From Plasmodiophora brassicae (taxonomy: Eukaryota), in assembly GCA_036867785.1 (NCBI GenBank), contig CP145421.1, positions 620,001 to 684,000 on the forward strand: a stretch of 64,000 nucleotides of DNA, written 5' to 3'. Of the stretch, positions 1 through 64,000 are shown piece by piece. Under the pieces are notes generated by a model that saw nothing but the letters and a program-made list of their open reading frames with translations, did not search any database and was not told where the DNA came from. The position numbers and the translations under genes are program-made. How positions within the stretch are numbered: the stretch's first letter is position 1; each line of letters begins with the position of its first letter.

Positions 1-869
1 TCGGCAACGAGACACGTTCGGAACTTTGAGCACGATATCGACACAATCGTCGTACGACGCAGGCCCTTCTCGACACGTCGCGGAACGTCCGATTGCTGTT
101 GCCCCTGGGACCTGCCGGCGCCCTCATGACCGAGGAACCCTTTGCCGCACGTGAACACATCGCCGCTGTCCATCAGAAAGACGGCATGCGTCAGGCAAAC
201 GGCCACCGAGACGCACCGCCCCCGACTGGACAACCCGCCGACGGGTTCGGGTCGAATCCGGGTGACGTCGTCGCCCAGGCCAAGGCGACCGGCGCGGTTG
301 ATGCCCCAGGTGTACACGGTGCCGGATTTGGAGATCGCAGCGCCACCGATTTCGCACAGGTCGAATGCGACAATGTCCTCGTTCAGAAGCGCGTCGATGG
401 GTTTCGCGCGGGCCTGCACCGAAGCGTCGCTGACCGTGCCCAGCTGAAAATTCGTCGACGACCCGAACGACGAGATGACGTGACGTGAAGCGCCCGAGGT
501 GTTCCGTCGCGAGTATCGCCATTCAATCAGGTCGAAGGGCGAGTTGCCTTCGTAGTCGACGGGGCCATGCTGCTGACCCTTATGCTTGAGCAGACGTTGC
601 GCCGCCAAAAGCGCCCCACGATACACAGCGGCGTGGAGCGGCGTCCATCGCGACTCCCGATCGACGGCATGGACGTCGGCCCCGTGCGTCAGCAGGACAT
701 CAATGCACGCGACAGCGTTGCGTGCCGACGCCAGATGCAACAGCGTCTGGCCACGCGAGTCGCGCGCCGTCAGAATCTCGGGATCGCGCGCGACCACCCT
801 GTCAAGCGCGGCGCCGTCGTCGCAGTCAACAAGGTCGACGACGTCGTCGTTCAGCCAGGCGCCATTCAT
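1..869 (-). CDS. Ankyrin-repeat + RCC1-repeat protein, IBTK-like (5' part; runs off window start)
   Basis: Hand translation from ATG 869 is open to base 1: ankyrin motifs RDSRGQTLLHLASARNAVACIDVLLTHGADVHAVDRESRWTPLHAAVYRG, then RCC1-like VYTWGINRAGRLGLGD and HAVFLMDSGDVFTCGKGFLGH. Absent from the ORF track because it has no stop in the window. Confidence 0.8.
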   Translation of the reverse strand, partial: MNGAWLNDDVVDLVDCDDGAALDRVVARDPEILTARDSRGQTLLHLASARNAVACIDVLLTHGADVHAVDRESRWTPLHAAVYRGALLAAQRLLKHKGQQHGPVDYEGNSPFDLIEWRYSRRNTSGASRHVISSFGSSTNFQLGTVSDASVQARAKPIDALLNEDIVAFDLCEIGGAAISKSGTVYTWGINRAGRLGLGDDVTRIRPEPVGGLSSRGRCVSVAVCLTHAVFLMDSGDVFTCGKGFLGHEGAGRSQGQQQSDVPRRVEKGLRRTTIVSISCSKFRTCLVA

Positions 870-1354
870 GGCTGCCGCCGCCGGGATCGTCCCGCGTCGC
901 GCCCCGCGGAGTGTCCCGACCACCACCACTGACGCATCCGCCGCCCCCCGATTTAGACCGCCCACCATTCCTCTTGTCCACCTACACCTAATATTAGTGC
1001 TTGGAGTGGGTCGCCGACGACGGCTCCTCGCCCGGCAATGAGGTGCACGGCCAACAGCCCACTGCCCACCTGCCAACGACAACGCGCTGACGGCGCAGTC
1101 CTGGACCGGGGCGGTGTTCGTCTCCGCGTAACGTAAGCCGGCAGCCCGCGCCTCACGCTTCTGTGCCGTCTGTCGCGCCCGACGGTTCGTCGTTCCCCTC
1201 CTGGTTCCCAGCCGGACGTGTGGACTGAACGGGGTTCGAGGCGAGTCACACCACGTTCCAGAGCGATGGCGGCGGTCGGCAGAAGTGGAGTAAAAAGCGC
1301 AGCGGCGCCGCCGGGGCGGAGTCCGTGGCGGAGTTGCAGTCATTTGCAGACGCC

Positions 1355-3717
1355 ATGGTCGCCGCTGTTGCCGTGTCGGCACCGCCGAACAGCTTCGGCC
1401 TGACGCCGCCCGACGACCTGAACACCGACTTCTCCAATGTGATCGTCGTCGACGGCCTGCCCGTTGCACCGGTGGCGAAATACGAGAAACTCGTCTCGCT
1501 CATTCGCAAGACGTTTTCGAAGTCGGTGCCGTGGGAGGGATGACGACCGTGTTATTGAGCGTTGGTGTGAATAGGTTTGGGAACATCAGTGAGATGTATG
1601 TGCCGACCGAATCCGATATGACTGTCGGTTATGGCTTCATCGAGTTCGAAGACTCGGAAGCTGCGTCGTACGCCGTTGCCGCAATGGACAAGGTCGCTCT
1701 GGACAAGAAGCACACGTACCGTGTGTCTCCATGGGGGTAATACGGGTCGACATTGTTTCCGCCGCGCGTGATTTAACGTCGGATGCAGTGACTTCGAACG
1801 CCTTGAGAACTACAGTGACGAGTACGTCCCTCCTGAAAGGTCTGAGTTCCAGCGAAGCGATGACCTGCGCAGCTGGTTGCAAGACGAAGCTGCCCGTGAG
1901 CAGTTCGCCTTGCGGTTTGCTGATGAAACTCAGGTACATGCGTCATCGTGTAAATTCGGTGTGACCCCGTTGACGTATGGTTACAGATCATGTGGCACGA
2001 CCCGTTGATGAACGAAGGAATGCGTCTGTGCTACGGCGGTGAAGAGCAGAAGATAGCCGGCAAGAACTGGACGGAACTCAACGTGGCCTGGTCGCCAATG
2101 GGCTCCTACTTCGCTACGTTTCATTTCCAGGGGATTATGCTGTGGGGAGGCAGCAGCTGGAAGAACCTTGCCCGGTTCGGCCATGAGGACGTTCGCCAAA
2201 TCGAATTCTCCCCTTGCGAACGATTCGTTGTCACGTACTCGGGCATTGAAGCGACGAAACGCGGAGACCCGGAGTGTATTCAGATCCACGATATCCGGGG
2301 TGGCAAGATGATGAGAGGGTTCCCTGGCGTGCTTCCAGGCCAAGTAAGTTGGCGCTGGTACGCGTGAGATGACACGGTGACCAATGAGAACCACTGTAGA
2401 CTGTCAGCCAGCCGTGGCCTATCATCAAATGGAGCTTCGATGGCAAGTATTTCGCTCGACTTGGTGTCGATGAGATTCTCGTCTACGATGTATGCCGGAA
2501 ATCGTTTCTCTGCAGCGTGCCTGCTGATCCGTCCGTTTAGAGTGCGACCATGAAGCTGTTGGAGGGCAAACCGCTGAAAGCTCGTGCAGCGCAGGAGTTC
2601 CAGTGGTCGCCATCACAGCACATTATTTCTTACTGGTCCCCTGAAATGGATAACATCCCTGTTTCTGTCTCGCTTGTTGCTATTCCTTCGCGAACTGCGA
2701 TTCGTACGTTATCCTTGCCGTTCGAACATGTTCCTAGTCTGACATTCGTCAAAAGGCGAGAAGCATCTGTTCAACGTGGTCAGCGTCGAACTTCACTGGC
2801 AGAGCGCCGGCGAGTACCTATGCGTCCTCGTCGCCAGGCAGAAGTCCAAGTCAAAGGCCAAGGCCACCAAGGTGACGTCGACGAACTTTGAAATCTTCCG
2901 ATTGATGGAGAAGGACGTTCCCGTCGAAGTGCTGGAGTTCAAGGAGCTTATCTCCGCCTTTGCATGGGAACCTCGTGGTGCTCGTTTCGCTGTCATCCAT
3001 GGCGACGGCTTCGCGAACAAGTACAACGTTTCGTTCTATTCCGTCAAGAAATCCAAGATCAAGTTGGATGATGCCCCACCGGATCCCCGACCCGTCAATG
3101 CGCTCCACTGGTCACCTCAAGGTAACTACATCATTCTGGCCGGTCTTGGTCAGATGAACGGTATGCTCGAGTTTTACGACGTTAACCGGAAGGCCAGCCT
3201 GTCTGTTTCCGAGCATTTCATGTGCAATCACATTCAGTGGGGACCCTCCGGCATCTACGTTGCAACGGCTGTCGCTCAGCCAATCAGCACGCGAGAAGCC
3301 TGGCGGTTCGCGAACGAAAACGGGTTCAAGATCTGGACCTTCCAGGGCCTTCTCAAGCAAGAAAACCCGGTCGACCAGTTCTATCAGTTCCTGTGGCGTC
3401 CTCGACCGCCGACCCTGATCAGCAAGGAGCAGCAGGCGGAAATTCGTCGGACGATTCGCGAAGTATACTACAAGAAGTTTGATGAAGAGGACGAAGCTGT
3501 TCGCCAGAGCCAGCTGTCGTCGGAGGCCCGCTCTCGTGCCGAGGCCAAGAAGCTGTTCCGTGAGTTCCGGGCCAAGTGTGATGCGAGCGTTCGCGCTGAC
3601 GCCGCGCGCCGACAAGAGCTTCGTGGCGGGATCCCCAGTGAAGACGAGGACGACTACGAGATCACAGAGGTCGAGATTGACGAAGAGGTTGACGTTCAGG
3701 AAATCGTCATACCGTGA
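1355..3717 (+). CDS. EIF3B: Eukaryotic translation initiation factor 3 subunit B (multi-exon)
   Basis: RRM NVIVVDGLP..KYEKL..GYGFIEF; propeller motifs WSPMGSYFATFHFQGIMLWGG, FAWEP, WSPQGNYIILAG, FYQFLWRPRPPTL; acidic tail; short GT-AG introns join the ORF pieces. Confidence 0.96.
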
Positions 3718-3874
3718 TCATATCGACGTATGGATCGGGCTGGGGCCCTCATACACGCTGCATCTTCGAATCTCTATCAACATTGTCCTTGCCGCCTCAT
3801 GCTACTGCTAGTGCTTACAGGAAGCATTGGGCCCATTTATTGCTCTCATCATGCACGTTGCGACTTGCCAGACA

Positions 3875-4777
3875 TCAGATGCCAGACAGTTCTTTCAACG
3901 CTTGAGCGGCAGCGCTAATTGCCTTGGACAAATCGACGATTCCGGAAGGGTGGTCTTCGTCGTCCAGGCGGTCGCGGAGTTGTTCCAATTTGCGAACCAG
4001 AACGCCTTCGACAGTTCGAGCGACTAACGAGCAGTCACTTCCAGTCTGGCCACTACGCAATGTCGTCGACTCCACTTTGGGTAGAGATACCACGACTTCG
4101 TCCAGGATCTGACGGTCGTCAGTCGCCGGCGTCGGGATGTTGACCTCCACCCTTTCGCCGCTTTCGACTTGTGCTGGCGTATCTTCGTCCATAAATCGGT
4201 CACATCCGGCGCAGAACATCCTCCGGTCTGGGCTTTGTAGCAAAGGAGTCGCCGTGGCCTGCAAACAAATAATTCGGTAAGCAAACGGCGACGATCGGGT
4301 AGGCATAACTGCTTACGCAGGATCGACAATGTGCATTGAGCATTATCCAGCCAGAGAGTAACTTCGGCCCCATGCGTTGCGATATGCGGTCTCGCTCAGC
4401 GGATAGTGCCTCGATGCGACGCATCTCCTCGGGGCTGGGCGGCGTCCATCCACCGTCTTCTTCATCGTAGTCGTCCATGTCGGCGACGTCTTTCCCGGGC
4501 ACGTCAGCAACGTGCCCATTCGCCGTTGACAGCACCTTCATCTGCTCAGCCTGCTCTTCGGTCACGCAAGGCATCTCGCACGACACGCACTCAACGCCGT
4601 GCGTCTTGTGCCCGACAAGCACCGTCGTGCAACGTGGGCAATGCTGCGACAGCAGCGTCCATCCTTGCATCATCTTGCACTGCAGTCAGCAATGGTCCGC
4701 GTTCGGTGCGGCAGATGACGTACCTTCTCCGACAGCCGCGATATGCAGCGCTGCTCCTGGTCAACAGCCACCACCAT
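3875..4777 (-). CDS. SSSCA1/ZNRD2-like protein with two Auto_anti-p27 zinc-ribbon domains
   Basis: Two copies of (M/L)xxGWx(L/M)LxxHCxxC...CxxC; probable first exon MVVAVDQEQRCISRLSEK. Confidence 0.8.
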
Positions 4778-5149
4778 TGCGTGCCCGCCAGTGGCACTGC
4801 CGCAAACGAAAATACCGTAGTGCGCAGTGTTGGCATGGGAGCGATTCCGGAAATTATTACGGTAGGGACGCGTCCGCACGACCGCGTACGCGCAACGGCA
4901 ACCTCTTCATTCTTACTAGGGAATGCCACAATTAATCGACAATTAAAGGTCCGGTTCGAGCCACAATTGAGGAAGGATGTCCCTCGTGTGCACGCAATAC
5001 TGGCGCATTGGTGCTTTGTGCAGGTTACCCGCTGGAAAACGCGTTTCAAACAGTCGGACACCTTTGAATATGTAGATAACTTTTCCTCTCTGAGGCGATG
5101 TCACTTGCGTGCTTACTTTTGTGTTGGCCGGGAAGAGAAGGTTGGCGCC

Positions 5150-6580
5150 CATGCACGATCGAACTGGAATACGCTGTACAACGTGTGACGTCATACTCCG
5201 CAGTTACATGCCAGAACACAGTTGCAAGACTGCCAACTACGTATGCAGCCGATCAAACCGCCCCTCTTCAGCCTTGAGTGAACGACGTTTTGCAATTACA
5301 GGCATCCCTGCGCAGGTCCTTTTCATATGAGCTGCGCAGGTCTTCGAACTCCAGTTCGATTCGCTTCTGTTGTCTGATGTATCAGCAAACTGCAGTCCCT
5401 GAGTGTCAACGCACTGACGCATCACGCTGGAATATCTCACTCAGCGACAAAGTCTGTGAGCCGGGTATGAGGTTCGCCGAGCATGCACATTGCGGGCTCT
5501 TTGCCGAAAGTCTTCATATGCGTCGATGCCTGGCCCATTGTCGCCAAATAGTAGGTACACCCAGCAGCCCAGCATTGCGGATGCTGATGCGGATGCTGTT
5601 GATTCAGATCGTGAGCGAAGACATCGCGACTGCTATGTATTGCCTGACTGATTCCTCACACGAAGGTGTTCTCCACGCGAGTCATCGCTGGGTACGCGAG
5701 TGTGTTAAACAGTGAGTATTGACTCCCTAGTTATTCAAATTTGCAATGCCACAACTGAGGCGCGATGGAGCGCCACCTGCGGAATTTGTGGCATACGCCA
5801 CAAAGTGTTCTGGCGATGCCCAGCAAATGACAGCTGATGACGAATGATGCCTGATGGCGCCGCCGGCCGCTCACGTACGGCCTTCTCTTTCTGTGCCGAC
5901 CTTTTCGCCATTCACAATCCGTCGGAACAGTGTCATTTCGCCGAGCACGACCGAGCCCGACCGTCCTGGAAAATCCCCAGTAGATGCATCGTGTATTGGC
6001 GATCCTTGCTATTGACGTTCAGGTCTTGATGACCTCCTTGACGCCCAGCTGGTTGTTGCAGTTTGGGCAGGAATGGATGCAGTCGTACGCATGGTCGACA
6101 AAGAACGGGAGGCAACACAGGCAAGGGCAACCGACCAGGCATAGCCCGCCGCTGAGGACCCACGTACCCAATCCCGTTTCGCGCCTGGTAACAGTCGTCA
6201 CCGTCGCATGGCAGTACTTGCATACGACGAGGGCCGGGATCCTTCCAAACGTCCATGGAGGGTAGCTGACAACGGCAGGTGGCGAGACAGCTGCGACGCC
6301 GGCAGCCGCTGGAGTCGAAGCAGGCTGTCCGGCGACTGGCTGCTGCTGGCCTTGCTGTTGCGGCTGTGGTCGGTGCTGTTGTTGCTGTTGATGCTGGTGC
6401 AGCGCCATATTGCCGTCTGGGTCCACGACCTCTGTCCGGTTAGCTTCTTGATACATCGCACTTCAGACGTATGAGCTGCGTGACGAAAGCGGGCAATGCG
6501 CTGGAAACCTGTGGTTGGTCGCACTTGGTGGCCCTCCGTATTTATAGCACCGAGTGTTCCTTGTGACGTCCGAACGGTAC
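5150..6580. repeat. Copy A of a direct segmental duplication (MULE 5' remnant + LITAF gene)
   Basis: Aligns by eye with 10715-11823, from catgcacgatcgaactggaatacgctgtaca to gtgacgtccgaacggtac. Confidence 0.93.
6019..6456 (-). CDS. LITAF-domain protein, copy 1
   Basis: Q/P-rich N-terminus, then CKYC...hydrophobic Cys-rich segment...HSCPNC, the LITAF zinc-ribbon signature. Confidence 0.92.
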   Translation of the reverse strand: MYQEANRTEVVDPDGNMALHQHQQQQQHRPQPQQQGQQQPVAGQPASTPAAAGVAAVSPPAVVSYPPWTFGRIPALVVCKYCHATVTTVTRRETGLGTWVLSGGLCLVGCPCLCCLPFFVDHAYDCIHSCPNCNNQLGVKEVIKT

Positions 6581-6675
6581 TACAGTTTCATTACTGTCGT
6601 GGTAGGATGGTAGGAGGGTCACAAAAAATGCGCGCACTGCGCACTTTTGTGACCGCCAGGCCTATGAACAAGTAC

Positions 6676-8901
6676 CTACTTAGCCGGGCGGTGCAAGCAA
6701 AACCGCCAGGAACGCATTGCCAGCTGGGAACGCAGGTAGGTTGGGGCTCCACACAACCGCACCCCTTCGAAAACCGGAAGTGTGAGAAGTTGGCCCCCCA
6801 CTTTTCGACGAACTGCGGCAATGACGAGCCGCAGTGTCCACGATAGCACCGGCGTCAGGACCTGGTTGACGAACGTGCGTGCGCGCTCGGTCAAATCTGT
6901 CTTGCTGTCCGGCATCGACGCCTCGATGGACAAAAGCAGCACACTCTTCTCCGACGAAGTCGAAAGCTTGACCAGCTGTGAACCCCCAGGAAGATCGACA
7001 TTGCCGCCTCGCCTAGCGCACCCCCGGTTGTCATCGTTCGGATCAGGTTGCGGCAGCGGCGGCGGAGGTGACAATGACGACGCCATCGGCGCTTGGACTG
7101 GGGGCGGGGCCGGTGGCTGCTGGATGGCTGGCTGAGGTTCCGAATTGTTGAGTCGTTGGAGAACGACCTGGTTAACCAGCGACATCGTCTGTGCCAGCTG
7201 GGGCACATGCGTTTGAAGCAGTTGTTCCAGTTGTTGAAACGCCGGCGTCTCAGGGATATCACGCTCTGCCAGAGAGATGAGCTGCATCAGGGACACGGAC
7301 GCCGGATCGACCCGGAGCTGTGTCGCGACGTACGTCGACGCCAACCCGGGTATCGAGCTCGACTGCGGCGGGCACCTGCTATCGAGGGCGATCCGCCGAG
7401 CGTTGCGCAGGTTCTCCAAGAAGATCGGCTCCCACTTCGGCGTCAGCGCTAGCACGTGGCTGTTCGTCCTGCGCGCCCGGGCCAGAAGAGCTTTCGAATC
7501 GCGATAATACAATTCCGCGTTCTTGAGCGTCTTGTGGCGCGCCGCTTGCCTGATGTGGTCGAGGTCGCCACCACCCCAGATGGCGAACAGGTACGCCGTC
7601 TTGCGGATCGAGTGCGGGCCGTACCGGTGCATCGTGTCGTCGCCGACGACAGGCCTGCAAACACGAACGAACTCGGCGTTGAACTCGTCGTAGGACAATC
7701 CATCCGGGAACAATTCGAACGAAGCGGCGCCTCGGTCGATCGCGTCAAGGTGTTGCTTCGTGCCGAAGACCAACCCGGACTTGATGCGTGTCCGAGACAC
7801 CAACATGAACAACGCCCGGATGGGGCATAGCTTCGGGTGCGAATCAAGCCGGTACAAGACCAGATTGACGGAACCCTCGGCCTTGGCCCTCTCCGACTTG
7901 CCGCAGACCTGCACGACGAGCTGATCGACGCGGTCCAGGTCGTCCTTGGCCGTCATCTCGAGCAAGAAATCTTCAAGCGCGATGTCGACGATCTCGTCGG
8001 CCCGCAGAAACAGGTGGACGCCCAGCAGGATCGACACCCAGGTGGAATAGTCTCGGAGGGAGCCAGTCGCAACGAGCTGACGCCTGATCTCGAGTAGCTG
8101 GTCAGGCAGCAGAGCGAAGTTACCCTCTGCCTTGTACCCCTGCGTCTCGCGTTTCACCCATTGCTTGGTGTCGACCGCAACTTGACTCAGCACAGGATTG
8201 CCGCGCCGCCACAGACGTGGCTGTCCGACGTGATGAAGGCAGCCGAAAGACTGACTCGATCTCGAGAACGTCGCCCAGCACGTGTCGCAAGAATCATCAT
8301 GCTGTCCAACATGCCGGCCGCAGGCACTCGCTTGACGCGCCGCCTGGAACGCGTCCCAGCAGGCGTTGCACGCGTCTTCAAAGTTGCCACGTTGATCGCG
8401 CGCCGCATGCACCGCCGTAACGGCCCACTCGAACTGCTCCACGTTGCCAGGGCCATTCCACCCGCCTTGGCAGACGACAGGCTGCCCACGCCGATCCAGG
8501 ACGGGCACGCCCGAGGCATCGACAAGCGGCGTCCCCTGGACGCCCCTCTTGAACCGAACAAAGTTCGATAACGTCTTTGCACTCATGGACGGGCAGTGGT
8601 CAGATGGCGCATCGTCCGGCAGGACAAGCAGGCTGTCGTAGTCACCGACCAGGCAACAGTAGTACCTGAGTCCACGTATGTGCTTGCCGTAGGCATGCAC
8701 CGAGTTCTTGGCCAGGGGCTTGCTCCCGGTGACAGGGCGGCTCGCTCCTTCCGACACGCGCAGGCGGCGACGAACCAGGCCCAAACCGACAACGGCGTCC
8801 GCCCATAACTCGGCGGGGACATGGTACTTGGCCCGGTTGCTGACACGGAACTGGGCCGCTGTGCGCGTTCGTTGCCCTCCAGACGATCGTGATCGACCCA
8901 T
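6676..8901 (-). CDS. Tyrosine recombinase, 741 aa, probable frameshift near the C-terminus (~6843)
   Basis: Full catalytic set in order: LFLRADE (R), CGKSE (K), HSIRK (HxxR), ARHK (H), LYYRD (Y). Confidence 0.88.
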   Translation of the reverse strand: MGRSRSSGGQRTRTAAQFRVSNRAKYHVPAELWADAVVGLGLVRRRLRVSEGASRPVTGSKPLAKNSVHAYGKHIRGLRYYCCLVGDYDSLLVLPDDAPSDHCPSMSAKTLSNFVRFKRGVQGTPLVDASGVPVLDRRGQPVVCQGGWNGPGNVEQFEWAVTAVHAARDQRGNFEDACNACWDAFQAARQASACGRHVGQHDDSCDTCWATFSRSSQSFGCLHHVGQPRLWRRGNPVLSQVAVDTKQWVKRETQGYKAEGNFALLPDQLLEIRRQLVATGSLRDYSTWVSILLGVHLFLRADEIVDIALEDFLLEMTAKDDLDRVDQLVVQVCGKSERAKAEGSVNLVLYRLDSHPKLCPIRALFMLVSRTRIKSGLVFGTKQHLDAIDRGAASFELFPDGLSYDEFNAEFVRVCRPVVGDDTMHRYGPHSIRKTAYLFAIWGGGDLDHIRQAARHKTLKNAELYYRDSKALLARARRTNSHVLALTPKWEPIFLENLRNARRIALDSRCPPQSSSIPGLASTYVATQLRVDPASVSLMQLISLAERDIPETPAFQQLEQLLQTHVPQLAQTMSLVNQVVLQRLNNSEPQPAIQQPPAPPPVQAPMASSLSPPPPLPQPDPNDDNRGCARRGGNVDLPGGSQLVKLSTSSEKSVLLLSIEASMPDSKTDLTERARTFVNQVLTPVLSWTLRLVIAAVRRKVGGQLLTLPVFEGVRLCGAPTYLRSQLAMRSWRFCLHRPAK

Positions 8902-8991
8902 GACGTCGTCGACAATGCGGTGTGGAAACCTGCGTGGGGATGCGTGCGGCGGTGCGCTTGGTTGTACCGGGAGGGGGTGGCGGCGCCGTCT

Positions 8992-9123
8992 GGTAGGATC
9001 CGTGGGTGCGGTAGGATCCGTGGGTGCGGTAGGATCCGTGGGTGCGGTAGGATCCGTGGGTGCGGTAGGATCCGTGGGTGCGGTAGGATCCGTGGTAGGA
9101 CCCTGGTAGGACCGTTGGTAGGG
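8992..9123. repeat. 18-bp tandem repeat (GGTAGGATCCGTGGGTGC x5) plus four truncated GGTAGG units
   Basis: Read directly from the sequence. Confidence 0.97.
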
Positions 9124-9474
9124 ACGAGCTGTTACTCAGTCCAGCCTCACGTTACGTGATGAAGCCGTGGCCACTGGCCTCAACTTTTGTTACCGTTTTT
9201 TATCCCATATGCAAAAAAGCCAGGGACGCACGCGCGGAGCGTTGCGGCTCCAACTCAACCGTCAGCGTCGTGTAGGTCACCAGCAGTTTGGCGATTGGCC
9301 CTAGTTGCACAACCTTGCGATACCCGCCCAAGTAGCTCCTGTCGGGGTCCTGCACAGGCTGGGCGCTGGCCTGTTCGGGCACAGGCGGCGCCGGGTCGGC
9401 GTCCTGAAGCTCAGCGGCGGCGGCGGCGGCGGCCTGCTCGGGGTCGTCCGCCGCCAGGACGTCGTCGACGCGTT

Positions 9475-10030
9475 GTCGAAGGTTGGCAAGTCGATGTAGC
9501 GGCGCACAGGTGCCCCTGTGCGTTGGCTCACAAATTTGGATTCTGTGTACATGTTGTTGCGGCTCTCAAGAAGTCCAACCTTCCGATCCCAGGACAGGTA
9601 GCTCCTGTCGGACGGTTTGTCAATCGGCCCCCCCGGCCGGCGCCCAACCGCGGGCGTCGTGGCCAGCGGCGTGCAGCTCACTGACATGGTTGCATTGTAT
9701 TACTCGTAATCTAGTGCACCGCCTAGCATCCTTGGGCGCCCAGGTCCGGGCAGATAACCTTGCGGTCTAGCCCGGGACCTCTTCTAAATGTGCTGGGACA
9801 CCTCGTCCACCGCCACGAGGTCCCTGCCCGGCACGACGCTGGCCACGACGCCCGCGGTTGGGCGCCGGCCGGGGGGCCCGATTCACAAACCGTCCGACAG
9901 GAGCTACCTGTCCTGGGATCGGAAGGTTGGACTTCTTGAGAGCCGCAACAATATGTACACAGAATCCAAATTTGTGAGCCAACGCACAGGGGCACCGGTG
10001 CGCCGCTACATCGACTTGCCAACCTTCGAC
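9475..10030. repeat. ~194-bp inverted repeat (9475-9668 / 9837-10030) of a SWIM-encoding transposase segment
   Basis: EGWQVDVAAHRCPCALAHKFGFCVH(V/I)VAALKK...GRRGQRR is encoded on opposite strands; arms nearly identical. Confidence 0.95.
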
Positions 10031-10880
10031 CGGCATATCGACACGTTCGAAATGCTCGTAATGCTTCATGGCCCCGCGTAGGATTATCTGCCTCCAACGC
10101 GCATCTGAACAGTCCGCCATGTCGCGTTCGTTGAAATCAGCTCACTGTTCAATCACAGACCTAAGGCGGCTTACGTCGTGCGCTGCAAATGGGCGCTGAT
10201 GGACGAGAACACTGCCGTCGGGATCGCGGCGGATGTCGAACACGCCGGGCGGGTCAAGGGATGCCCAATGACTGAGCATCGTCTTGCTCGGCGCGAAATC
10301 TGCCGCAAACTGTACAGGCAATTGCGATTTGACATGAATCAGGTTCGCGGCAGCCCGGATCCACATGGGAATGTGGAGCCGCTTCCCAGGAAATCCCGTC
10401 GCTGTCGTTTTGAACGTCGAGTCGTGATTAATGCTTACCTCGACGTTGGGATGCCTTCGCGCTATATCGACATATCGAGCTAGAAACGCTTTGCTGGTCA
10501 CACGTACCGACAACAATTAGGTATCACTAATTCAGCGGCACATCCATTTGCCTACCCAGCATGAAGGGATTATCATGCATCCGACCCCCTGCCCAGACGG
10601 AGGTCGTTGTTTGCGTCCACGTCATACCCGATGACAAACGGGGCGTTGTCTGGCCATGCATGTATCGCATCTTGTCCACAGACCAGCTTCTTGGCCTCGG
10701 CAACGGCGTCCGCACATGCACGATCGAACTGGAATACGCTGTACATCAAGCTATAGTGTGAAGTCACACTCTGGATACTACACCCAGCAGCCCAGCACTG
10801 CGGATGCTGATGCGGATGCTGTTGATTCAGATCGTGAGCGAAGACATCGCGACTGCCATGTTTGCCTGACTGATTTCTCA
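9767..10880 (-). pseudogene. Internally deleted, disrupted Mutator/MULE-type transposase remnant
   Basis: GRGSD..NPFMLG..VTSKAFL...INHDSTFKTTATGFP resembles the first catalytic Asp motif of MULE transposases; C-terminal SWIM CxC-x7-CxH; rest of the DDE core missing; frameshifts present. Confidence 0.72.
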
Positions 10881-11823
10881 CACGAAGGTGTTCTCCACGC
10901 GAGTCATCGCTGGGTTCGCGAGTACAGTGCGTATTGACTCCCTACAGTAGTTATTCAAAATTGCAATGCCACAATTGAGGCGCGATCATGGAGCGCCACC
11001 ATTAACATATTTGTGGAATTTGTGGCATACGCCACAAAGTGACCTGGCGATGCCCAGCAAATGACAGCTGATGGCGAACGATGCCTGCTGGCGCCGCGGC
11101 CGGCCGCTCACGTACGGCCTTCTCTTTCGGTGCCGCCCTTTCGCCATTCACAACTCATCGGAACAGTGTCATTTCGCCGAGCACGACCGAGCACGACCGA
11201 CCTGGAAAAGCCCCAGTAGATGCATCGTGTATTGGCGATCCTTGCTGTTGAGATTCAGGTCCTGATGACCTCCTTGACGCCCAGCTGGTTGTTGCAGTTT
11301 GGGCAGGAATGAATGCAGTCGTACGCTTGGTCGACAAAGAACGGGAGGCAACACAGGCAAGGGCAACCGACAAGGCACAGCCCGCCGCTGAGGACCCACG
11401 TACCCAATCCCGTTTCGCGCCTGGTAACGGTCGTCACCGTCGCATGGCAGTACTTGCATACCACGAGGGCCGGGATCCTTCCGAACGTCCAAGGAGGGTA
11501 GTTGACAGCGGCGGGTGGCGAGACAGCTGCGATGTCGGCAACCGCTGGAGTCGAAGCAGGCTGTCCGACTGGCTGCTGCTGGACTTGCTGCAGTTGCCAT
11601 TGCTGCTGCTGTGGTTGGTGTTGTTGCTGCTGTTGATGCTGGTGCAGCGCCATATTGTCGTCGGGGTCCACGACCTTTGTCCGGTTAGCTTCTTGATGCA
11701 TCGCACTTCAGACGTGAGCTGCGTGACGAACGCGGACAATGCACTGGAAACCTCTGTGGTTGGCCGCACGAGGTGGCCCTCCGTATTTAGCACCGAGTGT
11801 TCCATGTGACGTCCGAACGGTAC
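10715..11823. repeat. Copy B of the segmental duplication (lacks the ~5185-5555 segment of copy A)
   Basis: High identity to 5150-6580 by eye. Confidence 0.93.
11255..11701 (-). CDS. LITAF-domain protein, copy 2
   Basis: LITAF domain near-identical to copy 1; differs mainly in the Q-rich tract. Confidence 0.92.
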   Translation of the reverse strand: MHQEANRTKVVDPDDNMALHQHQQQQQHQPQQQQWQLQQVQQQPVGQPASTPAVADIAAVSPPAAVNYPPWTFGRIPALVVCKYCHATVTTVTRRETGLGTWVLSGGLCLVGCPCLCCLPFFVDQAYDCIHSCPNCNNQLGVKEVIRT

Positions 11824-12040
11824 GGAAAGCATTACCGCGGACCAGAGGAACACCCACGTGCGTAGGAATTGGCACATATTTGGTGCATGTTCTTCTGGAG
11901 CGGCGCCTGGAGCAGGCCCCTCTGCTGTCAGGTTCAACTGACTCACGCGTTGACCGACTGCCGTCGGTCCGCGGTCGTCTCGGACTTTATTGCCGTCGGC
12001 GCCATTTGAGGCGCCATTTGCCAACGCGCCCGTTCAGGCG

Positions 12041-12620
12041 TTACATCAGATTCGGTCTATTCCTGGCACGTCTGCGGCCAGGCCCGGGCTTGTCTGGGTA
12101 GCGTCGGTGGAATTCTGCGATTGCGCGGTCAAGTCCCCCGGTGCCTCGTAGGGAGGTGGCCGGTTCCCAAGTCCGTTCTGAGGCCGGGTATCCGTCCCAG
12201 TCGAGGAAGTAGAACAGGCGGCCGTTCCGGAATCGCGAATCGAGGATGTCGTTGACCACGTACAGCGGCGCATCTTCCCCTTCGAGAACGATCGGATCTG
12301 GTGGTGCCGGTTGACGCCCAGGAATAACGCTAGGAACGTATGGTTCCAGCAACGACGAGTGAAACACGTTGTGCATGCGGCACGTGGCGGGCAGCGCGAG
12401 TTCGAATGCGACCTTGTTGACGACCTTCGTTACCTTGTAAGGTCCGAGCATGGTGACGTCCAGTTTGTCGCAGGGTCGGCCAGTTTGCAGTGCGCCTTTA
12501 CGCAGCATGACGAGATCACCTGCCTTGTATGTCGGGCACGGTATCCTGCTCCGATCCGCGAAGTGCTTCATCGATCGCACCGCTCGTTCGAGGTTCCGTC
12601 GCAGGGCCGCGCCTCCGCAA
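12041..12620 (-). mobile_element. Ty3/Gypsy chromovirus remnant (integrase C-terminal GPY/F module + chromodomain)
   Basis: YKAGDLVML..KLD...GPYKV......FELALP....HNVFHSSLLEPY then YVVNDILDSR.....YFLDWDGYPASERTWEP. No RT, integrase core or LTR seen. Confidence 0.9.
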
Positions 12621-12689
12621 GGCTTCATCTCGCAGTCCCCATTTAATTGGTAGTCGGGAGCCGGCCTAAGTTGCACGAGCTATATTGCG

Positions 12690-13200
12690 TTCGCATGACG
12701 CAATATCAGGCGCGTCCACCTCATTGTCGTCTTCTCGTCGGGATTCTTGGTCTGCTCGAAGCGCTCGACGTCCATTCGCGGCATCCAGGAGCAGTCTGCC
12801 GACGATGCGCTGCAGTTTCGCTGCAACGTCAGGAGCCACGTTCTTCGCCAGCAGCTCGTTCAGCTGTTAACGAGGGCCCAAGTTGGTGACTGAATCCACG
12901 ATAACCTGCGTTGCAATGCCGACGCGCATCTGCTGATCGGTCAAGAGCCCGACCGATTAACCGCATGAACTCGTCGGCCACCGTATGCAGATCGTCTCGC
13001 CTAATTTTTCCAGCACGAGCCGCTGCTTGGGACAGATTCTCGACGTGGATGGGGCGCCACTGCGGCATCAAATCGATGACTGCCCGGATTTCAGGGTCGA
13101 ACTTGGCCAGCTCCAACTTCTCGTTGTACTTCGTCAGCGCCGGATTGAGATGCGCGACCTTGATGTTGCAGATCTCCTCCGCACGAAGATACAGCGAGGG
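12690..13200 (-). pseudogene. Second, decayed and internally deleted member of the same tyrosine-recombinase family
   Basis: LYLRAEEICNI ~ LFLRADEIVDI; VIDLMPQWRPIHVENL ~ VLALTPKWEPIFLENL; in another frame after a stop, QLNELLAKNVAP ~ QLEQLLQTHVP. Confidence 0.68.
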
Positions 13201-13737
13201 CCTCATAGAGGGGGTACCCTGTAGACTGATTGTAAAACTGGTTGAACTGGTTGCCTTATCTTGCCTATGCTTGCCGCTTGGTTGCTTCGTCATCAGCAGT
13301 TCAGTGCCCAATCACAACGCTACCTACGTCTACGGTCCGAAATGCCACGAAAGCCCCTGACTCGACCAGAACTTTGACGTGTTCCTTGACGTCGCACGGA
13401 TTGACACCAGATGATGACGCCGTCTGCGAGTCCGCCTCCAAATCATCAAGTCGCGTCAACATTTGCTTCCGGTGCTTCGCCCACAGCTCGCCGACACGGC
13501 CACACGTTCACCACTGCAAGCGTGTGTAGCACGGGACGCCAACGACCGCCACGACGTCCTGGATAGACCCGACAAATTACAAGCTCGGCAAGGCCCTCCG
13601 TCCTCCTGCCCCAGCTGCCACTGCAATCGCAACGTGCACTCTAATCACCGCAACCCCCAACTGGGAGACGCGGAGCTATGCCAACGGCAGGACGTAAACG
13701 GATCGAATAGTCGAACAGTGTAATATTTCGGATGCCC

Positions 13738-15013
13738 TCACTGTCTGCGACGTTTGGCAGGCGGTTCACGTTCGCGGTTTCGGCCGGATTCGCGGTAACG
13801 ATAAGAGTCGCGTCTGGGAGGCGGGCTGGGTGGTCGCCGACGCCGCCGAGATGGATCTACAGAACGTGAGCGGTCCCGCACACGACGACCTGAGTCGGCA
13901 GCAAAGGGCCTGCGTCGAGAGTCACCACGACCCCGACCAGATCGCTGTGGTGAGCGTCGTATGGATGACACGTCTGAGGTAACATTGCGACGGTTCGTAT
14001 CTAACGTAGTCGGATGCGTACTGGATGCGCCCACATCGCGGTCAACCTTAGCTTGTGGTTCAGGGGATGGCATCTTTGGCGAAGGGCTCCTCTTGGTGGG
14101 ATCTTCATCAGAAGTCGCGGATGTCGCTTTCTCGACTGGTGACCGGTCTTCAGCAGGAGGCGTCGGCAAACCAGCAGCTTGCACGGGTGGGGACGGTGAG
14201 CCAGATGCGGTCGGTGGTGGAGGCGCTTGCAATTCGGCTGACATTGTCGGTGACCTTATGCTCAGCTGCGGCGGCGACTTCGGCTGGTTCTTTGCGAGGT
14301 TCGCCAGAGGCGAATTGCCTGACTTGAAGTCCTGAACAGCCTTGGCGATGCCCCGATTCGGCCTGAGATCATCGGTTGATATGCCTTTGACGCCACACGA
14401 CGGGCAGCGAAGGTGCGAATTCGATAAGATTGCCTGTCGAACACAAGCAGAACAGTATGTCGCAAAGCAACACGGTGTGACGACCGGATCAGAGAACAAA
14501 GACCGACACAACTTGCAGGTCAATTTCTCGTTCACACTGGTCGGCACACCAGCAGGCGGGATCGCTGGTGATGGTGTGGGACGTTCGACGCCATTCGTGC
14601 TAGCAGGAGCCGTCGATGCGGGTTGCGGCGGTCGAGGCCGGTCGGCAACGCCATTTGGCGAGGTATTTACTACTTCAGCATTCTGAAGGACGCGCACGCT
14701 AGCCGCATGTACAGCGGGAACGCGCTTCACTTCTACCGATGTATTCTTTGGGATCAGGTAGTTTTCCGATGAGTATTCTACGGGAATCGAGTATCGTCAG
14801 TTCACCATTAAAATCCCCTAAGCACGGAACGATCATCCTACTTTCTCCCGTTTGTGCATTGGTGATGATGAAGTCGAAATCGCGGTTTGACGGATCCGTC
14901 TTCTCTTGAGCGACGATGGCGCGCTTCAGTTCGTTCAGGGAGATGGCGGCCGAGTCGAACGTGATGGTTCCCCACTTCTTCGAAGCGGACCTGAACTTGT
15001 AGTGCACGCTCAT
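13738..15013 (-). CDS. RBBP6: RBBP6/Mpe1-like protein (DWNN ubiquitin-like + RING + RS-rich tail), one intron ~14780-14840
   Basis: MSVHYKFRS..ITFD..LKRAI..FDFIITNAQTGE|EYSSENYLIPKNTSVEVKRVP; RING LTCKLC..TPCC..YCSAC..CPSC. Confidence 0.88.
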
Positions 15014-15546
15014 GGCTCGCCGCTCGTATCAGCCTCCGCTATTCGCACCCGCCGCCGACGACGACGCGTTTGGTCGTTGGACGCGATCGACTCGAACCGT
15101 ACCAACTCTGACGGACTTTAAGGAATGTGCGTGACTCACCACTGGTGGCGCACTGACGCGTCACAGTCTCCCAGAGAACTTGCCATGGAACGTTCCAGAA
15201 CCTCACCGGGATTCGCAACATCGTCTGCCAGCTAAGGTTACTTTGCAGTGTACACTGCAATCGCGGTAGTAGCCCGTGTGCCTTCAGCCAGTATTTGGAC
15301 GTCGAGCGTGTCCGGTGCCTCGTTCACATGGCCACAGATATTATTAAACGAAGATATGCCTAGTAGATCGCTCTTTGTGAGGTATAGAACTCAGGTTGCC
15401 GTACAGATCAGCCGCATAACGCTAACGAGAGGATGACCCCGAGGCGCCACCCGTTTCTGCGGCGTGGCGGAGTGCACCGTGCACGTCCCCGGACGGGATC
15501 CGTGTACGCCCCTTATTCGGATTGCGGAAGATCGCCTATACGATCC

Positions 15547-18500
15547 ATGTTGTTCTTTGTTAACGGGCAGCGGATAGAGGTCAATGACGACCTCGTTGAC
15601 GTCAACGTCACCGTGCTCCAGTTTCTTCGCGACAGTTTGCAGCTGACCGGCACGAAACTGGCGTGCCATGAGGCGAGGTATGTTCATTGTGCAATGTCAC
15701 GCGACGATGCATGATAACGTTCCTGCTTGCAGCTGTGGATCATGCATTGGTAATTGTCATGGACCCAGTGCATGCGCGTACTGACTGTTGGAAAGTCTTG
15801 GTGTCCCATTTCGATCATCGCGCCGGACGAATCGTCCATCGTTCCGTAAACGCGTGTATAGCGCCGCTGTGTTCTGTTGCGGATAAGGCCATTACGACAA
15901 TCGAAGGTGTGTTGCCGATTGCCCACTCGTGAATGCGAAACTGACGACCTTTAGGGATATCGTCAGCTGGGAAGTTGCACCCAATCCAAGAACGTCTGGT
16001 GGAATCGAACGGGTCGCAGGTTAGCTCTTGGGTCGACGTATCGACCGTGTACTGATTGCTGCTGTGCTAGTGCGGATTCTGCACTCCTGGAAGTAGGCTT
16101 GGCAACGCGCATCACCCGACATTTCCGACTCTGACCACATTTGCAGTTGTGATGAGTGTATATAGCCTGCTACAAAGTGAGGAGAACCCAACCCTTGAAC
16201 AGTTGGAATCGTCACTGGACGGCAACCTTTGTCGCTGTACAGGATACCGACCCATCGTGGGTATGTACTGTTATGCCGAACCGGTGGGCAACTTGTTCAT
16301 ACGGCGATCCAGATGCCCTATCCGCGCTCTGTCGAACGTCATGCGGCAACGCGAACGGGGATATTGAGGATATAGGGAAGACGAAGGCGCCTCTACAGCA
16401 AACGATCTCGGATCCTGACCTTGCGGTGGCCAACGACCCAAATACGGTCGCGGGAACGAGCAAAGCACCCGCCTCGCTGAACTTCCCGAAAGACCTCATC
16501 TACAAGGTCCCGACACGGCTCGTACTGGGCCAGGAAGAAGACTCGACGATGTGGTTTCGCCCGATAACGATGAAAGAGCTGCTGTACCTCAAGGACTTAC
16601 ACCGGTCCAACGCCAGGATTGCAGTCGGGTTCACAGAACTGTATGCCCACAGTGGCTTGCGGGTGCTTGCTTGCACAGGAATTTGTGTTTAAATGGTTCG
16701 TACAGGGGTATTGAGAAGCACTTCAAGCGTTCGCGCTTCCCGAGCTGCATATCTCCCGTCTCTGTGCCAGAAATGACGGCCATTCGAATCTCCGACGTCG
16801 GCCTTGAACTGGGAGCGGCTGTCACAATCTCTGATCTGGATGCCGCTTTGGCGCATGCCATAGACACCATGGATCCTCTGAAAACGATCTTCTTCAAAGA
16901 ATTCAGGCAGCAGATTCGTCGCTTCGCAGGTAACGTTCGTAGAGTCTGGACGTACGTCTATCACGACCCCAACTCGATGTGTATAGGACATTCGGTGCGG
17001 AATGTGGGCTCTATCGGAGGCAACCTCATCACTGTAAAACTGAACCGTTTTCGTAGTGGTGGATTGCTTACCGTCGCTGTTGTTCGCAGGCTTCTCCAAT
17101 ATCAGATCTCAATCCACTTCACAGTGCGTGCTCCTCCATCTTGACGTTCGAATCGATGTCACGCGGCGCCCGAACGACCACAGCCGATAAGTTGTTCATA
17201 ACCTATCGAGTCGTTGATTGCCGGGATGATGAAGTTCTTGTGAAAGTGACGATTCCATTCAGCCCTCCACCTGGTACGTCCGCGCTTCTTGTCCACAGAG
17301 CCAGCCACTCTCGCTTAGGCCGGACCACAGAAACTCACTTTCGAGCCTTCAAAGTCTCACGTCGTCGCGACGATGACATTGCAATCGTCTGCGCCGGGAT
17401 GTTCATGCGATTACATCCCGTAAACAGGAGTATCCTGCAATGCTCCCTGGCATTTGGTGGAATGGTAGTCCGAGATGGTTTGAAACGTTCGTCTGCTGAC
17501 GTGATCCTACAGGCGCCTGTTACCCTGCAAGCTAAGGAGACATCACGTTACTGCATCGGCAAGACGTTTTCGAGTTCTCTATTCAAAGACATTATCCCGA
17601 TTCTTCAACGGGATTTACCGCTGCCGGACAACGCGCCAGGCGGAATGGCCCATTACCGAAGGACGCTTGCCCTGTCACTTGTCCTCAAATTTTTCCTCGC
17701 CGTATCTGGCAACGATAGTCGGGACTCGGCTGCAACGTCCGCGTTCACTCGACCGCCTTGCAAAGGCCTCCAGTATTTCAATGTTTCTCCTCCCTTGCCA
17801 AGGTTCGGGAGTTCGTGAACTCTCTATTGTTGACCTAACGGTCTTTCCAACAGCGAATGTATCGGAAAGGGGATCGCCCACAAAGCTGGCAAACTACACG
17901 TCACTGGAACCGCTACGTACAGCGATGATACGGCCGTTCGTCCTCGCGCCCTTTATGCGGCGCTCGTAACGAGCACGAAACCTCACGCTCTTCTAAGAGC
18001 GGTCCGCTGGGAGAAGGCATTGGCCGCTCCTGGTGTCCACAGGTACGTCTTGGCAAGCTGTCTGCGAACAAACCATAAGCAACGACCCCACGTGCAGTTA
18101 CCTTGACCATGAGTCGGTTCCGGGCAGCAACGCCATGGGCCCTGTCGTCCTGGACGAGGAATTGTTTGCGAGCAAGGAAGTCCACTGTGTCGGGGCGGTA
18201 ATCGGGGCCGTCCTCGCAGATACGGATGAACATGCTCAGGTTGTACCACCGCTACGTCAACGTTGCACTGGCCGTCATGTGAGACTTAGCTCGTACGCAG
18301 GACGCTGCGCGGCTGGTTGAAATTGACTATGAGCCACTGCCATTTGTTCTGACCATCCAAGAGGCCATCGCTGCGGGATCGTTCTTTGAACCTTTGCACC
18401 CTCTTTCCATCGAAACGGGGAATCTGGATGCTGCGCTGCAACGTTCTGAGGTATGGCTTTGCGTCTATGCGAGATTCGAGCCTAAACCCGCTGTTCAGGT

Positions 18501-20928
18501 GATCGTGGAGGGCGCGGTCAATGTTGGCGCCCAAGAGCATTTTTACATGGAGCCTCAGGTATGCAGGCTCTTTGAGCGATAATGAGTCCCTGACCCTGGC
18601 ACAGACCTGCATTGCTACGCCGGGCGAAGACAACGAAATTGAAGTGGTCACCTCAACACAAAACCCCACGAAGGCGCAAACGTAATGTCGGGAGTCACAT
18701 TGTGCCGAATAGTGGTGCTTAAGTCACTCTACGCCAGGTACGCTGCCAAGGCTCTTGGCATAGAACGCAATCGAGTTGTTGTGCGAGTGAAGCGCCTTGG
18801 TGGTGGGTTTGGCGGGAAGGAGACTCGCAGCGTTTTCGTTAGCAGCATTGCAGCCGTGGGGGCGGCTGCATCTCGTCGTCAAGTTATACCTGTAGCAGTG
18901 GCTTGCTGGCCCATATCTCACGTTTAGTGTCAGGTGCGATGCGTGCTTCCTCGGGACGTTGACATGTGCATCACCGGGACAAGACATGCCTTCTACGCGA
19001 CGTATCGCATTGGCAGCACTCGTGACGGATACCTGCAGGCTGCTGATATCCAACTGTATTCGAATGGAGGGTGCTCGCAGGATCTCAGCGTCCCTGTCAT
19101 GGAACGTGCAATTTTCCATGCGGAGAACGCGTACCTGGTGCCGGCCCTTCGATGTGTCGGGAAGGTCTGTCGCACGAATACTCCTTCGAATACGGTACCT
19201 GCAGACACTTAACGCTTTATTCGCTAACATGTGGACTAACGATCATCTCGTAGGCATTTCGCGGGTTTGGCGGCCCACAATCCATGTTCATTGCAGAGAC
19301 ATGGATGGAGCACCTTGCTAGAACCCTATCGATCGATCGCCATGACTTGATTCGACGTAACCTGCTGAGAGCCGTACCCGATTCAATGACGTACTTTGGT
19401 CAAGCGGTCAGGCTTTGCCGATCAGATATGAGGCCATCTTGGTCTGATCCCATTGCAGATCCCCGATTGTCCTTTGACTCAGATGTGGAGCGACCTGATG
19501 CGTGTGGCCGACGTCGAAAACCGCCGTGTAGGCTCTGTACGTATATACGAATCTGATCTGCGCTCTGATGCTGTTCTAGGCGGAGGCACAACGGTTCAAT
19601 TCTGAGAGCAAGTACGTAAAGAAGGGCATTGCTTGTGTCCCAACCAAGTTTGGAATGAGTTTCACGCTGAAGGTATCGTAAAACATCAGGCAGGCCCTTC
19701 TTGACACCGTTAACGCCTCTGTTAGTTTATGAACCAAGCCAGCGCGTTGGTCCACGTGTACACGGATGGCACGGTTCTCGTCAGCCACGGTGGCACCGAA
19801 ATGGGACAGGGATTGCACACAAAGATGTGCGCTGTCGCAGCACACGAACTAGGAATCGGCTTCGACCAGGTCCACATCAGTGAAACGGCAACAGATAAGG
19901 TCAGCTTTGCCATGTGCCGAATCGATACGTGGTAGCCAACCTCGCGAACAGGTCGCCAATACGCAACCAACGGCGGCTTCTGTCAGTGCAGACCTAAACG
20001 GGGCTGCGATACAAGACGCTTGCCGACAGGTTGGAATGCGTATCCTGTGCGCGCGCGTTGCTGTCTCAGTGTTTATGCCTAGATCAATGAACGACTCGCG
20101 CCATTCCGTGCACAGTTACCTCCTGAAGCAACGTTTGCTGAGGTTGTGACCTTGGCGAACTTCAATCGCGCCTGCCTGTCTGCCTACGGTTTCTACCGGT
20201 AAACGATTGCAAGGTGTCTTTTTCGCTGAGTTGTGACTCGTTCACCGAACAGCACTCCCGATCTTGACTTTTCCTGGGAATCTGGGAAGGGGCGACCGTT
20301 CCACTATTTCTCATATGGGGTTGCGTGCGCGGAGGTCCAGCTAGACTGTCTGACAGGGGACATTCTCGTTCAGCGCGTCGACATCATTCACGATGTTGGC
20401 GATTCCCTAAATCCCACTATCGATATTGGCCAGATCGAAGGAGGATTCGTTCAAGGATACGGCCTGTTCTGCCTCGGTTTGGAAACGATCCTCCAACGTT
20501 GTTACTAACCGTTCTCAACCCAATCCATAGAGGAGCTGGTAACCACGCCTCAAGGCGCTTTATTCACCCGGGGTCCAAGCACATACAAAATCCCATCGTG
20601 TACTGACATACCAGTGGACTTCCGAGTTACTCTCCATCAAGACGAATCCCGTCTGGCACCGTTGTTCAATGACCTGCTCCTCCCGTACTGACGGTCACTG
20701 TCTGTAGGGGCAACGACGTCAAAGTTGACCACTATCTACAGCTCGAAGGGTGTCGGTGAACCTCCCCTGTTCCTGGGGTCGTCCGTCTTCTTCGCTGCCA
20801 AGGAGGCCGTCTATGCGTATCGCGACGACCCATCGTACTTCCAGCTCGATTCCCCGGCCACCTGTGAACGACTTCGGCTGGCGTGCGTGGACGAACTGAC
20901 GAGAGCGTCAGCGTCTCCCCCAGCGTAA
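15547..20928 (+). CDS. XDH: Xanthine dehydrogenase (2Fe-2S/FAD/Moco), roughly 25-27 short introns by hand count
   Basis: [117 protein letters not shown]. Confidence 0.97.
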
Positions 20929-21039
20929 TGCTGCTTTCGTGGATAAAGTGATTCGTCAGTCGTACTTGGCGTATCCTGTGCATTGGGATACCTATTAGAG
21001 GTAGTCGGCCGCAATCGGTCGCAATCTTTACTCGGACTC

Positions 21040-21222
21040 ATGCTAACACCTATCTGCATTGCTGCGGTCATCGTCCTGGTCCTGCTGGTCATCATCCGAT
21101 GGTTTCGTCCCGGTCGAGAACCCCACATCGAGCCAGCAACCCGCCCACAACCAAGCGCACCCGAGTTCGTGTACGAACCCATGCCATCCGCGCCGTCGCT
21201 GCTCCCCGAGCACCATTGGTGA
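21040..21222 (+). CDS. Putative 60-aa single-pass membrane microprotein with two PSAP motifs
   Basis: MLTPICIAAVIVLVLLVIIRWFR (hydrophobic helix + basic flank), then QPSAPEF and MPSAPSL. Confidence 0.5.
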   Translation: MLTPICIAAVIVLVLLVIIRWFRPGREPHIEPATRPQPSAPEFVYEPMPSAPSLLPEHHW

Positions 21223-21271
21223 GCCTCTGCCGAGCAGGACACCACAGATCGGCCACTCTGCTGTATAATAA

Positions 21272-22524
21272 TCAGCCCGCTTGATCCCCTGGGATGGATC
21301 TCAGGAAGTTGATTCGAGCAACAATCTCAGCGCATTGTCGCGCCGAGCGCGCCCGATAATAGACGGGGATGATCTCGTTCGCCTCGATGTTCCGAAACAG
21401 GATCCGGAAACTGAGCGGCTTGTTCTTGCACGTTTCGACACCGACGACGTCGGCAATCGGGCGGCAGCTCCTCTTGACCGTCCCAGACACGGACGTGTTG
21501 TACAGGTTGTGCCGATCGATGCCGAGGATCCGATGCTGCTTACGACCCCAGCGATTCGTCTTCCGCACGGACCATTCCGAATAGGTCGACGCGCTCTCCT
21601 CGGTGAACATGAAGCTGGACGGCTCGGGAGCATCACCGATCTCCGTCGGCAGGATGATAAACTCCTGAGAACATCGTCGCAGATCCAGCGACGGTTGCAG
21701 AAGGTTCGAGACGGGCGTGTCCAGATCGAGCGTATCGCGCTCGTTGCTGTAGTGGAACGAGTAGTCGTCTGCCGACAGAGTCTGGGCCCGCTTCCTTGAC
21801 AGCATGTCGAGCACTGCAGTGCCAGCATCAGCAACGTCGAAGCACGTCGCGATGTTTACGTACCATCTTTGAGGTGCTGGCCTTCGACAATCGGCAGGAT
21901 GTGGCACTCGTTCTTGGGCATGTGCACCCGCAGCAAACGGCAGGGCGACGATGACTCCCAGGAATCGATGCTGAGCGCAGGACTGCGTTTACGGTGGCAC
22001 ATCGCGACCCTACCGACGTCGAACGACCGCAGATCGATCGCTGAATCGAGCGGAGGCAGGTCCAGATCGGGGATATCGTCACGGTCCTCATCATCGAGCA
22101 AGCGCAAGTCATAGTCGCCGGTCCACCCTCTAAGCTGGTGCTGCTGAACCAACAATGAGATGACGTTGTCCACCGTGTGCAAGTTTCTCGTCAGTTGCAC
22201 TCGGCATAACCCGATCCCATCGGGAACAATCACATCGATATGCCTTCGGCTGCCATCGGGGTTGTCGGACCGCACCCTCAGCGACGCCGTTAACATCGAC
22301 GTGTGGGATTTGGCCGGCGAACTCGTGTCGACACGCTGCTTGACGAACATCTCGGTGAACGCGGGCTCAGGCGAATCCGGTGGCGCCGGGATCGGTCGAC
22401 CCCGAGTCGCGGCCGGCAACGCCACGTCCCGCGGGCACGGGCTGGACGCCAAGCTGGCATCGTCGTCCGATGCACTGCCGATCGTCACGGCCCCGTCCAG
22501 AACCGCGGTCGGGATGCGGATCAT
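21272..22524 (-). CDS. SIN1: SIN1/MAPKAP1-like TORC2 subunit (CRIM, RBD-like, PH); start uncertain
   Basis: CRIM-like YDLRLLDDED..IPDLDLPPLD; PH YSEWSVRKTNRWGRKQHRILGID...CAEIVARINFL. Confidence 0.8.
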
Positions 22525-23686
22525 GGGCGGGCGATATAACGCGCACTGGCAAGAATGATATCGACGGCGCCGACCGCAACTCGCAAGCAAGCGGGTCAGT
22601 GGGTCGCCCAGAAATAGCGCTCGCCGCGTACAAAAATAACGCCCAGTCGGACAGAGCGCACACACACGCACACGCCGCCCGCCACCTGTCTCGCGAGCCT
22701 CTCACTCGACCGGCCCGGCCCGGCTCTCCGCCCGTTCCTGGGTGCAGCGCACAGTGCTCCGTAGCAGTCGCCCGCTGCGATTCGTAGACGACAGATCGGC
22801 ACACACACCGTTCCGGTGTACGGGAATAATCCATGCTGACGGGGCAAAGTGCGCCAATTGACCTGCCGATCTCGCGTCGACAGGGCAAAGTGACGTCCAT
22901 GACGTCGGTGAGGACACCGCGATGACGTTAGATAGCAAATAATCGAACCATACCGCAGCCGCGATGTCCAGCCAGTAACCGCGGTCGACTAACCGGCCAT
23001 GATGTTGATGACGTCACGCACTCATCGCGTCGCATCTCGTTCGTCGAGCCCTCCGACGTGGCCGGGGGCAGTACTTCCGTCGTTTCACACAGCCAGCCTT
23101 TTCAGAATCCACAGCAACAGGCGGCACGACACGAACTGTTACGCGACAGTCTTTGCTTGGCGACTCGCCATTCCTCTCCGTACCTCTCTTATTCACGGGA
23201 AGATGTCCTTCTCACCCTAATAGTAGTCATCAATCACTGACGGTGTATCTGGTCAATGATTTGCAGAGGTTGACCGCGAATACAAATGCAAACACTAGAG
23301 GCATGCCCTAACCCCGTCCTTTTTGCTTGCCGAACTACGTAGCACCGACCAGTGATCCCGACGACGACCTTGTTGCCTGTGTGGACAACGTGCCGGCCGC
23401 GTCGACACTACCTCAGGTGGCGACGGGGAGCGGGGTGCGTGTTCCGCGATCATTGCCCGTGCGGCCGTGCCGACGGCTAAAATCGGCGGCAGCCTCACTA
23501 GCAAACTGCGCCGTTGCGGTGTCCGTGGGCTGTGCGGCAGAGGTCGCGTATTCGATCTGCACGGCAGGTCCCGTTTCTTGTAGCGGCGTTTGCGGGCGCC
23601 CGCCTGCCTGCCTGCCTGCCTGCCTTGCCTGCTGATAATACCGCGCGCGCGGGGGTCGTTCTGCATCTGCTGCGCCCCCAACCACA

Positions 23687-26533
23687 ATGTCTCTGCCGGA
23701 CCAGTTCCGGGACGCCCTCACGATGGTGTCTGCAGCTGGGCAACGTGGGCGGCTCGTTCGGGAGATTGTCGATATCCATGAGGATGGGCACATCCGGTCG
23801 TGGCTGTGGCGGCAGCTTCTAGCATCGCCGACGCTGGTGGGGTTCGCGGACGAATCATGTGCTGTTGATCCAGGTGCGCCACTGGATGATTCCACCCGTG
23901 GATTGCGTCTGGTGGCGACTCCCATCCAGCGAGAGGTCTTCCTGGGCATCTACAATCGCAACATCTCATTGTCATCCGCCCAGCTCAGCCTGCTGGAAGC
24001 GATCGGATCCGGGATGGACAGGGGTGTTGCACGAAGCGATATCGATGAGTTCATGGGCACCATGCAGAACAAGGAGTTCTTTCGAAATTGCAAGACCCTG
24101 ATCGGGCGCAACCTCATTGTTCGGGTCAACGAGTTCACCGGTGCCCTTAGACCTGGTACGGCGGTCGCCTCCGACGTTGATATCGCCAGCGCTCACTTCT
24201 TGTGCAGGAAAATTTGCTCCACCGTTTGCGACTCTTCGCTGGTACCTGAAGCGGTTCTCGCCGGTGCCTCTGCCGATTCGCGCTAGCAGATCGCTCTCAG
24301 CGGCCAGCTCGATGCACGATCACCAGCAGCGTGCTGCGTTACGTCGCTGGATAGACCATGCCGTTGTACCCCTCCTGGTCAACCGTCTCGCGCAGCGGGC
24401 GCCCCAGGATATGTTCGAGGAGGACCTGGAGTCGTTCGCCGTTGAGAACAACCTCCTGGAGGGCATTGAGTACGTCCGTCCCCTGGGTCACATGGATTTG
24501 CATGTCATTTACGATGGGATTCCTAGGTGGGTATCCGCTCGAGAACGGCTGTTTGCGACGAGACGCGTCCAGTGGGTGTACGTCCCGGCCGGGGATGGCG
24601 TGTTCCGCCAAGGGTTCCGCCTCGTCGAACAGTCGGAAGACTGCGCCCTGGAGGAGAACGACGACGTCCTGGATTCGAATGCATACGACAGGCCGCTCAC
24701 GTACGAGGAGCTAATGACGCCGCCTGCAACCCAGATGTACAGGATCATCGACGAGTCCGGCTCCCTAGGAACGTTAACCTGCACGCTGTTCCGCATGCTG
24801 AAGATGAACCCGCGCCATGGGACGAAAATCCTTCGGGAGCTGCTCGCTCTGCCAGGCGACGACGCCGTCGTCCAGGTCGCCGATCGTTATAAGACCAACA
24901 TGACGTATCGCCTGTTCCGCAAGGTGCACATCAAGGACGCCATGGACAGGTTCGGCATATCCGACAACGGGCAAGCCATTGTCAAGAAGCAGTCCCAAGG
25001 CAGGAAGCGACGTCGAGCGTCGTCGTCGTTGATGAATTCCGACAGCGAACAGGATGGCTCTGAAGCTGACGAACAAGACAGGGCCGGTGTGGATGCCGAC
25101 AAGGCGCGTCTTAGCAGAGACGCTGTGATTCGTCGGCGAGCACGCTGGATTCGAGATGTCATCGACGTGCGGAAGATCGCCACGCTCAACACGCTCGTGC
25201 ACCTGGTGCGTCATCGTGAAGCGGCCTGCTCGGCGATCTGCGCTGCCCTGTCTGTTCGGACGGCCTGCGAGGATCTGGAACAAGAAGGGGTCGTCGTCGT
25301 CCGAACCCTGGACGACGTCGAAGACACGCCACCCGTCATCGTCGTCGTCAGCACCGACCTGGACCCGGATCACCTCGACACGAGGCGCGCGATGATGGAG
25401 GAGGCGATCCGATTCGACCCGTACGTGGAATCGATGATCGTCCGGGAGCGGACACGTATGGGCCCGCACGGCCCATCCGAAACGTTCATGATCGCGTACC
25501 CGACGCTATGCGGTTTCGTCAAGCCTCGCATGCTTCGCGTCAAGCTTCTGCACCTGCACATCGTGGAGATGACGCTGGCCAGACGTCCCTACTCCCCGCA
25601 CTGGTACCTGCAGGACCTGTTCCAGGCCATGCCGCTCTCGCTGTACCTGATGGTCGCCGGTGTGGTCGATGCGATCCCCGAACACGTGCTGTACGACGAG
25701 TCCATGCACGCGTTACCGATCAGTCGCCTGCCCATCAACATCCGGCGCGCCATGATGTCGTCGCTCCTGAACGGGACCACGTTCAACAGCCTCCGCGTTC
25801 AGGACGTCCTCGAGGTCGGCAACCGCATGGGCATCTTCACACTGACGATGCCGTCGGCGTATCCGGCAACATGGCAGGTGACGCTGAACGCCGAGTCGCC
25901 CCTGGTCACGATCGCGTCGCTGGCCGACGTCCACTCGTTCTGGTCCGACCTGCGCCTGTACTGCCAGTCGGTGATCCTGACCGAGAATCCGACGAAAGTC
26001 GCTGGAGTTGCTGTGCCATGGAAACCGCCACCCGATCTCGTCATTCGCGCCGGGTTCGCCGACCTGTTGCCGCTGGCGCGCTTCCCCGAGGTCTACAACG
26101 AGTCGAGCTGGGTCCTCGGGTACGACATGTCGGACAACAAGGTCGAGATGATCCTGCAGGCGGACAGCGAGTCGCGCATCGTCACCGAAGCCGCCCTGAA
26201 TCGCCTCTGCGTCAAGGTGAATGCAAGTACGGGCAAGGTCGCGTGGCGACTGGCGCGCCTCCACCTGCCGTTCGCCGAACAGTTCCATCAGGCGGAACTG
26301 TGCCACGATTGGCGACCGACGCTCGTCGACCAGCGTCGCGTCACGTACTCGGTGGTGAAGGGTGGCGCACCCAAGGAGTCGGTCGTCGCTCTGCTCCAGG
26401 AGAAACCGCAGCGGAAGAAGCGAGAGCGCCCGGTCGAACCGAAGCCGACGCGAAGGCGGAAGCGACCGAGGCGGTCTCGCGCGTCGGGCGGCAGCGACCT
26501 GCGCTCGCTGCTGTGCATCAGACGGGTCGACGG

Positions 26534-26570
<37 letters not shown>

Positions 26571-28133
26571 CAACAAGAGGAGGAACATGTTGAGGAGGAG
26601 GACCAGCAGGTCGACGAACCTGTGGCAACCACCGACGCCGACGGCGATGACGCCGACATCGGCAGCCGGCGTCGCTCGCGACGTGCCGTCCGATCCGTCT
26701 ATCGAGAACGCACGCTGCGGCTGCAGAAGAAGCTGGGTGCCGCGTTGCCCAGGAGCGACACTGATGATGGGCATCCGGCATCTGACGATGGCCACGTGTC
26801 TGGTGAACAACGGGAAGAAGACAGCGCCGAGGACGAGCTCGAGGAAGCCGGTGACGAAGGCGTCGGCGAGGTCGCTGAACCTGAGGAGAGCGGCGGCGAC
26901 GTCCTTCCCGAGTGGACGCCTGAATTGCAATCCTTGATGGCACGTGTCTATGGGCGTTCGGGCAGCGAGGCCGATCTGGCGGTCGCTGCCGGGCACCCGC
27001 GCCTGCACTGGCTCCTGGCGCGACTCAAGCTCATCCTGATCCAGCGCGACGCCGAATACGACGCGTCGGCGGCCGTCGCGCTCCTGACCGGCTACAGCGA
27101 CAGCGAAGTGAAATGGGCGTGCGACGTCCTGTTCAAGGCCGGCCTGGTCGTCAAGCGGAAGCATGGCCCCGGGTCGAAACCGACCCGAGGACACTTCGCC
27201 ATCGCACGTCGCGCCGTGGACGCGCTGAACCGGCCCGCCCTGTCCCTTGGCCTTCTGCAACGGTCGTCGTCGTTTCGCGGGCGCCTCTCCACCGAGCACC
27301 CGTTGGCGTTCATGTCGAAACGTCGCGAGGGCTCCTCGGTGGACCTTGCAGGCATGGACCTGCAGACGCTTCTCGGGCAGCCGTCGGATCAGGTGGCCGT
27401 CGAGGCCAGCGGTGGCGATTCCGCTCGCCCCTGTGATGGGGTGGATGTCGCCCTGTCCCTGGAGCGCTGCGCGCACGATCGCTGCCTGCTGTCGATGACC
27501 CGTCGAGCCAACGATGCCGTTGCCGTCGAGTCCAACGACGTGGCGCTCGATGCCGTCGTTGCCGCTCTCGACGACGGCGATGTTTCGCCTGACCGCGACG
27601 ACGAATGCGTCGAGGTCACCCGAACGCCATACCGGGACGACGTCGAGGAAGCTCTTCGCGAGGCGGGCGTCTCTGGCGGCACTGTTGCTGAGCTGGCGGA
27701 ACGATCAGGTCGTGCGGTCGACCTGGTTCAAGCGTGCCTGGAGGAACTGGTTCTCAACGGGATCGCGTTGCCCTGTAACGAGTTTGCTGTTGAGCGGTTC
27801 CTGCACGCGAACTTCGCTGACAGCGGGTGCGTTCATGGCGAGTCACCTGACGTTTGGCGCCGCCTTGATGGCGACATCGACGACGCGCTGATCAACAACG
27901 TCCACTGGGCGATCCTGTCCGCCGCCATCGACCGTCCTGGCATCGATGAGCGTACGCTGGCGGCCATGTTCCCGATTCTGACGCCTCTGGAATTCGACGC
28001 TGCGATTCGCTCGCTGGTGCTGGACGGCCGGCTTCGATCCCGTCGACTGAAGCGCTCTCGTATACGGCTGCTGGGCACTGGCAGCAACACTGACACGTTC
28101 CGCGTGTTCTTCGCCAATGAACTATTTACGTAA
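23687..28133 (+). CDS. GTF3C1: TFIIIC B-box-binding large subunit (GTF3C1/Tfc3-like), one intron near 24.15-24.2 kb
   Basis: B-block-like winged helix LLEAIG..RGV..SDI..FF..KTL..NLI; QMYRIIDESGSLG; KPRMLRVKLLHLHI; LFQAMPLSLYL. Confidence 0.78.
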
Positions 28134-28173
28134 TACAGCAGGGAAGGCCAGACAAAGGACAGGTTGCTCCTTC

Positions 28174-29561
28174 TTATTTAGTGCCAGCCGAATCGAGGTT
28201 GAACGGGGACCCCATCTTCGAGTTCTCGTCACGATATGCCTCGTGGACGGCGACCAGTTGGCGCAGGAACGTCGTCATCAGGCATGTCGGGTCGACGCCC
28301 AGCGACTGCAGGATCGACCGGTTGACGTTCATGGCGACGGATTCGCGGAACTCCCACGACGTCAAGGGCGACGAGCCCGAATCCACGAGCAGCATCATCG
28401 CCCGATTCAGTAGCGTTTGGGATGCCGCGTCCTGTCCAGCGTAACGGGACAGGACGTCCTGGGCGAACTTGATCGCATCCATGGTCGGCGATTGCCGAAC
28501 CAGCTTGACGAACGTCAAGACGTGAAGTTCGCACTGAAGCGACGGGCTGTCGAGCACCCTGGGCCAGTTCGCGAGAATGACTGAAACCGCCTGTGAGATG
28601 TCCTCGTTGCAGATCAGTCTGATGACCTGCCGACGAAGCGGAAGCGACTCGACTGCTACGGATGGCGTTGGGCGGTCGTCGCTTCTGCCGACGATGGCCG
28701 CTTCGAACGCGTTATACGTCGAATGGTACCCGTGATGGACCAAGTACGACTGAATGAGCGGCTCGACCAAGGACCGGTCCACGCTGCTCTGGGCGATCCG
28801 CGCCTGCTGGTTTGCGCGTTCATCGCGTTCGAACGCGATCACGTCGAACTTGAACGTTTCCGTACCAAAGTTGACGTTGACGAGCTCGCCTGGAGCGAAC
28901 GTTACTGCAGTCGAGGATAGCAGTACAACGGGGCCGGTTACCGGGGCTTGACAGGGCAATGATCGGGAACAGCACGGGGAGTTTCTTCATCGAGCAGGCC
29001 GTGCTTAGCGAACGCCCATTGATCGTGAAGAATATGTCGTTCGTATAGAACGAAATGCCACATCCGACGACGTCGTTGGTCGTGAACGTTGGCCCGTAAT
29101 CTTTCCCGGAGAGCTGCCCTGAATACACTTTCCCATCCGTCGCCGAATACCTGCCACAGGGTCTCAGTGTTCGGAAGCGCGTAACAGAGTCAGATAGTCG
29201 AGAGATGTACGGACCCGACAGAGGACGGGTCGACACCGGGGCGGTGCATCAGATCGGCGGTCTCGTCCGCCAGCCCGATCGTAATCGCTCCTCGCTGGCC
29301 GGCCTCGACAATGGTCACCTCGTAATAGAAGACATTGCACGAGCAACTGACACGCGGGGTAAGCGACCCGCGACGGATGCATAACGGGTGGCGCGCGAAC
29401 CTGGGGATCGGTCGGCTGCCCCGGATGGCGCTGACGAAATCGCTCGGCTTCTGGCTCAGCGTCGAGCTGAACCGCAGCGACAGGCCGTCCCTGAACACCT
29501 CGATGTACGACGGGTGGCCCGGGCTCCGGAAGCACATCGCCTGCGGTGCATACTGCGCCAT
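28174..29561 (-). CDS. RanBP9/10-like CTLH-complex subunit (SPRY-LisH-CTLH-CRA)
   Basis: SPRY FYYEVTI..ITIGL..YGPTFTTNDVVGCG..IFFTING..VNFG..FKFD; LisH LIQSYLVHHGYHST. Confidence 0.88.
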
Positions 29562-29883
29562 GGTCGTCGTCCCACACTCCCAGCGCACCCACGTCGCACC
29601 GGTGCCTCGCAATGGCGACGCGCGCCGCGCACCGAACTGCACGACTGCGGTACGTCCGCCGGACGGCTCGGGGATAGGAATACGGAATACCGCGTTGCCA
29701 CCCGAGCCATGCGCGCGTTGTTACATACCACCGTCGCTTCACGCGGAACTGCGGCATTCGCCAGTGGGACGCGACGTGCAGCTCGCCCGTCATCATGACT
29801 GCGGTAAAGTAGGTGAGGGAGGTGCCGGTGCGACAGCGCATTCGCGGAAAAGTGCGTCGCGAACGCCAGCGCGCTGGTCGAAC

Positions 29884-31594
29884 ATGGGGAAGAAGAGCCG
29901 GACGAAGGATCGCATGCACATGACGGCGTCCGAATGGGCGCGCGAGTTCGGCGGGCACAAGGCGGCGGCGAGCCGGGCCGGCGTGGCGAAGTGCCTGCCG
30001 TTTGACCACTGCGCGATGGGCCTGACGCCGTTCTCGGATCCCGTCTGCACGCGGCAGGGCGATGTATTCGATATCCTGTACGGTCGTTTGCGTTTCGATC
30101 TGTGACGCCGCCACGTTTACACTCCCGTATCCAGCAACATCGTTCCCTATGTGAAGAAGTTTGGGAAGAATCCGGTGGACGGGACGCCCCTGGAGGTCAA
30201 GGACTTGATCCGACTTCAGTTCGCGAAGAATGCTGATGGGCAGTACCACTGTCCGCTTACCTTCAAACAGTTCACGAGCGCATCACATATCGTTGCCAGT
30301 AAGCAGACGCTGCTGCATCGTGTGTGACCTGGAGCACTCACCCGTGCGTAGTCGCCACGTCGGGCAACGTGTTTGCGTATGAAGCCATCCAGGAGTTGAA
30401 CATTCGTCCCAAGCTATGGACCGATCTCGTCTCCGGACAGGCGTTCACCAAGGGCGACATCATCACGATTCAGGACCCGTCGCGGCCACCCAAACTGATC
30501 ATCCGTCCTGAAGACGCGCCGGATGCTGCTGCTGCGCCTGAACCTGAAACGGAGTTCACTGGGAAACGATTGCCGAAGCGTAAGCGACTCGACGATGTTG
30601 CTCAGGCTGCGCCTGCGAAGGTTGCCGCCGCGGCTGCCGCCAAGAAACCGTCCGTTCCTGCCATTCCGACACATCACTTCACGACAGGGGCGACGTCGTC
30701 CTCGTTCACATCCACGGCAGCGCCGCTTTCTACGTCCACAACCCTTGAACGTCTGAACGACGCCGAACTTCGAGCCCGACGGTACGCCAAGTTGAAGGGG
30801 ACTGACGCGAAGGGCTACGTCCGGTTGGTGACCACGAAGGGCCAGCTGAACTTCCAGTTGGATTGCGCCCTGGCGCCTTTTGCCTGTCACAATTTCATCT
30901 TGCTCTGCCAGAGGGGATACTATAACGGCGTCCAGTTCCACCGCCTGATCCCCAACTTCATGGTGCAAGGCGGGGACCCCACCGGCACGGGCACGGGCGG
31001 CGAGAGTGCATGGGGTGTGCCTTTCCGCGATGAATGCCGCCCTGAACTTCGCCATGACAGTCGAGGGATCCTGTCGATGGCGAACGCCGGACCGGATTCG
31101 AACAAGAGCCAGTTTTTCGTCACGTTGCGTCCCACGCCTCACCTGAACGGAAAGCATACCGTGTTTGGACGGCTTGTCGGTGGCGAGGAAACCCTTGATG
31201 CGATAGGTACATTATGTGTTTCATGTGCAAACGCCCGTGACGCTTACGTGTTGCTGCAGAGGCGGTCGCCACAGATAAAGACGATCGGCCTGTGGCAAAG
31301 ATCGCGATCGTCAGCACTGAAGTGTTCGTGGACCCGTTCCCGGAGATCATGGAAGGACCGGAAGACGGTGCTGTGACCAACGAGAAACCGAAGACGTTGC
31401 CCGAAGAGGACTCAACGCCCTACCTGTCCATGAGCAACGCGATGATCGCACGAAACAGCACCAGCGGCACTGTTCCCGTTGGGAAATATCTGCGACCCAA
31501 CACGGGAAGCACCCCCTCGGATCACCTGTCGTCAACGCCGACGGTGAAGACGAAACCTGTCAGCACGAGCTATGGCGACTTCTCCAACTTCTAA
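29884..31594 (+). CDS. PPIL2: Peptidyl-prolyl isomerase-like 2 (U-box/RING + cyclophilin)
   Basis: MGKK..DRMHMTASEW..LPFDHC..TPFSDPVC; cyclophilin FHRLIPNFMVQGGDPTGTGTGGES, LSMANAGPDSNKSQFF, HTVFG. Confidence 0.95.
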
Positions 31595-31739
31595 ACCACC
31601 CTGTAATATCGTCGCGGTCCTGGTGTTTACGTTTCGGAGGACGTCATGTGGGCGCCACCTTCGTTGCAGCCTGCGCTTTAACTCGCAGCCGACCGAGGGT
31701 CGTCATCTTGGTAGGTGGGCACCTGCCCGATCGGCGTCG

Positions 31740-33023
31740 ATGGCCAGCGTGCATGGGGGTGCACCCCGGTCGCATCCGACCAAGATGTTCACGCTGGCCG
31801 GATGCAGGCGACGGAAACCTCGTACCCATCATCGTGGGTCGTCGTCGGACAGCCTGTCGTCCCCATCGTCGGATCCGTCGTGCCCGTACCGTACGCCGGT
31901 CCTCACGAAGCACGATGACCATGACGACGAAGGCCATGTCGAAGGCCTAGCGCATCGGTTCGTGTTCCCGCCGCACGCGGCCAAGAACCCGTTCATCTTC
32001 CGCGGGTTCAAGGCCCCCGAGACCTGGCGACATGCCATGAACACGCTGTTCCACTGTGATAACGAGACCGCCAACGTGTGGTCGTCGCTGTTCGGCATCC
32101 TGCCCCTGTCGTTCCTTGCTGTCAACGTGCTGGCCATCGAGGAACAGACCGGGTTCGACGCCGATGGACTGGTCGGTCGTGCGCAGCGCCTCGTGTGGGT
32201 TCCAGACGTGCTGATCAGGGGCGGCCCCAATATAGTTCGTCGCCATGATGCTCTTCCTCGGCAACATCGTCCTGACGTCCGCCTACCACCTATTCAACCA
32301 GGTCCCCCATCTGTACGCGCTCTGGTCCAACCTGGACTTCGCCGGCATCAATTTGGTACGTTCCTCGCGCCGACTGCATGGCAACGAGTTCGCTGAAGAC
32401 AGCGGCCAGGCGATATGTTCGCTATCGTTCGCGATGACGTACTACGGGTACCAGTTATGGACGAGCATGCCCTGGTACATGGAGTTCGGGGTCGTCATGG
32501 CGATAGCGGCGACCTGCTCGTCGGCGGCAACGTATTACAGGACGGTGACCGACCACGACCCGTTCATCCTGCAGCCGATTAACCTGGTCGGTGTGCAGCA
32601 GCAGGGTCGCACCCGGTCCACGTTTGATGGACGGTCTGTCTCCAGACGGCGCTCTTCTTCGTGCTGACATCGTTCTTCTACACGATGCCGCCCAGCCCCC
32701 GAAACACCTGCTTCTTAACCTTCATCGGGATCGGGGCGTTCATTCACGTGACGAAGATCCCGGAGCGCTGGTCGCCCGGAACGTTCTGCTTCTTCGGGCA
32801 TTCGCACATGATCTGGCATTTAAGGTCAGAGGGGCCAAATGGGGACCAGTCCTCCCCCCGAGCTGATGTACGTCGTCGTGTGTCGCGTTGTAGTTACACG
32901 ATGGGATTCTTCTGTTTCTATTCGAGCATCGTTCGGGAGGCGGTCGGCCCCGGTCCGCTCTGGGATGAACCCATCTTCGACATCGTCGCTGCTGTTCAGC
33001 ATCCACGACAGCACCTGTCCTGA
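31740..33023 (+). CDS. PAQR / hemolysin-III family membrane protein (AdipoR-like)
   Basis: [37 protein letters not shown]...GHSHMIWH. Confidence 0.9.
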
Positions 33024-33072
33024 TTGCACGCGACCAGTCGAGGGGAGCCGTCGCCTACAGTAAATCCATTTA

Positions 33073-33503
33073 TCAAACATGCGCCTCGGCGAATTTGTCG
33101 ATTGCATTGGCCATCGCCAGGTCCTGGACGAATCGATTAGTGCCGGCATGGCTAGGCAAACGGGCGCACTGCTGACGTTCGTGGACAGGCCTTTGCAGTC
33201 GTGGGTCGTCAGCGTGATGTCGACGCGATTGTAAACGTTGAACCATTCCGGGTGGTGGTTCATCGTTTCGGCCAGCAGTGCGACGCCTAGTCGCAGTGTC
33301 AGTACGAATGGTCGGCCGCGACGCCCAGTCTGCACCGGACGCGTCATGAACCCGAACGCGGTATTGAAATCCTGAAACACGAACTGCCGCTGGATCGCGT
33401 CCCGGCCATCCACCGCTTTCCACGCCGACGGCAGCTGACGCCGTTGCTCCTCGGTCAGCAAGCGGGCCGTCGTGCTCAGCAGCCGACGCGACACCGTCCT
33501 CAT
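33073..33503 (-). CDS. PCBD: Pterin-4a-carbinolamine dehydratase with mitochondrial-type presequence
   Basis: [15 protein letters not shown]|[30 protein letters not shown]-terminus [16 protein letters not shown]. Confidence 0.93.
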
Positions 33504-33835
33504 CGTTCGCAAGCGCCGAATTAGGCACCGCCGCAGGCGGCAGACATCAGGCGAATGGACCGGCAGCTACGCGTAGAATATTATAGCAACAGGTGAACCG
33601 GAGCGATCTGACGACGCGCGCACTTGCAGGGACTGCAGATACACGTCACTGCGACAAGTCACAGGAACGGGTCGGCACCGTAGAGAGGGGGGACACCTCA
33701 TCAAAGCGGGGTGGCTGGCTCTCCCCCTTTTTATCAGCCTCGGTTCGTCGCGGTCGGCGCACAGCAAAAAACGTCGATTATCAGTTGCCAGCGTCGTCAT
33801 TTGTCGTTGACGCACGTTGCGATCGTCGTTGGGCG

Positions 33836-35439
33836 ATGGGCGTCGACAGCAAGAAGGCGGCCGAGGCCGACGGGAAGCCCGAGGCCAACAAGAAGGGCGC
33901 GACGACGACCGATGCTGGGGCGGCGGCGGCGGCGGCGCCTGCCCCGAAGCCTGTGCCCGCCAAGGTCGCATTGCTCGAAGGCGGGGGCAACGCACTGTCT
34001 GCAGAATCGCGGCTCGTTGTCTGACCATATGGATAGAGATACGAGATGTGATCCGCGCCCTGGAGAAAGGTGTGCCTCGTCGCGATGAACGTATCTTGGT
34101 CTCTAGTGCGAAGCACAACGCCCGGATTCGTAAAGGGGTGTCGACGCCGATTCTGACGTCGGTCATCAACGAATTCCTGTCCAGCGATCAGAAACTTCAC
34201 GCCAAATTGACGGCCGCCGTCGACGTGGGACAAATGCTGGACGCCGACGACGAGGCCGTCGTCGCCCTTCCGGCGCCCACCCCGCGTTCAACGCTGCCGA
34301 TTCCGGAAGTGGAAACCTACATCCACCTGGTCGTCGCCATGTTCGTATTTGATCACGGTGAGCTGCCTCGTGCCCTGGAATGCATTTCCGATCTCATCAC
34401 GCGCGTGTCGTCGTTGAACCGTCGGTCGCTGGATCGGCTGGCGGCGCGAGCGTACCAGTTGTGGGCGCTCGTCCTGGAGCGATCCGGCAAGGTCCATGAG
34501 GTGCGCTCGCACCTGATCGCCGCGCATCGGAGCGCCTGCCTTCGCCACGATGAGCCTGGCCAAGCGGTCCTGACGAACCTGATCATCCGCAACTACCTGC
34601 TGTCGAACCTGTACGCCCAGGCGGACAAGTTCCGCCTGAATTGCACGTTCCCGGAAGCGCGCTCTAACTACCAGACCGCTCGCTACCTCTACTATGTCGG
34701 CAAGATCAACTCGGTTCAGTTGCACTACTCAGACGCGTTTGCCAACCTGTCGGCCGCGTTGCGGAAGGCGCCGACGAAGGCGGCCGTGGGGTTCCGTCAG
34801 GCCGCCACCAAGCTGCTCGTCGTTATCCAGCTGCTGATGGGGGACATTCCGGAAAGGTCGCTCTTCTTTGAGCCAACCCTGGTGCGATCGTTGAGGCCGT
34901 ACTTCCAGCTAACGCAGGCGGTCCGGATCGGTGACCTGAACGCCTTCACGACGGCGCAGTCGACGCATGCCAAGGTCTTCGAGCGGGACGGCGTCCTGAA
35001 CCTGATCACCCGGCTTCGGTTCAATGTTATCAAGATCGGCCTGCGCAAGATCTCGCTGTCGTACTCGCGGATATCGATTGCCGAGATCGCGTCCAAGCTC
35101 AGCCTCAACTCGGTTGAGGATGCCGAGTACATCATCGCCAAGGCTATCAAGGACGGCGTTATCGACGCGCTGATCGATCGCAAGAAGGGCTTCGTGTACT
35201 CGACGGACAACGACGACGTGTACTCGACGAACGAACCGCAGGCGCAGTTCCACCGCCGCATCGAGTTCTGCCTCGACCTGTACAATTCGGCCGTCATGTC
35301 CATGCGGTACCACAACGCCCCGGGCGACAAGGATCACGAAGGCGACGAGCGCGCCGCCGAACATGACCAGATCCTCGAGGTCCTCGAAGAAGAGCTCAAG
35401 GACGAAGACCTGGACGACTTCATGGGGGACCACGACTAG
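33836..35439 (+). CDS. PSMD3: 26S proteasome lid subunit Rpn3
   Basis: NRRSLD..AAR, LRHD, RNYL..LYAQADK, ARYLYYVGKI, QLLMGDIPER, ISLSYSRIS, DVYSTNEPQ..FHRRI.FCL. Confidence 0.96.
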
Positions 35440-35642
35440 CGCGCTGTCATGCGATATGCGATGCCATCTTTAAAACCCCATCGGAGGATTTTGATCGATA
35501 ATAATGGGCACTGTGTTGTCAGAGCGTGTTGCACCGGTCAGCAGTGCGCGCGTGCACAGAGCAGCAGCAGCGCATCACAGTGTGAGTAGTGCTGTGTTGG
35601 TGTGTCGTCCCGCGCGGTGTGCTGGTGGCGCTGGCGGCGTCC

Positions 35643-37325
35643 ATGCAACTCCACATCCGGCACGATGAGATCATCCTGCTGATCCTGGACTACCTGAAGC
35701 GTCACGGGTGCCCGGAGGCCATGCGCTGCCTGGAGCGCGAGTCGATGCTGACGCTGGAGACGTACGGGCGCGAGGTCGACTTCCTACGCCAGCTGGTCCT
35801 CGACGGCCAGTGGGACGACGCCCATCGCTTCATCGAACCGCTGCGCGATCGGGCGAACTTTGACCATCGCCTCGTCACGTTCGAACTGCGCCGCCAGCGG
35901 TTCCTGGAGCTCGTCGACAGCCAGGATCTGTCGTCCGCCGTCGTCGAGCTCGTCGAGCACCTGAAGGCCCTCGAGGACTCCTGCTCCAAATCGGAGTTCA
36001 ACGCGCTCTGCTACTGCCTCACCGTCGGCAGGCTTCGCGACCACCCCGACTACCGGTTCTGGTCGGTGCACTCGGCACGCCAGCAATGCTTCGAGCGCAT
36101 CCGGACGCAATTCGACGCCATCTACCCGCAGTCGCACGTCGAACGACAACGCGCCGACTCCATGCAGCCGAACCGCCTCGTCACCGCCCTGAAACACTCG
36201 ATCCTGTACCAGCTGTCCCTGGCGGCCAGCAAGTCCGGCACCGCGCCCGCACCCGACCTCACCAGGACCTTCACCGTCCTGCGGGACATTGACGATTCCA
36301 GCCAGAAACCCGACGTCCAACCGGCGTTCGCACCTGAAGAAAGTCCCACGAAGCCGCCCGCCCCGGTGGCATGGGACGTTGGCGACGTCGAAGGCGGCAC
36401 GTCATCGGCGTTCCAGTGCGTATCAACGCTGTCGGACTCGCACGCGGTGCGCTCGATTCGCTTCTCGGCGCAGGCGCGCATGCTGGCGATCGGGTCCGCG
36501 TCGCGTCGCCTGCGCCTGGCGGCGTGCACCGACGACCTGCTGCGCGTCGTGCACGAATACGCTGAGCACCACGCCGGCTCCATCTACGCCATCGACTGGT
36601 CCGCCGATGGGCTCTTCCTGGCCACCGGGTCGAACGACCGGATGGCGCAAGTCGTGCGCGTTGCGGATCTCGGTGCCGGCACGAACTGCACCGCACTTCG
36701 CGGTACGCACCCGGGGACGGTGCGTGCCGTGCGGTTCCGCCCGCGCGCCTCGCATCTGCTGACAGGCGGGTCCGGCGACTTCCACCTGCGGCAATGGGAC
36801 TACCTGGGCGGGTCAGGGGAACCGCTGGCAATGCTGACGGGGCACACGGCGGCCGTGTTCGCGATGGCGGCCAGTGCCGATGGGCAGACGCTGATCTCGG
36901 GCGGTGCGGACCGCACCGTTCGACAGTGGGACCTGCGGTCCGGGACGTGCGTTGCGGTCGTGGACGGTATCGTGGACGCGCCCGTGTCGGATGTGTCGAT
37001 GGACACCATCGCGAGGACGGTGTACGCCGGGTACGCGGATGGGCGTGTCGCGGCGTTCGATCTGGCGACGAGAAGGATGCTGTGGCGCGAGCAGCTGCAC
37101 TCGGACGACTGTCGGTCGGTGAGCCTGTCGCCCGACGACCAGTTGCTCCTGACTGGATCGTTCGACTCGTCGATGGCGATTGTCGACGCGAGGTACGGCG
37201 ACACGTTGCAGAGGATCAAGGAACACACGGGCAAAGTCGTGCAGGTGGAGTGGCACCCGGTCGCGGCTCGGTTCGCCAGCTGTAGTGCCGACCGCACCGT
37301 CAAGCTTTGGAGCTGCCAACGTTAG
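35643..37325 (+). CDS. WDR47: WDR47-like LisH/CTLH + WD40 protein
   Basis: EIILLILDYL..LERES..FLRQLVLDGQWDD..FIEPL; HHAGSIYAIDWS..LATGSNDR; multiple WD repeats. Confidence 0.85.
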   Translation: MQLHIRHDEIILLILDYLKRHGCPEAMRCLERESMLTLETYGREVDFLRQLVLDGQWDDAHRFIEPLRDRANFDHRLVTFELRRQRFLELVDSQDLSSAVVELVEHLKALEDSCSKSEFNALCYCLTVGRLRDHPDYRFWSVHSARQQCFERIRTQFDAIYPQSHVERQRADSMQPNRLVTALKHSILYQLSLAASKSGTAPAPDLTRTFTVLRDIDDSSQKPDVQPAFAPEESPTKPPAPVAWDVGDVEGGTSSAFQCVSTLSDSHAVRSIRFSAQARMLAIGSASRRLRLAACTDDLLRVVHEYAEHHAGSIYAIDWSADGLFLATGSNDRMAQVVRVADLGAGTNCTALRGTHPGTVRAVRFRPRASHLLTGGSGDFHLRQWDYLGGSGEPLAMLTGHTAAVFAMAASADGQTLISGGADRTVRQWDLRSGTCVAVVDGIVDAPVSDVSMDTIARTVYAGYADGRVAAFDLATRRMLWREQLHSDDCRSVSLSPDDQLLLTGSFDSSMAIVDARYGDTLQRIKEHTGKVVQVEWHPVAARFASCSADRTVKLWSCQR

Positions 37326-37464
37326 CAGTGCCGATCTCGGCGTGTCTCCAACGATAACTGCAGGCCCATACCAGCAGCATACACTCGGACGGTTATGGGC
37401 TTATGGCTTACGCAGCGAAGGGCGAAGTGCGTGGTTCAACCGCAGACGCTGGAAAAAAATATAC

Positions 37465-37549
37465 TGCGTTCGGCAGGATTCGAACCTGCGCCCCCCGAAG
37501 AAGACTAGAACCTGAATCTAGCGCCTTGGACCAACTCGGCCACGAACGC
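37465..37549 (-). tRNA. tRNA-Leu(CAG), long variable arm
   Basis: Acceptor stem GCGTTCG/CGAACGC + discriminator A; anticodon arm CTAGA-TTCAGGT-TCTAG; T-loop GGTTCGAATCC; downstream T7 Pol III terminator. Confidence 0.96.
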
Positions 37550-38267
37550 CGCATGTGCCAGCTTGATATTTTCTGCGGCCAAACCCCAAAACGAAATGGG
37601 AAAAACAAACATGTTCGCGGTGTATTCGACGTAACTGACCACAGTTCGCGACCTGCTAATTCTTGGACACGGTAGACGGATGCCGGTGTCGCAAGGCAAG
37701 CGTGATAACGATCGCCGTGATGCCTGCCAGAAGAGAGGCAACCGTCACGCATCGGCTAGCCATCGTCGTTGGGACAACGTGGCAGAGTGCGCCTCTGACC
37801 TACAACCCAGCATTTCATCAACGCCATGAACTCCAAGCACATGACCACACGCCGTACTTTGTTGTACAGTCGTTGCCGACCGCCCTGCTTCTCAGTCGAC
37901 TCGGCATCGTCGGCCTATCCAAAGCTGAGCCTCACATTCTCGTTGGACTCCAACGCACCACCCGCCTTGAGGTCTCCACGGCGGCCTCCTTCACCCGCTG
38001 GTGGGTCGACCGCTGACGAGCGCACCTCCGCCATTTGGCCAAATGCGCCAGGTTCATCCAGGTTCGCACCCGGCCCATCGTCCGAGTACCGTTCATCGGA
38101 TTCGGTTTCCCGACCCGACCAACTGTGCAGGCAGGCATGTGGCCCAGCGTAACGTCGTACTTATCGTAGGTTGTATCCAGTGTGGGTCGCAAAAATAGGC
38201 TAGACTAGATTAGACAAATGGCAGTGTGTATTGACGGGGGTCAGCAGGACACCGTCGTGGCCGCAGA

Positions 38268-40327
38268 ATGGTACGACCGATCGCGTGCAGGTTCAGTCGG
38301 TGGAGGCATTGACGGGCGCGCGTCGTGCAGTTGCAGCGGAAGGTAGAGCATGTGCTGGCGTGCGACCACTCGTCGGCGCCGATGGTCGCGTCCCTGCGCG
38401 AACTGTCCACGTTCTTCGACGAGAACTCGCTGCAGAACCGGCGCAACCTAGGCCGGATTATCGAACGACGCAGCATGGAGCAGAACATGGCATTCATTGA
38501 TGCGTTCGACGTTGTTGCCGATAAGCTCGATGCCATGCGCACCTGCATCGATGGCCTGCAGGCGGCGTGCGCTTCGTTGCACGCTGACGCGCACGCCGCC
38601 AAGGTCAAGAGCGCCGCGCTCATGTCGAGCACTACTCAGCTTAGCGAGGAACGCGCCGTTATCGACGTGCAGAGCCGTGTCGCGGACGAATTCGTGCGAA
38701 CGTATCAGCTGTCGGCCGCTGATGAAGAGTCGCTGGCCAGCGGCGTCATCAACGACGCGTTCTTCGAGGCCATCGACCACATCCATCACATTCGTAACCA
38801 GAGCAAGGATTTGCTGTCGAGGTACAACCAGCGCGCCGGGCTGGACATCATGGACAACATGGCGGTGCGGCTGGAGGCGGCGCTCGACACGGTCTGTCGG
38901 GCGACTTTGATGGCGTGCCGAGCGCTTACCGACGCCAATCCCGATGTCGGCAATGTCCTGCATAAGTCGTTGAAGGTGCTGCGTCAGCGACCGGCGTACT
39001 TTAACCACTGCGTCCAAGAGATTACGTCAACGCGGCGAGGGACGCTGGTCCAGCGGTTCGCAGATGCGTTGACAAGGGGTGGCCCGAACGGCATGCCGAA
39101 ACCGATCGAGATCCATGCGCACGACTCGTTGCGTTATACGAGCGACATGCTGGCCTGGATCCATCAGGCGGTCGCGTCGGAGCGAGATCTGGCCACCGCC
39201 TTGTACGACACGAAACGTAGCCCGGACCGGCGACGGCGCTCGTCATCGGATCTGTTCAAGGAGCAGTCGGCGGAAGTTCGAAGTCATCTGGACGCTGTGT
39301 TCGATGGCCTGGCCAGGCCGCTTCGCGTTCGGGTCGCGCAGGCGTTCCAGGCGGAACCCGACGACGTCATCGTGTTCCAGATCTCGACGCTCCTGAAGTT
39401 CTACCACCGAGTCATGTCACAGCTCCTATCGCCTGACTCGTCGTTCGCGTCGTTGCTGTCGGGCCTCCAGTCTGACGCGTACTCGCATTTCTTCTGTAAG
39501 GCGGGCTGGATTGCCGTCGTCAACAATGGCCTGACGCTGTTGGACAGCCCTGCTCGAGCGGGATTCCGAGCGTCTCCAGTCGTCGTCGCCAGCCGTCACC
39601 GGACAACTTCGCACGCCCGACGTTGTCCTCGTGGCGCTGGAGAGATTGACGCTCGTGATGAAGAACTACAGCGCGACGCTGGAGCCGAGTGAAGACGAGT
39701 TCAACGCCGTCCTTGCTGCGTTCATCGACCCCATTCTTCAGCTGTGTGCGGTGACCGCCGCCAATCTAAACACGTCGGACAAAGCCGTGTTCCACCTGAA
39801 CGTGCTGACCAGGCTCCAAGCCGCGCTGCGCCCGTTCCCCTTCACGTCCATGCGGATCGATATGATATCGGCGTCCCAGGCGACGTATATGCAGACGCTG
39901 ATTCAGGATCAGGCGGCCGTCCTGCTTCGGTCGGCGGGCATTGCCGACCTGATCCGGAAGATCGAAGAAAGCAGGGCATCGGGCACGCCGCTGTCCCATG
40001 TCGAAGGCATGAGCGCAGCATCGTTGGCGTCCACGATGAAGGCGTTCTACAAGACGCTGTTTTCTCTGGGAACGCTGGCGTTGCCGCAGTGTGATCACCT
40101 TGTTCTGCCACAGCTGAGGATTGCGGTACGCGGGCATGTACGAATGACGTATGACTGGTCGATGACACCTGCTCTAGGCAAGAGACGGCGTCGCACAGGT
40201 GGTCTCTGGCGCGTACACCGTTTTGTATGACGCGATACGTGATCCAGCGAACCAGTACCCTGATCCGGAGGCCATACTGCAGCACTCCCCAGGGCAAGTA
40301 TCGACGCTGCTCGACACCAATGAATGA
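38268..40327 (+). CDS. COG6: Conserved oligomeric Golgi complex subunit 6
   Basis: LRELSTFF.ENS..NRRNL, FADALTRGGPNGMPKPIEIHAHDSLRYTSDMLAWIHQ, RPLRVRV; start exon uncertain. Confidence 0.93.
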
Positions 40328-40715
40328 ATGATATGATACACGTGCGACACCATGGGCACCAGGTGCACGTATTGTCGCATGGATCCGGAATGAAGAGAGG
40401 TCAACGCTGGCGGTTGGACAGACCTCGTACTTCGCAGAGCGCTGCGTCGTGCTGGCCACTGCTGCATATATTCACGCGCAGTGCCTTTGCTCAATGGCGC
40501 CGCTCACATACTAACGATCGAAACAAACAAACGTCATGTCGTCAATGAGACCGAAACGACTACGCGCCGAGAGGTTGACTTTACTCACCGTGTGAAGACT
40601 GTGGAAACTGGAAAGGCCGCTCTTCGTTCGGGCCTGTTTGCCGTCCCATGTAGCGAACTGGAGGTGCGCTGCAGTGGTCACGGACGCCGTGGCGGAGTTC
40701 CACAATTCGAACGCC

Positions 40716-41863
40716 ATGGACGCTTACAAACCCGGCGAGCTGAGTCTGCTCCTGGATCCAACCTCAGAACCAGTCGTTTGCGATACGACATGCGCTGAGG
40801 TGATGCCGAAACAGGAGGCATCGTCATCGGACCAGAAACGCAAGCTGGCCGTGACCACAACTGTGGATCGGGCTCCAAAGAAGGCTCGAACGCATGACCA
40901 TGACGACCGGAACGAGAGAACAGTTTTCATCGGCAACGTTGACGTCAGCTCGACGGCGCAGACCATCCGCAAGTTGCTCGGATGCAAAGTCGAGTCGGTT
41001 CGCTTCCGATCGGCAGCGTTCTCTGATCCCAAGCTGCCCAAGCGTGCTGCCTTCATTACAAAACAGGTTCGAGTACTGACGCATGCACCGGGAAAGGCTT
41101 AGAGTTTGACCAACTGCGAACAGTTCCATGATTCTCGGCCAACAATGAATTGCTACGCTGTGCTGTCCGACGTTGCATCTGTGGAGCGCTGTCTCGCTCT
41201 TAATGGGACGAAAGTGGACGGCCACACGATTCGCGTCGATCGTGTGGGCTCATATTCACTTCAACATGATGATAAGCGATGCGTGTTCGTCGGTACGTAC
41301 TCGCTTCCTCCTATCGGGCAAGCGCTTCGCTGACCGCTGGCAACAGGCAACCTGCCATTTGACATTGCGGAAGACGAATTGTTTGACCTGTTCTCCGTGT
41401 GTGGCCCCATTGAATTCGTACGGTGCATTCGCGACCGCGCTTCCAACGTTGGGAAAGGTGCGTTCTTGGCATGGCTGTTAGCGTTCTTTACTGTCGTTCT
41501 AACTGTCCTCCGCTCGTAGGGTTTGCTTTTGTCCAAATGAAAGTCGCTAAGGACGTCAAGCCTGCCCTCGCGTTTCACGAGACCACATTCAGGAACAGGG
41601 CTTTACGCGTATTCCGCGCCAGCGACCAGAAGGCGAAATCCGGTGCCGCCCGTCGCATCGCCGGGAAGATCAAGCCCGGCAAACAATCGCTCAAGAAAGC
41701 GCAACGCTCTGCGCCGGGTCCCCGGTCGGCGCCCTTCGAAGGCGCCCGCGCCGTCGCCGCGACGAAGAAGCGCAGCGTCAAGAAACGCGCGACCGACAAG
41801 AAGACGAGACGCACGCGGCCGCCTGCCGATGCGGGGCGCTCGAAGAAAATGAAACGCTCATGA
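40716..41863 (+). CDS. RBM34: RBM34/Nop12-like nucleolar two-RRM protein
   Basis: ERTVFIGNV..VESVRFRS; GHTIRVD..RCVFVGNLPFD; basic tail with FEGARA. Confidence 0.9.
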
Positions 41864-41875
41864 TTGCCCTGCTGT

Positions 41876-42012
41876 TGCAGTTGCCCAGTCCACGTTACGT
41901 GTGTGCGCCACTGCAGGCTGCAGCTGCCCAGTCCACGTTACGTGTGTGCGTCACTGCAGCTGCAGCTGTCCAGTCCACGTTACGTGTGTGCGCCACTGCA
42001 GCTGCAACTGTC
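41876..42012. repeat. Three tandem copies of a 42-43 bp unit (core CAGTCCACGTTACGTGTGTGCG)
   Basis: Core recurs at 41886, 41929 and 41971. Confidence 0.93.
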
Positions 42013-42070
42013 ACTGGGGAGCGACGCGCGGGAACAGCGCGCCGTTCGGGTTATTGGTGTGCGGGGCGTG

Positions 42071-43487
42071 ATGGAGAGCGTCATGGTGCCGGCCGGCGCC
42101 GCTGGCCGGTACGTCGGGCTGCTGAACGTGGCAGGTGCGGGGCCGTTCCCGATCGAGGTCGACATGGGCGGCGGCAGGCTGCAGTGCGACCCGAGGCTGG
42201 CCGGTGTGCTGTCCTCGCACGTCGGCGTCGTGCGGCAGCGGCTGGCCAGCGCCCGAGGCGATATCGCCGCGTTCATGACGGATCTGCAGGATATCGTTGT
42301 GCGTTTCACCTGCGAAACGTCCTGCTCGTTTGCTGGGCTGACTCGTGCCATCGCCAGGCTCGTGTGATGATGTGCGCGCCCGAGAAGCATGCCGTCGCGA
42401 CAGCTCCCACTATCGGTTATTACGAGCGCGTCGTCCGCGATATCGAACGTGTCGGATGGGAGCGCATCGGTCAGCCTTCTGCCACGAGTCAGCGCTGTCT
42501 CCCTTGTGTCTCACCCGCTGCGCCTCCGTAGTTGACGTCGACCGGTCGCTTCTGTCGCTGACAATCCGGATCATGTACACCGGCGCATGTCCTGCGTCCT
42601 ATGCCCTGTCTGACGTCGTGTCACCAGGGATCAGGCGTCTCGAGAACACGAGTTCGTCGTTCGATTGACGCCGGACTATCCGGCAACCGGCCCCGAATGT
42701 GTCGTTGATGTCCCCGGCGACGTCGAAATACCATGGTCGGCGCAGTCATCCCTTCTGGACGTCGTCCAGAACGTCGAGAAGGTGGGCAATGATGGTGGTA
42801 GGTGGCTGCAACGTTGGCGCCTGGCCTGAAACCTCGGTACTGCAGATTATCGGACAGTTCGATTCGTTCTGGAGCGTGCTCGAGGACATTGATGCGCACT
42901 GCTGGGTCATTGAGCCCGATCACGCCACAAGGGCGTCGAGATCGCGACGAATCGCCATCGGACAGCATTGTTCCATATTGGTGGACATTGAACCCGAGTC
43001 TCCGTTTCGCGTGTGCGATTGTCGATTTCTTGGTGCGCACGACGTATCGTTTGTTCCGTACCAGCAGCTGACTGGGTACCCCAGGTGCCGAATCAGTCGT
43101 CAACCCGTTGCGGGAGAGATTGAATCGCGACCTGGACCGCTGGGACACGTCCAGAATGCCTCGCGTGAACCTGGAACGCATCCTGAGCATTTCGTTCCCT
43201 GGGAAACCCGCTCCCGGGGCGCAAGACGAATTCCAGCTGGAATGCGGCATCTGTTACTCGGTGTCTCGCGACGGGGTATGTGTGCATGGCCTACACCGTC
43301 TGGTTCGTTCCCAACACTTGCGTAGGTCGTCGCCGATCGCGTCTGTGAAGACGCACGATGCGGGCGCCCATTCCACAACCAATGCCTGTTCGAGTGGCTG
43401 CAATCGATTCCAAGCAGCCGGCAGTCGTTCAGCACCCTGTTCGGCGCCTGCCCGTACTGCTCGGCGCCGCTGTCAGCAACTGCCTGA
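42071..43487 (+). CDS. FANCL: E3 ubiquitin ligase FANCL
   Basis: IERVGWE, FWSVLEDID..CWVIEP, RRIAIG, ECGICYS..C...CGRPFHNQCLFEWL..RQSFSTLFGACPYC. Confidence 0.94.
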
Positions 43488-43600
43488 CACGTCCAGGCAT
43501 ACAGCTCCCAGCCCTTTATTATCAAACGAAGATTCGAACGCACCGTGCGGCAGGCATTGCCATTCGTGGACATCGGCGGCATCGAGCGCGCTCTAGGGCG

Positions 43601-44578
43601 CTATGCCTCCTCCGACACCTCTAGCACCGTGCCGGCGCCGAGCGCCTTGGCGCGAACCTGGCCCGCGCGAACGTTGCGGAAGTCCATCATCGCCAGGGAA
43701 ATCAGGACCGGAAACCCGAGCACGGCAACGATGCCGTTGAGGAGCAGGGCGGCCATGGCCGTCCTGTCGGCGCTGTCCTTGTACTCAATGGCGACAAACT
43801 GGAAGAATTGCAGGACGCAGATCGCGAAGACGGCCAGCGTGACCCCAAACACGCTGCCGAGTATCCTGCGGCCGGGCGTGTCGACGTAGCGCATGAACGC
43901 GACGAAGGTGATGGCGCCGATAAAGATGATGCCAATCCAGGCCAGGCTGAACTGCTCGGTGCTGAGCAGGCCCGGCAACGACGCCGCGATAAAGTTCATG
44001 ACCGCGGCGCCGAGCAGGGCCAGGCAGAACAAGGCGAGCAGGGAGATCTCCGCGCCCCGGTTCTTGAACATCCAGACGTTGCCCGCCGCCAGTTGCGCCG
44101 CTTCCGGCTTCGCCAGGATGAACGCGTAGACGAACGTGCCGCCGAACGACAAGCCAGACAGCATGGCGCTGAGGACGGACACGCCCGCGTCCGTTGCCGA
44201 CCCCAGCTGGAACCAGAACGTGGCCTGCGCCAACAGGAACAGGCTCAGCGGGACGCTGTACCCGAGCAGGGCGCCGTGCCAGAAGTCGTGCTTCGTGGTC
44301 GCCCAGGTCTCGCCGACGAAGACCGTCATGGAGAGCAGGCCGTACGTGGCGACGATCGCGGCAAAGATGGCCATCTGGACGCGGGCGAACCCAATGTCCC
44401 CCATGGTCAGCGCCGGGTTCACGCTCGGGAACGTGGCGATCGCCACAATGATGAACAGCGTCAGCAGCCCGGCAACGGAGATCGTGGTGCCGCCGAACAC
44501 CTGCGTCGTCGTCACGCATCGGTCCTGCCAGTCCTTCGCCGATATGCGGGCGGTGCCGCCTCCCAGGATCGACGTCAT
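43601..44578 (-). CDS. Intronless multi-pass membrane protein of unknown function (about 8 hydrophobic segments)
   Basis: 325-aa ORF with repeated long hydrophobic stretches; no family recognised. Confidence 0.8.
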   Translation of the reverse strand: MTSILGGGTARISAKDWQDRCVTTTQVFGGTTISVAGLLTLFIIVAIATFPSVNPALTMGDIGFARVQMAIFAAIVATYGLLSMTVFVGETWATTKHDFWHGALLGYSVPLSLFLLAQATFWFQLGSATDAGVSVLSAMLSGLSFGGTFVYAFILAKPEAAQLAAGNVWMFKNRGAEISLLALFCLALLGAAVMNFIAASLPGLLSTEQFSLAWIGIIFIGAITFVAFMRYVDTPGRRILGSVFGVTLAVFAICVLQFFQFVAIEYKDSADRTAMAALLLNGIVAVLGFPVLISLAMMDFRNVRAGQVRAKALGAGTVLEVSEEA

Positions 44579-44721
44579 CTTCCACTATGCGCGATCGTTT
44601 CGGTCGGCCGAGCCGTGCGTCTCCGATCCGTCCGGATCCTCCGACGCGCGCGATTCATGGGCATGGCACCACCGCGGGTGTATCGATAGGTATCTGTAGT
44701 AGAGGGAAGCCACCCGCACCG

Positions 44722-46487
44722 TTACCTGAACGATGTGTCGCTGGTTCCGGGCTGGGTGCCGCCCTCGTGCTCGCGTTCACCGAACAGCGGACGACGCCTC
44801 CGGAAGGACAGGGCCCGTGTTCCAGGGCGTTCCGTGCCGGCATCGGGCTGATCATCCGCGTCGGAGGCCTGCGACGACGCGTCAACGGATTCCTCGCTGC
44901 GGCCGAACGTGCTGCTCCTCGCTGGGGACTCGGCGCGCTCCAACAGCCTGATTCGCGACAGCGGGCGCGGGGACGACGGGTCGACGCCGGACGCGGCCGA
45001 CAGCGCCCTCCTGTAGCTGCGAACGTCGCCCTGGTTGGCGTACGCCGTCGCCAGCAGCAGCAGCGTCTTCGACATGTACTCGGTAAACGGCTCCTGCAGA
45101 GGCGACCGCGAGTAAATCACCCTACGTACACGCATCCGAGGTCGTCAGCGCGACACACACACACACACACAGGGGCACCGGTGGCGAACCTCAGCGACGT
45201 CTGCAGGGCGAGGACGGCGCGGCTCGGCCGCTGGACGTGCAGGTACATGTGGGCCAAGGCGGCCTGGTTGGCGCAGAACGACTCCACGTAGGCGTCCTCG
45301 CGATAGATCACGTCGACGGAGAACTGCCGGGCGATGCCCTCGCAGTGGGCGATCAGCAGCATCGCCCAGCGCGACGACGACGACGACGACGACGACGCGG
45401 CGTGCCCCGCCCAGCAGACCTGGACGGCGCGGGCGGCCTGCGCCAGCGTCTCGATCGGCAGGTCCCTCTGCAGGCAGGCGCGGGCGCAGCGCGCCATGCT
45501 GAAGCAGGCGCCGGGCACGTACCCGGCGCAGGTCGACACGACATGGACGCTCTGCATCGGGGCGATGTCCTGCCGGATCACGTCGCCCGCCTCGTCGATG
45601 CATCGCGCCAGCGCTTCCGGCAGCGGGTCGCTGAGCGCCGCCATGATGCGCGCCGACCGCCGCATGGACGGCGACATCCAGTTCCAGGCGAGCGTCCAGG
45701 GGTCCTGCCCGTTCGACAGCTCGCCGATCGCCTCCGCCCCGATCTGCTTCGCCACGCCCCGCATCAGCTGGACGACCTCGATCGTCAGCGGCCGTTTAGC
45801 CCGGCGCGCGATCGCCTCCCGGTCGTCGGCGGACGGCACCGCGTCGTCGAGGAACGCGACGGCCGCGTCGTCGTTCAGGTTCGAGCAGCAGTGCGCCTCG
45901 CTGAACAGGTCGAGGACGGCGGCCGGGACGTGGTCGCGCGTCATCACGATCACCGTGCAGTGCTGGCGCCCGTCGCAGACGCGCCTGACGATGCGCTCGT
46001 CGCTCGCCCGGAACCGATCCAGGACGACGACGGCGTTCGCGCCGGCCGCGTCCAGGAACCGCAGGAACCGGGCGAACACCTGCTCGAACGTCTCCCTGTC
46101 GGTCGCGCCGTCGTCCAGGATCGCCTCGATGTCGTGCCGCATCGTCGCCTCGTCCGTCATATCGACGCGATAGACGGCGTCGAACGCGCCGCGTTCCACG
46201 ATGCCGTCGACGAGGAACGACTTCCCGGACCCGGGGCCGCCCTCGACCAGGGTGGCCGGGGCGCGCGACGCCCGCTCGACGTACGGCAGCGTCGTACGGA
46301 CGTGGGCGCCGGCGCTCGCCAGGGCGGGCGGCACCGCCCGACGACGGCGACGCGGGCCCAGGCAGGGCAGCAGGCGGCGGACGACGTCGATAGCCATCGG
46401 CCAGACCGTGCACAGGAACAGTGCGCCGCCGCCTAGAATTGCAGACGGAACGCGCCGGTACAGCGCCGCCGCCGCCGCCCCGACCAT
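44722..46487 (-). CDS. STAND/NB-ARC-like P-loop NTPase with N-terminal hydrophobic segment and TPR-like C-terminus
   Basis: Walker A GGPGSGKS, Walker B VVVLD, sensor IVMTR, GxP-like KRPLTI; helical repeats LAHMYLHVQR..A and LLATAYANQGD; one intron with a (CA)n tract near 45.12-45.17 kb. Confidence 0.65.
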
Positions 46488-46950
46488 GGCCGCTGCTGCT
46501 GCTGGTGCTGCTGGTGGTGGTAGCGGTCCCAACCCCTTCGAGAAGACACCCGCCGCTTCAGCGCCAGCCTCAGCAGAACGCGCCCATGTTTTGTCTGTCA
46601 CTGTCACTGGATGTGGGGGGAGGGGGTGCGCGCGCGCCCGCCTCGAACGTTTTGAACAAATTTCAGCCCCCCGTCGTCGTGGTCGGGGCGTTACCCGTTC
46701 GGGCGCGCACAGCTGTGTCCGGCCGCCCGCGCGTGTCTGCAACGACGGCAACGGCACCTGGCGATGGCAGCGCAGCGCGCGCCGTCCACGATCGAATCAA
46801 GGGTCTTCAACATATGTATAGAAACGATTGGTAGGAAACGGGGAGGGTACATCAGGCTGACAGGGCGAGCGCTCCGCAGGAGACCGCAAACAACGCGGCG
46901 CCAGGCACTGTCGGCAGGGCTTTGGTGGATAGAGAGAGTGGACACAGAAG

Positions 46951-47948
46951 TTAGGGTTCGGTCAGGTCGCGGAGCAATTGCGATAGGTGCCGCTTAGTGA
47001 CCGCCTCGTCCTTCAGGACTTGCGCGAACGTGCTGTCACGAAGCTTGCTGGGGAGGCATTCCCGAAGCGCTTCCCGTGCCCTGAACAGCAATCAGCCAAC
47101 CGGGTTAACCGCGATCCACATATGCGCGCTTACTTGGGATTGACGGCCAGCCGTACATAGCAGTGAATGATGTGCTTCAGGAGGCGAACGGATGGGTGCT
47201 TGATGAGGCTCTCCACCATCAGGCGCAGGACGTCGCTGACGGCGTAGAAGCGGTCCGGCGTCGCACAAATGTAATTCAGGCCGCTCTCGTCCTGCAGGAT
47301 CTTCTGCACAATGAAGGTCGCCACCGTCCGCAGCAGTTCGCTCCCCGTGTTCATGATGCGCAGGCACAACGGAATGATCTCCGTCTGCAACAGGAAGCTG
47401 ATCACGTCGGGGTCGTCCATCTTGACCAGCGCACCGATCACGCCCAGCGACGTAAGCCTTAAATACTCGAACGGCCGCTTCGCGTGCGTCGTGTTCAGGA
47501 ACGGGTACAGGAACAATGGAATATGTGCCATAAGAAAGTGGGCACGGGTGTCCGGATGCGACGCGACGCATTGCAACAACGCCAACGCGTTGCAGCACCG
47601 ATTGGAGGCTTTGGGCGTCAGAGAAAAGACATTGGCGAGTAGCGGGTACACGCTGACGATCTCCTGGAGCAACGCGGCGATGGACCCAACCGAATACCAT
47701 AGGATCGGCGCCAGGTCGGGATACTCCTCGCGCTGCTTCGACAGCGCTAACAGCGCCGCCTCGCGCTTGTCGCTGATCGTCAGGTCCTGGATCAGCGCGC
47801 ACAGCTTCGAGTGCGACGCGGACGGCATGCCGAGCGACACGGCCGACATGCCGAGCACGAGCGGCGTCTGCGACGGCGAGATATGCCCCGGGCCGGCACG
47901 CAGACCCGGCCCCGGCACCTGCTGCTGCTGCTGCTGCTGGTCATGCAT
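46951..47948 (-). CDS. CNOT9: CCR4-NOT subunit 9 (Rcd1/Caf40)
   Basis: [67 protein letters not shown]. Confidence 0.97.
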
Positions 47949-48632
47949 CGCCACGCGATACGCGCCGGCACGGACGCCCACGCCCGACTGAGTGAATGGG
48001 ACGGAACTCCAGCGATGTCACGGACGCACCTTGGCGGCGATCGGCAAAAAAATGGGCCGACGGCCATCCGGATTTATATATTTTTTTGGGTCGTGCGTGG
48101 CCTCGCGCGGGCGCCCGTGGCTTGTGGCACGGAGCAACGCTGCGGCGCTTTGGGGCAGCTCCTGGCCAGAGCGTCCGCAGGCCGCAAGGTTCCCTCCCCC
48201 CGGGCCGGACGCTCCCTGTCCACGTCTCTCGCATTCCATCCCTGTCTGAGGGGGAGGGGAGGCACCCTGAAGTGCCTTCGGTCGTTCAACGGGTTTTTGA
48301 TGCATCATCCAGCGCTGATTATAAGGATCCCTCCTGGGACGTCGACTGCACGTCGGCGGCAATCGTTTGGGTGTGCGACGACGCCCCGCGAGTTGGGGCG
48401 GCGTTCGTCGCCCTGGCCTCGTGCAGAATGGCGTCGGCAAAAGCCGGCCCTGCGAGCCGGACGTTCGCCCGTTGCGGCTTGCGCGTTGGCATCGGCGATT
48501 GCGCGTTGCGGGTCGGGTCCTAATCAGGCGCCCGGAGACAGGCGGGACGGGACTGCCCCGGGTCCCATCGTCGGGCAACAACGGGCGTAACGCCGCCAGG
48601 CGATCGCGGCGCGGCACTCTCCTCGTCATCGC

Positions 48633-50310
48633 ATGGGGTCGGCGTGCCACGAGGCGAACGCGACGACGATGCTGACGCGCCCCGGGAAGCGGGCGCGGCT
48701 CGACCGGACCGGTCGGGACCTGCTCGCGCTGCCCGCCGACATCATCGCCTTCATCCTGTCGTGCATGGGCCTCGATGACCTGGCGGTCGCGTTCCGATGC
48801 TGCCGCCGGATGCGCTCGATCATGACCCGGTACGATGCGTTCGTCTACCGGCGCCATGTCGCCAATCCCGATTTCGTGGCGCACGTCGCCACCTGGACGA
48901 CCTCCTGGAGGACGATGGCCATGCAGCAGAACGCGTGCATCTTCTGCATGAAGTGCCAGACCATCCGCCCTGTAGGAACGGGGTCCCACCGAATGACGCC
49001 GCCGCGTTGTCTGACCAGCGTTCCAGGCGCAGGCCTCGATAGCGTCGCCGGCTGGCACCATGTGCGTCGTCTGCGCTCCCGCCGATCGCATCCTGCACGT
49101 GCACTGTGCCAAGAACGCGTTCCTGTTCACGACGAACGACGTACGAGAGGTCATGGCCCGGAAGCCGGGCGGCATGCCGGTGCGTTCGTCCCGATGGATC
49201 ACGGTCGGCGAGGCACGCGAACGCCTTGGGTCGACGACCACGCTGCCCGATCTGCTCGAGCGCCACCGCCAGATCATCTGGTCGAGGCAGGCGCGCCCCG
49301 GCGAACAACGCCTGATCCGCAGCCGACGCCGGCAACGTCTGGACGCGTTCCTCGGTGCACGACGCCTCCAGGTCGATGGGCCCGTCGACGAGGCCGACAG
49401 TTACGTCCTGTCGGGGCGGCCTGCCATGAAGGTCGTTGCGGCGGCCGCGTTCCGCGCATGGCTTCGTCAGAACTGGGCGCTGTTCCTCGCGGGTACCCGC
49501 CCGTCCGATGCCGCTTGCCTGCGATTCCTGTCGCTGCCGATGGCAAAGTTCGTGGCCACGATCAACCAAGACCGTCCGGGCCCGCCGGTTCTGGTCGGCA
49601 TTGGCGCGACGGCACACCTCTATCCACGCGTGTTCGAGGAGGAGGTCGCCGTCATGGTGCAAAGCCTGCCGTTCGTCGCGGACGACGTTGACGCCGTCGT
49701 GCGAGCCGCCGGTCTCGACTCGGATCCGGCTGCGGTTGCGCTCGAGTTCATCGGCGCCGTCATCAAAGGTGCCGACCTCGACGGGCGAATGGCCAGGCGG
49801 TTCCAGAGCGTCCTCCAGCGCCCGCTTCAGGAACGAACAAGGCTGATGGCCCAGTTCTCGGCGACGCAGGTCGTCTGGGAAAGGGCATGCGCCAACAGTC
49901 GCGATCCGTCATCGCTGATCGCGGCGATCGATAAGGAGCTGGAGTCGGCCGCAGCGTGGTCGCTGGAGACGCGCACCGCTGTTATGGACGCGCTGTTCAC
50001 CGTCACTACCGATGCTGCGTCGTGCCCGCCCGTGTACATCCAGGCGTACCTGATCGAGTTCATCAAGGCCATGCAGCTGGACATCCTGGCGCTGGTCGCC
50101 AGCAACCAGACCATCCAGCACATGTACTCGCTGCGGGAGCTGTCCATCGCCATGACGAAGCTCATGGCGCGCGACACGCTCCCATGCCATGTGCGCGAGA
50201 AGATCACCACCATGAGCAGCGTCATCCAGAACTACTGCGTCAGGCGCCCTACCGCGCGGCCCGCCAGATGCCACAGGCACGCGATGCATTCACAGACGAA
50301 CGGGTTTTAG
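48633..50310 (+). CDS. F-box protein with a Cys-rich middle region
   Basis: F-box LLALPADIIAFILSCM..DL....CCRRMR; CxxC pairs; intron ~48972-49030 joins to the 49060-50310 frame. Confidence 0.7.
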
Positions 50311-50491
50311 TCATCATCTAAACCGTGACATGGCAGTGCCGCGTTTGACTGGCACGGCGATTGCAGCGTCGGATGTCGCGGACAGCGTTTTGCGCCACTG
50401 ACGCCGGTAGCGACGGGAATAGCGCTTCGTGGTTGGGGCCGGGCGAGGCCGCGCAGCCGGACAGCGGCGCGATACGGCGTGGTTAATGGCG

Positions 50492-51195
50492 ATGCAGAGA
50501 TTCTTCGGGAAGAAGAAGGATGGGAAGCCGCCGGTGACGCTGGATGATGCCAGCGCCAGCATGGACGCGCGCGGCGACCAGCTGTCGGCGAAGATCAAGA
50601 AGCTGGATCAGGAGCTGGCCGCGCACAAGACGGCGCTGGCGAACGCGAAGACGCCGGGCGCGAAGAACCTCATCAAGCAGAAGGCGATGCGGACGCTGAA
50701 GCAGAAGCGCATGTATGAAGCGCAGATGGAGACGATGGGCAATCAGCAGTTCAATATCGATCAGACGCGGCTGACGCAGCAGGGCCTGCAGGATTCGATC
50801 ACCATGGTGCAGGCGATGAAGGTTGCCAACAAGGAGCTCAAGAAACAGTTCAAGCAGGTCAACGTCGCCGAGGTCGAAGACCTACGGGACGACATGGAGG
50901 ACCTGCTCGAGGTACGATTTGTCAACTGCTGCTGGGTCGTGCGTGTGTACCGACGTTCGGATGACAGGATGCCGATGCCATGAACGAAATCCTAGGGCAA
51001 TCGTTCGGTGTGCCCGCAGATATTGACGAGGATGCCCTGCTCGACGAGCTCGATGCACTGGATGAGCAGATCCTACAGGAGGAGGAAGCCCCTGCGTACT
51101 TGACGGAATCGTCGAGCGTCCCCGACGCGATACCGTCCATGGAATCTAAACAGGCAGAAACGGCGACAGACGCTCGCCAGGCTCACCTGGCATAA
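50492..51195 (+). CDS. CHMP5: ESCRT-III Snf7-family protein CHMP5/Vps60
   Basis: MQRFFGKKK, KIKKLDQEL, KQKAMRTLKQKRMYE, QQFNIDQ, DIDEDALLDELDAL. Confidence 0.93.
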
Positions 51196-51407
51196 AATAT
51201 CAATGTTGAGACGACTACGAACCTCCCGCGACTAGTGCATTTCTGCCTACCGCCTACACAGACCTGGACATGGCTTCGCCTATCACTATTGTCCCACGTT
51301 GTGATAGAGCGGATATTCCAGAGCACCGTCACGCGTGGTAGCGGCGAGCAGCATGGAATACAATATTATGCTCGTTCATGCTATGATACATAATCTCACA
51401 TGCCCTG

Positions 51408-54400
51408 TCACTTGGCTTTACGGGTGCGCTTGGATTTCGCAGGCCTCTTCGCACCAACAACAGCCTTTGTCGTCTTACGACCCGGGCGTTTCTTTGCGCT
51501 CGAAGACGTTTCGGTCTGGGCAGCGTCATCGTGTTCGTCAGACGTATTGACAGATGACCAGTGAGGCGCCTCTTCGACAATAGCCTATACCCAGGGTCGG
51601 CTTAGTCTTGAGCACCAACTCAATCGGAACCAAATCTGTTACCTTCTCGAGGCGGTCTAGATCAGCAAGCCACATTTCGTCTATAGTTCGCGATTTCAGG
51701 GTGTCGAGCTCAGCAGAGCATGCGGAATGTTCAGCGCGAAGCGAATCAAGCTTGTCCTGACTGATACTAAGCAGAGGCATCCCAAGCAGGTAGTCGAATG
51801 AGCCATTTCTCAATCGATACTTCTGCCGATCAAGCTCATCGACCAGTTGCGCCTTGCGACGTCCCCGAATCACGAGCTTGTCGGATGCGACGGCTTCAAT
51901 AAAACGAAGTCGATTGTGTAGCGTCTCCAACTGCTCGATGAGCTCATCCTCCAAGATCTGTTTCCTCCTCTTGTAGAACTGCCGTCGTAACTGTACGAAT
52001 TCGTCGAGTATGCCATCGACCGAATCGTACCGTCGCAAACAGCCGCCCACATCAAACAGAACCATGTTGGTCAGCGACAATGCCGAACGAAGTCGGAACA
52101 TCTTCAGGAGGTCATCCTTCGTCAGAGCGTCCGTAGCGGCTTGTTTCGAAAGCCGAACCACGAACCGAACACGCTCATCAGTGTGATGTGCTTCATGAGA
52201 CGTGATCGACCCCGAGACGAGCAACGAGTCTAGATATTCTTTGTAGGATGTCGTCGACCTTCCAATAGGAAGTTCCAATATCTCGACTGTTCGACGGTCA
52301 TCAAGAATACGGATAACTCCATCGGTTAGCAGACCCGCGGGTGAAGGTCGGCGACTCATTCTCCCTGCGAAGCCCCGGTAATGTGGAAATAGGTCGTCGG
52401 TCGACTTTCTTCCAGAGATCATCTTCCTCAGACGCGAAATGATTTGAAGCGGGCAGTGGTTGGGGATATTGGACGACCAGCCGGTTCCGATTCCAGTGGA
52501 GCCTGCACCGCACGATTAACACCAAACATCCAACGAGAACAGTGTTTCCGCACCGTTGACAAGCACCATCGGAATTGTCGGAACGTAAAATTCCGGTTCG
52601 ATCACCATTTCGTCTTCGACAGTACTCTTTAACAGCTTGTCATCAGAGGCAACGAAGATGTCCCTGCCCAACAGGTCAGCTGTGAACGTCGTTCGAACAG
52701 GGATCTGCCCACCGAGTCCATGGCATCAGCCGGGTGAATATATAACGAGATGACGCAGCGTCCTGTCCAGCAGCGTGGCGAGTGCCAAACTGACCACTGG
52801 GCTCCAGTAAGTTGATGTTGTTGCTGCCAACGAAGTTCTGGGCTAGGCCAACGATCGTGTTACACAACGCCACTTCTCCATGATGATAGGCGGTGTGTTC
52901 TGTGGATCCTGGATGTTAAACGCGAGGTCGGCACTGGAAACATGACTCCGACGTACCTGCAACGTAGCCCGCCAGTTGAGCCACCTTGATTTCTTGACTC
53001 AGATTACGTTTGAAGCATGCATAGAGAATCTTGCGCTGGCCAGGTTTCAAGCCATCTGCAAGCGAAGGTATTGACCGAATATTGTCCGCCATTGAGAACA
53101 GGATGAGTTCGCGGTTGACGAAATCACTGAAAGTGACAGCACCTACCACGACGGTCAGGAACTCAATCCTGTTAATATCACGTGAGATACCTTTGGAATA
53201 GTCGATTGAAGTGCCGGGTTTGATCTGCGCGAGCCACTCTTTTCGGTCATCGGAGCGGTCTGCCTTGAAGCACAAATCGATAAGGTCGTCATCCTCCTTC
53301 CGAGGACCCCATTTGAACGAAACTCGGTGCTGGCCAAGATGGCTAAAGTATTCTTTGGCCTCTGCAGCCGAACTCGTTCCTGGAATTGACAGTTACTATA
53401 CAGTGAACATCACAGTGCGCTGATACCACGTACCAAGACCCTTGTAGTATTTGGCTTTCCAGTCGGTATGACGGGCCCGCCACGCTTCGTAATCCGGAAG
53501 TGTGAAGAAGTGCTTCTCTCGATCGCCCTTACGGCATCGAACGATCGGGGTCACGAACTGGGTCAGGAAGCCAGGAATTCGCAGGAGGTCCGGCCAGAAG
53601 TTATGGATCATGTTGATCACGAGTCCTTTGATGTGGGAGCCGTCATGATCTTGGTCAGCCATCAACATCACTTGACCGTATCGCAACTCGCTCACATCCG
53701 TGTACTTCTTTCCCGTCTGGAGACCTAAGATCTGCTTCAAGTACAGAAGCTCCTGCAGGACGGCATTTAGCAGTGGAACAAGTCGACACACCGTTGACAT
53801 CACCTTGTTATCAGCAATCTGAGATGCCGACGCGTCCCGAACGTTAAGGAGCTTTCCTCTCAGCGGATAAACACCGAACCGATCGCGGCCAAGCACAGAG
53901 AGACCGCTGACGGCGAGAGCCTTTGCCGAGTCCCCTTCCGTCAGTATCAGACAGCACTGGGCGGCGTTCCTTCCACCGGCCCAGTTCGCGTCTTCGAGTT
54001 TGGGGACAAGTACCTGGCAGAGACCGTAGGAACGCGTGACGACATGCGCACCTCAAGAAAGGAAACCGTACCTGCTTCAGCTTGCGGCCATCCGTCTTCT
54101 TTAGTATCTCGCGGGAGCGTTTCTCGGCAGCAGTTAGAATGTTGTCGACAATCTTCGTATTGAACCGGATTGCCTCAAGAGCAGAATGGGACAGTGTCGC
54201 GTGCTTGGCAAACGTATTCGCAGGGGTGGTGAGCATTTCCTGAAACAACAAGTTAGACAGCGCATTACAGCTAGCCCCCACAGTGCAAACCTTTGTCTGG
54301 GATTCAAAGGCCGGGTTGGCGACAGTACATATAAGGAAGACGTGGAGGAAGTCCTTAATTCGGGGTGTGGATGAGCCACTCCGTCTCAGTTCTTTCTCAA

Positions 54401-55500
54401 CAACCCCAGATAGATAATGACGAATTTGGGCGACAACGGCGTCGACATGCGACCCGCCTCTCATGGTGGCGACGCTGTTGACGAAACTAGTCGACTCGAA
54501 GCGACCCGAGGACGTAGGGCCAACGGCCAACTGCCATTGCTTATTGACATTGATCGACGCGAATTCGGACGCGTCAAGGCCAGCGTGCAGAGCGATGTAG
54601 TCTGCCAACGAGGGGACCTTCAATGAGCGACCGTTCAGGCGGACATCAAGACGCGGATTGCACGCTGCGATATCAACAACACGGCGCTGCATGAGCGACA
54701 GGATATCAGCGTCGATGTCGTCCAGCAGAAACCGCTTCAAATCAGGGCGGAACGTAATTCGCGTCCATGACGATTTGGATCCTTTCTCAGACCGGTCTTT
54801 AACCTGAGGGTCAGAGCGGTTCATCATGTTGTCTGTAGGGAAGTCAAGATGGTGCCAGGCGCACACATTCTGTCGCGTATACCTGTAAAGAGCTGATGGA
54901 ATTCGAGCTTGCGCGACGCATCATAGACCCTGACGTCGAACGAGTTCGAGAAGATGTTGACGAGTTTGGCTCCGTATCTGGGAACAATCGTGAGTGTGGC
55001 AGACCCCGCAAGCCTAGGCACTCTGTGGCGACGCACCCATGCCGTCCACCAGTAAATCGCTCCCGTTCGTCATCGAAGTTGCTTGATGTCAGCAGATGGC
55101 CAAAGACCAGCTCAGGAACGTAGATCATCTCAGCGGGATGTATGGCAACCGGCAGAGCGCTGCCGTCGTTCTCGACACAGATTTCGCCTTTCTTCGCATT
55201 GATCTTCACGTCGATGTACGACATCTTCGCGGCCCTCGGCTGATCTCTCGCTTGATTATCGGCAGCATTCACGAGTATCTCATCGAAGATCTTCAGCAGC
55301 CCAGGGACATACTTCACATCGCGGCACACGATCCGCTTCTTCACGTCATCCCAGACCCACAGTGTCCGCTCCTGCACCTGCAGCGGGCCGACATACATCT
55401 CCGGGCGCAGAAGGACGTGCTCGCGCGCTGTCATCCTCTGGTACTGCTTTTCCAACGTTGCAGTTGACAAACGACGACTCGCCCATCGCACCCGCCACAT
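51408..55500 (-). CDS. TOP2: DNA topoisomerase II (type IIA), short C-terminal tail, putative organellar presequence
   Basis: EHVLLRPEMYVG, KIFDEILVNAAD, LTSSNFDD, TEGDSA, PLRGKLLNV, MADQDHDGSHIKGL, YYKGLG, DGLKPGQRK, YHHGE, SSRYIFT. Confidence 0.96.
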
Positions 55501-55858
55501 ACGCCACAAGGGATAATTTGTCACCGGCCGGCGGCAGGGCCACGGCCCTTTCGCAATCGCGCGTCGGTGCTGCAGCAAGCACGCCGCTGCAGTGCAGTCG
55601 CGGGGTCCGCCGTCAGCGTGGAATTCCTTCCAGAGTACTCACCGTTCTTGAACCACCCGTGCGAAGAGGTCGTCGTTCTTGCCAAGATTCGCATTAGGCG
55701 AAGTTCTGCGTCAGCGTCATGGGTTCATTGCTGCTCCGCTTTTTCGTGGGACGCGGGACACGACGACCGGCTAGTGGGTCGAATCGGACCGACGTACGTG
55801 GACGGAGGGCGCCCATGAAGTGATGCCTATTTGAAGAAGTGGATCGCATCTGTATTCT

Positions 55859-55987
55859 TACATAGCTGATGCGTTGTAGAGAGCGGCGATTACGGGCAAG
55901 GGCGATGAAGTGACCAGAATGACAGGAGTTGATCATTTCATCACCCTTGCCCGTAATCGCCGCTCTTTACGACGCATCAGCTATGTA
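55859..55987 (+). repeat. 55-bp inverted repeat with 19-nt loop (candidate hairpin RNA)
   Basis: Arms 55859-55913 and 55933-55987; four mismatches, three of which are G-U pairs on the + strand. Confidence 0.9.
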
Positions 55988-57175
55988 TTCATAATACATT
56001 ACAGAAGTCCCTGAAGCCTTAGGGCGCAATGCTGCCAATGCACATCTCGCCAGACGCAATGCGCGCAGTCGCAATGCGGTAGTACGGCGTCCGTGGATCC
56101 GTGGGCGGCAACCATCACTTCATCTGGAGGTGGACCACGAACGATGTGTCCAGCCTACGGTAGGCAGGTTCGTCAATGCGTCGCAATTACATAACCACTT
56201 TTCGGATTGCCGTGAGCTTGATGTATAGCCATTCACGATTCAGAAGTACAGCGACAGGCGCGAGATGTCTCGTTTGCTGGTTGTCCTCCTCCGTCGACAG
56301 CAAACGAGAAATCTCGCGCCAGTTTCTGTATCCCTGGACCGTGGATGGCTGTGCATCAAGCTTTGCACTGGCTTCCTTGGACTTGAGGCGCTTTTTGATC
56401 GACGTGTCAGACTCTTGCAATAGTCGCATGACGCCGGTCTACAACGGTGCGACCGTTCGGGCGACCACCCGCGTCGTGGTCTGGATCAACATCATACCGA
56501 CCCAAGTTGACCGTCAGATCGACGACGGCGGGCCGCCCTTCGAACCATGAGGATTTCGGTACCTGGTGGAGTCCATGTCATTACATATTAGTTTTGCCTA
56601 CGACAAACGGAAACTGATGCACCAATTGAAGTCCCCTTCCAGGCAGGTCACGGGCGGCCTTGGTAACTGCTGGTTCGATTATATGCGTTCATGTGGCCGG
56701 GCCTGAGGAGACCAGTCGCAGTCAATGGAACGGGACATGCGACTGAGAGCAAGATCGACCAACCGATTCGGAATCTGGTGGAGGCATACCGCCAGCCGGA
56801 AGTACGGGTTCGACAGCTGGTAAGAATTCGATCTACGCGTGAGAATGAGCTTGCAAGCATTGTACGCTGTTGCAGCCTGCAGGCGGGCAACGTACGGTCA
56901 CATCTTGCGGAAACCTGACGTCAGCATGGCCTCCAGATCTTTGCTCAGACCAATGTAGATACCATGAGAGGCGAAGAATGATGCAAGCGTCACTCACTCA
57001 CGTAGCGAACTCGCCTGCACCGTCATCCAGTAGTTGGACTTAGGCGTGCCGGAATGAAGAGAAACCAGTGCAATTTAGACAGGTACCTGTTTAGCTCCTT
57101 CTATATCACATCGATCCATACGATTACCATTTCTAAATGGGCAGGGATTGTGCTTGACCACACGGGTGATCGAGG

Positions 57176-57360
57176 GACAGGACGCGACAACCGCTGAGGG
57201 AACGTTAACGACGACGGTAGAGGTGAAACATGTGATATCACATGTTTCACCTCCTCTTCACATGTTTCACCTCCTCTTCACATGTTTCACCTCCTCTTCA
57301 CATGTTTCACCTCCTCTACCGTCGTCGTTAACGTTCCCTCAGCGGTTGTCGCGTTCTGTC
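57176..57360 (+). repeat. Long palindrome containing four tandem copies of a 20-nt unit (TCACATGTTTCACCTCCTCT)
   Basis: Outer arms of ~47 bp pair; spacerless 34-bp palindrome centred on GAT|ATC near 57237. Confidence 0.93.
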
Positions 57361-57792
57361 GATAAGCCCAAGGAGCAAATCGTTGTTGCGATCACGCGAA
57401 TGGAGATCTTCACTAAATAGCAATGGGCTATGTCAGAGGCTAAAGGAGCCCTGTATCATCATCGGTACATACATCAGCTCATGCTTGAGAATGAAGGGAC
57501 GGGGGGCACGAAGCATTACAAGAGGTCTCCGGATAGTGCATGGCCATGCTTCTGCACGACTCCAGAAACACGTCCCCGCCAACTGGCGAATCGATTGTTT
57601 CGCACCACATGAGACCAATGGCCGATGACAACTAGATCAGAGGAGCAGCTGCTGCTGTGACCTAGCTGGCGCCGATCCGAACGGTCATGATGATGGGGAC
57701 TCGAAGGTTTCTACGGCCTGGGGGTTGGGTTGTATGGTTCCCCACTTGCCACATGTACGGCATACATATTTTACTGGACGAGTAAAGAATGA

Positions 57793-58811
57793 TTACGCGC
57801 AAGGGGCCAACGACACGGTCTGCGATTGACGTAACGGTGTGAGCGCGGCGACCACCCAGGGGTGGTTCATGGCTTCCAGGGCCGTCATCCGCGCGCACGG
57901 CTTCGAGGTCATCAGGCGCGCGATCAGGTGCTTCACCTCGTTCGATGCAGGGATGTCCGACGGGAAGAACGCGCCGTACCCGGATTTCGTGACCGGGTTG
58001 AACCCGGCCAGGACCCGACCGTGGATCGTCTTTGTATCATCGGTATTCCCGAATGGGTCTATGATGGCAAGATTAATCCACAGAAGCGGGGGCGAACCTC
58101 ATGCACAGGCGACTACCGAAGGGGTTGAATCCAAAGATCATGACGAACAGGACGACGCCTAGAGACCAGCAATCGGATGGGAAGGAGTATGACCCAGATA
58201 TAACGTCTGGCGATTGATAGTTCGGTGTCCCGACGATTTCCCGGAGAGGCTCGCCGCCCTGGCACGCCTGCGACATGCCAAAGTCGATTAACCGCAGGCT
58301 ACTGTCACGTTCGTCGGCGAACATGATGTTGCTGAGCTTGATGTCACCATGCACTAGGCTGGGCCAGTGTCAGTGCAACGTGGACGAGGCACCTGCGCGA
58401 TTAGTTAACGTACCGTTCGCGATGGATATGGACGACCGCACGAAGCAGGTTGCCAAATATGTTGGCGGCTGCGGGTTCTGGGACCTTGCCTCCGTATTTC
58501 ATGATACGATCGAACAGGTCGCCCCCGTTGCATTTCTCCATGACGATATGGACGTGTGTCTCGTTCTCGACGACATCGTAGAACTTGACAACGCACGGGT
58601 GACGTATCGTCGTGGCGACCATGACCTCGGAACGCATCAGCATCGCACGGCTACGCTCTCGTTTCGACAACGTCGACACGGGCTTCCTCATGATCTTAAC
58701 GGCGACGGCCTCCTTTGTCTTTCTGTCGATAGCTCCACATACCTGACCATATGATCCAGGGTGCCCGATCGTCTTCTGCAAATCATACCGGTTTTCGAAC
58801 GATTCGGGCAT
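57793..58811 (-). CDS. CAMK/CDPK-like Ser/Thr kinase, catalytic domain only
   Basis: GHPGSYG, VAVK, MEKCNGGDLFDRI, HGDIKLSN, DFG, GTPNYQSPD, DCWSLGV, HPW. Confidence 0.92.
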
Positions 58812-59019
58812 AATTTACGGAATTGGCCAGAGAGCGACGTGCGCTTAAACAAGCCCAGTTAAGAATGCAAGGCCAACAGCCTCATTGCCTGACGACGTCG
58901 ATCGCTGTGCTGTCAGGCGGGCGTGACTCACACGGGCTGCACGAGTGACGTCACCAAACGTGCACTGACCCAACCCAAGCTGGCCCATCTCACACGCCAC
59001 ATGGACATTCTAGAACGCA

Positions 59020-59517
59020 TCATGTTTCTGTATCCCTCGTGATGGTGTTTACCGCCGGATCAGCCGATTTGCACGATACAGGAAACTTCTTTACAAAGCC
59101 ACACGCGCGACACCGAATCGTCAGGAACAGCTCGTTGTTGTCCGCTAGGTTGCCATTCGTCAGGCACGAACAAATATTCAGGATCGTGTCTCCCTTAATG
59201 GCATAGTACCTCGAGTGACACGATATGTAGAAGATTTCCCAGGGATCAGGACCGCATGGCAGCCTTTACACGCGCACCGCTTTGCTTCAGGGGACCTGAC
59301 TTACTGTGAGACTCCATCGGCCCTGCGAGAGGACATCTGAGCATTACAGTCGGAGAACCAGGCGTTTGCTGATTCGCTTCAGGTCCATCTGATACAAGCG
59401 CGCTAGATTGCTCGCAGACTTGCTGGCCTGTCCCTGCACCAGCATGGCCTGTCCGATCTGCGCGAGGTAATTGATGCGCTGCCAGGCATCGGGATCGCGC
59501 CGGTTCTCCTTCACCAT
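59020..59517 (-). CDS. RPP21: RNase P protein subunit Rpp21/Rpr2-like
   Basis: QRINYLAQ..LARLY..ISKRLVLRL, then by hand across introns KRCACKGCHAVLIPG and IRCRACG. Confidence 0.85.
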
Positions 59518-59607
59518 CGGGTGGATGCGTCCCGGAGTGCGCGCCGCACACCGCACCGTTGTTTGAACCGCATTCCACGGGCACATGTGTGTGTATTCGG
59601 CCAATTT

Positions 59608-60199
59608 CTACAGTTTGGAGATGAGTGGTACATCAGGTAGTTTGCCAGACGAGTCTGCCGCGGCGAACAGCTTCGTGTGGGTGCCGCGCGCGATCGTGGC
59701 CCCGTCCATGGTCTCTACCAGAACGGAAGAGAACGCGATCCGCGGTGTGCGTTGCAGGCACGTGGCACGAACCCTAACACGATGGTGAGACCGCGGAAAT
59801 GGACATCGTGGATCGTTTCCTGTGAGTCGCGACCCCCACCTGATCTTTTCGTTGACGGAAGCGGGCTTGAGCAGCGTGGTATTGAGCGCGATGCTGACCC
59901 CAGCGGCATCGGAGGCGGCGCGTTCGGCCTTGAGCACAATCGCCGCCGTTGACGCGATATCAACCAGGGATTCCATTGCGGCGCCATCCATCTTCCCCAT
60001 CGCGTTCGTCATCTGCGATTGGGAGCATTAAGAACCCCGCGAAACATTGACGTTGTGATGCGTGTTAACGAACCGCTTCGTTGATCGTGATCTGGGCCCC
60101 AATTCGTCCCTGCTTCCGGTCTACGTCCGTGAATTTCAACGCACCGAGCAGTGTAGGCGCGAAGCGTCTCCCGTTGACCATTCTCGATAGGCTTTCCAT
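59608..60199 (-). CDS. Hotdog-fold acyl-CoA thioesterase (ACOT13/PaaI-like)
   Basis: TN..G.MDG.....LVD..ST.A, GVSIALNTTLLKPA, IARGTHTK; the usual HGG motif is altered. Confidence 0.78.
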
Positions 60200-61170
60200 T
60201 ATAAAGTCGCCATCGCTGACTGCGGCAGGCGATAACGTCATTATGTATGAGTATATGCAACCCCAACCCACGCCGCCCGCGGTCTGACCAGCGCACCGTT
60301 GACCGTCTGCACTTTGTGACGCACTGACGCTCGCGGCGCGCTCGTCAAAAAGCGCACCCCTGTGACTGCGGCGCGCGGACGCAGCCCGAGGCACCAACAG
60401 ATGCCCCATCGGCCCTCAATTTGGAACTCCACTACTGATGACGATGAAGCCGGCCACCATTTGTGGGGTCTTCCGAGCCGATTGCGTAGTTGGACGGATG
60501 CCCCCTTCACTTCACACAAGAGCACCTGCCCGAGTCGGGAAATTGAGGCCGGACTCACCAACGGGGCAAGGAGATTGGATCACGTCCATGCCGCGTCTCG
60601 TTTGACTGGAATCCGAGGCGAGACGTGCTTGCGGCACGGTATCGCGCCTGTGCCGGTGGTGCTTGGGTTCTTGTCGGGCAGCGATGATACGCCACCTGGC
60701 TATCTTCATGAGGCGAACTCGTCCTGCGGGGCGTACAGGCGCGAGGCCATTATGAACAGTCGCACACCCGTACAACGCAGTTTGCAGCCTGGTCGAGCTC
60801 GTGCTCGAGCTCTGTGAGCCCTTTTTAGTGTCAACCCGCTCTAAGCGGGTTTCGTTTACTCCACCTGTTATCGATCTATCGTAAACAGGCCTTACATGAT
60901 TGCCTGGCGTCATCATCAGACTACTGAAGCCCCGTCTAACATGGGACGTAGGCCTAATTACACCGAGTCTTCAGCACTAGACGCCACCCCGCCGTCGAGT
61001 CCATAATTCTGTACGACGTATCTTCCGATAGTCAACTGAGTCATTACGGTTATACTCCCACATCCCCAGCTCGAGTACTACCTGAACGTTAAGTGCGATT
61101 TGTTCAGCTCGGACTCCGTGGCGCGCAGTCCGGGACTCCGTGACAGTTCGCGGGGCGGTTCAAGACTGAA

Positions 61171-61682
61171 ATGGGACGCAAGAATTGGAGTGTCTCCGAT
61201 CCATCAGACATTCGCATTGACGACATAGCCCAAGTGACATCGACACGCGGCTCGAATCTCGTTGATGTCCGACGGAGGAACGGCGACAATGTTGTCTGCG
61301 TTATGGCCAATTGTTTCCGTGACACGAATTGGATCCGAAGAGGTAGGCACATGTCACTAGTCCTGGGATACCTATTCGATATAACACTGGCCCTGCTTTG
61401 AGTGCAGGTTCGTATGTGCTGATTGTCCCAATCGAGGGTTCTAAGACAACGGTGACGCATGAGGTCACTCATGTGCTCATGCCTGATCAAGTCAAGTCCT
61501 TGCGCCGGCAAGGCGCCTGGCCGACCGAATTCTCGGACGCCAGTTGTCGACCTCCATCGCCTGCTGTTGATGATGATGTTGCGGACGACGATGTCGATGA
61601 CCCTCTGATGCGGCCCAACACCAATCGCATTGAAGTCCCTCTATCACCATCGTCGTCCGATGACCTGTCTGAGTCCGATTGA
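61171..61682 (+). CDS. EIF1AD: EIF1AD-like S1/OB-fold RNA-binding protein
   Basis: IAQV...RGSNL..V...M...FR...WIRRGSYVLI.PI; WPTEF; NTNR; acidic tail. Confidence 0.88.
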
Positions 61683-62575
61683 ACCAATCCGTTAAATTTT
61701 ATGACTGTCAAAGTTCATCCGCAGCGGCGCGAGCACTGTCCACCTGCGGAGCCGAGAACACAGATGCCTGGAACTTCTTGCACTACGATACACGTTTCAG
61801 GACTTTTCCGTAGTGATAAATGAACAGACTACCTAGGTCCGTCCTTACTCCAGCGGGCGAAGGCGTCCTTGGTTATGCCTATTCATCTATCAGTATGGTA
61901 AATGCCTGAAAAATATATCGCTGTTCAAGAAGTTCCAGGTGTCTTCTCGGCTCCGCAGGTGGGCCGTCTTTGAACGTTAGCAATAGTTGGTGCGCATTGG
62001 GTCCCCGACGACCATCGTCGTGTGCAGGATTGATTGCGTAGAAGCGATTGCTTTTGCTTGATGGCGACATACTGGTCCAATGCTGTTAACGTTACGGGCT
62101 CCTAGCAAGTATATCCTCACGTAACGTCGTCAGATGACATGAGAGCCAGCCCTTCGACGTTTTCTTGAACAATTTCAAGTCGCCGACTTCGTATTCACCA
62201 AGGGCTTGATACAACGCGTTCCGTGGTTGGATGCTTACGTACGGTTTCACCGTCGCGCCAAGGCTAAGGTGGTACAACGCGGTACTGTTGACTCTATCGT
62301 CGTCTTCGCTTCCCGTACGTTTGTCATGATCGTCGAGGACCTCATTGGCGGTTGATCCCCGGAGCCGGACGACACCGTCGCGGGTCCAACACCTGGCAAG
62401 CTGAAAGCGCTGACCGCAGGCCGACGTATGGAGTTTTGTGGCCATCAGGAACAATCCGAGATCCTCACCAGTCACCCTCCACGAAGTGACGTCGCGATAC
62501 TTGGACCCAGGGGTGACAATTGACGCACGAATTGCCAGACCAATACTATATGCCGGGCTACAATACGGTCAAGGG

Positions 62576-63605
62576 TCATCCGAAGGCGTGGCTTGGCTCG
62601 AGACGGCACTTTGCTGGAACCTCCTGAGTGAATGTCGTCCAACACGTCTGGAAGTACCGGCCCTGGGGCGAATAGTCCTGGACTTCGGTGCGGCCAACCC
62701 ATTCTCCTGTGTACTTCCTCGGCAGCGGGAACGGGCGCGTATCCGATTCGAACTTGCCACAGTGGAAGCTATCGTGCACGATGCTATCCTCGACCACGAA
62801 CGGCCACAGTACGTCTCCTAGCCAGGTCTCCTCCTTGCATGCGTCTGTGTCACCATTGTCCTGTGATCTGCAACGGCTGAGAAACTTGTCAATACTGGAC
62901 GGGACGTCAACCACGTCGCGAACGCTTGGCGCGTATGCACCCCAGGTGCCCTGTGTGAACATGAAGTTGCAGTGGGGCGTATGCAGATCGAGGTTACCGA
63001 TGGGATTGGGTATGCATGCTGTACAGGATGGTCCCGCATGATGTGGAACGTCCTGTTCGACATCATCCAGGCGTGGATCGCCGCAATCTCCCGGTCCGAG
63101 ATCCTGGTCGAGCACGCTCGCATGACGGCGAACTCGACGGCCGGATCGGCCAGCGCCAACGTTCGCCAGAATCGCTGCGAGTCGCCCGTCCATTTCGCGG
63201 AGGCATTATCGTCACGCAGACGAACAACGTCTCCACCCGCCTGTCGGATTTCGTCGGCGGTGCTGTCGGGGAACGACTCGCCGACGTAGAAACGCGATCG
63301 CCACCCAACGAGATACAGCGGCACGCTTTTGGCGTTCTCGATCGCACCGATTACTTCGGCCGGTTCGGTGCTGAGCAGCGCGAAGGACACGACCTTGGTC
63401 GCTGCGTCGAATCCAGGCCGCTTCCAGAACGGGACCGTCCTGTGCGGCCATCAGTGTCGGGGACGACGCCGCTGACCGCAATCACGGCAGACCGGTCGAC
63501 GGTCCGCGTCGGACCCGACAGCGTCCCGGATCGGGTCGCCCAGACCGCCAGCAGAACCACGACCTGGAGCGCCACCCACACCGCCAGCAGGTCGCTGCGA
63601 CGCAT
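62576..63605 (-). CDS. Type II membrane protein with glycosyltransferase-like lumenal domain
   Basis: N-terminal TM; KVVSFAL..GAIENA..GWRSRFY..FWR..DP.V..REIAAI.AW..S..FHIMRDH..G.WG..LWP..HDSFHC. Confidence 0.7.
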
Positions 63606-63876
63606 CCGCCGCTGCGCCGTCTGCCCCGGCAACGAATGTGACGGCATGCACCACCGCAGGGCACGGCAAACCGTGGGGCACCACTGCCGACCCCCATACT
63701 ACCTATCGACTTGCGCCGCCGTTTCACAATGCGCAGTGCAGTTTTCTCCGACTGGCTATGCCATCGGGGGGCATCACACCAGTCGCCAGTCATCACCTGT
63801 CTCTGGCCCGCTGGACTTGACTGCAGTAGCGTCATTTTTGTTTGGGGTGTGCGGCGGCGACGTCGGGGGGATCGGG

Positions 63877-64000
63877 ATGGTCGTCGCCACGACCGTGTAC
63901 CGGCTGACGGCGCAGCGCGACCGCATGTACCAGGCGTTCCGGTTCGGCAGCGTCTTTCAAGTGTTTGCCACGGGTGCGTGTGCGATGGCGCTGCCAGTGG
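63877..64000 (+). CDS. Possible start of a gene running off the window end
   Basis: MVVATTVYRLTAQRDRMYQAFRFGSVFQVFAT followed by a GTGCG donor-like site; no family recognised. Confidence 0.3.
   Translation, partial: MVVATTVYRLTAQRDRMYQAFRFGSVFQVFATGACAMALPV

Follow-up and report, generated by a model that had tools for sequence, protein, structure and literature searches.

A probable Crypton-type DNA transposon with a Cre-like tyrosine recombinase gene in Plasmodiophora brassicae

We analyzed a 64-kb stretch of P. brassicae contig CP145421.1 (hereafter the window), in which a long, uninterrupted open reading frame lies on the minus strand within a repeated unit. A preliminary description made from the sequence alone had placed an element at 6581–9130; these limits agree with the edge of a flank duplication at 6580, with the points where contig depth climbs and drops, and with contig loose ends at 6596 and 9127. 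The features of the locus are as follows (+ and -, coding or reading direction; none, no direction assigned).

5145..6580, none: flank copy A1 of a direct duplication of ~1.1 kb, with an extra piece of ~360 bp at 5199-5555, flush with the element
6019-6456, -: LITAF-like gene in A1
6579..6600, none: candidate recombination core across the left boundary, 8-bp imperfect inverted arms (7/8) and a 6-bp spacer, not above chance alone
6581..9127, -: repeated unit (element as delimited, ~2.55 kb), from flank duplication end, contig depth, and loose ends
6600..6619, +: TGGTAGGA x2.5 at the opposite unit end, oriented as the upstream array
6676..8901, -: ORF P0001, 741 aa, uninterrupted, with homology to intact relatives up to residue 686
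6744..6848, -: conserved C-terminal Cys/His tail, out of frame here (tblastn with P0154 residues 689-723, 86% identity)
6844..6851, -: frameshift site, apparent 8-nt deletion relative to majority copies (hand alignment of loose-end consensus to window)
7003..7140, -: disordered P/Q-rich linker (residues ~588-633; pLDDT 43-51, below 50 at 602-630)
7402..8139, -: catalytic domain (residues ~255-500) with R300, E303, K335, H430, R433, H456, and Y465
8002-8004 and 7897-7899, -: catalytic codons R300 and K335
7612-7614 and 7603-7605, -: catalytic codons H430 and R433
7534-7536 and 7507-7509, -: catalytic codons H456 and Y465
8152..8859, -: Cre-like core-binding region at the N terminus (residues ~15-250), containing the conserved CCCH motif (Foldseek to Cre, conservation)
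8368-8370 and 8359-8361, -: CCCH codons C178 and C181
8239-8241 and 8230-8232, -: CCCH codons C221 and H224
8992..9122, +: subterminal arrays of tandem units, upstream of the ORF, 18-bp unit x5.8 and 12-bp unit x3.5, with 8 GGTAGGA heptamers
10710..11823, none: flank copy A2, 90% identical to A1
11255-11701, -: second intact LITAF-like gene, in A2

The left edge of the unit is good to a few bases, as the flank duplication stops at 6580, and the right edge (9127) is the loose end of one contig in each of two DNA runs (X11 and X8). Flanking contig depth was 270.4 in X11 and 94.8 in X8 (flank ranges 84–270 and 95–131, respectively), whereas contig depth summed over 6670–8871 was 2261–3621 in X11 and 810–1702 in X8, and a single contig within the unit had a depth of 1959.7. 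Copies were inferred here from contig depth in public runs, and summed contig depth is not the same as copy number; with this reading, both runs suggest that ~6581–9127 is repeated some 7–13 times relative to the single-copy flanks. Joints in DNA-run contigs (6630>7641 and 6952>8520) represent copies with internal deletions. In addition, several P. brassicae proteins with 94–98% identity were found on different contigs and in different assemblies. The 7- to 13-fold repetition and the internally deleted variants therefore indicate a mobile repeat and not a host gene.

Depth in X11 was down to 279 (279.3) at 9168, where X8 still had 504.6 versus flanks of ~95. X11 depth was up again to 2147 near 9251, and 9239–10339 is itself repeated ~3–4 times, so that the full element could be longer or composite. 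The YR gene would then belong to a larger structure, either 6581–10709 (with the moderately repeated, palindrome-bearing 9128–10709) or a unit bounded by the 1.1-kb repeats and acting in a DIRS/Ngaro-like manner (long or split direct repeats), with the LITAF-like gene as cargo. Besides the depth of 9239–10339 (3–4 times that of the flanks) and the renewed rise near 9251, this is suggested by the two direct repeats (5145–6580 and 10710–11823, 90% identical), which bracket the interval and the left of which ends exactly at the element; simple Crypton insertion would not be expected to leave a 1.1-kb direct duplication abutting the left boundary. On the other hand, the 1.1-kb repeats are at single-copy depth (bins 5569–6302 and 10707–11807), and each has an intact LITAF-like ORF, so that they look like a duplicated host gene. 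The depth of 279.3 at 9168 in X11, the departure of one contig from the window sequence at 9127 in each of two runs, and the lack of RT or any other Pfam domain in 9128–10709 also argue against such a composite, which we consider unlikely.

We also compared the right flank with the sequence after A2 as a paralogous empty-site test, and the two were dissimilar (score 18 vs. shuffle mean 19.5). A SWIM-type zinc finger, read by eye in the ORF at 9767–10120, was not supported by Pfam. Transposon sequences abound in the flank; at 12041–12628, beyond the second flank repeat, there is a chromodomain/integrase relic of the Ty3/gypsy type (SH3_Tf2-1 and Chromo).

To sequence searches, the protein encoded in the unit is nearly featureless. 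At E ≤ 1 its sole Pfam match was a sub-threshold zinc ribbon, with no match to Phage_integrase (PF00589) or any other YR family; phmmer against PDB gave nothing relevant, and a profile search against PDB gave no YR, only weak matches to MepR and Bcl-2-A1 (E 0.006–0.4). Among 63 relatives, one matched PF00589 (E 0.005). Because sequence profiles alone see no YR, the assignment rests on predicted fold and motifs. The AlphaFold (AF2) model (mean pLDDT 84.6, pTM 0.74) had 38 Foldseek matches in PDB at E ≤ 1e-3, the best of which was Cre (3crx_A, E 1.5e-6, TM 0.73 on Cre, 461 columns), followed by XerH, IntI, XerA, and lambda Int. The alignment covers both Cre domains; thus, the fold comparison with Cre/XerD suggested earlier revealed a two-domain Cre-like fold.

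The complete R-K-HxxR-H-Y set noticed in the preliminary description is indeed there (R300, K335, H430xxR433, H456, and Y465), and 72 of the 81 full-length sequences in the family retain the whole six-residue set. R433 and H456 are separated by 23 positions, H456 and Y465 by 9. In Cre, the catalytic residues R292, W315, and Y324 have the same spacings of 23 and 9.

Neither the protein nor a single one of the 63 relatives had a Pfam match to RT, RNase H, methyltransferase, GCR1_C, DUF3504, or DUF3435, in line with the earlier reading that RT/RNase H and a recognizable GCR1_C are lacking, and the ~2.55-kb unit has room for one ORF only. It might be argued that the gene is what remains of a YR retrotransposon (DIRS/Ngaro/VIPER-like) after RT loss, given the transposon-rich flank and the chromodomain/integrase relic at 12041–12628; but the relic is of the Ty3/gypsy type and lies beyond the second flank repeat, RT/RNase H occurs in 0/63 relatives, and the relatives are found on contigs of 2.3–3.9 kb with one ORF of ~700 aa. 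A retrotransposon remnant is thus very improbable. With a Cre-like tyrosine recombinase (YR) as its only product and no RT, the element was assigned to the Crypton type: the feature is likely a single, decayed copy of a small P. brassicae DNA transposon (~2.5 kb) present in multiple copies. Its original interpretation as an RT-less, YR-only, Crypton-like element is supported by the lack of RT, the Cre-like fold, the multiple copies, and the absence of GCR1_C, DUF3504, and DUF3435.

The layout of the protein is a core-binding domain (with the CCCH motif), the catalytic domain, a helical domain, the P/Q linker, and, at the C-terminal end, a conserved helical module bearing Cys/His residues. The CCCH residues are almost invariant in the family (C178 and C181 in 81/81 members, C221 in 80/81, and H224 in 79/81). 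A Cys/His insertion had been reported before the catalytic domain; Cys/His residues are present there, but they form a family-wide motif and not an insertion. Only an internal duplication of this motif (~29 aa) is specific to P. brassicae, as it occurs in the P. brassicae proteins and is missing from the 8 others that cover the region in a 10-sequence alignment. The P/Q linker noted before corresponds to residues ~588–633, where pLDDT is low, and the distinct C-terminal domain is conserved in the family, though it is out of frame past residue 686 in the window copy. Modeled from an intact paralogue (P0154 residues 486–725), the C-terminal module had a pLDDT of 81.6, and Foldseek returned no usable match in PDB (1 match, E 8.3) or BFVD (best E 2.6).

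This paralogue (P0154, 725 aa, XXQ40038.1-like) is 97% identical to the window protein over 687 residues, after which the frame changes. It carries the NCBI label “Tyr recombinase domain-containing protein,” which the preliminary description overlooked, as it did the frameshift in the C-terminal module. A tblastn search with P0154 placed the frame switch at 6844–6851. Majority contigs part from the window to the left of 6851 and there encode VLRCYREHC, the sequence also present in P0154; the frameshift call comes from these comparisons between copies. After residue 686 the window copy loses the frame, and the conserved tail of the family (RCY.EHC...KWGANFSH.RFSKGCGC) is found in a different one (6848..6744); therefore, the final ~55 residues printed for the ORF come from out-of-frame sequence. 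Since the frame of the C-terminal module is lost, the window copy is probably not autonomous. For at least 36 places within the ORF, almost the whole read depth supports another letter than the one in the window, and the terminal branch of the window copy in the tree is 0.034, compared with 0.0055 for the paralogue.

The 2.2-kb ORF had been described as intronless, and RNA-derived contigs are colinear with it, while a neighbouring gene has spliced gaps of 58 and 50 nt. P. brassicae genes have a mean of 4 introns of 60 bp (PMC4471660). In two presumed RNA runs (contigs spliced at the neighbouring gene), ORF-colinear contigs had depths of 90–143, versus 1–8.5 over intergenic 5202–5935. This is a weak hint of element transcription, as DNA carry-over multiplied by copy number could explain much of the depth.

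An exhaustive protein search yielded 1037 clusters of this family at 50% identity (E ≤ 1e-3), 154 of them at E ≤ 1e-30. Named hosts include the plasmodiophorids Plasmodiophora and Spongospora, the oomycete Aphanomyces, and five chytrid genera. Relatives lie on contigs of 2.3–3.9 kb, each with a single ORF of ~700 aa. Sixteen metagenome loci showed no terminal overlaps or common end structures by which termini could be defined; some have tandem repeats downstream of the gene. Megablast of 6000–9600 against phage records gave no match. Among the papers listed by literature searches, none links Crypton with Plasmodiophora, Spongospora, Rhizaria, or chytrids, which is not proof of absence.

NCBI annotates the intact paralogues as ordinary proteins, and 7/63 relatives have a weak match to NDC10_II, the recombinase-like domain present in a domesticated protein of yeast. 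Both observations would suit a domesticated, recombinase-derived host gene (like the DUF3504 genes or Ndc10) that is no longer a mobile element. Such a gene is hardly to be expected in multiple copies with deleted variants, among which the window copy is frameshifted; at ~7–13 times flank depth, the unit is not the single-copy host gene that had been named as the outcome contrary to the first interpretation. No catalytic residue is missing, in contrast to domesticated forms, which are without the set according to Kojima and Jurka (PMC3212892), and the distribution is patchy over three eukaryotic supergroups. We regard domestication as extremely unlikely and retain the reading of a Crypton-type transposon.

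The ends of this transposon are marked by the heptamer GGTAGGA. In the 64-kb window, 10 of its 11 sites are in the two end regions, all on one strand; 3.1 would be expected in the whole window, and 11 was reached in 0/100 shuffles. The number of upstream repeat units varies between copies, and the majority variant has a joint 8991>9064. Cryptons typically have no inverted or long terminal repeats but short (4–6 bp) terminal direct repeats. No inverted repeat joining the two unit ends was found, and the analysis, confined to one copy for the terminal repeats, revealed neither terminal direct repeats nor an empty site nor a circle junction. None of the joints listed links 9127 to 6581 as a circle junction would, and a hypothetical end-to-end junction contained one inverted repeat, not spanning the junction, versus a mean of ~0.5 in shuffles. 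TATGG is absent from the unit boundaries. Its nearest occurrences (6405–6409 and 9205–9209) both fall outside the repeated unit, and TATGG termini were therefore rejected.

By analogy with other YR elements, intact copies may be excised as circles and re-integrate site-specifically at sites resembling the element ends. The GGTAGGA arrays near both ends might serve as binding sites for the protein, and intact paralogues could mobilize the window copy in trans.

Similar to Cre of phage P1 (and to Xer and integron integrases), the window protein has both fold domains and the catalytic residues (TM 0.73). Unlike Cre, to which it is 12% identical, it is twice as long, belongs to a repeated eukaryotic element, and adds the CCCH motif, a beta-hairpin insert, the helical domain, the linker, and the C-terminal module. 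CryptonA/I (DUF3504), Starship captains (DUF3435), and DIRS/Ngaro/VIPER are likewise eukaryotic YR elements or their derivatives. However, DUF3504 was detected neither in the window protein nor in the 63 relatives, DUF3435 is found in 0/63 relatives and the element (2.5 kb) is far smaller than a Starship, and, in contrast to DIRS/Ngaro/VIPER, the unit is 2.55 kb with RT/RNase H in 0/63 relatives.

A relationship to CryptonF/Ndc10 is suggested by NDC10_II, the sole Pfam family touched by several relatives (7/63, best E 1.4e-6), and by the nearest named language-model clusters, which carry NDC10_II and in one case NDC10_II plus GCR1_C. The NDC10_II match of relative P0008 scored 15.4 bits, under the Pfam cut-off of 26.3. 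GCR1_C, in contrast to CryptonF, is absent from the window protein and from 63/63 relatives.

As described, CryptonS has no GCR1_C, a conserved C-terminal region, and oomycetes and a diatom as hosts (Kojima and Jurka 2011, Mob DNA 2:12; PMC3212892); most members have TATGG termini and 5–6-bp terminal direct repeats (PMC3212892). Compared by published description only, the window element resembles CryptonS in being small and YR-only, in lacking GCR1_C, and in having a C-terminal region conserved within the group (PMC3212892). The oomycete Aphanomyces also has relatives of the window protein, and a diatom cluster was indicated by a language-model lead (cf. the CryptonS hosts). The window host is instead a rhizarian, the chytrid members fall outside the host table of PMC3212892, and the window element has neither TATGG at its boundaries nor a C48 peptidase ORF. 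The architecture (no GCR1_C, conserved C-terminal region) is thus consistent with the published description of CryptonS.

The element is a new host record (P. brassicae) of a known element kind, and not a new kind of system. An undescribed lineage, as first proposed, is possible, the comparison with CryptonS being by published description. A less likely reading is a separate, unnamed Crypton-like superfamily, which would be distinct from CryptonS/F/A/I and spread over Rhizaria, chytrid fungi, and oomycetes as well as numerous uncultured protists. It would be recognized by a Cre-like core decorated with CCCH, by a helical Cys/His module at the C terminus for which no structural relative is known, and by arrays of heptamers near both ends (GGTAGGA in P. 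brassicae) that might act as accessory binding sites meeting in the excised circle.

To our knowledge, no class of eukaryotic DNA transposons has been studied less than the Cryptons, and reconstitution of their transposition has never been achieved. The present finding leaves current views on the working of such elements unchanged. At 25.5 Mb with 5.4% repeats, the genome of P. brassicae is compact (PMC4471660). A young family of ~10 copies that includes an intact paralogue and deleted derivatives, and is perhaps transcribed, would suit the definition of Crypton ends and target choice, and could serve as a marker to distinguish isolates of this crop pathogen, the agent of clubroot. Furthermore, the large, conserved family (1037 clusters) and its confidently predicted, unmatched C-terminal module may interest researchers working on site-specific recombinases.

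The recombinase ORF and the regions that follow the catalytic domain of its protein are as follows:

6676..8901, minus strand: recombinase ORF, uninterrupted, 741 aa.
Residues ~498-587: helical domain after the catalytic domain, confidently modelled.
Residues ~588-633: disordered P/Q linker, after the helical domain.
Last region of the protein: conserved C-terminal module, LTxxARxF...P...C...H...F...C.G....C.

The reading frame 5' of the ATG is closed. The protein had no match in Pfam except a sub-threshold zinc-ribbon, and no match by sequence among solved structures. An AlphaFold2 model was built from an alignment of 81 full-length relatives (mean pLDDT 84.6, pTM 0.74), and Foldseek analysis of this model against PDB detected 38 matches at E<=1e-3. 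The top ranks were Cre complexes (3crx_A, E 1.5e-6, TM 0.73 normalised to Cre, 461 aligned columns), followed by XerH, integron integrase, XerA, and lambda integrase. Both Cre domains are therefore represented in the protein. In the same alignment the catalytic residues are highly conserved: R300 in 80/81 relatives, K335 in 81/81, H430 in 77/81, R433 in 78/81, H456 in 80/81, and Y465 in 79/81, with all six present in 72. The tyrosine-recombinase (YR) fold and the full R-K-HxxR-H-Y set proposed in the preliminary description, which was made from sequence alone, are thus confirmed. The spacing of R433-H456-Y465 (23 and 9) is equal to that of R292-W315-Y324 in Cre. Neighbors of the protein in a language-model atlas, which serve as a lead only, were clusters with NDC10_II, Phage_integrase, NDC10_II plus GCR1_C, and DUF3504.

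To analyze the distribution of this family, 1.84 billion cluster representatives were searched exhaustively with HMMER. Relatives numbered 1037 at E<=1e-3; the count falls to 613 at E<=1e-10 and to 154 at E<=1e-30. The majority have 650-800 aa and align from approximately residue 60 to 687. Thirty of the 150 listed representatives were looked up, ten of which carried an organism name. The named hosts are P. brassicae itself (fragments 94-98% identical, and an intact paralogue of 725 aa, XXQ40038.1, labeled "Tyr recombinase domain-containing protein"), the chytrids Zopfochytrium, Blyttiomyces, Boothiomyces, Irineochytrium, and Physocladia, and the oomycete Aphanomyces stellatus. A separate match, from Spongospora subterranea, is 53% identical to the window protein. 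These matches place the window in P. brassicae or a very near relative. A tree of 68 relatives grouped the two Plasmodiophora proteins with the Spongospora protein and one further sequence (100% SH-aLRT); this clade lies within a poorly resolved group that also contains the chytrid and oomycete sequences. This quick tree is uninformative on superfamily because it includes neither an outgroup nor a reference Crypton. A metagenome contig of 8.3 kb (locus L001, 5227-7046) carries a relative that shares 32% identity across residues 53-718 and is broken into ORFs of <150 aa under the standard code in AT-rich DNA; its host may have reassigned stop codons, or the copy may be decayed.

HMMER analysis of 63 relatives revealed that seven touch NDC10_II (best E 1.4e-6; the one match inspected individually falls under the Pfam threshold) and one touches Phage_integrase, while GCR1_C, DUF3504, DUF3435, and any RT family were matched by none. 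The absence from the ORF of RT and of a recognizable GCR1_C had both been noted previously.

Besides the catalytic domain, the family shares accessory regions. A CxxC...CxxH motif (C178, C181, C221, H224), earlier described as an insertion before the catalytic domain, is instead a family-wide feature that is almost invariant in the 81 full-length relatives. In the P. brassicae proteins this conserved motif (CxxCW...GCxxH) contains an internal duplication of ~29 aa (window 8239-8370, residues ~178-224), modelled with low confidence (pLDDT 56-65). The duplication is specific to the P. brassicae proteins and is missing from the other eight sequences that span the region in a ten-sequence alignment, including the Spongospora protein. 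The P/Q linker and distinct C-terminal domain of the preliminary description were also recovered, the latter as the module conserved in the family. When the last 240 residues of the intact paralogue were modelled separately, the pLDDT was 81.6 and neither PDB nor BFVD gave a usable structural match.

Repeat depth over 3000-14000 was judged from Logan contigs of four public runs: two DNA runs (X11 and X8) and two guessed to be RNA (X14 and X17). In the DNA runs, long flanking contigs have a depth of 270.4 (X11) and 94.8 (X8), whereas depths summed over 6670-8871 come to 2261-3621 and 810-1702, respectively, with a single inner contig at 1959.7. Comparison of inner and flanking contigs suggests ~7-13 copies, although summed contig depth is not copy number, as the tool itself warns. 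Together with deleted variants (joints 6630>7641 and 6952>8520, both at single-copy depth), this indicates that the element is a repeat and not a host gene. A further joint, 8991>9064, reveals that the majority variant is four 18-bp repeat units shorter here than the window. The boundaries first assigned, 6581-9130, proved good: left loose ends lie at 6596, on contigs that reach ~6580, where a flank duplication also ends, and one contig per DNA run departs from the window at 9127. Depth at 9168 is 279.3 in X11 (flank level) and 504.6 in X8, against flanks of ~95.

Short repeats are concentrated at both ends:

6579-6600: imperfect inverted repeat spanning the left boundary, 8-bp arms (7/8 paired), 6-bp spacer.
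6601-6615, plus strand: two GGTAGGA, left end.
8992-9111, plus strand: eight GGTAGGA, right end, within tandem repeats of an 18-bp and a 12-bp unit.

The 64-kb window has 11 copies of GGTAGGA where 3.1 would be expected (none of 100 shuffled sequences had as many as 11), and ten of these sites, all on the plus strand, are at the two ends. They are candidate binding sites for the recombinase; excision as a circle would leave ~36 bp between the two clusters. The inverted repeat at 6579-6600 is laid out like a YR core site, yet is not above chance, and no inverted repeat linking the two ends was found. TATGG is absent from the boundaries, its nearest occurrences (6405-6409 and 9205-9209) being outside the repeated unit.

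The copy in the window shows decay. Its protein is 97% identical to the intact paralogue over 687 residues (667/687), after which similarity ends. Using tblastn, we found residues 689-723 of the paralogue in a different frame at 6848..6744, in which the normal stop is also lost. Contigs of the majority copy depart from the window left of 6851 and translate to VLRCYREHC, the intact reading, and hand alignment suggests that the window copy is short by 8 nt near 6851. Given the frame switch and the lost stop, the final ~55 residues of the ORF as printed would not be genuine protein. In addition, at no fewer than 36 listed positions (6865-8668) nearly all depth in the four runs shows a letter differing from the window, and the terminal branch of the window protein is 0.034 versus 0.0055 for the paralogue. 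Both observations suggest a minority copy that has diverged.

The gene adjoining the element (about 3829-5179) has two introns:

4258-4315, minus strand: intron of 58 nt (GT..AG; CT..AC on plus), seen as a contig gap.
4674-4723, minus strand: intron of 50 nt, likewise.

Contigs of X14 and X17 skip both segments and those of the DNA runs do not; therefore X14 and X17 hold spliced RNA. Their contigs are colinear with the recombinase ORF, so no intron is removed from it, in agreement with the initial view of an intronless ORF. Their depth over the ORF is 90-143, against 1-8.5 over intergenic 5202-5935. This hints only weakly at transcription, since much of the depth could come from DNA carry-over, scaled up by the copy number.

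The surroundings contain the following features:

5145-6580: left flank segment, a 1.1-kb duplication with an extra piece of ~360 bp at 5199-5555.
6019-6456, minus strand: LITAF-like zinc-ribbon gene, left, intact (Pfam E 2e-21).
9128-10709: segment between element and second duplicate, no Pfam domain.
9475-9693 and 9812-10030: arms of a 219-nt inverted repeat (94-97.5% complementary), separated by 118 nt.
10710-11823: second duplicate, 90% identical to 5145-6580.
11255-11701, minus strand: LITAF-like zinc-ribbon gene, second, intact (Pfam E 1e-21).
12041-12628, minus strand: Ty3/gypsy-type retrotransposon relic with SH3_Tf2-1 (Tf2-like integrase SH3) and Chromo domains.

Both duplicates are at single-copy depth. 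The left one ends exactly at the left boundary of the element, and the sequence after the second shows no similarity to the right flank of the element. The Ty3/gypsy relic lies directly past the second LITAF repeat, with high contig depth at 11808-12174. In the DNA runs, 9239-10339 has ~3-4x flank depth; its ORFs have no Pfam match, and a SWIM-like reading by eye of a CxC...CxH pattern (ORF 9767-10120) lacked Pfam support. Each DNA run also has one contig, at single-copy depth, that passes from 11642 back into 9347 (side length 40); this may reflect either an alternative arrangement or an artefact caused by the CAG/CTG-rich stretch.

The YR-only protein, Cre-like fold, and multi-copy unit support the proposed reading as a Crypton-like DNA transposon. 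In the division of Kojima and Jurka (PMC3212892), CryptonF combines YR with GCR1_C; CryptonS lacks GCR1_C, has a C-terminal region conserved in the group, 5-6-bp terminal direct repeats and, in most cases, TATGG termini, and occurs in oomycetes and a diatom; CryptonA/I lack a C-terminal domain and are related to DUF3504. The window family fits neither CryptonF (GCR1_C in 0/63 relatives) nor CryptonA/I. Compared by description only, it shares both protein features of CryptonS and has an oomycete member, but the element lacks TATGG ends, and most of the named hosts belong to a rhizarian lineage or to the chytrids. The family is possibly an undescribed lineage. "Crypton" spans several unrelated superfamilies, as emphasised in a 2026 paper (PMC13465315). 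Among the matches listed, no published report was found of a Crypton in Plasmodiophora, nor in Rhizaria, Chytridiomycota, Spongospora, or plasmodiophorids; main-text passages of two P. brassicae genome papers, whose repeat tables are supplementary, mention no recombinase. The element is of an ordinary kind in an unreported host, with a well-conserved accessory C-terminal module of unmatched fold and an end-repeat architecture worth testing.
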